Below, one piece after another: positions 1 to 64,000 of a stretch of DNA of 64,000 nucleotides. This DNA comes from Naegleria gruberi (Eukaryota). The translations under genes and the position numbers were made by a program. Under the pieces are notes generated by a model. That model searched no databases and was not told the origin of the DNA. It saw only the letters and a program-made list of their open reading frames with translations. The stretch lies in NCBI GenBank assembly GCA_000004985.1, contig GG738871.1, one strand, 5' to 3'. Numbering within the stretch: position 1 is the first letter of the stretch; every line of letters starts with the position of its first letter.

Positions 1-402
1 CCCAAACCCAAACCCAAACCCAAACCCAAACCCAAACCCAAACCAAAACCAAAACCCAAACCCAAACCCAAACCCAAACCCAAACCCAAACCCAAACCCA
101 AACCCAAACCCAAACCCAAACCCAAACCCAAACCCAAACCCAAACCCAAACCCAAACCCAAACCCAAACCCAAACCCAAACCCAAACCCAAACCCAAACC
201 CAAACCCAAACCCAAACCCAAACCCAAACCCAAACCCAAACCCAAACCCAAACCCAAACCCAAACCCAAACCCAAACCCAAACCCAAACCCAAACCCAAA
301 CCCAAACCCAAACCCAAACCCAAACCCAAACCCAAACCCAAACCCAAACCCAAACCCAAACCCAAACCCAAACCCAAACCCAAACCCAAACCCAAACCCA
401 AA
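1..402. repeat. Terminal telomeric repeat (CCCAAA)n, about 67 units. G-strand TTTGGG points outward, so this is a left chromosome end. One variant unit (ccaaaa x2) at 43-54
   Basis: Perfect hexamer periodicity read directly. The C-rich strand is 5'->3' on the + strand at the window start. The tract ends abruptly at 402 into unique AT-rich DNA. Confidence 0.9.
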
Positions 403-1073
403 TTATATATTTTCATTTCAAGAAATACATCCGGTAGATAGTACATGGGGATATTTCAAGAGAATGGATGGAAATCTGAAAGGTATATAAACAACTCCAT
501 TTTCACTGAAATTGATATCATGGTATGTAGCCACTCTAATTAGCATATGGTATCAATTTCATGAATATTGGTTCAGTAGATATTGAGTTGTCAACTCTAT
601 CACAATACTATAGACTTTTGAAATAAAATCACAGATTATGCTCCAACTCACTCATTATACGAACAGTCATTCTAAAATCGATACCACATAGATTACACAT
701 CAGTTAAATACACTGTTAATAGTTTGGAAACAATTCGTAGTACGTACAATTAGTGAGTCAGATAATGTTCAATGTCAATAGTGCTTATATCCAAGTGTAC
801 ACTCTATCTCAATGAAAATACATCCAATCATCATGAAACTATACCATATACATTAAATCACATTTATATACATCTGGTATCAATTACATAGTGTTAGTAT
901 TGAATTCAATATGATAATAATAACAATCTGTCAAATTGTCACATTTCAACAAATAGAATATACTCCATCTCATTCATTTTACAAAATATCATACAAGCAT
1001 CAAATATGAATACACTCCTCTTGATGAGGAGAACAATCTGAGAAAGTTTCATATTCATGGCTCAATATCTTTC

Positions 1074-1123
1074 NNNNNNNNNNNNNNNNNNNNNNNNNNN
1101 NNNNNNNNNNNNNNNNNNNNNNN
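1074..1123. other. Assembly gap (50 N)
   Basis: Run of exactly 50 n. Confidence 0.99.
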
Positions 1124-1385
1124 CCCAACCCAAACCCAAACCCAAACCCAAACCCAAACCCAAACCCAAACCCAAACCCAAACCCAAACCCAAACCCAAA
1201 CCCAAACCCAAACCCAAACCCAAACCCAAACCCAAACCCAAACCCAAACCCAAACCCAAACCCAAACCCAAACCCAAACCCAAACCCAAACCCAAACCCA
1301 AACCCAAACCCAAACCCAAACCCAAACCCAAACCCAAACCCAAACCCAAACCCAAACCCAAACCCAAACCCAAACCCAAACCCAA
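1124..1385. repeat. Second (CCCAAA)n block, about 43 units, same orientation as the terminal tract. Either an interstitial/subtelomeric telomere repeat or a scaffold joining artefact
   Basis: Hexamer repeat read directly, immediately after a 50-N gap. First unit is cccaacc. Confidence 0.85.
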
Positions 1386-1678
1386 GGACTCAATTATCTC
1401 GGGAACGGCGAATTAAAAAAATTAGTATTTTCTATCATTTCTTCCAAAACTCATATAGATTGATATTTGAGTGAATCATAACCCGGAACGTTCTCGTCGC
1501 AGAGATAATAGATATACTATGAATTTTTGAGTTGACCATTTTTGATTATCTCAATAACTACGGGGAGTTTTTTCACGTGTATTACAGAATAGATATATTA
1601 ATGTATTTAATAATACATATATAAGAACTGGATAGCCAATATTAGCCGTTCGTTTTATGTGATTAGGTTTTCGCCATA

Positions 1679-1697
1679 CCCAAACCCAAACCCAACC
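1679..1697. repeat. Short degenerate telomere-like remnant (cccaaacccaaacccaacc)
   Basis: Seen directly, about 290 bp internal to the second block. Confidence 0.5.
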
Positions 1698-1899
1698 TAA
1701 AGGTCAGACCCAACTTTTTGACTTTTATTCATCTTAATTAATTATCTCAATAAATACTCATTATAAATCAATATATTATATATCAATATACTCCAAATTG
1801 AATATATAATCATATAATAACATAATATTACATCATTATAATGACTTTTATAAGTTAATTTCATATAATAGATTAGACAATTATAATATCAATGATAAC

Positions 1900-4800
1900 N
1901 NNNNNNNNNNNNNNNNNNNNNNNNNNNNNNNNNNNNNNNNNNNNNNNNNNNNNNNNNNNNNNNNNNNNNNNNNNNNNNNNNNNNNNNNNNNNNNNNNNNN
2001 NNNNNNNNNNNNNNNNNNNNNNNNNNNNNNNNNNNNNNNNNNNNNNNNNNNNNNNNNNNNNNNNNNNNNNNNNNNNNNNNNNNNNNNNNNNNNNNNNNNN
2101 NNNNNNNNNNNNNNNNNNNNNNNNNNNNNNNNNNNNNNNNNNNNNNNNNNNNNNNNNNNNNNNNNNNNNNNNNNNNNNNNNNNNNNNNNNNNNNNNNNNN
2201 NNNNNNNNNNNNNNNNNNNNNNNNNNNNNNNNNNNNNNNNNNNNNNNNNNNNNNNNNNNNNNNNNNNNNNNNNNNNNNNNNNNNNNNNNNNNNNNNNNNN
2301 NNNNNNNNNNNNNNNNNNNNNNNNNNNNNNNNNNNNNNNNNNNNNNNNNNNNNNNNNNNNNNNNNNNNNNNNNNNNNNNNNNNNNNNNNNNNNNNNNNNN
2401 NNNNNNNNNNNNNNNNNNNNNNNNNNNNNNNNNNNNNNNNNNNNNNNNNNNNNNNNNNNNNNNNNNNNNNNNNNNNNNNNNNNNNNNNNNNNNNNNNNNN
2501 NNNNNNNNNNNNNNNNNNNNNNNNNNNNNNNNNNNNNNNNNNNNNNNNNNNNNNNNNNNNNNNNNNNNNNNNNNNNNNNNNNNNNNNNNNNNNNNNNNNN
2601 NNNNNNNNNNNNNNNNNNNNNNNNNNNNNNNNNNNNNNNNNNNNNNNNNNNNNNNNNNNNNNNNNNNNNNNNNNNNNNNNNNNNNNNNNNNNNNNNNNNN
2701 NNNNNNNNNNNNNNNNNNNNNNNNNNNNNNNNNNNNNNNNNNNNNNNNNNNNNNNNNNNNNNNNNNNNNNNNNNNNNNNNNNNNNNNNNNNNNNNNNNNN
2801 NNNNNNNNNNNNNNNNNNNNNNNNNNNNNNNNNNNNNNNNNNNNNNNNNNNNNNNNNNNNNNNNNNNNNNNNNNNNNNNNNNNNNNNNNNNNNNNNNNNN
2901 NNNNNNNNNNNNNNNNNNNNNNNNNNNNNNNNNNNNNNNNNNNNNNNNNNNNNNNNNNNNNNNNNNNNNNNNNNNNNNNNNNNNNNNNNNNNNNNNNNNN
3001 NNNNNNNNNNNNNNNNNNNNNNNNNNNNNNNNNNNNNNNNNNNNNNNNNNNNNNNNNNNNNNNNNNNNNNNNNNNNNNNNNNNNNNNNNNNNNNNNNNNN
3101 NNNNNNNNNNNNNNNNNNNNNNNNNNNNNNNNNNNNNNNNNNNNNNNNNNNNNNNNNNNNNNNNNNNNNNNNNNNNNNNNNNNNNNNNNNNNNNNNNNNN
3201 NNNNNNNNNNNNNNNNNNNNNNNNNNNNNNNNNNNNNNNNNNNNNNNNNNNNNNNNNNNNNNNNNNNNNNNNNNNNNNNNNNNNNNNNNNNNNNNNNNNN
3301 NNNNNNNNNNNNNNNNNNNNNNNNNNNNNNNNNNNNNNNNNNNNNNNNNNNNNNNNNNNNNNNNNNNNNNNNNNNNNNNNNNNNNNNNNNNNNNNNNNNN
3401 NNNNNNNNNNNNNNNNNNNNNNNNNNNNNNNNNNNNNNNNNNNNNNNNNNNNNNNNNNNNNNNNNNNNNNNNNNNNNNNNNNNNNNNNNNNNNNNNNNNN
3501 NNNNNNNNNNNNNNNNNNNNNNNNNNNNNNNNNNNNNNNNNNNNNNNNNNNNNNNNNNNNNNNNNNNNNNNNNNNNNNNNNNNNNNNNNNNNNNNNNNNN
3601 NNNNNNNNNNNNNNNNNNNNNNNNNNNNNNNNNNNNNNNNNNNNNNNNNNNNNNNNNNNNNNNNNNNNNNNNNNNNNNNNNNNNNNNNNNNNNNNNNNNN
3701 NNNNNNNNNNNNNNNNNNNNNNNNNNNNNNNNNNNNNNNNNNNNNNNNNNNNNNNNNNNNNNNNNNNNNNNNNNNNNNNNNNNNNNNNNNNNNNNNNNNN
3801 NNNNNNNNNNNNNNNNNNNNNNNNNNNNNNNNNNNNNNNNNNNNNNNNNNNNNNNNNNNNNNNNNNNNNNNNNNNNNNNNNNNNNNNNNNNNNNNNNNNN
3901 NNNNNNNNNNNNNNNNNNNNNNNNNNNNNNNNNNNNNNNNNNNNNNNNNNNNNNNNNNNNNNNNNNNNNNNNNNNNNNNNNNNNNNNNNNNNNNNNNNNN
4001 NNNNNNNNNNNNNNNNNNNNNNNNNNNNNNNNNNNNNNNNNNNNNNNNNNNNNNNNNNNNNNNNNNNNNNNNNNNNNNNNNNNNNNNNNNNNNNNNNNNN
4101 NNNNNNNNNNNNNNNNNNNNNNNNNNNNNNNNNNNNNNNNNNNNNNNNNNNNNNNNNNNNNNNNNNNNNNNNNNNNNNNNNNNNNNNNNNNNNNNNNNNN
4201 NNNNNNNNNNNNNNNNNNNNNNNNNNNNNNNNNNNNNNNNNNNNNNNNNNNNNNNNNNNNNNNNNNNNNNNNNNNNNNNNNNNNNNNNNNNNNNNNNNNN
4301 NNNNNNNNNNNNNNNNNNNNNNNNNNNNNNNNNNNNNNNNNNNNNNNNNNNNNNNNNNNNNNNNNNNNNNNNNNNNNNNNNNNNNNNNNNNNNNNNNNNN
4401 NNNNNNNNNNNNNNNNNNNNNNNNNNNNNNNNNNNNNNNNNNNNNNNNNNNNNNNNNNNNNNNNNNNNNNNNNNNNNNNNNNNNNNNNNNNNNNNNNNNN
4501 NNNNNNNNNNNNNNNNNNNNNNNNNNNNNNNNNNNNNNNNNNNNNNNNNNNNNNNNNNNNNNNNNNNNNNNNNNNNNNNNNNNNNNNNNNNNNNNNNNNN
4601 NNNNNNNNNNNNNNNNNNNNNNNNNNNNNNNNNNNNNNNNNNNNNNNNNNNNNNNNNNNNNNNNNNNNNNNNNNNNNNNNNNNNNNNNNNNNNNNNNNNN
4701 NNNNNNNNNNNNNNNNNNNNNNNNNNNNNNNNNNNNNNNNNNNNNNNNNNNNNNNNNNNNNNNNNNNNNNNNNNNNNNNNNNNNNNNNNNNNNNNNNNNN

Positions 4801-7086
4801 NNNNNNNNNNNNNNNNNNNNNNNNNNNNNNNNNNNNNNNNNNNNNNNNNNNNNNNNNNNNNNNNNNNNNNNNNNNNNNNNNNNNNNNNNNNNNNNNNNNN
4901 NNNNNNNNNNNNNNNNNNNNNNNNNNNNNNNNNNNNNNNNNNNNNNNNNNNNNNNNNNNNNNNNNNNNNNNNNNNNNNNNNNNNNNNNNNNNNNNNNNNN
5001 NNNNNNNNNNNNNNNNNNNNNNNNNNNNNNNNNNNNNNNNNNNNNNNNNNNNNNNNNNNNNNNNNNNNNNNNNNNNNNNNNNNNNNNNNNNNNNNNNNNN
5101 NNNNNNNNNNNNNNNNNNNNNNNNNNNNNNNNNNNNNNNNNNNNNNNNNNNNNNNNNNNNNNNNNNNNNNNNNNNNNNNNNNNNNNNNNNNNNNNNNNNN
5201 NNNNNNNNNNNNNNNNNNNNNNNNNNNNNNNNNNNNNNNNNNNNNNNNNNNNNNNNNNNNNNNNNNNNNNNNNNNNNNNNNNNNNNNNNNNNNNNNNNNN
5301 NNNNNNNNNNNNNNNNNNNNNNNNNNNNNNNNNNNNNNNNNNNNNNNNNNNNNNNNNNNNNNNNNNNNNNNNNNNNNNNNNNNNNNNNNNNNNNNNNNNN
5401 NNNNNNNNNNNNNNNNNNNNNNNNNNNNNNNNNNNNNNNNNNNNNNNNNNNNNNNNNNNNNNNNNNNNNNNNNNNNNNNNNNNNNNNNNNNNNNNNNNNN
5501 NNNNNNNNNNNNNNNNNNNNNNNNNNNNNNNNNNNNNNNNNNNNNNNNNNNNNNNNNNNNNNNNNNNNNNNNNNNNNNNNNNNNNNNNNNNNNNNNNNNN
5601 NNNNNNNNNNNNNNNNNNNNNNNNNNNNNNNNNNNNNNNNNNNNNNNNNNNNNNNNNNNNNNNNNNNNNNNNNNNNNNNNNNNNNNNNNNNNNNNNNNNN
5701 NNNNNNNNNNNNNNNNNNNNNNNNNNNNNNNNNNNNNNNNNNNNNNNNNNNNNNNNNNNNNNNNNNNNNNNNNNNNNNNNNNNNNNNNNNNNNNNNNNNN
5801 NNNNNNNNNNNNNNNNNNNNNNNNNNNNNNNNNNNNNNNNNNNNNNNNNNNNNNNNNNNNNNNNNNNNNNNNNNNNNNNNNNNNNNNNNNNNNNNNNNNN
5901 NNNNNNNNNNNNNNNNNNNNNNNNNNNNNNNNNNNNNNNNNNNNNNNNNNNNNNNNNNNNNNNNNNNNNNNNNNNNNNNNNNNNNNNNNNNNNNNNNNNN
6001 NNNNNNNNNNNNNNNNNNNNNNNNNNNNNNNNNNNNNNNNNNNNNNNNNNNNNNNNNNNNNNNNNNNNNNNNNNNNNNNNNNNNNNNNNNNNNNNNNNNN
6101 NNNNNNNNNNNNNNNNNNNNNNNNNNNNNNNNNNNNNNNNNNNNNNNNNNNNNNNNNNNNNNNNNNNNNNNNNNNNNNNNNNNNNNNNNNNNNNNNNNNN
6201 NNNNNNNNNNNNNNNNNNNNNNNNNNNNNNNNNNNNNNNNNNNNNNNNNNNNNNNNNNNNNNNNNNNNNNNNNNNNNNNNNNNNNNNNNNNNNNNNNNNN
6301 NNNNNNNNNNNNNNNNNNNNNNNNNNNNNNNNNNNNNNNNNNNNNNNNNNNNNNNNNNNNNNNNNNNNNNNNNNNNNNNNNNNNNNNNNNNNNNNNNNNN
6401 NNNNNNNNNNNNNNNNNNNNNNNNNNNNNNNNNNNNNNNNNNNNNNNNNNNNNNNNNNNNNNNNNNNNNNNNNNNNNNNNNNNNNNNNNNNNNNNNNNNN
6501 NNNNNNNNNNNNNNNNNNNNNNNNNNNNNNNNNNNNNNNNNNNNNNNNNNNNNNNNNNNNNNNNNNNNNNNNNNNNNNNNNNNNNNNNNNNNNNNNNNNN
6601 NNNNNNNNNNNNNNNNNNNNNNNNNNNNNNNNNNNNNNNNNNNNNNNNNNNNNNNNNNNNNNNNNNNNNNNNNNNNNNNNNNNNNNNNNNNNNNNNNNNN
6701 NNNNNNNNNNNNNNNNNNNNNNNNNNNNNNNNNNNNNNNNNNNNNNNNNNNNNNNNNNNNNNNNNNNNNNNNNNNNNNNNNNNNNNNNNNNNNNNNNNNN
6801 NNNNNNNNNNNNNNNNNNNNNNNNNNNNNNNNNNNNNNNNNNNNNNNNNNNNNNNNNNNNNNNNNNNNNNNNNNNNNNNNNNNNNNNNNNNNNNNNNNNN
6901 NNNNNNNNNNNNNNNNNNNNNNNNNNNNNNNNNNNNNNNNNNNNNNNNNNNNNNNNNNNNNNNNNNNNNNNNNNNNNNNNNNNNNNNNNNNNNNNNNNNN
7001 NNNNNNNNNNNNNNNNNNNNNNNNNNNNNNNNNNNNNNNNNNNNNNNNNNNNNNNNNNNNNNNNNNNNNNNNNNNNNNNNNNNNNN
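1900..7086. other. Large assembly gap (5187 N) lying inside the NHL-repeat gene
   Basis: Continuous n run. The ORF-track entries 1889..7540(-) and 1892..7102(+) are translations of N and are not real. Confidence 0.99.
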
Positions 7087-9753
7087 CAGTTGGGGAAGCT
7101 AGCAAAGCAAGGTTTGCAACATTATCATCTCCACTAAATCCAAATTTACCTGTTCCAGAAATTGTCTTAATACCTCCCTTAATATTATCAATCATTCTAA
7201 TCCTATTAGTTTCAGATTCCGAAATGACCATCTTGTTGTCTGTAGTTAACAGAATTTTTGTGGGATTTACATTAGCATAAAAGACATTCGATCCATCTGC
7301 AATACCTCCTACAAGTGGTTCCGTTCGACCATTTGATAAAACTAAATTTCCTGCTGTATAAACAAAATATGGCACTTCTGAGCATAAACCAATCGGAGAT
7401 AGTATTTTTTCATGGAAGGATGAAATTACACCTCCATTAATTATACGAATTTTGTTATTAGCAGTATCAGCAATATAAATAGATTGGTCAATGACATATA
7501 CCATACTTGGTAGGAAGAGTTTTGCCTGTGTTGCAACCATACCATCACCATTATATCCTTATTCTCATCAATATTCATTAATGTATTAGAAACTTACCTG
7601 ATTCACCTGTTCCAGCAATGATTTCAACCTTGAAATCATAATAAACACACAATATTCTGTGATTATAAGTATCTAATATAAATTAATGTATCCTAACTAG
7701 TAGGAAAGAGAAACTTACCTGCTACAAAGAGATTATGATTTGAAACAAACAATCCAAATGGTGAATTCAATTGAGTTTCTTTAGGATTATTGGGAACAAG
7801 GCTAGATCCAGTAATTCCATTTCCTAACACTGTACTAATAGTTCCATTGAAAAAAGATCTGACTCTATGATTGAAAGAATCTGAAATGTATAAAATTTCA
7901 GAATCATAGAATACATATTTTGGTAAGTTGAGATGAGTTTCTAATGGATTCAATCCGTCTCCATTAAATCCATTAGTACCACTTCCAACAATTGTGGTTA
8001 TTGTTCCATTAGGAAATATCATTCTAATTCTGTGGTTTCCACTGTCAGCAATGTAAATATTACCAGAATTCTTATCAAAATGAACTGAATGAGGTTTGTT
8101 TAATTGAGCATTAATTGCCAAACCTCCATCACCAGAAAATCCCTGAAATCCAATACCAGCAATAACCTCTACCATTTCGTTTGAGGTATATTTGAGAATT
8201 CTATGATTATCAGTATCCGCAATATAAATCGTAGAAAATGAATCGAGACAGAATATTCCTGTTGGATTTTTCAAAATTATTGAGGACGGAGGACCTTTCT
8301 TTCTTAATCTATCACCAGTAATGGAACCAGCATATAAACAACCGTTTCCTTTAGATACATCTATTTTTTGAATCATTTTAGTTGATGAAACGTATAAATC
8401 AGAATTTCTGAGTTGTAATGCATTGGGAATGAATTTTGAACGGATAAAACTCTCATTAGTCTCTTCAGAAGAATTCCAACATGAAACATTTGAAAATTTG
8501 TCTATTAATGGAATGGTAGACACAGTTCCAGTTGTCAAATCCACTTTCTTTAAATTAAATCCAAAATTAGAATCAGCAATTAATAGTTCATTACTTGATT
8601 GATTGAACGCAATAGCAGCTATTGAATCAAACACTCTATTTTGCACATTAGTACCATCAATAATAGCTCCATTAATATTTAAAATTGGATAAACTTGTTT
8701 AAGGGACAAATCAGCTTTCATTATAGCTTGTGCATGAAAAATATGATTTGGTGAGAAAAAAGTTGGTGATACAATAGATGAATCGAACAACAAAATGGTC
8801 GAAATATTCCCAGTAGTTTGATTAATCACTTTCCAATATCCTAAATTTGAAAGATAAATTGAATCGTCAATAGGAGAAACTGCAAATCCATACACAAAAT
8901 TAAGTTTAGCATCCAAAGCAGGTCCATCATTGGTATTTCCATCAAATTTTCTCCCTTGAATGACAGTCATCCACCATGTTTGTAAATTAATCTTGAATAT
9001 TGAGAATAAATCACATCCATACAAGTATCCCTTGTGATATCTTATATTCGAAATATAAGTTGAAAACATTGTTTCGTTTGAAAAGCCATCTTTCTTGGTT
9101 AGTGTAAATCCATCTCGCAAACTCATAAACTTAATAATTCCGTTTAAATCAACTCTATATAGGTTTGATTCATCACAAATATACAAGTTTCCAATAGGAT
9201 CCCTAGAAATTGAACCAATTTTGGTAAAAATGGTATTCGAAAGTGCTGAACCTTCCTGAATGGTAGTGGAAGTTCCTAACTGCTTGGAAAGAAGAATTAA
9301 ATTTCCATTTTGAAATTTGTAGATCTGCTTGTTGGTAGCAATATAAATAGTGTCGTATGAAGTTTCGTCCACATGAAAACTAGTAATGGTGAGATAAACG
9401 GTAGTTGCACTATTGATATCACCAGTAGAAACCGAATTCTCGGTCATACAACCAGAATAACAACCAACCAATAATTTTCGATCACCAGAAGTTTGATTAA
9501 ATTTAAAAATACGAAAAGAAGATTCCTGAAAATAAATAATTTCTGGCTGATTTTCGGATTGGTATGCATTGGCAAAAGCTGTTGAAAATTTGCCTACACC
9601 ACTGATAGGTTCCCATCTATACGCAACCAGTTTCGAATAACCAAGCTGAACAAACAAGAATAAACTCAGCAAAATGAGCAGACGCATTTTTCTTTTGATT
9701 CCAATACACATATGATTGATGACTTTAGTGCACCATTTAAAGTTTCTGATCAT
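7087..9753 (-). CDS. Secreted NHL-repeat protein, 5' part of a gene whose 3' part is lost in the N gap. Exons (minus strand): 9753 (or Met at 9687)..7719, 7672..7598, 7557..<=7087. Introns are 46 nt (7718..7673) and 40 nt (7597..7558)
   Basis: 686-aa ORF with a signal-peptide-like MRLLILLSLFLFVQLGYS after an internal Met. Repeated NHL consensus, e.g. YIADTDNHRILKY, VIAGIGFQGFSGDGGLA, YIADSGNHRIRMI. Exon joins are chosen so the NHL repeat reads through: ...NLFVAG|DTYNHRIL... and ...IIAGTGESG|YNGDGMVATQAKL.... Donors are CAG|GTAAGT and acceptors ATTAG| and ATAAG|. Confidence 0.75.
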
Positions 9754-10563
9754 TACATTTGAAAATTAATCTAACAATAAATTTACATTGATTGTAATGT
9801 TGTGGAGGCTTGAAAAATGAAAAGGTTTGTAGATGGAGAAAATTCACATCATCAACACATGAACTACACAGTTGTCGGTGGTAAATATAATGGTAGAGAA
9901 TAATATAATAAACATATTATGAATTGTTGTTTTATTATATTGTTTGAAACTTACGGTGCATAGCGTGAAATATCGGAACTTGGTAAATTGACAACATGAC
10001 GAAAATCTGATAATAAATATGATGTTTATTATCTATTTAAATAGTAGTACTAAAAGACATGATTCAAGTTGGTGAAGTACATGCTTAGTTATGATCCATG
10101 TTATTTTTGTTTTTCAAAATTCACATGTACCTATCCCTATCATAACTTGACCAAAATTGATTAGAGAAAGTTCTCCTACCTACTATTGACCATTCCGAAC
10201 AATACTACATTGACAGTTTTCCAACTTGTCCAGTAGATCCGGCAGTAATGATGAATTTAGTGAAAACATTTCATCAAAATTACATTACTAAAAATTAATT
10301 TCCACAAATACTATTATTATATTGATGGAAAACAATAATGACGATGGTTGGTGAATGATCCGATGATGGAACACCAAATTGTGAATTTCCATCATGAAAA
10401 ATAAATTCCAATTTCATGATGATAATTCACCAATAAAAATTACTATTATTACTATTATATAGATCATGTTGAGATGATGATGTGAAAGTTTGGTGGTTTC
10501 ATGATGTAAACCACTCCGAAATCATCATATCCTCCTGAGTAGAAGAATGTTTTTTTTATGAAA

Positions 10564-10613
10564 NNNNNNNNNNNNNNNNNNNNNNNNNNNNNNNNNNNNN
10601 NNNNNNNNNNNNN
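10564..10613. other. Assembly gap (50 N)
   Basis: Run of 50 n in the intergenic region. Confidence 0.99.
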
Positions 10614-10701
10614 CAATCACTTCCGAATATTTCCTGGTACTCTAATATTTCATCAAATAATTTGCAAAACTTAATGTTATTGAGAATTTTTTGCTCCCTC
10701 A

Positions 10702-13700
10702 CTAAACAGTCATTAATTCAACTTCTTTTTTGGTGGCTATTTCAGGCTGTTTCTTTCTTCTCAAACACTTAACAATAATAATTACTAAAATACTAATGAT
10801 GACACAACAGCAACAACATATACCTAATCCAAGTAACCCAAATAGCCCATACAACTCAGAATTGGATTGGTTGCTATTTGGTATTGATATTGGCAATGTA
10901 ATTGTTGATGTGGAAAGAGTTTTTTCCACCACCACTAATGATGTAACATCTTTTGAGCAATTACAATGTATTAATGAATTGGAAACAATTAGAGAGCAAT
11001 TTAGATTACCTTCACTGAATAGATTATCTATTGGAATACATTCAAGAGTTGAAATGATATTTGTTTTTTGTTGTTTAACTGTTTCACCTGAGCTCTCAAA
11101 ATAGTTATTCACATTAATATTTGAAAAGTTGTAATCATTACGAATGTTGAAGGTAAATGAAATATCAGCAGCATACACCTTATCCAGAAATACAATCTTA
11201 GTGAGTAATCTATAGCTCTGTTTCAATTCAAGTTGTTCAAACTCTGAAACTTGGATATTCTGTGTAGTTGAAATTTGATTCAGATAATCAAAGACACCCA
11301 TATAATCTTCCACTGAGAAAAATGATGTCTCTAGAACAGATCTACTTGGAACATTAGGATCAATTCTATTGAATACAAGAGTGCTATTTCCATCAGAGGA
11401 AGTTATTGTCTTTTTCATTTGATTCTTGTAACTCAAGAGAGAAAATATTGAAAAATGTGAAAGATGTACATGGTAATCCTTTTGACCGACATTATAATTT
11501 CTCAACAAGACATTAGTGAATTTCTTCATTGAATTCAAAACTCCATATCTATAATTTTGTCTGAGTTCACTACAGTTTGTTAATAATCTTATAATATTAT
11601 CAAACAAGCTGTTGCACAATGTTTCAACACCATAAGCTACTCTGAATTTAGTATTCTGATTGGCCAAGTTAATGATTCTCTCTGTCAAATTGAAAAATTT
11701 ATCAAATGGAAGTGATTCAATAGAGTGGCAATTTGAAATTAATGATTCCAATCCAAAAACGTAAACGCTGAAATGAATATCCGAAATTAACTCCAAAGGA
11801 CTTTTCTGATCTAATCCAATAGCCATGCTATTGATCATTTCTTCTCTCAATCCATATGCAACGTCCATGTTCAAGTTTCTTGCTTGGCTCAACTGGGCAA
11901 TCATTAGTTCTGAAGTTCTTGAAATTGTAGCAGAATTGAAAACTAATTTAGCACTGTCACTTGGTAGGTATGATGCAGCATAGGATTGCCATGACTTTAC
12001 TTTGCTTTTAACATTTGATAGAGATGCTGCTGCAGGAGTTAAGATTTCAACAGTTTTGATAAACTCAACAGATGCTCCTGTATCCAAATCAACAATGTCA
12101 ACAAATGTATCCATTTGTTTTGAAAAAAATGGAGAAGGAAGGTATGAAGAAAACTTTTCTCCTAAATTGTAAAGTGGAATTTTTGTTCCTGACTTGTCGT
12201 CAATGAATCCAAAAACAAAATCAATTGATTTTTCTGTATTTTGACACCCAGGACAAGAAAATGAGAATTGAGTCTCTAATGCATATCCATATGATGGATT
12301 AATATAGCAGAGACATGATTTTGGAGATTTGACAAGTTTGAATTTGTAAGAAAATATTGATGATAGATTATTTCTTCTATCTGTTACTTTGAATAATATT
12401 TCATTTTCTGTATCCTCTATGAAGGTGGAAAGTGAAAGGATTAATGATGAGGATTTTGATGGATTAACTGACATTTTGGAAATCATCGAGTCAGTCAATG
12501 TAGCACCATTGATTGTCCATTCTCTGATCATATCATCTTCAGTTGTGTATTTTTCATCTCCTCCCAAAATAACGGATAATTGTAAACTCAAGACTTCACC
12601 TTTGATAACTTTCACTCTGTTTGGTTTGACAGAAATTAAACTAATCACAGGTGGAATCAATAATTCCGTACTTGGAAAATCAATATCTACTGATTTTGAT
12701 ATGTAACGTATTCCTTTTTGGATTGACAATGTTAAAGTAACTTTTGAAAGTGACGATTTTTGAATAGTACATTTTGGAGACTTCAAGTTTGAACATTGGT
12801 TTAAAATATTTGAAATTAATGAATCCTGACATGAATTTTTTGAGATTCTGTCAAAGCAAGACCAAGTCCATGAATCAGAAGTTGATACATCATTATCTGG
12901 ATCTGAATATTCAACATTAGTTTCAGCTTGATTTGTATTCAAATTGGAAAGATAAATATTGACTGATAAATCTCTTGATTTGCTGGATATTGGAATAAGT
13001 AATGTTGCATTTGAATTTGAATTAAATTTTGATATTGCTTTAACACCAAATAAAAAGGATTCATCTTGGCTATTTGAAATTCCAGTTATAACTAAATCAT
13101 TGTTAACATCTATCTGATAATCAATGGTAGAACCTGATGCTTGGTACCAAATATATTCAAATTCCTTGTTTTCAAAATAGCAAGCAGGTAATTCAATAGA
13201 TTTCTTTACAACTATTGGAAGAGAACTTTTCTCAATATTGATTAATGACATTTTACTTGTCAGCATTGAAAGTGTTGGATGTGGAACAAATGATTTAGAA
13301 ATTTCAATAAATTGCTTTTCACTCTTTGAACCACTGAGAGAACTTTCTACAATTAATCCCAATACATACATTCCTGAAATGGAAATGTTGTTTGAATTCA
13401 AAGTGGAATTGAAATTACTTAAAGATATTTTTTCTAGACTGAAATTCGGATCTGGGGACGATTCAATTGACCAAATAAATTTGACTGGTTTCAAATCTCC
13501 ACAATATGATCCTGATGCATCAATTAATATTTCTTCACATGGACTGATACTTTTCTTATATGCAACACTAATGATTGGTTTCACTGGATTATTGGAAGGA
13601 AGTATAGTAACGGATAACGGGCAATTAATGTTAGAAAGTTCATTGTTATCAAGTGCATTTACATTCAAAGTAATATTTAGGAAGGGCAATAAAGAATGTT

Positions 13701-16700
13701 GACCACCAAGTTCAATATAGAAATTACCATCTTTCCAAAAGCATGATGGGTTATTTCCAAATAAAGTTAAACTATCATCTAATAGCAGCTTACTACACTC
13801 TACAAAGCTATTATTGCAGCCAAGTTGCCAGTTATTCATATGAAATTCTAAAGTATTTCCAAAAGAATTAAAAGTTGGTTGTGGACTTTGGGCAAAACAC
13901 CTTGTTCCAATAAAACCAACATTACATTGACAATTATTTTCATCAACACAGAAACCGTTTCCTGAACAAGTTAATGGATCTGCTTGTAATTTTCCAAAAC
14001 AAGAAGTCTTTGTAAAACTTGTCAACAATTCACATTGCAAACCATGATGAAGTGAATTACATTGACATGTGTTGTTTGAGGTACAATTACCATTACCACT
14101 ACAAACTCTTGAATCATTCATTTCATATCCAAAACATTTGGTAACTAAAACAGTGTTTGAAGAGGTTGTTGTTGTATTGGAGGTTGCATTATTTAAGGAA
14201 ACATTGGTATCATTGATTGTTCCAACATTGGTTGAATTTAAGAAACCTGTCGAAGAATTATTAATGGTATTTGTATAATTGTTATTTACAAACATTAAAG
14301 AAGTGTTACTATTAGCTGTAGTATTTGATAATACTGAGTTATTACTCAAGACGGAAGAATTTGAAACTGGTACTGTACTGCAGTTGGTGCATGTAGAATT
14401 ATCTAGTGCCATTGATGAATTAGTCAAATTATTTGTTGAATTGTTACTGGAAGTATTATTCATTAGTGAGCTATTATTAATGAAACCTTCAGTAATATTT
14501 CCAAAATTGGTGGTATTATCAAAAGCTGGAGATGAGTTATTAATGGCAGTATTTGTGTAATTGTTATTAAGGGTTGAGTTATCAATGGAAGTGTCATTAC
14601 TCAATACTTTTGTTGTATTTGAGGTTAAGCTATTATTTGTTGCATTTTTCATGTTTTCAACAGTGGCAGTTTCATTGCAAAACAGTCCAGTTGATCCTTC
14701 ATTACAATTACACACAGCTCTAACGAAACAACTTCCATTTCCACTACAAACCAATGAAGAGTTTGACAGAATACCGAAACATGAAGTCACACTGCAAGTA
14801 TTATCATTGTAACCCTCTTTACATTCACAAATATCAAAGTCGACGCATTTTCCATTTCCGTTGCATACATTAGACTCATCACTCAAGATTCCAAAGCAAT
14901 ATATTTTGGAACAATCATCACCATAATAATTATCAAAGCATTCACAACCATTAAAACTTGTGCAATCGCCATTTCCAAAACAAGCTGAATCATTATTGTA
15001 AAATACACCAAAGCAAGTGAAGTTTTGTAAACAATATCCATATTTGTCTCTTTCACAATCAACAATATAACTATAGAGTCCATAACCAGCTGTATCATCA
15101 ATGAAAACAACATCTCCATCTTGGTTGAAACTGGAGCTAGCTATCTTGAATGTTAAATTGGTTGGATTGACAAAATATGCATCAATCTTTGGATCATACC
15201 AAAACTTTGAACTTTTAGTCTCTCCATAATAAGTTCCATCCTTTAAGAATTCTGAAAAAGAGTTAATATAATCAGCATTTCTAAAATATTTTGGACCAGT
15301 TATGGTTCCATTTCCAAGCACATCCACTACAACTCCTTCATCACGAATTACTCTTCTAATAGGATAATCACAACCACCAGTGTCTCTTATGAAATATATA
15401 TCTCCATTTTCAGCAATAGTCCATCCATATTTACTGAGGGGGGACCTATCACTTGGTGTTCTCAAACCTTGACCTGCAATTTGAACAATCTTGGTACCAT
15501 TTACTACTTTATAAACACCTTGATTACAAGTATCACCTATCATGAAAATTGTTCCATTTTGATCTATTGTCCAGCTTATTGGACTATACGGTAAGCCGTA
15601 AGCAACAGGTGTAATTTCAGTATCTATAATTTTCAACTTGGCAATATAATAGTCTTTAGTATGGAGAGAGGATGAGCAGGTCACATAAATTTCATCATTG
15701 AAACAGAGAATATTTGTAACTGTACAATAATCAACTTTTCCATCAACGGTACGATTTAAGGTTCTTGTTGACAACGTTTGGCTGGTAAGATTAAAGAATG
15801 ATAAATAGGAAGAAGAAATTTCTGAGAACACAAGTGTGTCATCACTTAATAAACAGAGACGTTTCGGTACTGTTCTAGAAAAAGATGCTATTGTTGTGTG
15901 TGTATCATTTGTTGGATCATAGCCAACAACAGATTTTGCCAAGTAGTAAATATTACCATTAGACTTTCTAATAACAAAGCTATTCACTGAATCACCAATA
16001 AAAAAAACTGTTCTCAAAGTAGTCGAATTAATTCGTTCGAAAATATATGAAGAATAACCTGTTTGATATGCAAAGTAGAAATTTTGTGATACTGGATGAA
16101 ATATCATTGTACTGAATAAAGCTGCTGATGTAGGCATAAGATCTCCCTCAGAGGGACGAGGCATTTCGTACAAATTGTTATATCCTCGCCCAACCAAGGG
16201 CATTACCCTATTTTGATTGTCTATATATGAAATAATATTGCTTGTTCTCAGATATAAAGTACCAGTTATTGGATGTGACATAATTCCTAATAACGAGTCA
16301 AATTTAACATCTTTAGCATCTGAATATAATCCAGAAAGACTTATTCCTTCCTGATATCCAACACCAAATACTTTTTTGATGGTGAGATTGGACAGATCCA
16401 GTAGAAATATTCTATGTTGATCAGCTCCATAGCTGAAAAATAAACAACCATTCAAATATTGCATATTCAAGAACTCGGTAATTGAAATATCTAATGAGGA
16501 TTGTCCATCATATTGATATCCAGTTGATGAAGAGCTGTTTCCTGCTATTAATTGTAATAATTTTGAATAAATGTTGAACTTGTATATGAAGTTAGTCACC
16601 TTAGTGTTATTTTTAAACTCAGTGGCAATGAATAAATCCTCTCTTGTTGATTTATCTACTATGCATTGGTAAATATCGTTATTCAAAGTAATCAATGGTT

Positions 16701-17928
16701 TCAATAAACCACTTTTATGCTTCAGTCTGTACACTGTTCGCTTATCCTGTCCAATAATAATAAAATCCCCATTTCTATATGTTTTAATAGGTTTGAAAGT
16801 TGGACTGAATTGAAATCCATGAATGTAGGTTGATAAGGATAAATCCTCCTTGACAAATCCTGCAACATTTTTAGTATTCGAATATTGGTCCACCGTAATT
16901 ATATTAGTTGGTAATGACATGTAATATTTAAGGTTATTATTATATGGAATTATTGAAATTCCTGTGAAAGTATTGGGTCCCAGAGTTTGCAAAGTCTGAT
17001 TACTTCGTTTCAAGTCAATGGTCTCCTTTCCAAATCCAAATACCAGTTCGATATTACCTTCTCTATTTATTTTTCTCACAACAGAATTTGAGTTGTCTGA
17101 AAAATAAATCTCACCATCAATCATTGTGATCAATTTTGGGGAAATAACGCAAGCTTCAAAAGCTAGTCCACTATAGGAGGAATTGAATGAACAGGATGAC
17201 CAACTACCTTTTTCTGCAGCAACTCTAAATAAGGTTCCATTTTGAATTTTCATAATAGAGTTATAAATTGTAAAATAAACTATTCCATTTCGAACAAGAT
17301 AAGATGATGGTGGTCTTAAGGCAGTTGATAAAGCGTTTGAACCATCAGCTGGCATTGCTGTAGTTGTGAATTGATTACCTGCAATTGCAGTTGAACTTTG
17401 TGCTGTTGTATTCACAAATTTAATTCTGTTAAGGCTGTATACAACCAAATTTCCGTATTCATCATCACCGAATATTGTAATTGAACTAGATCCTCCAAAT
17501 GTAACTAATGTGGAAACTGTGTTGTTTTCATGATTAATTACTTTCACTTTACCACTGTATTTCTCTATATAAATACATTGTCCGTTTGAATTTCTTTTTA
17601 GTGAAAGAACCTCTGAAAGAAATTGTTTATCATCAACATCAAGGGTTTTCAGTAAATAAACACTAACAGTTTTCGTAGAAGCATAGTATCTTTTCAAAAA
17701 CTTGCCTTCCCGAAAAATAATATCCTCATTATCTAATACGCACAAGTCTGCAGGTGCAACATTTGCTAAACTGAATACAATATTGGATCCTAATGCTCTA
17801 TCAACAGGTTTAACAATAGATAATTTTGATACATAATTCGGAATTGCATCTACTTGAAAGAATTTGCTTAATAAACTGCTAAGGAGGAAACAAGCAATTA
17901 CCCCAAACAAACAAGAAGAAACTCTCAT
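10702..17928 (-). CDS. Giant (2408 aa) single-exon type I membrane protein. Order: signal peptide, about 950 aa of NHL/beta-propeller repeats, tenascin-type EGF-like Cys repeats flanking an Asn/Ser/Thr-rich heavily sequon-loaded stalk, a roughly 1000-aa uncharacterised ectodomain, one TM helix, and a short basic cytoplasmic tail
   Basis: Uninterrupted 7.2-kb ORF with a verified ATG at 17928..17926. Hydrophobic N-terminus MRVSSCLFGVIACFLLSSLLS. NHL-like repeats (IAGNQFTTTAMPADGSNALSTALRPPS...VYFTIYNSIMKI). EGF-like CxxxxCxGNGxCxxxxxCxCxxGYxGxxC units (CFGNGDCTSFNGCECFDNYYGDDC, CNGNGKCVDFDICECKEGYNDNTC, CSGNGSCFVRAVCNCNEGSTGLFC, CSGNGNCTSNNTCQCNSLHHGLQC). C-terminal LGLGICCCCCVIISILVIIIVKCLRRKKQ. 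Confidence 0.85.
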   Translation of the reverse strand: MRVSSCLFGVIACFLLSSLLSKFFQVDAIPNYVSKLSIVKPVDRALGSNIVFSLANVAPADLCVLDNEDIIFREGKFLKRYYASTKTVSVYLLKTLDVDDKQFLSEVLSLKRNSNGQCIYIEKYSGKVKVINHENNTVSTLVTFGGSSSITIFGDDEYGNLVVYSLNRIKFVNTTAQSSTAIAGNQFTTTAMPADGSNALSTALRPPSSYLVRNGIVYFTIYNSIMKIQNGTLFRVAAEKGSWSSCSFNSSYSGLAFEACVISPKLITMIDGEIYFSDNSNSVVRKINREGNIELVFGFGKETIDLKRSNQTLQTLGPNTFTGISIIPYNNNLKYYMSLPTNIITVDQYSNTKNVAGFVKEDLSLSTYIHGFQFSPTFKPIKTYRNGDFIIIGQDKRTVYRLKHKSGLLKPLITLNNDIYQCIVDKSTREDLFIATEFKNNTKVTNFIYKFNIYSKLLQLIAGNSSSSTGYQYDGQSSLDISITEFLNMQYLNGCLFFSYGADQHRIFLLDLSNLTIKKVFGVGYQEGISLSGLYSDAKDVKFDSLLGIMSHPITGTLYLRTSNIISYIDNQNRVMPLVGRGYNNLYEMPRPSEGDLMPTSAALFSTMIFHPVSQNFYFAYQTGYSSYIFERINSTTLRTVFFIGDSVNSFVIRKSNGNIYYLAKSVVGYDPTNDTHTTIASFSRTVPKRLCLLSDDTLVFSEISSSYLSFFNLTSQTLSTRTLNRTVDGKVDYCTVTNILCFNDEIYVTCSSSLHTKDYYIAKLKIIDTEITPVAYGLPYSPISWTIDQNGTIFMIGDTCNQGVYKVVNGTKIVQIAGQGLRTPSDRSPLSKYGWTIAENGDIYFIRDTGGCDYPIRRVIRDEGVVVDVLGNGTITGPKYFRNADYINSFSEFLKDGTYYGETKSSKFWYDPKIDAYFVNPTNLTFKIASSSFNQDGDVVFIDDTAGYGLYSYIVDCERDKYGYCLQNFTCFGVFYNNDSACFGNGDCTSFNGCECFDNYYGDDCSKIYCFGILSDESNVCNGNGKCVDFDICECKEGYNDNTCSVTSCFGILSNSSLVCSGNGSCFVRAVCNCNEGSTGLFCNETATVENMKNATNNSLTSNTTKVLSNDTSIDNSTLNNNYTNTAINNSSPAFDNTTNFGNITEGFINNSSLMNNTSSNNSTNNLTNSSMALDNSTCTNCSTVPVSNSSVLSNNSVLSNTTANSNTSLMFVNNNYTNTINNSSTGFLNSTNVGTINDTNVSLNNATSNTTTTSSNTVLVTKCFGYEMNDSRVCSGNGNCTSNNTCQCNSLHHGLQCELLTSFTKTSCFGKLQADPLTCSGNGFCVDENNCQCNVGFIGTRCFAQSPQPTFNSFGNTLEFHMNNWQLGCNNSFVECSKLLLDDSLTLFGNNPSCFWKDGNFYIELGGQHSLLPFLNITLNVNALDNNELSNINCPLSVTILPSNNPVKPIISVAYKKSISPCEEILIDASGSYCGDLKPVKFIWSIESSPDPNFSLEKISLSNFNSTLNSNNISISGMYVLGLIVESSLSGSKSEKQFIEISKSFVPHPTLSMLTSKMSLINIEKSSLPIVVKKSIELPACYFENKEFEYIWYQASGSTIDYQIDVNNDLVITGISNSQDESFLFGVKAISKFNSNSNATLLIPISSKSRDLSVNIYLSNLNTNQAETNVEYSDPDNDVSTSDSWTWSCFDRISKNSCQDSLISNILNQCSNLKSPKCTIQKSSLSKVTLTLSIQKGIRYISKSVDIDFPSTELLIPPVISLISVKPNRVKVIKGEVLSLQLSVILGGDEKYTTEDDMIREWTINGATLTDSMISKMSVNPSKSSSLILSLSTFIEDTENEILFKVTDRRNNLSSIFSYKFKLVKSPKSCLCYINPSYGYALETQFSFSCPGCQNTEKSIDFVFGFIDDKSGTKIPLYNLGEKFSSYLPSPFFSKQMDTFVDIVDLDTGASVEFIKTVEILTPAAASLSNVKSKVKSWQSYAASYLPSDSAKLVFNSATISRTSELMIAQLSQARNLNMDVAYGLREEMINSMAIGLDQKSPLELISDIHFSVYVFGLESLISNCHSIESLPFDKFFNLTERIINLANQNTKFRVAYGVETLCNSLFDNIIRLLTNCSELRQNYRYGVLNSMKKFTNVLLRNYNVGQKDYHVHLSHFSIFSLLSYKNQMKKTITSSDGNSTLVFNRIDPNVPSRSVLETSFFSVEDYMGVFDYLNQISTTQNIQVSEFEQLELKQSYRLLTKIVFLDKVYAADISFTFNIRNDYNFSNINVNNYFESSGETVKQQKTNIISTLECIPIDNLFSEGNLNCSLIVSNSLIHCNCSKDVTSLVVVEKTLSTSTITLPISIPNSNQSNSELYGLFGLLGLGICCCCCVIISILVIIIVKCLRRKKQPEIATKKEVELMTV

Positions 17929-18688
17929 ACAATTTTTTTCTCAAAAGATTCAGTGAAGAGCCAATAAAAACATAGTATCACAACCGCAAAAGAATCTCTG
18001 TCTGTTAAGGTGAATTAAGTGATTAAGGGGCATTGAATTTCCAAGTTTTCTAAAACTTCTGTACATTCGTAAATTGAACCAATAAGAAAATAAGTCCAAA
18101 TAAGGATTGTTCTTGCAAACTAATAAGAATAGTGCTGTGAGAAATCATGGAGAACGTTTTTTTAAGGCCATCATTGTTTACCGTAATGTAAAGTTAATTC
18201 ACAGTATTGAGGAGTCTCAATGAATCAAGATTTTTCAAAAATAATGGAGACGCAACTCAAGACGCAGTCTGACTAGTCTCCAGCGAGCTGTAGTGTATTA
18301 TTAAAGGCCCAGACCTCTTGTGAGGATGTTTCACTGTTCAGTTGCCTTCAAATAGATTCAAATCTAGACAGGAACCTTCAGTACCTTATTTAGATCTAAT
18401 TTAATGAACAGTGAAAGAAAGAGAAAATAATTCAAATTGTTCAGTGTGCGAGAAAATAATGTAGAATCGATATATTGATTTGGGAAGATGTGGTGAGTTT
18501 GACATAAATCTACAAGAGAATAAACCCGAGAACAATAAATCAAAAAAGTTATTGGCATTGTTTTGTTGAGAGATATGCCAATTCCAGTATTAGCATCCAT
18601 TATTTACTATTAAATCAACATATTTTAACAATTAGAGATTTTCAAAATTAGGCCAGTTGACTTGTTTTGATGTTTTTGAAAAGAAAAA

Positions 18689-20413
18689 ATGTCTCAAATA
18701 CCTCAACCGATGCACGAAGTCAATGACTTGAATCAAACAACTACATCAAAAGAAATACTTTCTAAAATGATAGTTTATAATGCCCTTCGTTCAAATGATA
18801 ATAATTCGTCTAATTCAACAGATTCGTCTCTGGCAAGTATCACTGGAATTAAGCCTTCTACTGAAATACTTTCATCATTTCAAACTCTGGATCTTTCAAC
18901 ACTTTCTCAATCATATGCCATTCTATTAATCATTAGAAAATTCATTGTTCAGGGTGGGTGCCCATTTTGTAATAGAAGAATGACTCAAATCAATGAATGG
19001 AGAAGATCATTATTGCAATTGGGAATTGTTCCGGTCATTCTTCATTCTGAAAGTGTTCAAGATGGAAATTTGTTTTTCAAAGAACTTGTTAATCCTCAAC
19101 TCAGAGATATTTGGAGAGTTTCAGATCCTTCATATGAAAACACCATTCAATTTTGCAAATCATCTGATTCAGGAACAACTCCATTGCAATTTGTGGATTA
19201 TGATAAATTTTATCCCATTAAGAAAATTACAAAACTCGTTCCAGTGTTAGCACAAGGTTACTTTGATCCTGCTGACAGATATAAATTGGAAAAGGGCATG
19301 AAAATTGATAAGAGTTCATTGGAAGTCAAGGCAAGAATATTATTGATTAAGAATGATAAGGTGATCAAGACATGGGATCATGAAAAACATGAAAATGCAC
19401 CTGATGTGCTTTCAGATGTGATTATGAGATTAGATTGGTTGCCAAGAGAATTAAGCATTGGAGATTTCGAAAGTGAGAATGAAAATAAGGTTGAAGATGA
19501 ACCACATAAAGAATCTTCTGATACAAATCCAGATCATGTCCAAGTTTCAATAGATGATGAAGAAAATGATCCAAGCAAATATTCAACTCCACCAAATTCC
19601 ATGAATTTTCTCAATCAAGACATCAATCAAAAAGACAATCAAACCAATGAGGAATTAATTGAAATTGAACCAAACTCTCCAACATCCCCATCCTCTCCCA
19701 CCAAAACCCTTAATTCCTTATTGGACACTCTCCATACCAACATTGATATTTACAAGAAGGAAAAGAGCAGAAAATTTGAATTTAAGAAAATTTCACCACA
19801 ACAACAGCAAGAAGAATTGAAAGAAAAAACTGAAAAAGCAAAACAAAAATTTAATGATTTCAAAGCTAAGAAATCAAAGGAATCAATTGGATGCTTTGCA
19901 GTGAGAAGGGGTGATTCTGATAAAAAAAGTCAAGCAGTTTCTTTGGAAGATTTGGGGCAGAGCGTTGGATCTTTGGGGAGACTAATCCAAAGTGAAAGAA
20001 AGAGAAAGTATTTGAAATTGTTTAGTGCAAGAGAGTATAATGTGGAATCAGTGTTGTTTTGGGAGGATATCAACTTGTTTTATAAGAAATTATTCACATG
20101 TTCAAAGCTTTCGAATAGAAAAAAGGAGAAAATTGTTGAACATTCGAATAGAATTGCTAAAAGGTACTTATTGGATGAAGATAGTTTGTTTATCCTAAAC
20201 ACTAATAAGAGATTGAAAGACATCGTAAGAGAACATCTTCCACACAGAATTTCAGATCTTAAAACTAAAACAGATATTGCAAATGCAGAAACTCTATTCG
20301 ATTCAGTCCTTTTGGATGTAATGGCACATGTCCTTTCGGATATTTATGTTAGATTCTTATTCTCTGATGAGTACAAACAAATGAATGTTGAATTAGGTTT
20401 CACAACACAATAA
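18689..20413 (+). CDS. RGS-domain protein (574 aa) with an N-terminal CPFC (CxxC, thioredoxin/glutaredoxin-like) motif region and an acidic, low-complexity middle
   Basis: ATG at 18689. C-terminal RGS signature ...FSAREYNVESVLFWEDINLFYKK...DIVREHLP...ETLFDSVLLDVMAHVLSDIYVRFLFSDEY. N-terminal GGCPFCNRRM. Confidence 0.7.
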   Translation: MSQIPQPMHEVNDLNQTTTSKEILSKMIVYNALRSNDNNSSNSTDSSLASITGIKPSTEILSSFQTLDLSTLSQSYAILLIIRKFIVQGGCPFCNRRMTQINEWRRSLLQLGIVPVILHSESVQDGNLFFKELVNPQLRDIWRVSDPSYENTIQFCKSSDSGTTPLQFVDYDKFYPIKKITKLVPVLAQGYFDPADRYKLEKGMKIDKSSLEVKARILLIKNDKVIKTWDHEKHENAPDVLSDVIMRLDWLPRELSIGDFESENENKVEDEPHKESSDTNPDHVQVSIDDEENDPSKYSTPPNSMNFLNQDINQKDNQTNEELIEIEPNSPTSPSSPTKTLNSLLDTLHTNIDIYKKEKSRKFEFKKISPQQQQEELKEKTEKAKQKFNDFKAKKSKESIGCFAVRRGDSDKKSQAVSLEDLGQSVGSLGRLIQSERKRKYLKLFSAREYNVESVLFWEDINLFYKKLFTCSKLSNRKKEKIVEHSNRIAKRYLLDEDSLFILNTNKRLKDIVREHLPHRISDLKTKTDIANAETLFDSVLLDVMAHVLSDIYVRFLFSDEYKQMNVELGFTTQ

Positions 20414-20457
20414 ACTGAACTAAACCAAAAAGAAACCTTGGCACCATTTTCAAAAAA

Positions 20458-21567
20458 ATGTCATTCTTCCAATCTATCAAAAGTGCTTTGTCTTCTGTCA
20501 GCCACTCATCAATTACTTCATTTGCTGCTGATGAAGAAATACAACAAGTTTCTAATAACAATTATCATCATCATCAACCAAGAACGACAATATTAGAAAA
20601 CAATAACATGAAAGATAAATCATCAGAAATTGCAGTATCTTCTTCCATCATTATAACTTCCGATCAACATCACCAAAAGGAAACTAAACTAATCGAAACA
20701 ATATTATTCAATCAAATTCCTTCCGAAATAATAGAAAACCACATTCTTCCCTACTTGGACGAAAGATGGCTCTGGAAAATTGGCAATAGAATTTCCAAAG
20801 AGTGGAATCTTTTAATTTCGTCTATTCCATGTAATTTGAGAATGATTTTCGAGGAGGGAACTCATATAAATAGTTTTATAGAATGTTGTAAGAGTGGAAG
20901 GTTTCGTTCCATCACCTCCTTGACGATTGGTGGGAATTTATTACCACAATATTTGAAAGATTTGGTTGAATGTGAAAAATTGGAATCTTTGGAAAGTTTG
21001 GATATTGGATTTCAGATTGGAAATGCTGGACCCATAATTATTGGAAATTCTAAAATTCCCAATCTGAGAAAGGTTAATTTTAATGGAAATAAGATTGGAT
21101 GTGATGGATTGAGACAATTATCGAAAGGGTCTTCATGTAAAAATTTCAAGTATTTGTGTTTGAATGATAATTGGATTTCAGTGAATGGAATAATGTTTCT
21201 TTCAAATTCGAATCTTTGTAATTTGAGTTATTTGGATTTGAGTGGAAATAACCTGACTGCTGAGGCATTGAAATTTCTCTCTACTGGAAAGCTTTCTCTT
21301 TTGGTTTCACTGATAATGCAGAGATGCCATATTAACAACCAGGGAATTACTCATTTAGTGAGTGGAAATTTGCAAAATTTAACAGAACTCGATTTACAAG
21401 ACAATAATATCCAAACGGAGGGAGGAAAATCAATAGCTAGAGGAAACTTGCAGCAACTAATCATTCTCAATTTGGGAAAGAATTACATTTCGATGGAGGT
21501 TGCTTCTGAAATATTCACCAAGCTTACAACACTGAAGCAGTTCGAGTGGAATGAAAAAAAGAAATAA
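20458..21567 (+). CDS. F-box-like / RNI-type leucine-rich-repeat protein (369 aa)
   Basis: ATG at 20458. N-terminal IPSEIIENHILPYLDERWLWKIGNRISKEW is F-box-like. Then 24-28-residue LRR_RI repeats (LDLSGNNLTAEALKFL..., LDLQDNNIQTEGGKSIA..., LNLGKNYIS). Confidence 0.7.
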   Translation: MSFFQSIKSALSSVSHSSITSFAADEEIQQVSNNNYHHHQPRTTILENNNMKDKSSEIAVSSSIIITSDQHHQKETKLIETILFNQIPSEIIENHILPYLDERWLWKIGNRISKEWNLLISSIPCNLRMIFEEGTHINSFIECCKSGRFRSITSLTIGGNLLPQYLKDLVECEKLESLESLDIGFQIGNAGPIIIGNSKIPNLRKVNFNGNKIGCDGLRQLSKGSSCKNFKYLCLNDNWISVNGIMFLSNSNLCNLSYLDLSGNNLTAEALKFLSTGKLSLLVSLIMQRCHINNQGITHLVSGNLQNLTELDLQDNNIQTEGGKSIARGNLQQLIILNLGKNYISMEVASEIFTKLTTLKQFEWNEKKK

Positions 21568-21622
21568 AGATGTTAGGGTTGATCCTTAGCAAGCAATTCA
21601 CCCTTAATGATTTCATTGTGAA

Positions 21623-21696
21623 GCCGTCATAGCTCAGTTGGATAGAGCACAGGACTTCTAATCCTGGGGTCGTGGGTTCGAGCCCCATTGTCGGTA
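21623..21696 (+). tRNA. tRNA-Arg(UCU): tRNA-Arg (anticodon UCU)
   Basis: Cloverleaf read by hand: acceptor GCCGTCA/TGTCGGT (one U-U mismatch), D arm GCTC-AGTTGGATA-GAGC, anticodon stem CAGGA/TCCTG with loop CTTCTAA, T arm GTGGG-TTCGAGC-CCCAT. Followed by a T-run (atttttaatttt) as a Pol III terminator. Confidence 0.8.
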
Positions 21697-22146
21697 TCTG
21701 ATTTTTAATTTTCAGATAAAGCAGTGCGGTTTTTAAGATTATATTGTTTAAGATTAAAGTTTTACAATTTTATTTCAAATTCAGTTCTAAATGATATGAG
21801 TAGCCGGAAAAGATCATGTTACTCGTGCTATGTCTCCACTCGCAAATATAATCCGAAAACGAATAGCATCACCGAAGTGTACACCTTAATCTCTATCAAA
21901 CTTAATGTTCCTTTAGGTCAAGGAATTTATGTTTATGGTGTTTCATAGGGAAGTAGTGTAAGTTTTTTATGAATCTTAGAGATTGATGAGATATTTAGAA
22001 TTAACTGGAAGACAAAACATGTAAAAGCTGTTGTATTGGTCAACACTCATTGAATCTATGGCAATGATTTCTTCACATTTGGTTTAAATTATGTAGCTCA
22101 GCAATTACTGCAAATTTGTGGAGATGTTAAAAGCTCGAGGAGATGA

Positions 22147-23089
22147 TTGATTNCCTTAAAAAACTTGGTGAACAACACTCTCTCATTCTCCTTGCCCAGA
22201 TTATACCAAATTATTCAACTATTTATCAAACTAAAAATATATTTGGTTTCTTTTTGGCTTCAGACAGCACCAGAATTCATCATTCACAGAATTAACAGAT
22301 GTAATACTCAAATTGATGTCCCAATCTTCCAAGCAACTTTTGATAAATTCTATGGAGCTAAGCCATCATCCAACTCTGAAGGATACTCACCATTGATGGA
22401 TTCAGATCATATCAAGATGAACATTGCCCATTCAGAACTTTGGGATTCAAGTGTAACAATTGAAACTTTAGATTCCCTCCTTGAAAATGCTGTTGCTACA
22501 ATGGGATCCACTCACGATTTCGTTACAATATATAATATTACAAATTGGGATCGTTACACAGTTGATCCAAAGAAAGGATTTTAGGAATATTAAAGGAAAT
22601 AGTAAGGGAGGATTGATTTTGGTTGAATTTTCTCCTCATGCAACCATGATGAATTCAGCCCAAAGTGGAAGTCCATATCCATGTGGAATGGAATTATTGG
22701 CAAATTTCATTACAATGGAGAATTCAGATATTGACAAAATGGACAAATCATGCCTTTCTCGATTGAATTTTTCATTTAAAGGCCAAAATGTTTCAAATCT
22801 TCAACTAATGGGAACTGAAGATATTTATGATGGTAAACTTCCAGTTCCAACCCCTGAAAAATCAGCTCTTGTTGAAGAATCACTATAAAATGAATCATCT
22901 GTGGTAACAATGAGTAAGGTTGGATTTGGGGTTCTCATTGGTATTCTTAGTTTGGTTATTATCTTATTGGGATTAATGCTTGTAGTTGTTTGTGTGAAGG
23001 GAATGCTTAAGAAACAAAAATCAATTAAGAATGAATCAATTAAACAACCACTTGAGTCAACACATTACATTAGAAAAACACCAAACTAA
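22147..23089 (+). pseudogene. Fragmented ORFs (22147..22584 frame 1; 22472..22888 and 22901..23089 frame 2) that together look like one type I membrane protein: ectodomain, a TM helix (VLIGILSLVIILLGLMLVVVC), and a basic tail. The frameshift has no canonical intron, and there is an ambiguous base at 22153
   Basis: Three consecutive same-strand ORFs with frame changes. No GTAAGT/GTATGT donor in the overlap. n at 22153. No recognisable domain. Confidence 0.3.
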
Positions 23090-23241
23090 TTATTCACTTA
23101 CTTGTTCCTCTTAGGAATAATTAAATATCAAGAAAGATTGACACTAATTCTTACTACCCACAACAAATTAACAGTATGTGCCATGTAGCAAGTGAACTAA
23201 ATGATATTAAAATATTGAAATCAAAAGTTAACTGATTTTAT

Positions 23242-24180
<939 letters not shown>

Positions 24181-25113
24181 TTAGAAAATTGTTGTATTTT
24201 TTTTGTTGGAGAAAAGCCTGAACAGCTGATGAGTTTTTAAATAGATTTTACAAGTTTATTTTTAGAATTGGAACACTTTAAGATTACTTTGTGTACAAGA
24301 GATTTTGTGTTACTTTACAATAACACGTAATGATGGAAAGGAAAATCTTCCTCTTGCCAATACAACTCAAAAGGAAGAGAAGGAAAAATCAAGGAATGGA
24401 AATTTGAAATTCCAATATCGGAATTTATTAATATCGAGAATACAATGTAAATACAACCATCAAATGTATTAACTATTTCATGAGGAATTTCTCATCCATC
24501 ATAAATAAGTTTACATTCATTATCATCTTTACAAAGAAGTGATGATGGATTTTGAATCGTAAGCTAACTTTCTTGATGACGGATAACAATCTATTTGGAT
24601 ATTGTCTATTCAATTTTAATTTGTAATACTGTTGAGAAATGTTTATTTCTAAATTGAATTATCTGTTATTCAACATGAACAGGAAGCAATTCAATTTCAA
24701 TAATTAATACCATCTCCACCTTCAGCAATTTTCTCCACAAAACAATTTCTCGAATTTTACTCGAGAATTGGACGTGATTAAGGGTTCAACACTACAACTT
24801 CAATGTGAAAAGCAATCTTTCACGTAGTCATATTAGTTTCTCATTCTCAGTCATCTCTTGTCTTTCAGTTGTAACCAATTTTATATCTACTCTTTTTCAG
24901 ATGGCAATGATTGCCAGCTATTACCACATGTGGATTACTACATTCTGATTCCTCTCGCTTGTACTTTACTCACCTTCTTCATGGCCACAATTCTTGCAGT
25001 GGACACAATTGGATTGGGTTCAAGGGAAAGGCAAGTGTGACCACCACTACAAACACAACCACTCATGCTACTCCAAGTATTGCTATTGCTCACAGTTGCA
25101 ATTGTTCAGCCAA

Positions 25114-25163
25114 NNNNNNNNNNNNNNNNNNNNNNNNNNNNNNNNNNNNNNNNNNNNNNNNNN
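25114..25163. other. Assembly gap (50 N) that truncates a 5S rRNA gene
   Basis: Run of 50 n. Confidence 0.99.
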
Positions 25164-25253
25164 TCTCCAACCTCAGTACTGATGTGGCTCGACGATGCTT
25201 AACTTCTCAAATCGGACGGGATGAGGTGCATTCATCGTGATATGGCCGTAGCC
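25164..25253 (-). rRNA. 5S rRNA gene, copy 1. The 5' 90 nt are present; the 3' roughly 28 nt are lost in the adjacent gap
   Basis: Identical over 90 nt to the complete copy at 28525..28642. Confidence 0.85.
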
Positions 25254-25541
25254 ATTAAATACCTTAAAACTCTAATGATAAACAGCCAATCTGTCTTTAA
25301 CCAGAATAGACAATTAACAATGTTGGACAAACTCATAATGGATTGTAAATGATACCTTACCACAAACAAAGTATTGAATACAGCAATTGTTTCGAAACTT
25401 TGAATTTTGCTGTATTACTCCTTAGTAAATTGATGCAGCTTTCTTTCCTGTTTCCTCACTCCTCTGCAAGATGATGAGAATTTTATCAATTTCTTTCCAA
25501 TTCATAAATTGTCTGAGATATTATTTCAATTGTTAATTTTG

Positions 25542-25602
25542 GACGGGAAGCCTGCCAGGAATATGGCGACTATCCCGCTACAGTCTTTGACTGTATGAAC
25601 AG
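25542..25602. promoter_or_regulatory. Conserved element B, copy 1 (gacgggaagcctgccaggaatatggcgacTatcccgct plus the hairpin acagtctttgactgt), about 289 bp upstream of the 5' end of 5S copy 1
   Basis: 38-nt core is near-identical to 28926..28963. Same distance and orientation relative to the 5S gene. Intervening spacer is unrelated. Confidence 0.5.
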
Positions 25603-26350
25603 TGAAGGCAACTAATCTATTGATTGTTGGTTCAGTAAGTTATTGTTTAGAAAAACTTGCAACGTGACCATATTTTTATCACCTTTGAATTTTATCTATT
25701 TAGAAAGGGAAACTTGTGGTTGATCAATAAACCTTCAAATTTCGAATTTGAGTCTTCAAATATATTGTATCGTATTGAACTTCGATGATTTACCAACAAC
25801 CTTACCTGGTATTATGTAATTCCAATACAATGCAATGAATTTTGTTATCTTGCTTGATGATCATTGAATTGTGAAACCTGATTAATACACAATCTACAGA
25901 ATTGTGAATTGGTATTTCCGTATCATTTCTCTAGTTAATTTTATTTTCTATTAATTGAAAAAAAGTTTAAAAGGTACCAATCTGCAAGTTCACAAATCCC
26001 CCATTCACAAACCATGGCTGGTAAGGAATGCGGCAATCATAGCTTCATCTTGGTTAACCTCAAAGGTCAGATTGACTCAAAAAAGTCGAGTTTATGTATT
26101 CCTACAGAAAAGATCCTGTAGAAGTACAGTCAATGGTTTTATCAAGAAAGCTTTCTGAGGTTTGTGATATTGGCTTTGAATGTGTGACAAGTGCGATTTA
26201 GGAAAGTTTGAACCCAACCACACACAAAACGTGATTTAGTCCCTTTTTGACCAGATCGGAATTCACAACGTGATTAAAATAAACTTAAAATTAGCAACAC
26301 AACTATTTGCCTTCAGAATAAAAGAAAAAGAAACCAACAACAATTGAAAC

Positions 26351-28315
26351 ATGCTGCCTGCCAAAATATCAAAAAAGTCATCAAGGAAACCAAGAATTGC
26401 CATTCCACCCTGTGCCATGCTGATGGATCCAGACGGATGGGCAAGATTTGCAACCGATCTGACTGTAACTGCAACCATCGCACGTGGCAACAAGAAGGGA
26501 AGAGCGAACATGCTTGCTCAACTACAGATGAAACAAGCAATGGACAAATTGAAAATGAAACAGTTATTGGAAAGTACATTGGGATGTGCAGATATTGTGC
26601 TGGAAATCATGTCAAACTATAGTGATGAGGAATTCCTTGCTGAATTGATGAAGTATTTGATTAATTTTCCTGATTTGGTAAATAGAGAAGCTTGCTTGCA
26701 AATTCTCATGCACAGAAGAGTTTGGTGTTGTAACAATAATAGTCAATTAGAATTTTTACATGGTTGGTTGGAAAATGAGCCAATTATTCATGACACTGAA
26801 TGTGTTGTGAGATTTTCAAAATATTCACTTAAATTCATGTCCACAATTGAAAAGTTTAGTACAGTTACCTTAAATGGTATCTCAATTACAAAGAGACAAT
26901 TGGTTGACTTGATGAATGCAAGTACCAGTAAGATCCAACATTTAAAATTCAACAACTTTCGGCTCCTCAACCCAGAATCTCGATTCTCAAAAAGAATTTT
27001 TAGAATTACACCTTATTTGAAAAAGTTGACATTTGACTTTGAATTGCCATTCATTAGAACCTTGACAAATGAAGGGAAAGCTAAGGAAATTGATAACCCA
27101 ATATTTACACTTGTCAATAATCTTGATTTGATTTCTTCCAATATTGAAGAATTATCATTCTCAAATATAATTTACGACAATAGTGATTTCTCACTTATTT
27201 CACATTTAGGTAACAAGTTGACTCGATTATTATTTACAACACCACCAAATAATTATGACATTTCCACCATTGCTCCCAATCTTGAATATTATGAGAGTCA
27301 CAAGTTTCCAGACAGATCCATCACAATTCCAACTCTCTGTGTTTCACATCCAAGTCAAGAAAACCTCTTAAATCATTCAAGTGAAAAGGTCAGGAAATTG
27401 ATCCTTCGTAACACTGTTAGTTCATGTAAAGAATTGAGATCCTTTTTGAATGATGTATTGGGGAAATGTTATCCTAATTGTGAAGAATTGATTATTCCAG
27501 AAACATTCTTGCAATCATTGTCCAAGGAAGATTTGAAGGGACCAGAAATTGTGTGTTCATTGAAGAGAATCATTGTTAAGCATTCTAGCTCCACGCAACC
27601 ATCCAAATATGGTGCACTCAAGCTTGCTTTATCCTTTTTCTTTCCTTCAAATACAGTATTCCTATTCGAAACCATTCAAAAAGAGGATAATTTTGGAACC
27701 CTTCTTTCCAGTAACAGATCTATCAAAGTTGACTGCTATGAAGATGTGCTCTTCAAAAGAATTGAAAGCACCGAAAGACATTTCAAAGTATTGGACAACT
27801 CTCTCATTACCAAACAAATCAGAAAGATTAAGAAGAAATTCATTAAATGCATCATTTCTAATAATTTTTCAAAATTCCAACGCATTAATGAATCATTGGA
27901 CATTTTGGAAGGATTGAAACGTAACAAACAACTCATGCTCCATACCATCCATCAAGCTATAGAAAATTATCATGACATATTTGACAATGATTCATTATTC
28001 ATGTCAATTAGTGAAAAGTTTGACAAGTGCATGTCAATTCTTGAAGATGAATACATTAGTGAACTTGACTTTGCCCAATGCTACAATAAATTGGAACTTC
28101 TCTTCCACCAAATGATTAAGGTAATTGAGGAGAATGGCTATCCCACAAAAGTCCTCTTCAATGAACAATGGTTCAATGAGCAAATTGTTGAGATTTATGG
28201 TTTTCAATCGGATGAAGTTCAGGTCTATGAAGATTCACAAGAAGAAATGGAGCAGGCAAGTTATGATTTAATGCAAATGGATGAAGTAAATATTGACATG
28301 GAAGATGTTGTGTAG
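26351..28315 (+). CDS. Hypothetical protein (654 aa) with a basic N-terminus and F-box/LRR-like (FBXL-type) irregular leucine-rich repeats
   Basis: ATG at 26351. Single uninterrupted ORF. L-x-x-L-x-L/N-x-x-I-periodicity segments (LKFNNFRLLNPESRFSKRIFRITPYLKKLTFDFELPFIRTL...). No stronger domain call possible. Confidence 0.55.
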   Translation: MLPAKISKKSSRKPRIAIPPCAMLMDPDGWARFATDLTVTATIARGNKKGRANMLAQLQMKQAMDKLKMKQLLESTLGCADIVLEIMSNYSDEEFLAELMKYLINFPDLVNREACLQILMHRRVWCCNNNSQLEFLHGWLENEPIIHDTECVVRFSKYSLKFMSTIEKFSTVTLNGISITKRQLVDLMNASTSKIQHLKFNNFRLLNPESRFSKRIFRITPYLKKLTFDFELPFIRTLTNEGKAKEIDNPIFTLVNNLDLISSNIEELSFSNIIYDNSDFSLISHLGNKLTRLLFTTPPNNYDISTIAPNLEYYESHKFPDRSITIPTLCVSHPSQENLLNHSSEKVRKLILRNTVSSCKELRSFLNDVLGKCYPNCEELIIPETFLQSLSKEDLKGPEIVCSLKRIIVKHSSSTQPSKYGALKLALSFFFPSNTVFLFETIQKEDNFGTLLSSNRSIKVDCYEDVLFKRIESTERHFKVLDNSLITKQIRKIKKKFIKCIISNNFSKFQRINESLDILEGLKRNKQLMLHTIHQAIENYHDIFDNDSLFMSISEKFDKCMSILEDEYISELDFAQCYNKLELLFHQMIKVIEENGYPTKVLFNEQWFNEQIVEIYGFQSDEVQVYEDSQEEMEQASYDLMQMDEVNIDMEDVV

Positions 28316-28524
28316 ATGTGTCTATTCACTTTGCAATGTTGCTTTAGCATTGCGAATATTCAACATTTAATACAAATATATTTTCTTAAAGTATTGTGAA
28401 AATAAAAAAAGTTTATTGAATGGTAAGTTGTTTGTATACATGAATCAATTTGAATCTTGTAATGAAAATGTCTCTAAATAGAAAATAAAAGAATATTGTT
28501 AACATTTCTTAGTAAAAGGAAAAA

Positions 28525-28642
28525 GACTACAGCACCACAGGTTCCCAAGTTGTCTCCAACCTCAGTACTGATGTGGCTCGACGATGCTTAACTTCTCAAA
28601 TCGGACGGGATGAGGTGCATTCATCGTGATATGGCCGTAGCC
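28525..28642 (-). rRNA. 5S rRNA gene, copy 2, complete (about 118 nt)
   Basis: Minus-strand reading: GGCTACGGCCATATCACGATGAATGCACCTCATCCCGTCCGATTTGAGAAGTTAAGCATCGTCGAGCCACATCAGTACTGAGGTTGGAGACAACTTGGGAACCTGTGGTGCTGTAGTC. Helix-I pairing 5' GGCUACGGC with 3' GCUGUAGUC. Conserved CCGUCCGAU / AGUACU / GGGAAC / GGUGCUGUAG blocks of eukaryotic 5S. Followed by TTTTTCCTTTT as a Pol III terminator. Confidence 0.9.
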
Positions 28643-28925
28643 ATTCACTACCTTAATACATTGACTATAAAGAATATTGCAAATCTAAGCAATGTTACAC
28701 AGATTATAGAATTGACTTAGTTTTCGTATTAGATACTTTCAATAATCGTATTAATGTGGGGTGAAAGAAATAACATTTGAATGGAAGAATACTCAACAAT
28801 TTTTATCTAATTTCGTTAATTATTGCATGAAAGAAATACTATGAAGGTCAACTGTTCCCACATTAACAAATGACATTGAAGGTCGACTGTTTGAATTTAA
28901 AAATGCTTATTCAATTTACAATTAA

Positions 28926-28979
28926 GACGGGAAGCCTGCCAGGAATATGGCGACAATCCCGCTGTTCATACAGTCAAAG
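28926..28979. promoter_or_regulatory. Conserved element B, copy 2, about 284 bp upstream of the 5' end of 5S copy 2. The hairpin segment is inverted relative to copy 1
   Basis: gacgggaagcctgccaggaatatggcgacAatcccgct, then gttcatacagtcaaag, which is the reverse complement of the acagtctttgactgtatgaac seen in copy 1. Confidence 0.5.
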
Positions 28980-29637
28980 AATCTTGTTGGTTCAGGTTTT
29001 GTTTGAAGAAATTGAAAAGGTTGATTAACCTCATATTTATTGAACATTTGTCATGTTAAATTGCTTGATGCAAATTTTGGTTTCTCTTATTCTGATCAAT
29101 TCGAAATTGAAACTTCATCTATTTCAAAACAAATTAGTTTATTTATACTGAATTATTTACAAGTTGTAATTTACATCTTTTTCGATTTGGTAATCTTCTT
29201 ATTTGTGGTGTTTGATTGTTGTTTAGCTCTCTTTTCAATTGAATTTTTCGAAGATCTTTTCACAGAAATTTGTTTACCATTTAAATTTGCATGGTGATAA
29301 TCAATATTATTACGATGTCTAGTTCCACTTATAATATTTGAAGTATCAATAAAAGATAAATCAATTGGTTTAGATCTTGACCAAACTGTTTTTGTTGGAA
29401 TTCTATCTTCGGAAGATGAAGAATTTGATGAAGTATTTTACTAAATGTTTTGTTGTGGAAATATCATCATCCTACAATTATCTATTTATTTCCATGGTGA
29501 TTTCCACTAATTTTGTGATTCCAATTTTTGTAGGATTTTCCACTCATCACAAGAATTTGAATTTTTCTATTAATATTTTGATGAAGGAAATTTAATGAAA
29601 ATCAAACAAAAGAAAATAACAAAACAACAATAAGAAA

Positions 29638-29853
29638 ATGGTCTCAACAAGAAGAAATATGTTTAATTCCTCCAATAATACTTCACAATTTAATTCCGAA
29701 ATTTCTCTGGATAATATTATTGGTGGTACAAGAAGAAGAAATTTAATTGATTACAAAACATTGAATTCTATTGGAAGTGAAACAAGTAAAACTTCCAAAT
29801 CTCAATCACATAATACTTTAGAAATGAGAAACAAACAATTCAAAATGTGGTAA
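29638..29853 (+). CDS. Small basic Ser/Asn-rich ORF (71 aa). It has a diverged inverted paralogous segment at about 29190..29440 on the minus strand
   Basis: ATG ORF. Protein-level similarity between DNIIGGTRRRNLIDYKTLNSIG (+) and SNIISGTRHRNNIDYHHANLNGK (-). Similar C-termini, ...KQFKMW versus ...KSKKM. Confidence 0.3.
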   Translation: MVSTRRNMFNSSNNTSQFNSEISLDNIIGGTRRRNLIDYKTLNSIGSETSKTSKSQSHNTLEMRNKQFKMW

Positions 29854-30214
29854 TCTCCATTTAACTTTAAATTTTGTAAACCTAGGCAATCATTGTAAAT
29901 AAACCCAAAATGTAAATATTCAATAATGTACAGTAGAATTTTTTCTTTATTTTCTACTGAATTTCTGATTCAATTCAGATCAACATAAATTTCAATGTAA
30001 TTATGTCAATTCTGTGTTTTCTTCATGTTCATCTATATCAAAGAAGTCAAAAGCAGGATGCTTACTACTGTCTTGTTTTGTAATTTAAATATTTCGTTTG
30101 TTGCACATTACATTTATGAATGTAAGGAAATGAATGCATAAAAAGTAATTTTCAAATATTTGAATGCAAAATTTTTAAAAAGTCTTACAAAATTGTGATG
30201 GCTCGCCACGTTTA

Positions 30215-30285
30215 CCGTCTCGGGAGGAATCGAACCTCCGTCAATGGATTCAAAGTCCACTATGCTACCATTACACCACGAGACG
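30215..30285 (-). tRNA. tRNA-Gln(UUG): tRNA-Gln (anticodon UUG)
   Basis: Minus-strand sequence CGTCTCG-TG-GTGT-AATGGTA-GCAT-A-GTGGA-CTTTGAA-TCCAT-TGAC-GGAGG-TTCGATT-CCTCC-CGAGACG-G. Block-for-block similarity to canonical eukaryotic tRNA-Gln (TGGTGTAATGGT, GGACTTTGAATCC). Perfect 7-bp acceptor stem but an unusual C1:G72 pair. Confidence 0.75.
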
Positions 30286-31041
30286 AGCACATAAATTATG
30301 AACAATCTAACTACATGAACGATTCTGCTTTTGATACGTATCCTGCAAATGAAGCTTGATGAAAATCACCAATTAAACTTGTTGTACATTGGATACATTC
30401 CACATTTCCCTTGTGGTCACAATAATGAATTTGTAATAAATAAATATAATAAATTAATAATATATTATGAATTATTAGGTAATAGAAAAATCTCTTCTCC
30501 CAAGAAGAATGATGAAGTAAATAGAGTGATTGCTCCAAGAAGTACAACTTCTCCATAAGGAAGAAATCTTGCTTCGGTAACTTGTTTGCCTGTAAATAAT
30601 TTGAATAAAATCTTGTACTCTTTCTGTTATTAACAATATTCCAAGTATTGGTGTTTTCATCAAAGAGGAATGTTGCCATCAAGAGCAAGAAGAAGGAAAT
30701 TGTCTATTTTCGTTCAAGAAACCTTCCTCATTGCGCACTTGTACATTGTTGAGTATCACAGTACTTCACAACATAACAATTACAACAACATCAGCATTCA
30801 ACAAGAATATATCATCACAGAAAGAGAAAGAAAAATCCAATTTCAAGAGTTCTCAACAACAACAACAGATTGTCGTCCATACATCCTTTGCATAATTGAT
30901 TGGAGGCATTTTTCAGCCAAGAATTTTCTTGTTATCATCAAAGGGACAAAATTTTCATTGTAAATAACGCTGCGTCATACGTAATTTGTTTGCAAAAAAA
31001 TACAACAAGTTTCTGCAGGTACCATCAACCTTCTCATCACA

Positions 31042-31557
31042 ATGTCTGCCGTAGAACAACAATCAACTCAACAACAAGAATCCACCAAGAAGACTGGTAA
31101 GGATAAGTACAAGTTTGAAGTCAATCAAGCTAAGCTTGCCCAACTCAAGAAGATGTCCAAGGATGTCGTCATTGCTGGTGGTATGCGTAGAAAGCACAAG
31201 GTTGTCAAAGCCAGTTCTCAAAATGAAAGTAAAATAAGAAACATTGTTAACAAGTGGAGAATGACCACCATTCCAGAAGTTATGGAAGTCTCAATGGTCA
31301 TGGAAGACAACACCATCACCACATTGACTCAACCAAAGGTTGAAGCTGCTGTCCACTCCAACTCATTCGTCATTGCTGGTAAATACCAAAGAATGACCTA
31401 TGAAGAATACTTCCCAACTATGCTCAAGCAATTGTCTAACAATTTGGATCCTAACCAATTACAACAACTCTTGGCCGGTTTGAGCCAAAAGGAAGAAAAG
31501 ACAGCTGCTACTCAAGAAGAATTGCCAGTTGTTGAATCTTTCGAAACTGTCCAATAA
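31042..31557 (+). CDS. BTF3: Nascent polypeptide-associated complex subunit beta / BTF3 (171 aa)
   Basis: ATG at 31042. NAC domain: QAKLAQLKKMSKDVVIAGGMRRKHKVVKASS...IPEVMEVSMVMEDNTITTLTQPKVEAAVHSNSFVIAGKYQRMTYEEYFPTMLKQL matches the BTF3 consensus ([25 protein letters not shown]...[37 protein letters not shown]). Confidence 0.85.
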   Translation: MSAVEQQSTQQQESTKKTGKDKYKFEVNQAKLAQLKKMSKDVVIAGGMRRKHKVVKASSQNESKIRNIVNKWRMTTIPEVMEVSMVMEDNTITTLTQPKVEAAVHSNSFVIAGKYQRMTYEEYFPTMLKQLSNNLDPNQLQQLLAGLSQKEEKTAATQEELPVVESFETVQ

Positions 31558-32060
31558 ATTATTTAAAAAATTTAAATTTTCAATCATTCCGATATTCTTT
31601 TCAACATGAAAGTTGGTTTAATGATATTAAGCCATGTTGGTGCCTCTTGATTAGCGACCAATATTAAATAAAAATTATTTTAAAAAAATATCAATATTTA
31701 TTAACAATGATGAACAACAGCTGGTGCGAACTAAAGTAGCTTGGAACCTTGATATCGATTAGGAATAATGTTATTTTCATATTGAAGTTCATTATCGGAA
31801 TGAAATTATTTAATTGGATTCCTTGGTGGGCGCCTTTAACAGTTGTTGGTACTTCTCCTACTATTTAAACTGCTTGCAACAATTCTTCGTTCTGTGTGGA
31901 CTAGAAATAATAATTATGATTTACTTGTTGCAAAGGCTAAATTGAAATCAACAACAATAAACCTTTCCATTCTTTTCAATACGTACTGTTAATCATCATT
32001 AATTTGATGGAGAATCTCTAAAGATGAACTTGGAATGATTACAATAGTAAAATCAAAAAA

Positions 32061-32576
32061 ATGTCATCATTAAAAGAAGGACATCTTTCCAACGATTCTT
32101 TACATCTCATCGTTACTAATTGTCAAGAACCAAAACATAATTCATTCAGAACTACACTACAAAAGAAAGAAGGTGATGAAGTTTTTAAATGCGAAATTGA
32201 TGAAAGTACTGATCAACAAACTTACTCAGTGACTGCCCTGTTGTATTTACATAATGATGGAACATTTGATTATTCTTTGGATGGATATTCTGCTAATGAT
32301 GAAATGGGTTCTACAATTACAAATTCATTCTTTGGGGTGTGGAATCTAGTGGACAATTCTCTAACTCTTACTCCCGTCTACAAACACAAATATCTGAGTG
32401 AAGGTTGGGAATTGATAGACAACAAATATATTGAAATGCATACAGTGAATACCAATAATTATGATGGCAATTCTATTTTGGCATGGAATCCAAGTAACTA
32501 CACAGACACTATTACCTGTTTTTTATATAAGGATAAGAAAGAAGTTGCCACTTTCAAAAAGTTCAGTCAACCATAA
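32061..32576 (+). CDS. Hypothetical protein (171 aa)
   Basis: ATG ORF with coding-like composition. No recognisable domain. Confidence 0.45.
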   Translation: MSSLKEGHLSNDSLHLIVTNCQEPKHNSFRTTLQKKEGDEVFKCEIDESTDQQTYSVTALLYLHNDGTFDYSLDGYSANDEMGSTITNSFFGVWNLVDNSLTLTPVYKHKYLSEGWELIDNKYIEMHTVNTNNYDGNSILAWNPSNYTDTITCFLYKDKKEVATFKKFSQP

Positions 32577-32621
32577 CTCTCAATATCCAAGTGCCTAAAA
32601 GTGGATTAACAAAACTGAAAT

Positions 32622-32694
32622 CGCCCACCGTGGGGGTCGAACCCACGACCACAAGGTTAAGAGCCTTGCGCTCTACCGACTGAGCTAGACGGGC
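32622..32694 (-). tRNA. tRNA-Lys(CUU): tRNA-Lys (anticodon CUU)
   Basis: Minus-strand GCCCGTC-TA-GCTC-AGTCGGT-AGAGC-G-CAAGG-CTCTTAA-CCTTG-TGGTC-GTGGG-TTCGACC-CCCAC-GGTGGGC-G. Canonical cloverleaf with A/B boxes. T-run downstream. Confidence 0.88.
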
Positions 32695-33281
32695 TACACA
32701 TTACCTCAGAAAACTCTCAATAAAATTATTAAGACTTGATAATTATCAAGTAGTAAGTATTTTTCTTGTATAAAGTGAACTGAAAAACTAATTGAAATAC
32801 TGTCTGAATAAAATATTGGAAACAAGAATAAAGTAGACAAATTAATCAACAACCAAAATATCCATTAATAAAACTAATTTATTGCACTTTCAAAATTGAA
32901 AACAATCTCTCACTATCAGCAATCATACTGCGACAAAGATGTTCCGCGAGGAGCAACATATGGTTTGGATGGTTCGATTGCTGTGTTATGGGCCATTCCT
33001 ACCAGTTGTTCTTTTTTCGTTAATTCAATTTATTCAACTATAAGGTTTTATAATTGTTGCAAAGAACAATCACTGGCCATCAATTTTGGCAGCTTTTCTC
33101 AAATTGCAAAGAAAAGTTCATTCGCAACTACAGTAAGTTTTAAAGCAAAACAACTTAAAAAAAATTACAGTTTTCCCGCGCTTCTTATTGTGTTGCAACA
33201 GCCACTGTTTCAATTTTTTATTATTTACTTTATACATTTCATACAAATTAAATAATCGTAAAAAGTAGCAATAGAGTGAGA

Positions 33282-34904
33282 ATGACTAGTATTTTGGAAG
33301 AATCAAGTAAATTGTTTAAGGAACGTAAATATGATGAATGTATTGAATTGATAAGAGATTATTATCCTTCCTTGAGCAGTCCTGAAGATTATAAGAATAC
33401 AGCCTTGTTGTACATGACCAAGGGTTTATGTTCCTTTAATAAGGTTGCAATGAATGGAGGATGTTCTTCCGATGATCATGTGGATTATTTGCTTACTTCC
33501 ATTGGCGATTTTCAACAAGTTGTGGATTACTTTGGTACTTACTGGGAAGAGTCCATGAAGGGAGAAGAATTTGAAACCTTGGTAGGAAAAACTGGTTTTA
33601 TGGACGCTTTTATATGTAAAATTAAGGCTGGATACTTGATCGGAAAGGCCTTGTTGGAAGCTTATAATTTTAATAATGAAATTGATATTGGTAAAGGGAT
33701 TCATGCCACTTCTCTCACTATTGACCATTTGAACAAGTTGAAGGAGGCTCAAGAGCACATCACCAAGGATAGAAAGGCTCCATTTGAGTTGATTGCCCAG
33801 TGTTATTTAATCAAGGGACAATGCCAAACAATCTGGGGTCTTTATCTTGAGGCTGGAGAATCTCTTAATACTTATTTAAAGATCTTGGAAGATGGAAATG
33901 ATTTGAGTGAGGAAAAGAAACAATCTGGGTTAGCAATCGGATATCATCATATGGGTAATTTGAATTATCTTACAGGAAATAATGAAATTGCCATCCAATA
34001 TTATTCCAAATCAATTGATAGATGCGAGAATTTAATGATGATTGACTTTAAACAACACCATGTTGATCATGTTATTGAATCACATTTAAAGAGAGCCAAG
34101 GTATTAGTAAGCTTTATTCTTGAACTCGCTGACCAATCAACTGTCGATGAGGAAAGAATTCATGAATGCTCTGAAATGGTTTGTGAGGATTATGAGTTTG
34201 TCATTAGAAATAGAAAGGAGAAGAACCATCTTTACAAGCTCAAATATTACAGATTCATTTTGAACATGATTGAAAAGCTTGGACACTACATATCTGAGGA
34301 AGACTTGGCACACTTTTATGAAAGAGCCTACTCTTTAATTAATGACTGCTTGGAATACTATGAGAACAATAGCAAATTATATCAAGATTTGGCCAAGTGT
34401 ACCTCCAAGATTGAAGATGAAGACAATTTGGACACAGCTCTGGAACTTTATGACACAAGTATCAAACTAATGACTCTTAATAATCGTGAACTTTCTTTAC
34501 CAATGAAAAAGTTTATTGCTCGTTCCCATTTCGAAAGGGGTGTAATTTATGTACAAAAGGAACAATTAGAAAAGGCTCTCCACGAATTTGATTTGTCGCT
34601 AAATTTCTCTCCAACCTTCCCAGATTCTCTCTATAATAGAGGTATTGTGAAAACTCATTTAGGACAATTAGAAAGTGCCAATGATGATTTTAAAAAGGCT
34701 ACCAACTTCAACCACCAGGATTTGGAAGCATACAGACAGTGGTTTCTCAATCTCAGAAAGGCAGGCAGCAAGAAGGAAGCAGAAAAGATTGCTGAGCATG
34801 TCTTTGAAAAACTTTCCAATGATGAAACACCTCTCGATTTTTACCTTGCAAAGATTGAATCTGGAGAATTAGCAATTGAGCAATCCAAGATTAGAGAATT
34901 GTAA
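33282..34904 (+). CDS. TPR-repeat protein (about 540 aa)
   Basis: The track ORF starts at GTG 33276 and the first ATG is at 33282. C-terminal TPR-like repeats (ALHEFDLSLNFSPTFPDSLYNRGIVKTHLGQLESANDDFKKATNFNHQDLEAYRQW). Confidence 0.6.
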   Translation: MTSILEESSKLFKERKYDECIELIRDYYPSLSSPEDYKNTALLYMTKGLCSFNKVAMNGGCSSDDHVDYLLTSIGDFQQVVDYFGTYWEESMKGEEFETLVGKTGFMDAFICKIKAGYLIGKALLEAYNFNNEIDIGKGIHATSLTIDHLNKLKEAQEHITKDRKAPFELIAQCYLIKGQCQTIWGLYLEAGESLNTYLKILEDGNDLSEEKKQSGLAIGYHHMGNLNYLTGNNEIAIQYYSKSIDRCENLMMIDFKQHHVDHVIESHLKRAKVLVSFILELADQSTVDEERIHECSEMVCEDYEFVIRNRKEKNHLYKLKYYRFILNMIEKLGHYISEEDLAHFYERAYSLINDCLEYYENNSKLYQDLAKCTSKIEDEDNLDTALELYDTSIKLMTLNNRELSLPMKKFIARSHFERGVIYVQKEQLEKALHEFDLSLNFSPTFPDSLYNRGIVKTHLGQLESANDDFKKATNFNHQDLEAYRQWFLNLRKAGSKKEAEKIAEHVFEKLSNDETPLDFYLAKIESGELAIEQSKIREL

Positions 34905-35012
34905 ATTTTAAAATAATACGATATTTCTTTTTCTCTTTAGAGAACTTTCATTGTAATATGCATATTTTTAAATCAAAAAAATAGCTCGACTTGGTTCCTG
35001 ATATTGTTAACC

Positions 35013-36323
35013 ATGAAAAATACCATTTCCATGCAGACAATTGGAGTTCAACAAACAGTTGATTATGTTGCTCCAACAAAATTTGAAACTCTCCAACTCA
35101 ACCTTCCCAACTCACATACAACAACAACAGATGTGAGGAGTATCCATTGTGGTGGTACGTTTTTTGTTGTGAGACCATGGTCATCAAATCGAAAATACTT
35201 TGCGGAGGAGCTCTATGTAAAGTTTACTACTCCATCACCTAGAGGATGCACACATTTACAATCCTTGCTAGGTTCTTCTTCATCATCTGATAGTAGTGAA
35301 AGCTCTGATACAAACCCATTTTATTTATTAGATTATCGATCTGCAATTGACAGGTTAGATTTCGTAAAATGTTATCAAATTGAGAATGTTTATTGTACAC
35401 AGGCATACATTATATTACAAATGGAGAATAATTTGCTGTTGGGATTTGGTCACGATACAGAACATGCATTTTATTGCAAGAAATTTATGGATGATGGAAT
35501 TAGAGAGATTACGTGTGGACCACTCTCTTTTCAAATTCTTGTTTGTGGAAATGATGGAATGGGTTATTATTTCAGAGTGGATGCTCCTACATTTTTAGAG
35601 GATGAAAAGTTCCATTTGGATTTCACTAAAAGAAAATATATCACGGCTGCAGTGAGTGGAAGATCAACATTTGTAGTTTATGAAAATGAGGATGGATCTC
35701 ATCACATTTTGAGTCACGGCGACGATCAATTTCGTATACAGAGTGGTCAACCTTCTGAAGATAAATTCTCTGAATTGGAAACACCATTTGATGGAAGAAG
35801 AATCCATCAAATTAAATGTGGATATTTTCACACTTGTGTTTTATTAGAAGATGGAGATGTTTACACATGTGGATACAATGCATATGGACAATGTGGAGTC
35901 CCAGGCCCAGATCAAAATTTCATCAAAGTTATCTTTCCATCCTTTCCATTACAACCAACCAATGATCATTTTCCTGCTGTTTATGAAGGTAGTTCAACAA
36001 GTAATCACAAATTCCAACCCACACGAATTATTTGCTCATCAATTGCCACCTTATTCTGCAATAAGGATGGATTTATGATTATTGGTGATCCAGTAACTGC
36101 CTTTTCTCCAAAATATCAATTCTTTCCTTCTGTTGATTGTATCTATTATGCTTTTAATCAGAAGATGAAGAGTAGCCTTTATACCCAAACTGTTGAATGT
36201 GGTGGATGGCATGTTGTAATTTACAACAAGAAGGTTGTGGAAAGTAAAAGTATGATATACTTTTATGATAATTTGAAAAAGATAATTACTGAAACAAGTT
36301 TTTCAGATATTCAAATAAAATAG
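35013..36323 (+). CDS. RCC1-like repeat protein (about 436 aa)
   Basis: The track ORF starts at TTG 35004 and the first ATG is at 35013. RCC1-type repeat signatures (CGYFHTCVLLEDGDVYTCGYNAYGQCGVPG, ...VCGNDGMGYYF). Confidence 0.5.
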   Translation: MKNTISMQTIGVQQTVDYVAPTKFETLQLNLPNSHTTTTDVRSIHCGGTFFVVRPWSSNRKYFAEELYVKFTTPSPRGCTHLQSLLGSSSSSDSSESSDTNPFYLLDYRSAIDRLDFVKCYQIENVYCTQAYIILQMENNLLLGFGHDTEHAFYCKKFMDDGIREITCGPLSFQILVCGNDGMGYYFRVDAPTFLEDEKFHLDFTKRKYITAAVSGRSTFVVYENEDGSHHILSHGDDQFRIQSGQPSEDKFSELETPFDGRRIHQIKCGYFHTCVLLEDGDVYTCGYNAYGQCGVPGPDQNFIKVIFPSFPLQPTNDHFPAVYEGSSTSNHKFQPTRIICSSIATLFCNKDGFMIIGDPVTAFSPKYQFFPSVDCIYYAFNQKMKSSLYTQTVECGGWHVVIYNKKVVESKSMIYFYDNLKKIITETSFSDIQIK

Positions 36324-36435
36324 ACTCCTTTCATCCTTACCACTTAGTATCTTTTATTTCAAAATGTTTGAGTTAAACAAATTCTCGAACAATGAACTTG
36401 AACTTAGTAGAATTTCGAAAAGACAGTAAAAAAAA

Positions 36436-37605
36436 ATGGCATTCGAAGATTTAACCACAATCGTTTTGGATGTTGGTTCATTTCGTGTTAGAGCAGGAAT
36501 TGCAGGAGATGATGAGCCAAAAATTAATATTCCAACTCTTGCATCTCGGAATCCAAAATTTAAATCTACAAAATCTACAAATTTGGAATCCAAATTGACG
36601 AATAATGAACAAGATGATGCTGATACTTATTTGAAAAGGGAATATTTAATTGGATCGGAAATAATTGATTATGAAATAATGAATAATGATGGGAAATTAG
36701 AAATCACAAGTCCATTTGGTGATGGAAAGGAAATTAATGTTGATGTAATGGAAAGGATTTGGAGATTTACATTTGAACAATTAAAAGTTGAGCCAGAGGA
36801 GTGTCCATTAGTGATGATTGAACATGCATTGACTGAAAAGAGAGTTAGAGAGACAAAGATGCAAATCATGTTTGAGTCATTTGGGATTCCAATGTATTAT
36901 TCTGGATATGATTCAGTGATGAGTATGTATGCGAGTGGTAGAGTGACAGGAATTACAGTGAATATGGGATATGAGGAAACTCAAATTGTTCCAGTTTTTG
37001 AAGGATTTGCATTACCTCATGCAATAATGACAATGAATTTTGGAGGACGACAATTGACTGAATACTTAGCTCAAAAATTGAAATTGGATGGGCATAATTT
37101 AACTAATGATCAAGTGAGTCAATTGAAAGAGAAATTGTGTCGTGTAGCTGAGGATTATGATGAAGAATTGAGAACAATAGACAGTGCATCTTTTGAACTA
37201 CCTGATGGAAATGTTATTCAAATTAAGAATGAACGATTGACATGTCCAGAAATTTACTTTAACCCACAAATTTTTCAATCCCAAGAAATTGGTCCAATAC
37301 ACCTTCAAACCTATTCTTCAATTCAGAAGTGTGACATTGATGGAAGAAGATTTTGGTACTCGAACATTCTCCTCACAGGAGCTAGCTCATGTTTCCCTAA
37401 AATGACAGAGAGATTAACCAAGGAAATGGTCTTCTTGTCACCTTCCTCAATGAAAGTCAAGGTGATTGGTGCACCAGAGAGAAATATTCAGGCATGGTTG
37501 GGAGGCTCTATATTGGGATCCATTTCCGCCTCTCAAACGATGTTCATCACACGAGAGGAGTATGAAGAAGTTGGTCCAGTTCTTGTTCATAGGAGGTGTT
37601 TCTAA
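36436..37605 (+). CDS. Actin-related protein (Arp family, divergent; 389 aa)
   Basis: ATG at 36436. Actin-fold hallmarks: N-terminal IVLDVGSFRVRAGIAGDDEPK (compare actin [21 protein letters not shown]), and C-terminal ...ITREEYEEVGPVLVHRRCF (compare actin SKQEYDESGPSIVHRKCF). Confidence 0.8.
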   Translation: MAFEDLTTIVLDVGSFRVRAGIAGDDEPKINIPTLASRNPKFKSTKSTNLESKLTNNEQDDADTYLKREYLIGSEIIDYEIMNNDGKLEITSPFGDGKEINVDVMERIWRFTFEQLKVEPEECPLVMIEHALTEKRVRETKMQIMFESFGIPMYYSGYDSVMSMYASGRVTGITVNMGYEETQIVPVFEGFALPHAIMTMNFGGRQLTEYLAQKLKLDGHNLTNDQVSQLKEKLCRVAEDYDEELRTIDSASFELPDGNVIQIKNERLTCPEIYFNPQIFQSQEIGPIHLQTYSSIQKCDIDGRRFWYSNILLTGASSCFPKMTERLTKEMVFLSPSSMKVKVIGAPERNIQAWLGGSILGSISASQTMFITREEYEEVGPVLVHRRCF

Positions 37606-38192
37606 TTGTTGGTTAATTGAATATTTTACAAGAATTGCCATATCTAATTGTTAAAACATGATGTAATTCCATTATCACATTATGGAGAAAGAGTGTATTT
37701 TACATGTAATAGTAAAAAATCAAGAGGAACCTCGATAATGATTAAACACTGGAGCTGTCCTTAATAATATTTGTTGATACAATCATATGGAAAAAATAGT
37801 GGCTTCTGCATTTCCATTATTCCTCACCATAGAGGAGTATGAGGATTTCGGGTTGCTAGCCATAAATAGTGGTTTGGATTTCCTTATTGCCCTTTACATA
37901 CCATAAATTGTCGTTTACTGATTTTTGCAACTTTGAATTCAATATTGAAACTTCCACATGACTGGTCTTCCAAATAAGTAAGCATCACCACAACAACATT
38001 AAGGATAATAAATCACAGGCCAATTAAGGAATAGTTGGTATTATTTATTGGTTCCAATAAGCGCAAGATCCACTCACAAAAAGGATTTGTGCTTATTGAT
38101 TGGTTTGTGGTAAGGAAAATTGATCGGTTGGGAGGAAAGGAGGAATTGGTCATTATCATCAGAGGATGCAATGATTAAGAGAAGGTTTCATG

Positions 38193-38540
38193 TTAAGGTT
38201 TAAAGTAACTTCTCATGGACTGGACAGAACGTGATGATGTGAGTTTCTTTCTCTTCTTTTCACCTTCGAGAGCCAAATCATCCTGTGGTAAATTATTCAC
38301 CACTCTCTGCACACAAGTCAATTGGTCAGTTAATTGTCTAGTCGATTTGTTATTCACAGTTCTTAAATTATCCATCTTATTCACTGTCATTTCATGTAAG
38401 GCAGCCTGAAATTCGAGCTTTCTCTGCGAATAACTCTTCTTAGAGATTGGGCTCAACATTGGAGCATCAACTTCGGATGCTGCTGAATCTGAAGATAATG
38501 ATGGATTCTCCATAATTTGAATTTCAACGCTATGACTCAT
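38193..38540 (-). CDS. Small hypothetical coiled-coil protein (115 aa)
   Basis: ATG ORF on the minus strand, isolated in a 2-kb intergenic interval. No domain recognised. Confidence 0.35.
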   Translation of the reverse strand: MSHSVEIQIMENPSLSSDSAASEVDAPMLSPISKKSYSQRKLEFQAALHEMTVNKMDNLRTVNNKSTRQLTDQLTCVQRVVNNLPQDDLALEGEKKRKKLTSSRSVQSMRSYFKP

Positions 38541-39684
38541 TGTTTTGATTTGTTTTTTTTGTGTTTTGATTTTAAAACCTCTTCAACAACAACCAATAAC
38601 TGCTATTCTTCCACAATAACCTTTGTGATTCTTTAATCGCCACATTCGTGTTGATATCAGAATTATTAAGCGTGCCTTAATATGGACCAGATGAACATGC
38701 CCAACAGCAAATCTTAGTACAGTGTATTATATTCAGCATTGTGGTGATGACTGATGAACCTGATTCAAAACATGTTCAACCGTGGAGCTAAACAGCTAAA
38801 AAGTCTTGACTACTATCCGGAGTTTTGAAAGGCCTTAGGTCAAAGAGAAATGATTGTAAAAAGAGTAGGAAATCTGAAGTATGTATACAATCAATACATG
38901 TACTCTTTTTCAATCATCAACAATCTTCATCTAAGGACTGAAACATATTTAAATACTTGCTTCATTCTTCCTCGGTACATGTACGTTCGCATACAGCATT
39001 CCGAGCACCGACTCTTTAATGCTAAAACAAGTCTATTGGCAGGTTGTTGAGCTGTGTCAAATTGAAGAAACTCAGAGATTCATGAATGCAACGTGTTACT
39101 GAAGGAGATAAAGAAATTGCATCCACACTACAATTCTACATGAACCTTCTAAAACAAGTCAGAGCACCCAATATCTTACGACAACGCTTGTTGAACAACT
39201 CACCCCTTTAGCAATGATTTTCTCCAATTTACAACTGGATAGTGTCAGCATTCATCTACAAATATTTCAAAATAGGATACAGCTGCAAGCTCAATTAGTG
39301 CAGCCACAGATTCAAGATAACAGAAAGTTGAGTTTTGTTACCAATTTGTCTCTATTGGTCGTTTTCAATATCGTTGCCATCTTTGCTGCAGTAACATAAA
39401 TTTAAATTGTTTCTATGCATTTCCAATAAGGAAAATTAGATTGGCTTCCAAATAGTCAAGTCATACCCAAGAACCTGCTTTGTATGTATCAAGGACAAAC
39501 TAGGCAAGTATCAATACCGCGTGCAGAAATTAACTGAGCGCTCAATTCGTCCAATCTAATAACCCTTTCACCACTACTTTAGAATATTCAAGAAACAAAA
39601 AAAAAAGTCAACCCCCATCAGTATTGAGAAAGGATAACAATCTCTTTCGAACCATCCCTCTTTCTTCAATCCACGATAAAAAAC

Positions 39685-41121
39685 ATGTCAACCAGTGTTA
39701 CCATAACCTCGAATCCAACAACAACATCTACAACCCAACAACCTATTCGAAAGCGTTCGACTGCTTCTCGAGATGGAAGTGGAGGTATCGAAGTGAATAC
39801 ATGTTGTGGCTCCGTCTCCATGTCCAATACCAAATGTCTGGTTGTAGTTGTTCTCCTTCTCAATATTATTGCATTCTGTGTACTGCTGGCTCTCTTAATT
39901 GATATTTATATTGGAAAAGTCAACCAAAACTTGGAATCCATCACCAAGAGAGGTGATGCTCTATTATATTCTGAAATTCTTTCTTGTAGTTCGAGGATGG
40001 CTGCTTCTTCCTCCAATGAGAATATTACCAAATTCTTCCTCGACAGATATGATGAATATCATCCAAAATATATGGCTCTGATGAATGAAATCATTAATTT
40101 GGTTCCTGCAAGTGCAGTTGGTCAAATTCAAAGTGAAACCAATGAGGCCAACAATATTACAAGGGATGAATCTGTTGTAATGGAGGAAGAGGCCATTAGT
40201 TTAGTAAAGGCAGGTGAAAAGGATGATGCATTGGAAATTTTAGATGGTTCTGAATATGCATCTGAAAAGGAGGATTATGATTCTGATTTAAAGGGATATA
40301 CAGATTATATTCGTACTGAAGAATTGAAAAAGGATGCTCAGACCAATGATAGAACATTGGCTTGTTTGATTCTCATATGTTGTTTGATGGCATTAGTTTT
40401 ACCTGTTGTGGTCATTTCACTGGTGGCCTCCTTCAGTAGAGAAAAGCAAGAACGTGCCAAATTGGAAAGAGCCAAAGCAATTGTTTTGAATGATACAATG
40501 GCAGATCCAAAACTTAAAGAGCTTTTCAAAAAGCATTGTGAGCAAGAGTTCAGTATGGAGAATTTCCTCCTCTTGGAAAGAATTGCTGAATACAAGAGTT
40601 TGTGTGAAAAGAGTTTTGACATTCAAGTATTCCTCTATGATTCTAGTTCTGATGAAGTCTCAACAAATTCTGGAAACACAACCAAGACAAGTGTTTCAAC
40701 ATCAACATCAAATTCTTATTCCAAGGATCCAAGCAAAAAGCCATCAGGCTACAATGAGAAGGATTTGGAATTGGTTGAAAAGCAAAAGAGAGATTTGGCC
40801 CAGAATGTCTTTGACCAATTCTTGAACATTAATGGTATCATGCCTGTCAATGTGAATAAGAAGATTGCTGATGATATTCTGCTTGAAATTCAAACAGCAA
40901 GCAATAGTTTCCAAAATTTAACTTCTCCAACTGATATGGAACTGGGTTCAATTGGTGCTAACACTATCCTCTTGTCAGATTCATTATTTGATGTTCTGGA
41001 GAATGAGGCTCAAATTGTAATGTTAGATACTCACACTAGGTTCAAACAATCACTTGCATTCCAAAAGAAAATGAAAATCGACAGCATTAAGCAAAAGATG
41101 AATAATAATAAGAAAAAGTAG
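39685..41121 (+). CDS. Membrane-anchored RGS-domain protein (478 aa): two predicted TM helices followed by an RGS domain
   Basis: ATG at 39685. TM helices CLVVVVLLLNIIAFCVLLALLIDIYIG and LACLILICCLMALVLPVVVISLVASF. RGS signature KELFKKHCEQEFSMENFLLLERIAEYKSL... Confidence 0.8.
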   Translation: MSTSVTITSNPTTTSTTQQPIRKRSTASRDGSGGIEVNTCCGSVSMSNTKCLVVVVLLLNIIAFCVLLALLIDIYIGKVNQNLESITKRGDALLYSEILSCSSRMAASSSNENITKFFLDRYDEYHPKYMALMNEIINLVPASAVGQIQSETNEANNITRDESVVMEEEAISLVKAGEKDDALEILDGSEYASEKEDYDSDLKGYTDYIRTEELKKDAQTNDRTLACLILICCLMALVLPVVVISLVASFSREKQERAKLERAKAIVLNDTMADPKLKELFKKHCEQEFSMENFLLLERIAEYKSLCEKSFDIQVFLYDSSSDEVSTNSGNTTKTSVSTSTSNSYSKDPSKKPSGYNEKDLELVEKQKRDLAQNVFDQFLNINGIMPVNVNKKIADDILLEIQTASNSFQNLTSPTDMELGSIGANTILLSDSLFDVLENEAQIVMLDTHTRFKQSLAFQKKMKIDSIKQKMNNNKKK

Positions 41122-41226
41122 ATTTTTCCAATGATAGATATTTGGAAAGTAAATTACTGATTAGTGACAAGTAAGAATGTTAGAAAGTTATAGTGTGTTA
41201 ATAAGCTCCAATCATAATCAACAATA

Positions 41227-42567
41227 ATGGAAAGAAGAGGCAACAATAAAAAGTTGACAACCAACAACATTAAACCTTCATTCAAAAAAAACATGTCGAA
41301 GTCGCTTGTTGTTGTTGTTTCGTTCACAGCTGTTGTGTTACTCCTTGCATGCAGTGTATCTGTGATTACATGTTTGTATCCATCCCAAGTTGTTGATATC
41401 GAGAATTGGTATCTGACCCTTCCAATTGGTGATGTTAAAGACCCTACCGACATTTATCAACCAACATTAGCAACCTATTCCATTGATCCATACTTTGTTG
41501 TTGGACCAAATAATAATTCTATTCGTTTTCGTTCAGTCATTTTCAATGAAAGTGTTACAACTGTTGGTTCAAAATATCCAAGATCAGAACTTAGAGAAAT
41601 GGACCCAATCAATCCAGCCAAAGTCAAGATTTCATGGAATAACACAGTTGGTGTCCATACCATGATTATTGACCAAGCCATCACTCACTTGCCAATCACA
41701 AGAGACAGAGTCATAGCAGGTCAAATCCACGATGATAATGAATTCATCTTTACCATCACATTATCTGGCACAACTCTTTACATTAATGCTGCCAATAAGG
41801 CAACTGCTAAGGTCATTACCAAAACCTATCAATTAGGTACAATCTTTAGACTCAAAATTGAAGCACTCAATGGTACTACCAATTTCTACTATAATGACAT
41901 GTCCACTCCAATTTATACTCATCCATTGGTATTTAAGAATTCATACTTTAAGGCAGGTTGTTATGCTCAATCAAATTGTACTGTGGAAGGATCATTGTGT
42001 GGAGATTCAAATAATTATGCAGAAGTGTTGATTTACAATTTGACTACTACTCATGATTATTCATCATCACCATCGTACGTAAATAATTCATCATCCTCAT
42101 CTAATGGAACAATAATTAATAATAATAATGGAACAATTAATTCCAATTCAACCAATAATAATGGTACAATAATTAATAATAATAATGGAACCACTCCGAA
42201 TAATAACAACAATGGTACTATCAATAATAACAATGGAACAATCAATTCAAATTCTACAAATAATTCAACCAATAATAACAATGGAACAATAATTAATAAT
42301 GGTACAACTCCCGATAGTAATAACAATAGCACTAATAATAATAATGGTACAATTATTGATAATGGAGGCTCATCCAATAATAATTCAACAAATACTCCAA
42401 AGGCTTCAACTTCTAATCGGGTTGTTGTGAATATGGCTACTAGTTCTTTCATTCCTCATCATTCATTTGCTAATATTCTGCTCCGATTCATCCTAATGCC
42501 AATACTAGTTTCCTACATTGTCTATTCGCTGGCTTTCCATGATAGTAGCATCTTTCCCACCAATTAA
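41227..42567 (+). CDS. PL7-family (alginate-lyase-2-like) polysaccharide lyase domain protein (446 aa). It has an N-terminal signal/anchor, an Asn/Thr-rich repetitive stalk, and a C-terminal hydrophobic segment (possible GPI signal or TM)
   Basis: ATG at 41227. All three PL7 signatures are present in the right order: RSELRE (R-x-E-L-R), IAGQIHDDN (QIH) and YFKAGCYAQS (YFKAGxYxQ). Hydrophobic N-terminus LVVVVSFTAVVLLLACSV. Stalk of N(n)GTI(N/I) repeats. C-terminal FANILLRFILMPILVSYIVYSLAF. Confidence 0.75.
   Translation: MERRGNNKKLTTNNIKPSFKKNMSKSLVVVVSFTAVVLLLACSVSVITCLYPSQVVDIENWYLTLPIGDVKDPTDIYQPTLATYSIDPYFVVGPNNNSIRFRSVIFNESVTTVGSKYPRSELREMDPINPAKVKISWNNTVGVHTMIIDQAITHLPITRDRVIAGQIHDDNEFIFTITLSGTTLYINAANKATAKVITKTYQLGTIFRLKIEALNGTTNFYYNDMSTPIYTHPLVFKNSYFKAGCYAQSNCTVEGSLCGDSNNYAEVLIYNLTTTHDYSSSPSYVNNSSSSSNGTIINNNNGTINSNSTNNNGTIINNNNGTTPNNNNNGTINNNNGTINSNSTNNSTNNNNGTIINNGTTPDSNNNSTNNNNGTIIDNGGSSNNNSTNTPKASTSNRVVVNMATSSFIPHHSFANILLRFILMPILVSYIVYSLAFHDSSIFPTN
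42090..42400 (+). repeat. Coding minisatellite: imperfect tandem 18-30-nt units (aataataataatggaacaat...) encoding the Asn-rich NnGTI(N) stalk of the PL7-like protein
   Basis: Seen directly. The antisense ORF 42057..42452(-) is a by-product of the repeat. Confidence 0.7.
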
Positions 42568-43235
42568 TTAATTTAAAAATCATAATTATTTTTTAAAAAT
42601 AAAATATTAATCAAAAAAGTGTGATATTATCTTACACTCTTAAATAATATTATATTGTAATGTATTGCTCTGAGTAGTAATCAAATAGAAAGAATAGGTG
42701 CTCCGAACCAGCCGATGAAATATCTCCTCTGAGAGCACTTCTACTCCTCCACAAGGACATTTGGCTAGCCAAATCACAAGTACCAAAGACAATTTCCAGC
42801 ACAATTTCACATTTAGTGCATTCAGTCTCGGTAATAGACAATGTTTAGGAAAGAACTTTGCTCTCTTGGAAGCAACAATGATGTTACAAAAGTACGAACT
42901 CAAATTGTTAAATGATGAAAGTAAGGATCCATTGCACCAATAGACCTACTAATTTGAAAATTCAAAGTCAACTATTGCCTCTCAATGAAAAATGATAATT
43001 ATCTTTTCCTTTTTAAAAACCACAATATTTAACGTTTTACTATTAGAATTCTTGACAATATTGTCAAGAATGTTAAAACTATCGGAATTATTCTAGTAAC
43101 CATTGATCAGACCTACTGTTAAGGTAATGTTATAGTAAGGCATTTATGCAAGATTACTAGATGACTAGAATAATTCTTTTAGAACTTTGAATTTAATCTG
43201 GGGTGGATTTGAAAAATTAAATTTTATATTATACA

Positions 43236-44894
43236 TTAAAAATAGGCTGTTTCATTTTCCAAGCCAGTGACTGTCTGAATATCACCACCTTCAGTCTTGT
43301 AGACAAGCATGAAACTCTTGAGAACATTTGGCCAAGTATCTCCAAAATTAGAATTGGTGACATGAATAGAACCAGTGTTGGCCAATTGTCTAGCTCTTTG
43401 AGTCAAATCTTGAGTTCCATAAGTAAAGCAAATAATCTTTTCTGGGGAGTGGACATAGCCAAGGTGCTTCTTTGATGACACATTAACATGTTGACCCTCT
43501 TGACATGTAACAAGATAATAATCACTTTCACTCTTCAAAACCATTGAGAAGGACTTTGGCCAACCAGGTAAACTATCTTCAAAGTTATGGTTATTGGCTC
43601 CAATATTAAAATTATTTCCACCACTTAAATCTTTTGAGTCCTCAGTTACATCCACAGGTCCATAAGCAGCTGCAAGAATGGACAGATTAGATGAATCAAC
43701 TGGAGCAACAGGTTGAGTAGTTGGTTTTGATTGTGGTGGACCATTGACATTCACAACACATTCTTTTTGATACAAGTGATGATTAAGAATAATCTTGATA
43801 CTATCATCGTGCCACATTGCTCCCTTTTCAGTAGTGGATGGACAAAATACTTGAGAATTTCCTGGTTCCTTAACACAAAAGAAGAGATTGAAATTGTCAA
43901 ATCCTCTTGCCATTATACCAGTTGAAGTGTGATCACAACCAAAACAATGACCCAATTCGTGCATTGAAGCACCAATACCAGTAGCACAGTTGGCATAATA
44001 AGTTCCACGACCAGCACTGTCATCTCTCAAATGTGACTTATCGACAGAAGTGTCATTCATAAAGGAAGCTTGGATCTTATCAACAGAATTAGGATATGAG
44101 TACATATTGACATCAGCCCACATTGCCAAATATCCCCCACCCAAGGCGGCTCCCAATTTAGTCTTATTCAATACAGGATCATAATAATGTCCACTAGTTA
44201 TACAATAATAAACAGTTTGTGGAGTGTGTTTTGAGCTATTGACCAATTGATTATGAATATGGCTATATGCAGCATTACCACCATCATTCATCCAATCATT
44301 ACTCAAACTGGCAAATTCCTCTCTCGTATACTTTTCAGAGTAAACAACATCAATGAGTGGCATATTCTTGTGGTGAGGATCAACTTCTAATGGGAATGTT
44401 CTTCTACCGTCCTGAACCTTCTCAGCACAGAATGTTTGCATCATCAACAAGGCTACTTGCATTCTCTTAATAGCCTCACTTGAATCATTCTTTTCGTGTG
44501 GCATATTTCTGAAAGAACCATCATGATCCTTGCAAACAAACCAAATTCCCTTAACCTTTGAACCACTTCCTGAACCAGCTACATTGATCATATTCGGATC
44601 ATAATTAACCTTAAAGTGCAAATCAGAGTCCTTTCCCGATTGACTCGAGAGGTGAATATTATTCTCTCCTTCCTCCAACAAGACGAGAGCCTTGAAAAAA
44701 GTTTCATAGATAGGGAATTGATATTGTGTTCTCTTTCCGGTCATGGCAGAGACACAACTCACAAATAAAACCTCACCGACATCACCCTTTGATGATGGAC
44801 ACTGACCAAATAACCTGATCAAGCTGTAGCCGAGAGAAGAACCACTCTCATGATTATGAACAATGATTTGAGGCATTATTTTTGTTAAGTTCAT
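43236..44894 (-). CDS. Putative metzincin-like zinc metalloprotease (552 aa)
   Basis: ATG at 44894. Zinc-binding motif HELGHCFGCDH (HExxHxxGxxH) at about residue 310. No clear signal peptide. C-terminal about 150 aa of unknown fold. Confidence 0.55.
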   Translation of the reverse strand: MNLTKIMPQIIVHNHESGSSLGYSLIRLFGQCPSSKGDVGEVLFVSCVSAMTGKRTQYQFPIYETFFKALVLLEEGENNIHLSSQSGKDSDLHFKVNYDPNMINVAGSGSGSKVKGIWFVCKDHDGSFRNMPHEKNDSSEAIKRMQVALLMMQTFCAEKVQDGRRTFPLEVDPHHKNMPLIDVVYSEKYTREEFASLSNDWMNDGGNAAYSHIHNQLVNSSKHTPQTVYYCITSGHYYDPVLNKTKLGAALGGGYLAMWADVNMYSYPNSVDKIQASFMNDTSVDKSHLRDDSAGRGTYYANCATGIGASMHELGHCFGCDHTSTGIMARGFDNFNLFFCVKEPGNSQVFCPSTTEKGAMWHDDSIKIILNHHLYQKECVVNVNGPPQSKPTTQPVAPVDSSNLSILAAAYGPVDVTEDSKDLSGGNNFNIGANNHNFEDSLPGWPKSFSMVLKSESDYYLVTCQEGQHVNVSSKKHLGYVHSPEKIICFTYGTQDLTQRARQLANTGSIHVTNSNFGDTWPNVLKSFMLVYKTEGGDIQTVTGLENETAYF

Positions 44895-45032
44895 TTCTTT
44901 CCCGCCATTATTTACAAGGAGAGTAGTTCAATGGTTCGTAAACCTAACCATACCACAAGAATCTTGTAAATATTAGTATTGTACATTACTATTATAATAA
45001 ATTAAAGTTGTATTAATATTTTGTCATGTCAA

Positions 45033-48000
45033 CTAATAGTAGGAATGAATGGAGAGGCGAGAAGGTTTTTTATCGTTACCATCCTCATTTGAACTTGTAT
45101 CAGAATTTGTACTCGATTCCTCCTCAAGGCAATAAGGTGTGTCTCTATAGAGTAAACTTGATTGATTCGGATAGGTTGGATGATAAGGTCCATATTTCAC
45201 AGACCAAGTGTAAAAGTCAATAATTTCATGATCATTGACGTGATATTCAGCACAATTAGTCTTGAAACAGAGGAAAATTCTAAAGGCATGTTCAATGGCT
45301 GCACTAACAGATGGAGAATAGGTTTCGAACCAAACAGGGTCTCTTCTTTTTGCTCTTCCCCATGATTGATAATCATTGATGAGTATGTACTTTGTAACGG
45401 TATCATCCTTTTTAGAGTAACTATCATGAGAGGAACCCTCAGATGATCTATCCTCAAAGGTTGATTTCATCCAAACGATTGAAATATTGCTTTTGTAAAT
45501 TATTTGATCTAGGTTTGGTTTAGAGTAGGCAATTTGATAGAAATTATCGTGTACAGGATGGAAACTCCCAATTGGAGTTTGTGATCCGGGTTCTACTGTA
45601 ATAAATTCAATATAGCTTGGAACATGAATGCAAGGAGGCTCTTTTTCATAATGGAAATTAGTTTTAATATCGTTAAATGTGCAAATAAAGAAGTGTCTCT
45701 TTTCATAGGAATAGGTCAATAACCCATTATACACTGTTCTAGCTTTCTGAATACTATCATATATTTTCCTATTACAAGTGTTAACCAATTTTTCTGTTAA
45801 CAATAAAACTTACTTTGGAGGATATCTGTTTGTTTTGATAAGTGCAATATTGAAATAATCAGAAGGTCTAGTATCCTCATCAAATACTAAATCTTTTGCC
45901 CATTTTTCTTCTGCAAGATGAGCATTTACTCCTTCTGGAGAATCATGGCTAGCAAGAATGTGCTTTGGATTTTTAGAGGTACATGCAAATTCAAACATTA
46001 GTAATCGAGCAAGTCCATGGACATGTTTTTGAATTTTTGCAAATGTATGAACTCTTGGATAGTGCAACAATTCGTTCTTAACTTTGCTATGGTGATATCC
46101 AGGCACAGAAACAGCAAATCCACGTTTGGCATACTTATAGAGTCTGTATTCATAGGTAGTAGATTGTCTATCGATATCCACCAAGTTGACACCATGAGCC
46201 AAGGATCTTCTACATCTATCAGTTGACCAAACAGTGTTTCCATCAAAACCAACAGAAGCAGAATCAATATCAAAAGAGAGCAACACTTCAGCAGGGGACT
46301 TGTAAATTCTCAATACTACTTGTATTGGTCTAGTTTTGTAACCGTAGAAAGTAACTGCATGCTTGGTTCTCATTATAATTACATCGTCATCCACCACCTC
46401 ATGTACTTCTGTTGATTTTTTTTCAGAACTGCTTGTAAAATAAAGATAATTACTGTCACTGCCTGGACCCAAATCACGAACAAGTCTCTTTTTCAAATTT
46501 CCCTTAATAGTGTTGTAGATGTGCTCGATTTTTTCCTTTGCTTCTTCCTCGTCGACTGCATACAGAAACAAGTCAATGTCTGATTTTTGAAAACTGGAAG
46601 GAATATCAGGATCTGGAATATACTTTGCTTGACTCTTATCTATACTTTCTATTGGTTCTGGTGGAGAAATATTTGATTGTTTCGAAGTTTGATTAGCTTT
46701 CTTTCCACTAATATTGTGTTTTCGTTTCTCGTTTGCATCAGCAATTTTTTTCCTTATCCATTCAAGACCGCTAAATCTCTGCAAATGAGATCCTAAAACT
46801 CCACACCCATTTGAAATGGACGAAAATTGATGGTATTGACTTTGTACAACTGTGTTTGCTTTGTTGGTACTTGTTTTCCAATATTTGAAATCACTTTCAT
46901 CCAAATCGAACGATAAGGTCTTCCTCTCCAAAATAGATGTTGTGCTATAATGCTCAGTCGAGGAAGCGGCTGGCATATATTCAGTCATGATAGTCGTCCT
47001 TTCAGTATCGTTTTCATCTCCTTTGAAAAGACAGCCCAAGACACCTCCACCAGCAGCAAAAATTCCATTCCAATCTAAACCTTCGAGAAGACCATGAGTA
47101 AAGTTGTACCAATTCTTCTTGAAAGTTTCCAAACTATTCACTAGTTTTGGTTTTTCAACATGTCTTGAATATTTCAACTTGTTTGACAAATCCAAAATCT
47201 TGGGACATTTCACATAGTCAATCTTGAATTTCTCTCCAGAGTGAATCTCATCCAACTTTTCGAAAACAGGTGATAGAGTCAAGTACATGTCATCTAGTAA
47301 TGGGGAATCTCTATGTTTAACATAGAACTTTCTTAGCCAATCATCCCTTTCCTTCATTTGAATATTTTCGCTGGAGAGCAATTCGATTGGATATCTCAAT
47401 CCATCCAAGTATTCATCTAGAAGCGTGTTCAAACCATAAAATTCTGCCTCCTTCTTGAATTGAAGTCTCTTTGCATCTGACATGGTAGCAGGAAAATGAT
47501 TAAACTTTCTATTACAAATCAAATAGCTATAAATTAAAGAAAATAATTCTGGATTTCTGTCAATAAATAAGTACCCATCGAGACCAACTCGAAAATTTGG
47601 AGATTGAATATATTTGGTCACAATAAAGTCGTCATGTTGAGCCAAAACTCTGAATGGAATGATAAACTTTTGACCTGATACGTTCAACTTGACTACCAAA
47701 TCTGCACTCTCAAAAAACTCGTCTTTCCTATTGTTATCAAGCAAAAAGTCCTGGTATTTTTTGGAAATTTCAGAACTCAATTGTTTGATAATTTGCTCCT
47801 TCTGTCTCGATTCTTCTTCAATCAGTTGCATATCCTTTTCAATAGATAGAATGGGTGGCTGTGATTTCATTGTAGCATTATTTTCACATTCCAAAACTTC
47901 AGAATTGTGATAGGTCCTCATTAGTAATTGAATATGATGTGAAAGTTTTTCAGTTTTGAAAAATTTTGACTCCTCCATAATACATTTCAACAAGTTTAAA

Positions 48001-48611
48001 TTAAACTTTTCAATACCAAGACATTTCACCTTCCCTGCCATTCTCAAATGTTCCAAAACAAACTCAAAACCTATTGGATTTCTATCTATAAATTGAGTGT
48101 TAACACTCTCTTCAGTGCCATCATATAATTTCAATTGATCTTTCATGGATTGAAATAAATTGTCTCCTGCCTTTACATATAAAAAGCTGTCAGCATCACA
48201 CATTGTGACTAGTCCCATCTCTTTGGTAAGTTCCTGTCTTATAGTTGAATCTTCATCGGTCAGTCGGTCACGATTTGAAATTTTGGTATCAACAGGAATC
48301 TTTCCAAAAGTAGCCTCTCCCATCAATGTTCCTCTGGTAGTATAGAATAATTTATCTTGAATTTTAATTACCACTACATAATTTTGCATACGTCCCACAA
48401 CTTGACAAGTCTTATCTTCTGATGATGAAGCATTGATGAGAAGATTTTTGGTATTTTCTAATTGATCTCGGAGTGAAAGATTAGCATGAAATTGATCAAT
48501 CAGAGCCTCATCCATTTGATGATGACCATGATCGTGCTCTGTACTTTGTGATGAGAGAACATTATTTAAATCCCTCTTCAGAGAAGATGAGGAAACTTCA
48601 TGTTGACTCAT
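45033..48611 (-). CDS. Tandem T1-type BTB/POZ (KCTD-like) domain protein, about 1175 aa. Two exons, 48611..45814 and 45768..45033, with a 45-nt intron (45813..45769)
   Basis: ATG at 48611. Two BTB_2-like segments (VVVIKIQDKLFYTTRGTL...FIDRNPIGFEFVLEHLR and VKLNVSGQKFIIPFRVLAQ...YLFIDRNPELFSLIYSYL). The upstream ORF ends with AA|GTAAGT and the downstream track ORF (45803 TTG) is in frame after TGTAATAG|G, giving ...RYPPK-KIYDSIQ.... Intron length matches the others in the window. Confidence 0.7.
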
Positions 48612-48811
48612 TTTTCAATTTTTTGAAAAGAAGAATCAAACATTTTTAATTTAAAATTTCTTTGAAAAAGTTAACGTTAAAAAAACATTTCATTATTTTT
48701 CATTGGAGAAGATGTTGTTGTAGGAGACTTGGGATTGTTTTTGTTGGATTGTAGAGGTTTTATTATCGAACGTATGATAGCGTGGAAATGTGATGATGCA
48801 AATTTAAAAAA

Positions 48812-49834
48812 ATGGACGAAAATACTAACAAACAAATTAATGATGATGAAGAGAGAATGGAAATAGGCAAAGTTTCTCTTGTTATTAATAATACGAAAGG
48901 AAATTCACCCTTCTCTGACGATGTAATTGGTGAAATTCTATCTTTTCATGATGATTTTATATTTGTAGTGATGAAATGTGCACTAGTTTCGAAACAGTGG
49001 CTGAATATAATTATGGAAAGGAGTAAATTGTCACTAACATGTAACCATAGTAAAATGAAGGGTAGATTTCTACCAAATATTGTAACTCTAGAATGGACAT
49101 GTAGTAGATATCAAAAGTTTACATTTGATAGTGGAATATTTGGTACTATGAAACAATTAACCAAACTAAAAATTGGTGAAAATAATATTGGTGATCAGAA
49201 CGCCAAATGTTTCATTGAAATGAAACAATTAACCAGTCTTGATGTTTATCACAACAATATTTCTAAGGAAGGAGCCAAGTTTATTGGTGAAATGACACAA
49301 TTAACCTATCTCAATGTTAATACTAATAATGTTGGTGAACTGGGAGCCAAATATATCAGTAAGCTCAACCAATTAATCACACTCAATATTGGACTCAATT
49401 CTATTGGTGAACAAGGAGCCGAATATATTAGTGAAATGAAACAATTAACTGACCTAAATATTTATAGTTGTAACATTGGTAATCGAGGAGCCAATCATAT
49501 AAGTAGAATGAAACAATTAATCTCACTTAATACTGGTCGTAATGGTCTTGACGATGAAGGAGTCAAATATATTAGTGAATTGAATCAATTAAATTTTCTT
49601 AATATTGCAGACAGTAATATTAGTGAAGAAGGTTTAAACTACATTAGTGGGATGAAACAAATAATTCATCTAGATATTAGTAACAACTTTATTGATGATG
49701 AAGGAGCCGAAATCATTAGTAGAATGAAACAATTAACACGACTTGACATTAGTAACAATAGCATAGGTGAAGAAGGCACCAAATATATCAGTGAAATGAA
49801 AAAATTGACATATCTTGATATTGGTGAATTTTAA
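48812..49834 (+). CDS. RNI-type leucine-rich-repeat protein with an F-box-like N-terminus (340 aa)
   Basis: ATG at 48812. Nine regular 24-aa LRR_RI repeats (LTSLDVYHNNISKEGAKFIGEMTQ / LTYLNVNTNNVGELGAKYISKLNQ / ...). Confidence 0.75.
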   Translation: MDENTNKQINDDEERMEIGKVSLVINNTKGNSPFSDDVIGEILSFHDDFIFVVMKCALVSKQWLNIIMERSKLSLTCNHSKMKGRFLPNIVTLEWTCSRYQKFTFDSGIFGTMKQLTKLKIGENNIGDQNAKCFIEMKQLTSLDVYHNNISKEGAKFIGEMTQLTYLNVNTNNVGELGAKYISKLNQLITLNIGLNSIGEQGAEYISEMKQLTDLNIYSCNIGNRGANHISRMKQLISLNTGRNGLDDEGVKYISELNQLNFLNIADSNISEEGLNYISGMKQIIHLDISNNFIDDEGAEIISRMKQLTRLDISNNSIGEEGTKYISEMKKLTYLDIGEF

Positions 49835-51146
49835 TATTTGTTTGCAAGGAATGGAATATCTTACTGAATTGAAACAATCAACCATGTGAATCATCTAATA
49901 TTTGAATTTCTGTTGTTATTAGAGCGAGGAAACACACTAGGTACTTCCTCACGTATCAAAAATTTTGAAGGAGGGCAATAGCCAATGGCAATTGACCATA
50001 TACAGGACAGCTTTTCAGAGTGCAAGGAAAAGCGTCGACTGCATAACTTTCCAACCTTCTTGATCATTGGAAAGTCCTTCAAGGTAAGTATGAAGATTTA
50101 AGAGAGGCAAAGTGGGAATATATTTGAAGGCATTTTAATCTACAATTTTGAAATAAAAATTATGGTAGTAATTTTTAATTAAAAAGCCATTCGATATCAT
50201 TGGGCAAGTTATTTGCTCATCTTCAGTCTCAATCCAAAAATTATGATTAAGTATTGGATTAACATGATTAAGCAACTCAGAAAGAGTGTAAACAAATAAT
50301 GAATCAAAAAGCTTATTTATTTTCTTTCCATCACATGATCATTAATTTACTAATAATTAACAATCAAAACACAAACATTCATAATGATCGCCATCATCAT
50401 CAAATTAATATTTTACATTAAAGCTAGTAGACCGAGTTGATTCAACCGGTTGGGTATTAAACAAGGAGATTTGATCCTTGTCGTGATGTTTTCTCTCAAC
50501 TGGTTGATCATCCGAAGGTTGACAAATTTCTCCCTTGATGGTTCTTCCTACTCCACTGAAGGGTTTGAAAGGATGTTGTTGTTGAGGTTCTGAAGAATCA
50601 TTAGAAGAAGAGGAAGGAGGAGAGTGATGCTCCGGATCATCGAAAGGATGCCTATTCATATTCTCTCTTCAATAGATGATATATTTGTTTTATTAGAAAT
50701 GATTATTATTGGAGGGAGAAGAGTTTGTAATTTAATAATTTGGGAAAATAGCTTGTTATGTTCAATAGATGAAATTTCAATTTACAAGAATGGTATGTTT
50801 CTTTAATTGTAATTCTCGTCAACATGCTATCTATTCGAAAGTGGTAAATATTAATTGTGCTTAGTACTCAATTTTAAAAGTGGTAACACCTTACCCCGCC
50901 GCGGGTATTAGTTCACTAATTACTTGTGAAATTCGTCAATATCTTTGTGATGGGGACCTTAAAAGAAAGGTTGTTAACTTTTGTATTGTGGTCTGTGGGT
51001 AAATTGACGAGACAGGTATGGACAGGTTGCCAAATTTACAACCAGCATGAAAGGATAATAGAAGAGGTTGAAACACTTAATTTTCATACCAACAGAAAAA
51101 AACAAATCCATTCGAAACATATTTCATCACTCTCTCGGATACTACT

Positions 51147-52241
51147 ATGAAGATAACTGTACTAATGCTCTTGACAGTAATGGCCTTTTTGTTGATGGGT
51201 GTCAACAACTCGAGACAAGAAACCATCATTGTCGATCCACCAAGTAATGTGAACAGAACACAAATTTACATTACACAAAACTTTGCTGATGTGATTGATG
51301 CTGCAACTGCTGCCTATATTACTACATCCAAGGTATGTCCATCCATAATTCTATTAATTCACATCATTTAAATTATTATTGGAAACCTTTCGTCACCACA
51401 CAGTGGACAACAAGTTTGGCAGATTATGGTGTGCCGTACAATGTACCAACTTGTGCTTCCTCTCCAGAATGGCCATCTACATTTGATTTCAAATCTGATG
51501 TAATGACAATGTGTTATGAGTTGGAAACTAATGATCCAGTAAGTATTTTATTCACATTTAAATGTGAAATACTTATCCATATTTATTCAATAGTGGGCTA
51601 ATATTCACGAATTGGCAGGAACTTTGCTCTTAGAACAGGTCAATAACAAGTATAAGAGAAATATTCAACCACAATTCATCAAATTAAATACTACCAAATT
51701 AGCTTATTGGGAAACTCTCAAACAAGCTGCTAATTTTGGAGACTGTAATGTAATTATTGCTTCAAATAATTATGATTTGGTTAGAGCTTCTCAGGTTCAC
51801 TTCCAATGCATGTATGGATCATCAGGTTATGGATATTTGAGAACTGGATTGGATTTGGGAACTGTCATTATTAATTCTGATAAGGATATTAACAATACTA
51901 ATGTAACTGTTGGCACATTTACTGGAACAATTTATGATACCTATGTCACTAACAATTTCCAAGCTGCCAAAATCACTAGAAAGAATGCTGGTTGGGTGGA
52001 TGTTTTCCAAATGGTTGTTGAAAACAAGATTCATATTATGGTAGCTGAAGCTACTGATTTGCGTAATTGGTTAAGCAAGAATCAATATCGATGCGCCAAT
52101 TGCACAACCAAAATTATGGGCATTCCATTCTCATACAGTTCGTTTGTTACAAAGAATATTATCAAATCTGCAAGCTCCACAATTGTCATGAATTTGGCAG
52201 TTGTGCTGATCAGCTTGTTGGTTGGCCTTGTTTGTTTTTGA
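51147..52241 (+). CDS. Secreted or GPI/TM-anchored hypothetical protein. Three exons: 51147..51332, 51404..51538 and 51594..52241. Introns are 71 nt (GTATGT...CAG) and 55 nt (GTAAGT...TAG)
   Basis: Three same-strand track ORFs joined in frame by canonical donor and acceptor sites. Signal peptide MKITVLMLLTVMAFLLMGVNNS. C-terminal hydrophobic IVMNLAVVLISLLVGLVCF. Confidence 0.6.
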
Positions 52242-52345
52242 AATTAATTTTATCACAATAATTGGTAAATGCAAGTTTATCAGATAATTTATTCTCAATC
52301 ATATACCATATCATAGTATCATAATAAACATTATAATAAATAATA

Positions 52346-53473
52346 TTAAGGTTTATTTTCTTCTCTTAGTGTCAATAGACAATCAACAACCCAAGAATCG
52401 ACAACTTTCACCCGTTCATCACTTGATTGTGATAGACTATCCTCTTCACTCGACGATACTACAGTTGATGATGAAGCAGAAGAGGAAACAGTTGTATAGC
52501 TGGAGAACATTGATGCATTCGATGAGGAACTGGCAATTGAATTCTTTCTGAGACGTTTTGTGTCTGGGAAATTATTGGAGGTTGGTCTCTTCTTATTCTC
52601 ACTGTTCGGTAACAACCTTCTTCTAGCATTGATAAACCAATAGTTGATTCGTTTTTGACTTAGACCAGTTTGATTTTGAATTTGTATCTTTTCCTCTTCT
52701 GTTGGATATGGATTTTCTTTGTGGGAAAATAACCATTCTTTCATTATGGAAACAGCTTGTTTAGGGAGGTTTCTATTGGAGGTTGTTCGAAATGGATTGG
52801 CTTCTTCTTCTTCTTGTGGGTTTTCCATAACAATGGCTGAGTTTGAGGAGGATTCTTGGGCTTGTTTCTTGTTCTTTCTCCTAATAGAAGTATCGATCAG
52901 TGGTGCTTGAATAGTATGAACAGTAGAAGTGGATGTATTCGAAATAGAATTGCTTTGTACTCTTGAATTATTTACAATTAATGGCGTTCTAAAATCACAA
53001 GATGAAGAACCAACATTTGAAACTTGAAAAGTATTCTCAATAGAAGCAGAACAACCAACAGATGTTGGTTTTAATTTCTTGTTGGTTGACAAGTCCATAT
53101 TTACAAATGTCAAATGATTAGGAATGCATGATTGAGTTGTTTTCTTTTGATTTGGTGGATTCTCATACATTGCATTATATTTTGAAGGTTGAAAGGTAGG
53201 AACTGGAGTTGTTGAGGAAGGAAACAAATTGGTTGGATTGACTTGATGAAAAACAAATGACGTTTTAATAGGAGGAGAAATGTTTCTCGATACATGAGTA
53301 ATAGCTTGGGAATTATTCGAATGTGAAGGTGGAAACAATGGAACGAATGGTACAGGTTTTGGAGGACAACAATATTGTGTCAACGTTTGAATTGGAGGTA
53401 AACGAGTTGTGATTGCCTCGTTGTTGGTTGACAGGGTTGGCAGTTGATTGAAAGGGATGAGGTTTTGTGGCAT
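52346..53473 (-). CDS. TALE-class homeobox transcription factor (375 aa)
   Basis: ATG at 53473. Homeodomain ...[50 protein letters not shown] with the diagnostic 3-aa loop insertion and the WFINARRR helix 3. Ser-rich low-complexity flanks. Confidence 0.85.
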
Positions 53474-53695
53474 TTCTTATTAGTGTCAAAATAGGTTGAA
53501 CATAATCGTGTCAAATACGTTTTTTGGATGATTTACCAAAATGCAGTCAACGTCTGTTCTTAAATTGAATTGTTGATAAACGTGGTTATTATGCAAATCT
53601 TGTTCATTGTTGACGTCAATAGAAATGCCATTTGAAAAAGTATTTGTTTGGATTGATCTCTTTTAGAAAATTTCTAAAAATGTAACATGTAAGGA

Positions 53696-55372
53696 TCAGT
53701 GTAATGTATCAAGCTTTTTGAGAGAATGCTCTGATGTAACTTCTCGTTCTATTTGTGACATCTGCCGTCTTGCCTTTAGTGCCTTTTCTAAATTGAGAGA
53801 AACCTGTGGTCCCCTCATTTTAATAATCTTATTCCAGACACCACTTGGTACTTTACCTCCAATATCAATAAATGATATTGTTGTCATTTTGGTTTGTTTC
53901 TCATTCAATTGTTCAATGAAAATGGCGCCGAAAAAGTATCCTCTGATGCATCCTTTCTTTACAGGTGTACTGGGCTCGTAGGATTTTCTGAGAACTGAAT
54001 AATTTGTCATTTGATTGGTCACTTGATTTGGTTCTCTTCTGACACTGGTACAAGCATAGATTTCTCTATCATCGAGAGGCCACGGAGTCTTAACAACAGT
54101 GGATGAACAACTGATAGGGTAGGTCTTGATTTGATTTCCCAGGGAATCAAAAGTTGTACTCTCCTCAATAAATTCAATGAATTTTGTGTGAGTTACATTC
54201 GGTTCTGAGAATTTAGTTAATCTCGAATCAATGAATGCATAGAGAATTTCCTCTGGTAAATCATCCACAATGCAAACTTCCTTAACAATGCTCAATCCTC
54301 CTTTGGATTTACTCTTTAACTTGCCCTTGGATACGAGTTTTTCCTTACTGATATAACTGGTCACATTCTTTGAATCGTAAATTTCCTTCCAAATATCCAT
54401 CTCCGAAAGAGTTTTGAAAAGGTTATAGTATTGATCAGTGATAATCTTTGAATCCTTTTCCAATAACAAGTTGGTGAGAGCTTCCTTCATTTCCACCTTT
54501 TTATGTTTTGTAGACATGTCGGAAGCAGTTGATTCAGTATCTACTTCGGAATCTGACAGATTTCCTGACCTAGAAGAATTGGCAGGACTATTACTCGATT
54601 GCTGAGCATTGGATTGTCTTCTTTCTCCAAAATAGATCAAATTATTGTCCAAAGTTTTCATAAACTCTTGTACATAGTCTTGACTCAATTGATTTGATTT
54701 GTTTGTCATTGGAATGGTAATTTCTTTTGAAACTAGTGAAAAGAGACAACCTGTGAAGAAGCTACTCGACAAGAATCTTGAAAAGTTGTCATTTCTCAAT
54801 TCCATATGTACAATACGTCTACAATTATCAAAAAGGTCTATATCAATATCTGAATTTTCATCATACTTTTCAAATCTATTTATCACATCATTTCTAACAT
54901 TATCTGTAAGGTTAAGTTGGTCTGATGACATATCCTCGAGGAATCTCTTGATGATTCCTGAAGCCTTGTGATATCTACTTCCTTTTTCATTGACAAAATC
55001 ATCATAGGCAATAATAAAATCCAAACTACTCAAATTATGTTCAAATATCAAGAATTGTCTAAAGGCAGGCAAAATTGCCAACTCGTCCGTTAAACAAGCT
55101 TCAAAATTAATAGTATATTGTATGACAACATCTTCTATCAATCTCATCAATAAACTCTCCACTGTTTGATTAGCATTTGTTGGTGTATTCAGAATGGTAT
55201 GAACATGATTATTATAGAGTGCCGTTTGCATTAGTGGAGAAGATGAAGAGGGTGAAATAGGAGAAGCGAGAGGAGAGGTTGAGTATTTCTTTCGAGAAGG
55301 TGATAGTGGAGAGGTTGGAGAAGTTGGTGTGGAAAGGGTGAGCGAGCTTGTACTCAGGGATTGTTGTTTCAT
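53696..55372 (-). CDS. RGS domain plus C-terminal START (StAR-related lipid-transfer)-like domain protein (558 aa)
   Basis: ATG at 55372..55370 verified. RGS-like FRQFLIFEHNLSSLDFIIAYDDFVNEK...IIKRFLEDMSS. C-terminal START-like PWPLDDREIYACTSVRRE...GCIRGYFFGAIFIEQL...ISFIDIGGKVPSGVWNKIIKMRGPQV (compare PCTP/StAR ...DNPGGQIPSWLINWAAK). Confidence 0.6.
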   Translation of the reverse strand: MKQQSLSTSSLTLSTPTSPTSPLSPSRKKYSTSPLASPISPSSSSPLMQTALYNNHVHTILNTPTNANQTVESLLMRLIEDVVIQYTINFEACLTDELAILPAFRQFLIFEHNLSSLDFIIAYDDFVNEKGSRYHKASGIIKRFLEDMSSDQLNLTDNVRNDVINRFEKYDENSDIDIDLFDNCRRIVHMELRNDNFSRFLSSSFFTGCLFSLVSKEITIPMTNKSNQLSQDYVQEFMKTLDNNLIYFGERRQSNAQQSSNSPANSSRSGNLSDSEVDTESTASDMSTKHKKVEMKEALTNLLLEKDSKIITDQYYNLFKTLSEMDIWKEIYDSKNVTSYISKEKLVSKGKLKSKSKGGLSIVKEVCIVDDLPEEILYAFIDSRLTKFSEPNVTHTKFIEFIEESTTFDSLGNQIKTYPISCSSTVVKTPWPLDDREIYACTSVRREPNQVTNQMTNYSVLRKSYEPSTPVKKGCIRGYFFGAIFIEQLNEKQTKMTTISFIDIGGKVPSGVWNKIIKMRGPQVSLNLEKALKARRQMSQIEREVTSEHSLKKLDTLH

Positions 55373-56623
55373 TTTGTTTCTCTAGTTTCTAGTGAGGGAA
55401 TGACGACAATAGACAACTCCAAAATAGTGTTGATGATACCTGTATTGTCAATTAGAACAATTGTGCAATGATAACAAGGTGAAACTTGTTTTCTTTAAAT
55501 ATTTAAAATATTGAATATTATTAAACACTTCTCTGATGAAGGTTTCGAATAATAACTGTCAATTGATGATGATGGTGTTAAAAAAACAACAACAACTGAT
55601 GGTGGGTGGGTTAACAGTATATAATTGAATGTTTTTTGTACGAAGATAATTATGCCTGTTGGGATTGCGTTGTTGTTTTTGCAGATTTGAAACTGCTGAT
55701 GTTTGAGACTATTTTGGTATTCGTACGCTGTGTTTGTCTCTGATTTTGTATATGGCATGTTATGACATGTATTGATAATTGGGCAATGAAGTAAATTTCA
55801 TAAGGATTACCGAATGTTGTGTTAATAGAAAGTGAATCTAAGGCAAGGACAATAGAATCCATTGAATTGAATCCGACCCACTTCAAAATATTAACAATTT
55901 TATGAGCCATTTACTGTTCTTGTTTAAACATAATTTCTCTTCTCTAAAGATTCCTAATAAAATTAACTTCCCGATTATTCCTCATCATCAACCCATTTTC
56001 TTCAATATTGTTTTTTATCATCAACATTAAAAAATCCGCGCCATTATTACTACTCTTAATTTTTCATTTTGAAATTTTTTTAAGGTTTGACAATTTGAGT
56101 GAGGGATGAAACAAGTTGATCCTTATTACTTGTTTGAATCCAATGATAGATAGATTTTAGAAAAATCTAATGGTTGATTTGTTGAAATGTTCAACATATG
56201 CAAATGTTCTTTACTTGGGATGACATTTAACCTGAAACAATACTTTTTCTCATTTATTTCATCTACCAAAAATGATTATTAGCATTAAAAAGACCTTTTC
56301 CAATGCATACAGCAAACAACAAAATTGATTCTCTATTATTACATTACAACAGCAGCACATTTCATATTAATCTCAATACCTCATATTTGCTATGAACATT
56401 CCTGGTCAGCAACTACAGTTGTACTGCTTGCTGCCTTACAGCAGTGACTCAAGTCACATCAACCATCATCACAAAAAAAATAACTGAAACTTTGGACCAA
56501 CCTCTCATCATCTCCAGGTCCATCACAACAACAAGAACATCAGTTTTTTTAGATTCGCGAAAGAGTTTTGACTTCTTACTGTGAGGTTTTTATAATTTAA
56601 TAGCGGAAGAAGATTTTTGGAAG

Positions 56624-59239
56624 ATGAGATCCTACAAAATTAGCGTTTTGTTGGGATTACTTTTATTATTATGCTTTGGTTTTTGTATGATTAACGGAGA
56701 GGCTTCCGTTGATTCAGTCGAAGCTTTGGAAGGTAATTTATTGGTAACTGATGATGATATTGCCTCCTCGAGAAGTGATGGTGCTGTAAATTTATATGCT
56801 CACCTTGATAGTGCTATTCTTGGAAAGGGTTTGCCAGCTCTGCAAAAGAAGTATAAGAAATCCATCAAGAAAAACAAGAAAAAGACCAAATCCTATGCTC
56901 CAGCCAATAAGAAATTCTTCAAGAAGACTAAATCCTCTTCAGTCACCAAGAAAAAGAAGACCAAGTCCTCTCCTTCATCAAAGAAGAAAAAGATCAAGTA
57001 CTCTAAGAAGAATAAGACAACCAAGACTTCTTCTCCACCACAAGCAACAACAACAACTTCAACAACCACAACAACTAAAAAACTCACCTCCCTTCCACCT
57101 AAAGTTGCCGCAGTTGCCAAGCTCTCTCCTCGTCGTTGGAACATTTTAAAGAACATTTTTAGTATTTCAATGCTTGGTGGTCCAGCTTTCCATCCATTCA
57201 AGAATGAAATGATCTTTGTTTCATCTGCTTCTGGAGTTTATCAATTGTACAAGGTTGGTATCAATAGAAAGAAGGGAAAGATTACTGGTAAGCCAATTCG
57301 TCTCGTTCATACCAAGTCTAGATGTTCTGCTCCAAGATATCTCCACGATGGTTCAATTCTCTATTATCATGATCGTGGTGGTAATGAAAACTTCCAAATT
57401 GGTCTCATTACACCAAAGGGAAAGCACATTTGGTTGACCGAAGACTTGAAGGCCAAACATTTGATCAATCGTGTTACAAAGAACTATCTCTACTATCAAT
57501 CCAATTCTCGTAACAAGAAATTCTTTGATTTGTACAGAAGACCAATGCCACTCGTTAATAAGGATGGCTCTCTCATCAAGGCTGAACGTCTCTACACTCC
57601 TGAAGTTGGTATTCCACGTGTTACATTGGTATCCTCTGATGAAACTCAACTTGTCATTGAACAAAAGTATAGCAACATTCACAATGAATTATTCTTGAAG
57701 GATTTGGTTGACGGTACATTGACTCCACTCACAAAATCACTTGTTCCCGGTATGGCAAAGGTTAGATGGTCTCCTCTTCGTTTCTTGAATCGTGGTCACA
57801 CTAAAATGTTAATTTCTACTGATTACAAGTCTGATTTCAAGAGATTGGCTATTTTAGATTTTGAAGGAGATATCAAATCCAATCCAGCCAAATTTATTGC
57901 TTTGAAGGAAATGGAAACTCTCAAACATGATATTGTTGGTGTTATGGGTAATTCTCGTACCAAGTGGACTTATATTGAATTGAATCAAGATGGTTACAGC
58001 AAGTTGTATAAGGCCAAACTTGGTCCACAGGGATTCAAGACACCTCTTATTCCAGTTCCATTACCATTAGAAAATGGTGTAATTGTTCACGGTGATGCTC
58101 GTTCATTTGGTCACAGTTCTTCCATTACTCATGATGGTAATTTGATGGCTATTACCATGACCGATTCTGTTCGTCCAGTTAACATTTTCATGCTCGATCT
58201 CGATCCATACAATGTCAGATTCAATAAGAAGGCAAAGGAAGTTAAGAAATTGCAAGAGCAACAAAAGGAAAAGAAGGAAAATGATCCAACCACTTCAACT
58301 CTTGTCACCAAAGAAAAGTTCAAACATATTGCCATGTATTGGACTCTCCTCAATGATCGTCTTCCAGGTGCTCTCAAGGATTATGAAAACAAATTCTCCA
58401 CTGAAAAATTGATTAGTGTAAGCAGCTTTGATGGTTTGATGATTCCATTCTTTGTATATTCCCCAGTTGGTGATGAACCAGAAGGTGGATGGCCAGCAAT
58501 TATCAAACTTCACGGCGGTCCTGAAAGTCAAAGCAGACCAGTCTTTAGTCCATTGATTCAATTCTTGACACTCTCTGGATATGCTGTTGTTGTTCCAAAT
58601 GTTAGAGGTTCAAAGGGATATGGCAGAAAGTATTTGGATGCTGACAATGTTGAAAAGAGAATGCACGCTGTTAAGGATGTTGCTGCTATTGCTACATTCT
58701 TGCAAAGATATAAGGGTATTAACGGAAACAAGTTATTCTTGGGTGGTGGTTCTTATGGTGGTTATCTCACTAACTTGTGTATGACTCAAATTCCACAATA
58801 TTTTAAGGGTGGTATTTCTATTGTTGGTATGACTAACTTACTCACCTTCTACAAGAATACTGCTGAATTCAGAAGAAGGCAAAGATATGAAGAATATGGT
58901 AACTACCACACTCAAAAGGACTTCCTCAAGAGCATCTCACCAGTTACTTATATTGACAATGTTGTTGCACCAATGTTCATCATTCAAGGTAAGAATGACG
59001 AAAGAGTTCCTGCTGAAGAAGCTGAAAATTGGTATAACAAGCTCTTGCAAGAATCTAAGAAACCAGGCAAGTCACAACTCAAACACAGCAAGCTAGAGCT
59101 CTTTGCTGATGAAGGACACGGTTTCTCCAATAGAAACAATAGACTCAAGGCTTATCATGACTTGGTTGACTGGTTGAATTTAATCTTGAACGAACAACCT
59201 GAAGCTCCAAAACCAGCCGCTTCCACTGTTAGTAAATAA
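56624..59239 (+). CDS. Secreted S9-family serine peptidase (prolyl oligopeptidase / acylaminoacyl-peptidase-like; 871 aa). Order: signal peptide, a Lys/Ser/Thr-rich basic linker, a beta-propeller, then an alpha/beta-hydrolase catalytic domain
   Basis: ATG at 56624. Signal peptide MRSYKISVLLGLLLLLCFGFCMINGEA. Nucleophile elbow LGGGSYGGYL (GxSxGG). Downstream acid residue in IQGKNDERVP and His in ADEGHGF, in the S9 order Ser-Asp-His. Confidence 0.8.
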   Translation: MRSYKISVLLGLLLLLCFGFCMINGEASVDSVEALEGNLLVTDDDIASSRSDGAVNLYAHLDSAILGKGLPALQKKYKKSIKKNKKKTKSYAPANKKFFKKTKSSSVTKKKKTKSSPSSKKKKIKYSKKNKTTKTSSPPQATTTTSTTTTTKKLTSLPPKVAAVAKLSPRRWNILKNIFSISMLGGPAFHPFKNEMIFVSSASGVYQLYKVGINRKKGKITGKPIRLVHTKSRCSAPRYLHDGSILYYHDRGGNENFQIGLITPKGKHIWLTEDLKAKHLINRVTKNYLYYQSNSRNKKFFDLYRRPMPLVNKDGSLIKAERLYTPEVGIPRVTLVSSDETQLVIEQKYSNIHNELFLKDLVDGTLTPLTKSLVPGMAKVRWSPLRFLNRGHTKMLISTDYKSDFKRLAILDFEGDIKSNPAKFIALKEMETLKHDIVGVMGNSRTKWTYIELNQDGYSKLYKAKLGPQGFKTPLIPVPLPLENGVIVHGDARSFGHSSSITHDGNLMAITMTDSVRPVNIFMLDLDPYNVRFNKKAKEVKKLQEQQKEKKENDPTTSTLVTKEKFKHIAMYWTLLNDRLPGALKDYENKFSTEKLISVSSFDGLMIPFFVYSPVGDEPEGGWPAIIKLHGGPESQSRPVFSPLIQFLTLSGYAVVVPNVRGSKGYGRKYLDADNVEKRMHAVKDVAAIATFLQRYKGINGNKLFLGGGSYGGYLTNLCMTQIPQYFKGGISIVGMTNLLTFYKNTAEFRRRQRYEEYGNYHTQKDFLKSISPVTYIDNVVAPMFIIQGKNDERVPAEEAENWYNKLLQESKKPGKSQLKHSKLELFADEGHGFSNRNNRLKAYHDLVDWLNLILNEQPEAPKPAASTVSK

Positions 59240-59325
59240 ACATTCGTGTGAATTAGCTCTACAATTTCTTCAACATTACTTTGCATTGAAATGTTCTATT
59301 CCAAGAATTAGATTTAAAGAAAAAA

Positions 59326-60462
59326 ATGCCTCAATCAACCTTACAAAATAATTCACCCGATAGACTTTCAAGGCCAGGCGGTTTTACTGATGAATTAAGA
59401 GGATGTCCACTCCCTCTATATCATGACCATCCTGGCTATGTTTCTGAAATGCTATTTGTCAGTGAGGAAGATTTGAAGCTATTATCTTGTACGGATATTC
59501 CAAATCCTTTTCAGTTAACATTCACTCCCAGAATTTATTGTTATTATGACTTGGTAAAACAAATGAGAAGAAAGCTAAACCCAGTTGTTGATATTCATTC
59601 TATATTCAACAATAGTAATGGGGAAAAGGAACACATGTTGGGATCAGGATTTATTGTTTCACCCCCATCTTCAAAAGAAGTCTACATTTTTACATGTTTC
59701 CACAATGTGAGTGGGTTCAGAAAGAATGGAATTTGGTACAATAACGAGTCAGTTTATGTATTATTGGATCCAGATAGGAGTCAGAGACCTAACTTTACAG
59801 TAGAGCATTATTGTAAGTGTGAAATTGTTGAAACTGGATCTGTTTTAGAAAATGAATTGTTAACAGATCATCCTCAAGAAGATTGGGCCCTACTCAAAAC
59901 ATCAACAGAGTTATTACTTGAAGAAGATCCAAATTTCTTTTTTATTCCATCCCCATCCAATGTTTCTGAATTACAATCAAAAGAAGAGAAAACATATAGC
60001 GTGTGCCTTCAATCCATTCCAAGTAGAGTTCAAGAATTAGATATGAACACACATCCTTGTAATGTGAATATCAATATGGAGACAATTTGTCAATATATAG
60101 AATTTGATGTGAAAAGTGCAAGCTTTGGCAGAGGGAGAGGAGGAGATGAAGGTGTGTCTTTTTATGATTCCGTATCTTTCAAAGGTAGCTCAGGAGGGGC
60201 TGTTACGACGTGTAATCAACATTATGAAGATTGGTCATTGTTTAAAGAAAAAATCGAGTTATCGAATAGAGTTGTTGGAATTCATATTGGTGCTGAGAAT
60301 TTTGGAAAAGTCGATTGTTCAAACCATGTGAATAGATGTTGCAGTGTAAAAAATTGGTTCCAGTGCTATCTTTCGAAAGTGTACGACCCTCTGAGAGAAC
60401 ATTTCTCTCAAGCATTCCAAGAGTTGGTTGAGTCAGAAAGATACTTTTTTAATAAGAATTAG
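59326..60462 (+). CDS. Trypsin-like (S1 / Trypsin_2-type) serine peptidase domain protein (378 aa), no signal peptide
   Basis: ATG at 59326. Catalytic-triad contexts: GSGFIV...IFTCFHNV (His), EDWALLKT (Asp, compare DIALLKL) and FKGSSGGAV (Ser, compare GDSGGP). Confidence 0.5.
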   Translation: MPQSTLQNNSPDRLSRPGGFTDELRGCPLPLYHDHPGYVSEMLFVSEEDLKLLSCTDIPNPFQLTFTPRIYCYYDLVKQMRRKLNPVVDIHSIFNNSNGEKEHMLGSGFIVSPPSSKEVYIFTCFHNVSGFRKNGIWYNNESVYVLLDPDRSQRPNFTVEHYCKCEIVETGSVLENELLTDHPQEDWALLKTSTELLLEEDPNFFFIPSPSNVSELQSKEEKTYSVCLQSIPSRVQELDMNTHPCNVNINMETICQYIEFDVKSASFGRGRGGDEGVSFYDSVSFKGSSGGAVTTCNQHYEDWSLFKEKIELSNRVVGIHIGAENFGKVDCSNHVNRCCSVKNWFQCYLSKVYDPLREHFSQAFQELVESERYFFNKN

Positions 60463-60873
60463 CAAGTAAGCACAATAAAAAAGATATTTTAAAGACAATT
60501 GATTATTAAAGCTCAGGGGCTGAATCACCTTAATGGTGAAACACTCTGGCAACTGCTTTGAAGAATGTATCTTATTGTTTCTTTGTTGGGGTTTCATTCT
60601 TGTTCATTCTATTTGATTCGAATAATGTTGAGCAAATTTACTATCAGAAACAGGTCTATTCCTCAAATGCCCCCAACATTTTGTTAATACGTAAATTGAG
60701 TGAGGTTTAGTTTCGAAACATTAATCATATTTTAAATTGATTTCTCGGATAATGACTTGAGGATTGATGGATAGTTTTATTGGATTCCTCAATCGTTTTC
60801 GAATCCAATGATATGAAAATTAATGTAGTAATTAATTAAATATTTAAATCTGATAATTCAATAAAAATAAAAA

Positions 60874-61524
60874 ATGTCTTTACACACTCCACGCAGAAGC
60901 CAACGCAATATAAATAAACCAAAGATACGTTATAGTAGAAATTTTTTAGTTGATGAAGATAGCGATGAAAATGATGAACCACCTACAAGATGTAAAAAGG
61001 TCAAACCAAGCAATGACGATCATCATGAAACAGTTTCAAACAATTCCGAAATGTTGAGTACAACACACCACGATAGTAATAACAATAGTAGGGAGGCATC
61101 TACAACAGAATCCATAAATCTAGATCAAGATACCAACACTGACCACGAATTATTTGAGCCATTGGAACAACAATTAACAAAACCTGTTATTATGGAAAAT
61201 GAAATGATGGAAACAACCATAACCTCGGAACAACAAAAACAAATGACAAGTGGAATCACAATCAGAAAACCTTCTGTTATGGAAAATCTGTTGGATAAAC
61301 CTATTAATTATCGTTTGGAAATTATTTCACAATTACTAAGCTCTCTTCAAAATGATTATGAACAAGCTGAACAAAATGCTGTATCCATGTCAGATGTAAT
61401 TAAAAGAGCCACATTTACAATTGAAGAATTGGATAAACTTGATAAGGAAAAATTAAATCAATTAAGAAAAGTGTTGCAAAACTCTGCCAATATTGCCACT
61501 GAAATATTGTTAGAAAGAAAATGA
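60874..61524 (+). CDS. Acidic hypothetical protein with a C-terminal coiled coil (216 aa)
   Basis: ATG ORF. No domain recognised. Confidence 0.4.
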   Translation: MSLHTPRRSQRNINKPKIRYSRNFLVDEDSDENDEPPTRCKKVKPSNDDHHETVSNNSEMLSTTHHDSNNNSREASTTESINLDQDTNTDHELFEPLEQQLTKPVIMENEMMETTITSEQQKQMTSGITIRKPSVMENLLDKPINYRLEIISQLLSSLQNDYEQAEQNAVSMSDVIKRATFTIEELDKLDKEKLNQLRKVLQNSANIATEILLERK

Positions 61525-62054
61525 TCATATTACATCATTGGAAGTGAATTGATTAACAGGAATTCTGAAACACAAGAACAGCTGTACAAAGTAGCACTCA
61601 ATGCAAACTTTAATAATTTATGGTCTTTCAGATAGCAATTGATTAATATTGGGAATAATTAATGAGTAGACAGTGACTGATTCCAAATGGTTTTGAATGA
61701 GAATTCTTTTGATAGCGGCCATGAATTCTTTGAATATCTTTTGTCTTCTTTTCAAGTCTCATTAGCAAATAGCCATAGGCAAAATCACTCAATTTTCTCT
61801 ACTTGCTATCACTACCACCAGCAATAAATAAGGTGATAGTAATATTTGAATTCATATTAATTACTCTTTTAAGGTGGTTCTAGAAAATCACTCATTTCCA
61901 ACAGTGCACTACACCAGAGCATATTCCTTATCCGATCACTATTGAATATCAATTATATGATTTTAAATTGCTGATTCGGAGCTGAGAAATTAGAAATCAA
62001 AAAGCATTCAAAATCGAAAAAATCCTAATTTTAAATTCCTTCTTACTCAAAAAA

Positions 62055-64000
62055 ATGCCTCAAAAACAACATCAAGGCGCCAACTACAACAACAACAATA
62101 CAATAATGAGGAGTTGTTTGTCGAATCGGAGAGGAATTGTTTTACTTGCTTTTTTAGTGATGGTGTTCATGATGAGTACATCAGCAACAGTAGCAGCCAT
62201 TCCTTCATCACCATCGGCAGCATCGGATGTTCTTCTTTATACAACACTGGAGGCTGAGTCACCAAATAATACAAATCCTAACGATCACAATACAATAGAT
62301 CCATCATATAATTATCCTATTTGGATTCCTTGGGCTATTTGTGGAGTATTATTCTTTGTTATTTTCATCATTACTTCAATTGCTGTTTGTTTATTTCAAG
62401 ATAGGAGAGAAAAGAGTTTTATTGCTTTGGTTACTTCAATTGTGGGAATTTCTCTGGTTGTATTTTCAATCTTTGTTGTTCCTGTTGATATCTTTAATGT
62501 TTCTCAAACTTTTGATCCAAAGGAAAATTCCCTCGTCATTAAGATTCTCTATTATAGTATTTATTTAATATTATTGATTTTTGGCTCTGTCATTATTCCA
62601 TTTGCTTATTTCTGGTATGAAGAAGATCCAAAATTAGGAGAGAATGAAGATGATGATGACAAGTATTCTCTATCTTCAAAGAAACAACAACCATCAAGAG
62701 CAAGTGGATTGGGATGGAGATTGTTTCACACTATCAAATTTACACTCTTTACATTCATTGCAGGTATTTTGATTATCATTATGGGTCTTGTCATGTCTGC
62801 TATTAGTGGAACTGTTGCTGATAAGAATAGTGTTACTGATTGGTTGAAACAATTGGTAGATGTCGAACATTTTGGAGATAGAGCTATTAGATTCATTGTT
62901 GGTTGTTTGGCTGTTGTGGGTTGTTTTGGATTCAATATTTATACAGCCTATGGTCTCTCTGCTTTACCAATTGGATTAATGAAGAGAAAATATCTCACCT
63001 ACAAGGATGAAAATGTTGTGGATAGAAGGGCTGATGAAGTTGATGAAGAAATTGACCTCCTTCAAAAGAAATATAGAATGAAGGGAACTTCCATGAATAG
63101 AGAAGATCAAAAGAAGTATGACAGACTCAGACAAGAAAAGACAGAACTCGAAAATACCTCAATTAGAATTGAAAGATCCAAGAAGAGTATCATTGCCAAG
63201 TTGGAACCATGCATGTATCCATTTAAATTATTGATTGGATTTGGTATTTTGGTGGTATGTATTAATTTTTATTGAATGTTTTTTTAATGATTTATTGAAT
63301 TAATTGTTTTATATTGTAATCAAAACAGGTAATCATTTTCCTTCTAATTTCTCTACTCATCAACTTGATTTATAGAACTGTTACCAGCAAGTGTGGTATT
63401 GCTTGTGGATTTGTCACTGAAGAAAATTGTTATTTCAATCCTTTGGATTTATTGCTCACCTACAGTTCCATTATTTTCCCAATTGACTATATTATTTTAG
63501 CTTTAATTATTTGCTTATTTATTTGGGCAAGTATGGTTTCACTTTCAACTATTGGATTGAGATTCTTGTGTGTTAAATTATACAAGTTAAAGGTCAGATC
63601 AACTGTTCCACAAGGTTTATTAACTTCTGGAATTTTCCTCATGTTTATCATGTTGGCAACCTCCTTCATGTTACCAAGTTTTGCTCCAGTCTATACTACC
63701 TTTGGTTCACAAAAATATCAAGATTCAACTGGAGCTTGGAAGCAATGTGCATTGGCTGCCTTCAACTTTACAGAACATAGTAATAATTCTCACTCCTTAT
63801 TTAATCATCCTGAAATTCCATCTCTATTTGGCGATTTGGATGGAAATTACACTAACGGAAATAACACTAACACCACAAGACCTTGTTACATGACAGAACT
63901 ATCTCAGAATGTTAACAGCGTGACAATTGGTGTTCCTGTTTTCAGTATTATTTTCTACTTTGAAAATTGGTTATTTGTACTGTGCTTTATTATTGGGTTC
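62055..64000 (+). CDS. LMBR1-domain multi-pass membrane protein (LMBD1/LMBR1-like), partial at the 3' end. Exon 1 is 62055..63254, a 74-nt intron (GTATGT...ACAG) follows, and exon 2 runs from 63329 to beyond the window end
   Basis: ATG at 62055. Multiple TM helices separated by a charged coiled-coil loop (KYRMKGTSMNREDQKKYDRLRQEKTELEN), typical of the LMBR1 family. In-frame continuation after the intron (VIIFLLISLLINLIY...) with further TM helices to position 64000. Confidence 0.6.

Follow-up and report, generated by a model that had tools for sequence, protein, structure and literature searches.

The gene located at positions 41227-42567 (+) of the window, i.e. the whole 64,000-nucleotide stretch of Naegleria gruberi DNA that was analysed, encodes a PL7 (Alginate_lyase2) protein with a leader and a C-terminal hydrophobic tail. 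Its sequence and those of its relatives make it probable that the product is a working PL7 lyase and that the gene came from a bacterium in a single acquisition, was then duplicated, and now encodes secreted or anchored proteins. In our reading, one bacterium-to-Naegleria transfer was followed by duplication and by conversion to a surface-tethered lyase.

Gene model and start codon

The gene consists of one uninterrupted ORF of 446 codons. Its product corresponds to the N. gruberi protein XP_002676505.1 (NAEGRDRAFT_68135), encoded on a 417.6-kb scaffold. This entry, annotated as "predicted protein", was deposited in 2010 and comes with a Pfam match that had been precomputed. No second PL7 copy was detected in the 64-kb window by tblastn. 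The longest ORF and the deposited CDS differ by their start codon:

41227..42567, + strand: longest ORF (446 aa and stop), PL7 gene, single exon, 100% identical to XP_002676505.1 over 95% of its length
41293..42567, + strand: deposited CDS (424 aa), starting at Met23, with a leader like those of the paralogues

Met23 (nt 41293) is more likely to be the start than Met1 of the longest ORF, because it results in a short n-region and in an ordinary predicted signal peptide, as in the paralogues. Were translation to begin at Met1 instead, this part of the protein might act as a type II anchor that is not cleaved.

The catalytic domain belongs to family PL7

The sequence-only reading had assigned the catalytic domain to PL7 on the basis of three motifs and had proposed an HMM search as a check. 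When this search was run, the protein matched Pfam PF08787 (Alginate_lyase2) over the full profile (positions 1-225 of 225, aa 56-276) with an E-value of 1.5e-30 and a score of 107.2 bits, the cut-off being 29.7 bits. By phmmer against the PDB, the first structures were 1uai_A (E=5.4e-48), the polyguluronate lyase AlyPG, and 5zqi_A (E=1.9e-44). The three motifs were found within the domain:

41371..42063, + strand: PL7 (Alginate_lyase2) catalytic domain, aa 49-279, predicted beta-jelly roll (Pfam, 1uai alignment, AF2 and Foldseek)
41581..41598, + strand: RSELRE motif, aa 119-124, R119 aligned to AlyPG R72
41722..41730, + strand: QIH motif, aa 166-168, Q166 and H168 aligned to AlyPG Q117 and H119
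41944..41973, + strand: YFKAGCYAQS motif, aa 240-249, Y246 aligned to AlyPG Y195 and corresponding to A1-II' Y284

The conserved regions described for PL7 are RxExR, QxH and YxKAGxYxQ (PMC8618178), and all of them are present here, as RSELRE (119-124), QIH (166-168) and YFKAGCYAQ (240-248). Across 59 homologues, 22 columns were invariant and all motif residues were among them, including R119, Q166, H168 and Y246, as well as the R, E, L, R and E of RSELRE. The catalytic roles of the Arg, Gln, His and Tyr residues are those given in the literature and indicated by the titles of PDB entries (H191N/Y284F mutants; A1-II' H191/Y284).

Furthermore, the AF2 model was all-beta (pLDDT 95.7, pTM 0.91). 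Its best Foldseek match was 1uai (TM 0.88/0.95, rmsd 1.6 A, 38% identity), and the top 43 PDB matches were all PL7 structures. We are therefore close to certain that the product is a PL7 protein.

A family of Naegleria-type paralogues

N. gruberi-type genomes contain at least four PL7 genes; each of the four studied here encodes a PL7 domain preceded by a predicted signal peptide and followed by a hydrophobic tail at the C-terminal end. The other copies are NAEGRDRAFT_66146 (P0004), NAEGRDRAFT_71919 (P0005/P0235) and the metagenomic P0002, whose domains are 56-64% identical to that of the window gene over the aligned catalytic-domain columns; the deposited model of NAEGRDRAFT_71919 is truncated. 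Among metagenome contigs, no further Naegleria-type relative exceeded 47% identity.

The copies were monophyletic in 197/200 and 300/300 NJ bootstraps (98.5-100%). In addition to their common layout, they share clade-specific insertions (two of 2 residues and one of 1 residue). Of 229 other domains, at least 98% do not have these. One difference concerns the second motif, as P0004 has QVH in place of QIH.

Leader, stalk and C-terminal tail

On either side of the catalytic domain, the protein carries a predicted leader, a stalk and a hydrophobic tail:

41293..41370, + strand: signal peptide or signal anchor (MSKSLVVVVSFTAVVLLLACSVSVIT), from a hydropathy of up to 2.7, the 1uai alignment beginning at aa 49 and equivalent leaders in the paralogues
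42064..42426, + strand: Asn/Ser/Thr-rich low-complexity stalk, aa 280-400, with 48 Asn in 121 residues and 19 N-x-S/T sequons
42466..42537, + strand: C-terminal hydrophobic segment, aa 414-437 (FANILLRFILMPILVSYIVYSLAF), followed by HDSSIFPTN

A signal or anchor, an Asn-rich stalk and a hydrophobic tail had all been noticed in the sequence-only reading; they were recovered at aa 23-50, 280-400 and 414-437, the start being refined to Met23. The hydrophobic stretch at aa 23-50 reaches 2.7 on the Kyte-Doolittle scale. As read from hydropathy and sequence, whether the start is Met1 or Met23, its h-region covers aa 26-48 and the small residues A-C-S precede Val44; by homology with 1UAI (residue 4), the mature domain starts around Cys49. 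The stalk contains 40% Asn, and its DNA includes imperfect tandem repeats with units of 21, 18 and 12 nt.

The paralogues have no long Asn-rich stalk, and in P0002, P0004 and P0235 the hydrophobic tail ends at the very C-terminus, in agreement with the pattern of a classic GPI signal. In the window copy, segment 414-437 would be either a transmembrane anchor or a GPI-attachment signal. It is followed by 9 polar residues (HDSSIFPTN) and is thus not at the extreme C-terminus, which is unusual for a GPI signal; a single-pass anchor fits better. Membrane or GPI attachment is an in-silico prediction, for which the tail of this copy is atypical as regards GPI. A literature search on GPI in Naegleria provided nothing usable.

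The enzyme might instead be a soluble secreted or lysosomal digestive protein, the C-terminal hydrophobic stretch having no anchoring role. In favour of this, the bacterial homologues and those of eukaryote-like contigs are short, of soluble type and devoid of tail, and the tail of the window copy is not terminal. However, all four Naegleria-type copies have kept a leader and, near the C-terminus, 14-24 hydrophobic residues, while the linker and tail sequences are otherwise unalignable; such retention of the hydrophobic residues points to selection for the tail. Moreover, a long sequon-rich stalk is typical of surface-displayed proteins. A soluble enzyme is thus improbable, and these features make it fairly likely that the protein is tethered to a membrane.

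The gene is part of the Naegleria genome

The sequence-only reading had placed the gene in a phagotrophic protist and considered it to be integrated in the host genome. The organism is indeed N. gruberi, and the arguments for bacterial contamination or an assembly artefact are that the closest non-Naegleria relatives are bacterial and that the scaffold contains assembly gaps. However, no run of N occurs from 25164 to 64000 of the window. The PL7 ORF lies in continuous sequence, flanked by an RGS-like gene, 105 nt upstream of it, and on the other side by a metallopeptidase gene, in a neighbourhood of eukaryotic-type genes (actin, RCC1, TPR, RGS-like, BTB, LRR).

Its GC content is host-like (GC3 0.29) and its codon usage resembles that of its neighbours (RSCU r=0.83) and not that of bacterial homologues (r=-0.60 and 0.52). 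The encoded leader, stalk and tail are also of eukaryotic style. In addition, paralogues are present on two other N. gruberi scaffolds of about 0.5 Mb each. An independent sample, ERR1078381, carries an identical P0004 and P0235, which is 96% identical to P0005, both on AT-rich contigs. For practical purposes the contamination reading is refuted; its probability is negligible.

Relatives and origin

The relatives of the domain were examined among the best 120 matches of each search, in a database including nr and EukProt. Outside the Naegleria-type copies, these matches did not exceed 50% identity. Most of them carry no source name; the named relatives are all bacterial (Levy-, Roizman-, Davies- and Gottesmanbacteria, Saccharopolyspora, Amycolatopsis, Streptomyces). 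Except for the N. gruberi-type paralogues and three genes on eukaryote-like contigs, every match with a named origin or an inspected context was bacterial. For instance, the operon of P0010 also encodes a sugar-nucleotide dehydrogenase (UDPG_MGDP_dh) and a protein like chondroitinase B, P0121 adjoins an IS200-type transposase in a MAG, and L029 encodes a dockerin and a PL7 domain among PMT_2 glycosyltransferases.

In the trees, which were constructed by distance (NJ) methods only, the Naegleria clade was nested in the bacterial PL7 diversity and its nearest relatives were bacterial, the exact sister group not being fixed by these methods. P0010_d2 appeared as sister group in 65% of NJ bootstraps; as this domain is the N-terminal, divergent one of the two in a bacterial protein, the placement was rejected as long-branch attraction. 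A giant-virus or phage donor was not supported either, the IMG/VR contigs showing at most 39% identity, below the bacteria. From these sequences, none of the CPR Microgenomates or Actinobacteria relatives may be named as the donor.

Without any horizontal transfer, the gene could have been inherited vertically from an ancient eukaryotic PL7 that was lost in most lineages. Eukaryotic PL7s are known in the red alga Pyropia, in fungi and in an oomycete (PMC5436490), and three genes of the same subfamily occur on eukaryote-like contigs. Against this, identity to the model falls to 12-22% for the fungal and red-algal PL7s of solved structure, versus 38-41% for the bacterial 1uai and 5zqi. Furthermore, the best 120 matches of either search, which did not directly cover the genomes of N. 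fowleri, N. lovaniensis, Willaertia and Acrasis, included no named eukaryote other than N. gruberi, not even another Naegleria species.

As for the three genes on eukaryote-like contigs, they are 48-49% identical to the window gene, i.e. as close as the bacterial ones, and they stand at typical bacterial distances (0.52 to bacterial sequences versus 0.50 among bacteria). Only 56/300 bootstraps united them with the Naegleria clade, whose insertions they do not have. A synteny with these contigs had been suspected, TPR, RGS and P450 genes being near PL7 in both, and was rejected as tblastx matched the PL7 genes only. The contigs, Ga0606064_0015, _0121 and _0653 of JGI sample 3300062347, are attributed to one eukaryote-like organism; Rfam and tRNA scans of them gave no hits, and their alpha/beta-hydrolase had three relatives only, none of them with a source name.

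Vertical inheritance is thus very unlikely, and we consider the bacterial origin of the Naegleria PL7 to be highly probable. The candidate horizontal acquisition announced by the sequence-only reading is borne out in that the domain falls outside any eukaryote-wide clade in the NJ trees and among the best 120 matches. With the eukaryote-like contig genes at 48-49% identity, the transfer might formally also have followed a eukaryote-to-eukaryote route.

Proposed activity, substrate and role

The signal peptide would lead the protein into the ER, where the Asn-rich stalk and its 19 sequons would probably be N-glycosylated. The enzyme would then stay attached to the outside of the plasma membrane through its C-terminal hydrophobic segment, which would serve as a single-pass anchor or be exchanged for GPI; upon prey engulfment, this side of the membrane would become the lumen of the phagosome. 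As in the homologous AlyPG and A1-II', the beta-jelly-roll domain is expected to cleave polyuronates by beta-elimination, R119 and Q166 neutralising the C6 carboxylate and H168 and Y246 acting as base and acid. Alginate capsules or biofilm matrices around prey bacteria, such as Pseudomonas or Azotobacter, could be loosened in this way.

Alginate is the predicted substrate, with a preference for G- or MG-blocks, since a polyguluronate lyase is the nearest enzyme of solved structure and since the motif is QIH; we give this assignment slightly better than even chances. The rule that associates QIH with G/MG and QVH with M has published exceptions (PMC8618178). Moreover, PL7 includes a glucuronan lyase, Trichoderma parareesei PL7A (7nde; TM 0.77 and 22% identity to the model). 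Given such exceptions and such lyases, the substrate is not fixed by sequence.

The same two observations would be in favour of an active PL7 lyase whose natural substrate is beta-1,4-glucuronan or another bacterial, fungal or algal polyuronate, and many polyuronates are found in the soil and fresh water that Naegleria inhabits. However, the closest characterised relatives are, by a wide margin, the alginate lyases 1uai, AlgAT5 and AlyQ (E 5e-48 to 2e-25), 7nde being much more distant at the identity given above. A substrate other than alginate is therefore unlikely.

A role in grazing may be proposed, tentatively and with somewhat less than even chances. A more speculative and rather doubtful extension is that the GPI- or TM-tethered lyases would form a surface family with complementary G- and M-block preferences (QIH copies and one QVH), present on the plasma membrane and the phagosome and stripping alginate capsules from grazing-resistant mucoid Pseudomonas and Azotobacter cysts. 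If this were true, the tethered lyases would represent a predator-side counter-adaptation taken from the prey's own domain of life, and PL7 would have been acquired in parallel in at least one other protist lineage.

Significance

Alginate is a main protective matrix of Pseudomonas biofilms and of Azotobacter cysts. To our knowledge, the mechanism by which amoebae graze through alginate matrices is poorly understood. A full-text literature search, whose scope did not extend to the HGT list of the N. gruberi genome paper, returned no paper discussing these genes. The use of alginate lyases by amoebae appeared as speculation only, in one review (PMC10761080). A surface-anchored, transferred PL7 family in a tractable model amoeba would provide a concrete and testable set of genes for this idea. 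It would also be one more clear example of a carbohydrate-active enzyme from bacteria that, once transferred, was given signals for eukaryotic targeting.

The transfer of bacterial carbohydrate-active enzymes to protists is well known, and the Naegleria PL7 is not a new enzyme class; it is a credible borrowing and not an unprecedented one. Its value is thus ecological and evolutionary, not mechanistic.

Comparison with known PL7 systems

The nearest characterised system is AlyPG (ALY-1) of Corynebacterium sp. (1UAI), which we take to belong to CAZy PL7 subfamily 3. Residues 49-276 of the Naegleria protein align to its residues 4-223, and AlyPG R72, Q117, H119 and Y195 are kept, as is the NC...C pair that follows the YFKAG motif. 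AlyPG is a bare secreted bacterial domain, whereas the Naegleria protein adds a leader, a sequon-rich Asn stalk of 121 residues and a hydrophobic tail. It also differs by the three small clade-specific insertions and by an extra Cys in YFKAGCY. Two other bacterial alginate lyases, AlgAT5 (5ZQI) and AlyQ (5XNR; E=1.8e-25), have the same motifs and the same fold (TM 0.84-0.85); unlike AlyQ, which contains CBM32 modules, the Naegleria protein is devoid of carbohydrate-binding modules.

Outside Naegleria, the nearest sequences are the PL7s of CPR Microgenomates and Actinobacteria (Candidatus Levybacteria, Roizmanbacteria, Saccharopolyspora indica, Amycolatopsis), with 44-50% identity over the full domain. 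The genes around them are prokaryotic, and the proteins often carry a dockerin or F5/8 type C module, or an anchor at the N-terminus.

The eukaryotic enzymes PyAly of Pyropia yezoensis, PL7A and PL7C of Paradendryphiella salina and PL7A of T. parareesei (PMC5436490) have the same family and fold and are likewise encoded by nuclear genes. However, they come from an alga and from fungi, whereas Naegleria is an amoeba that feeds on bacteria, and their low identity (12-22%, by structure-based alignment) points to other PL7 lineages with separate origins. None of the eukaryotic PL7s covered in that paper is described there as membrane-anchored.

Identity and fold of the catalytic domain

An ORF of 446 codons runs without interruption from 41227 to 42567 on the + strand of the window, and all three PL7 motifs on which the sequence-only reading had based its proposal were found in its translation (residues counted from Met1 of the ORF):

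aa 119-124, + strand: RSELRE motif
aa 166-168, + strand: QIH motif
aa 240-249, + strand: YFKAGCYAQS motif

A profile search, which the same reading had named as a check, gave PF08787 (Alginate_lyase2) as the single Pfam-A match of the ORF (E=1.5e-30), scoring 107.2 bits where the curated cut-off is 29.7; the profile was covered end to end (1-225 of 225) by aa 56-276. When all PDB sequences were searched with the ORF, the top matches were PL7 alginate lyases:

1uai_A, polyguluronate lyase AlyPG of Corynebacterium sp.: E=5.4e-48
5zqi_A, AlgAT5: E=1.9e-44
5xnr_A, AlyQ: E=1.8e-25
2cws, A1-II': E=2.6e-09

Residues R119, Q166, H168 and Y246 align with R72, Q117, H119 and Y195 of 1UAI, catalytic according to published work on AlyPG and A1-II', and they are invariant across 59 aligned homologues. 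The PDB titles of the A1-II' mutant entries read H191N/Y284F. The AlphaFold2 model of aa 45-285 is all-beta (mean pLDDT 95.7, pTM 0.91), and its comparison with the PDB by Foldseek ranked 1uai first (TM 0.88/0.95, rmsd 1.6 A, 38% identity), followed by dozens more PL7 structures. The PL7 domain is intact and nuclear-encoded; it lies behind a leader peptide, keeps every catalytic residue and is confidently predicted to adopt the PL7 fold.

Leader, stalk and tail

The N-terminal signal or anchor, the Asn-rich repetitive stalk and the C-terminal hydrophobic tail that had been described around the domain could each be located in the ORF translation:

aa 23-50, + strand: hydrophobic N-terminal segment
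aa 280-400, + strand: stalk of 121 residues, with 48 Asn, 20 Ser, 18 Thr and 19 N-x-S/T sequons
aa 414-437, + strand: hydrophobic segment near the C-terminus, followed by HDSSIFPTN

The DNA of the stalk includes tandem but imperfect repeats of 21, 18 and 12 nt. The deposited model begins at Met23 (nt 41293), which leaves MSKSLVVVVSFTAVVLLLACSVSVIT as the leader; since this resembles the kind of leader found in the paralogues, Met23 is the likelier start. The protein may be GPI-anchored or may be a single-pass membrane protein.

Integration in the host genome

The ORF product is 100% identical to a 424-aa "predicted protein" of Naegleria gruberi (XP_002676505.1, EFC43761.1, D2VH95_NAEGR, NAEGRDRAFT_68135), whose gene lies on a scaffold of 417,575 bp. 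The neighbouring ORFs are plainly eukaryotic:

33276-34904: TPR protein
35004-36323: RCC1-repeat protein
36436-37605: actin (E=2e-91)
39685-41121, + strand: candidate RGS-like membrane protein, ending 105 nt upstream of the PL7 ORF
downstream of the PL7 ORF, opposite strand: PF12044 metallopeptidase
further neighbours: BTB and LRR proteins

From 25164 to the end of the window, no assembly gap is present. The catalytic-domain DNA has a GC of 0.356 and a GC3 of 0.290, and the correlation of its relative synonymous codon usage (RSCU) with that of the other window genes is 0.83, within the range of those genes among themselves (0.62-0.94); for two bacterial homologues, r was -0.60 and 0.52. Contamination was dismissed on the basis of the eukaryotic neighbours, the gap-free sequence and the host-like codon usage, and the earlier claim that the gene is integrated in the host genome holds.

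Several other features of the region were recorded. The immediate upstream neighbour (39685-41121) encodes 478 aa; two segments are hydrophobic, and the RGS domain is matched only weakly and in split form (E=0.001, under the Pfam cut-off). Its product may be a membrane-bound RGS-like protein. About 200 nt past the PL7 stop, 42761-42943 (+) matches only the C-terminal part of a cytochrome P450 (PF00067, E=2.3e-8, profile positions 392-443 of 462); this isolated fragment can be read back to about 42716. It contains the haem-binding FSLGNRQCLG, with in-frame stop codons upstream; it is probably a pseudogene relic, which suggests an earlier rearrangement of the locus. The N runs of the window lie at 1074-1123, 1900-7086 (the longest, 5.2 kb), 10564-10613 and 25114-25163, none near the PL7 gene. 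Positions 1-402 hold the telomere-type repeat CCCAAA (TTTGGG on the opposite strand) in about 67 copies; as this repeat opens the window, the PL7 gene appears to be subtelomeric, about 41 kb from the apparent chromosome end. A further block of this type at 1124-1385, beyond a 50-N gap, may be a scaffolding artefact; a short interstitial copy lies at 1678-1695.

The Naegleria-type paralogues

Two further N. gruberi members of the family are found on other scaffolds, each of about 0.5 Mb: NAEGRDRAFT_66146 (P0004, 299 aa) and NAEGRDRAFT_71919 (P0005, 247 aa as deposited). The public run ERR1078381 (assembly ERZ929261, PRJEB11402), labelled as a metagenome, holds an N. gruberi-like genome which encodes a protein identical to P0004 (L002 238-1137) and a 291-aa protein, P0235 (L003 3161-4036), which shares 96% identity with P0005 across the aligned domain and clusters with it at 90% identity. 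The deposited P0005 ends in SFVEIVYGNI, and P0235 runs on through NYAEVQIYNVSTTH into a hydrophobic tail. The P0005 model is therefore truncated at the C-terminus, and the 3' end of the NEG-M gene model is probably incorrect. The same run also encodes a fourth paralogue, P0002 (295 aa; L001 250-1137), which shares 72% identity with P0004 across the aligned domain and is not present among the annotated NEG-M proteins.

All four copies have a leader peptide, a PL7 domain, a linker and a hydrophobic tail. The linker is short in the paralogues; the long Asn-rich stalk and the nine polar residues after the hydrophobic segment occur only in the window's copy. The tails of P0002, P0004 and P0235 reach the extreme C-terminus, like a classic GPI-attachment signal. 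As the tail is kept in every copy despite sequences that cannot be aligned, its conservation argues that membrane tethering is under selection. P0004 carries QVH (AGQVHD) and the other Naegleria-type copies QIH. The usual rule associates QVH with polyM and QIH with polyG or polyMG, with listed exceptions (PMC8618178); as a hint only, the paralogues may differ in block preference and the family may have diversified in substrate.

Origin of the Naegleria-type genes

Relatives were searched with the catalytic domain alone. Among the best 120 matches, Naegleria-type proteins came first (57-65% identity), all others were at or below 50%, and the named ones were bacterial (Candidatus Levybacteria, Roizmanbacteria, Daviesbacteria, Gottesmanbacteria, Saccharopolyspora, Amycolatopsis and Streptomyces). 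The inspected gene contexts were also bacterial: P0010 shares a GC-rich operon with genes for a sugar-nucleotide dehydrogenase (UDPG_MGDP_dh domains), for beta-helix proteins and for a chondroitinase-B-like protein, P0121 adjoins an IS200-type transposase in a MAG, and L029 carries a dockerin+PL7 gene amid many PMT_2 glycosyltransferases. IMG/VR viral contigs gave identities no higher than 39%, and JGI metagenome contigs scanned with the Naegleria-type alignment no match above 47%.

P0121 (MAG GCA_023245525.1) is the closest verified bacterial homologue. In each of two independent assemblies it immediately follows an IS200/IS605-type Y1 transposase (the pair at L008 4264-4926 and 5001-5885), which ties the subfamily to mobile DNA in bacteria. 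In P0003 (Sanguibacter antarcticus, 524 aa), two PL7 domains stand in tandem with a PVET-repeat linker between them, which inflated its score in the full-length search.

In neighbour-joining trees on 216 well-occupied columns, the Naegleria-type sequences were monophyletic in 197/200 bootstraps (237 domains) and 300/300 (110 domains). Two 2-residue insertions and one 1-residue insertion are common to them and missing in at least 98% of the other 229 domains. One clade with common insertions supports a single acquisition followed by duplication. The bacterial relatives and contexts speak for the horizontal acquisition that had been proposed as a candidate. The clade sits on a long branch (mean distance to bacterial sequences 0.88, versus 0.50 between bacterial ones). 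The N-terminal domain of P0010, its sister in the neighbour-joining tree, is divergent, and this placement was rejected as a long-branch artefact.

A second eukaryote-like carrier was found in JGI sample 3300062347, from which P0134, P0153 and P0130 (239-243 aa, 48-49% identity) all come, on contigs of 147, 55 and 12.6 kb (GC 0.34):

L006, 8001-8720: PL7 locus on contig Ga0606064_0015
L007, 8001-8732: PL7 locus on contig Ga0606064_0121
L009, 5930-6661: PL7 locus on contig Ga0606064_0653

These proteins have a leader, lack the tail (soluble-type) and do not carry the Naegleria insertions. They form their own clade in 297/300 bootstraps, group with the Naegleria clade in only 56/300, and lie at a distance of 0.52 to bacterial sequences, in the ordinary bacterial range. 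No synteny of the contigs with the window was found. The contigs are gene-dense, and a giant-virus origin seems unlikely: against it speak neighbouring domains typical of cellular eukaryotes (protein kinase, F-box, a weak AP-5 sigma match, RNF157-like RING, RGS, START, LIM, guanylate cyclase, metacaspase, Kelch, RRM and PAQR). Read most simply, these genes represent an independent uptake from that bacterial subfamily, later than the Naegleria one, in a different protist. An alpha/beta-hydrolase of this organism has only three relatives among 5.8 billion proteins.

Discussion

PL7 is a well-studied family, and N. gruberi is a bacterivore of soil and freshwater, the habitat of the best-known bacterial alginate producers, Pseudomonas and Azotobacter. 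The leader would take the protein into the secretory pathway, where the stalk would be N-glycosylated, and the C-terminal segment would tether the enzyme to the outer leaflet or the membrane. The active site would thus face the medium and, once prey is engulfed, the phagosome lumen, cutting polyuronate by beta-elimination. The likeliest substrate is alginate in its G- or MG-blocks, since among characterised enzymes the nearest relatives are alginate lyases, with a polyG lyase first. Since alginate producers live where N. gruberi feeds, clearing the prey capsule or biofilm matrix would be the most economical role; a nutritional one would require downstream alginate catabolism genes. A review puts forward just this kind of enzyme for amoebae, with no gene given (PMC10761080).

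The protein has been public since the 2010 genome, annotated only as "predicted protein", and a precomputed PF08787 match to it exists in the protein collection searched. Full-text searches by organism, family and accession, outside which the 2010 genome paper fell, found no paper discussing it. Protists have commonly received carbohydrate-active enzymes by transfer, e.g. Diplonema (PMC10161547), and eukaryotic PL7 genes are known from a red alga, fungi and an oomycete (PMC5436490). The Naegleria genes are thus unsurprising in principle, and offer a concrete, testable handle on amoebae facing alginate-protected prey. What sets them apart is that they have expanded fourfold and have acquired a membrane-anchor architecture. 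Furthermore, the solved eukaryotic PL7 enzymes, Paradendryphiella PL7A/C, Trichoderma PL7A and Pyropia PyAly, are only 12-22% identical to the Naegleria protein, which therefore does not derive from these lineages.
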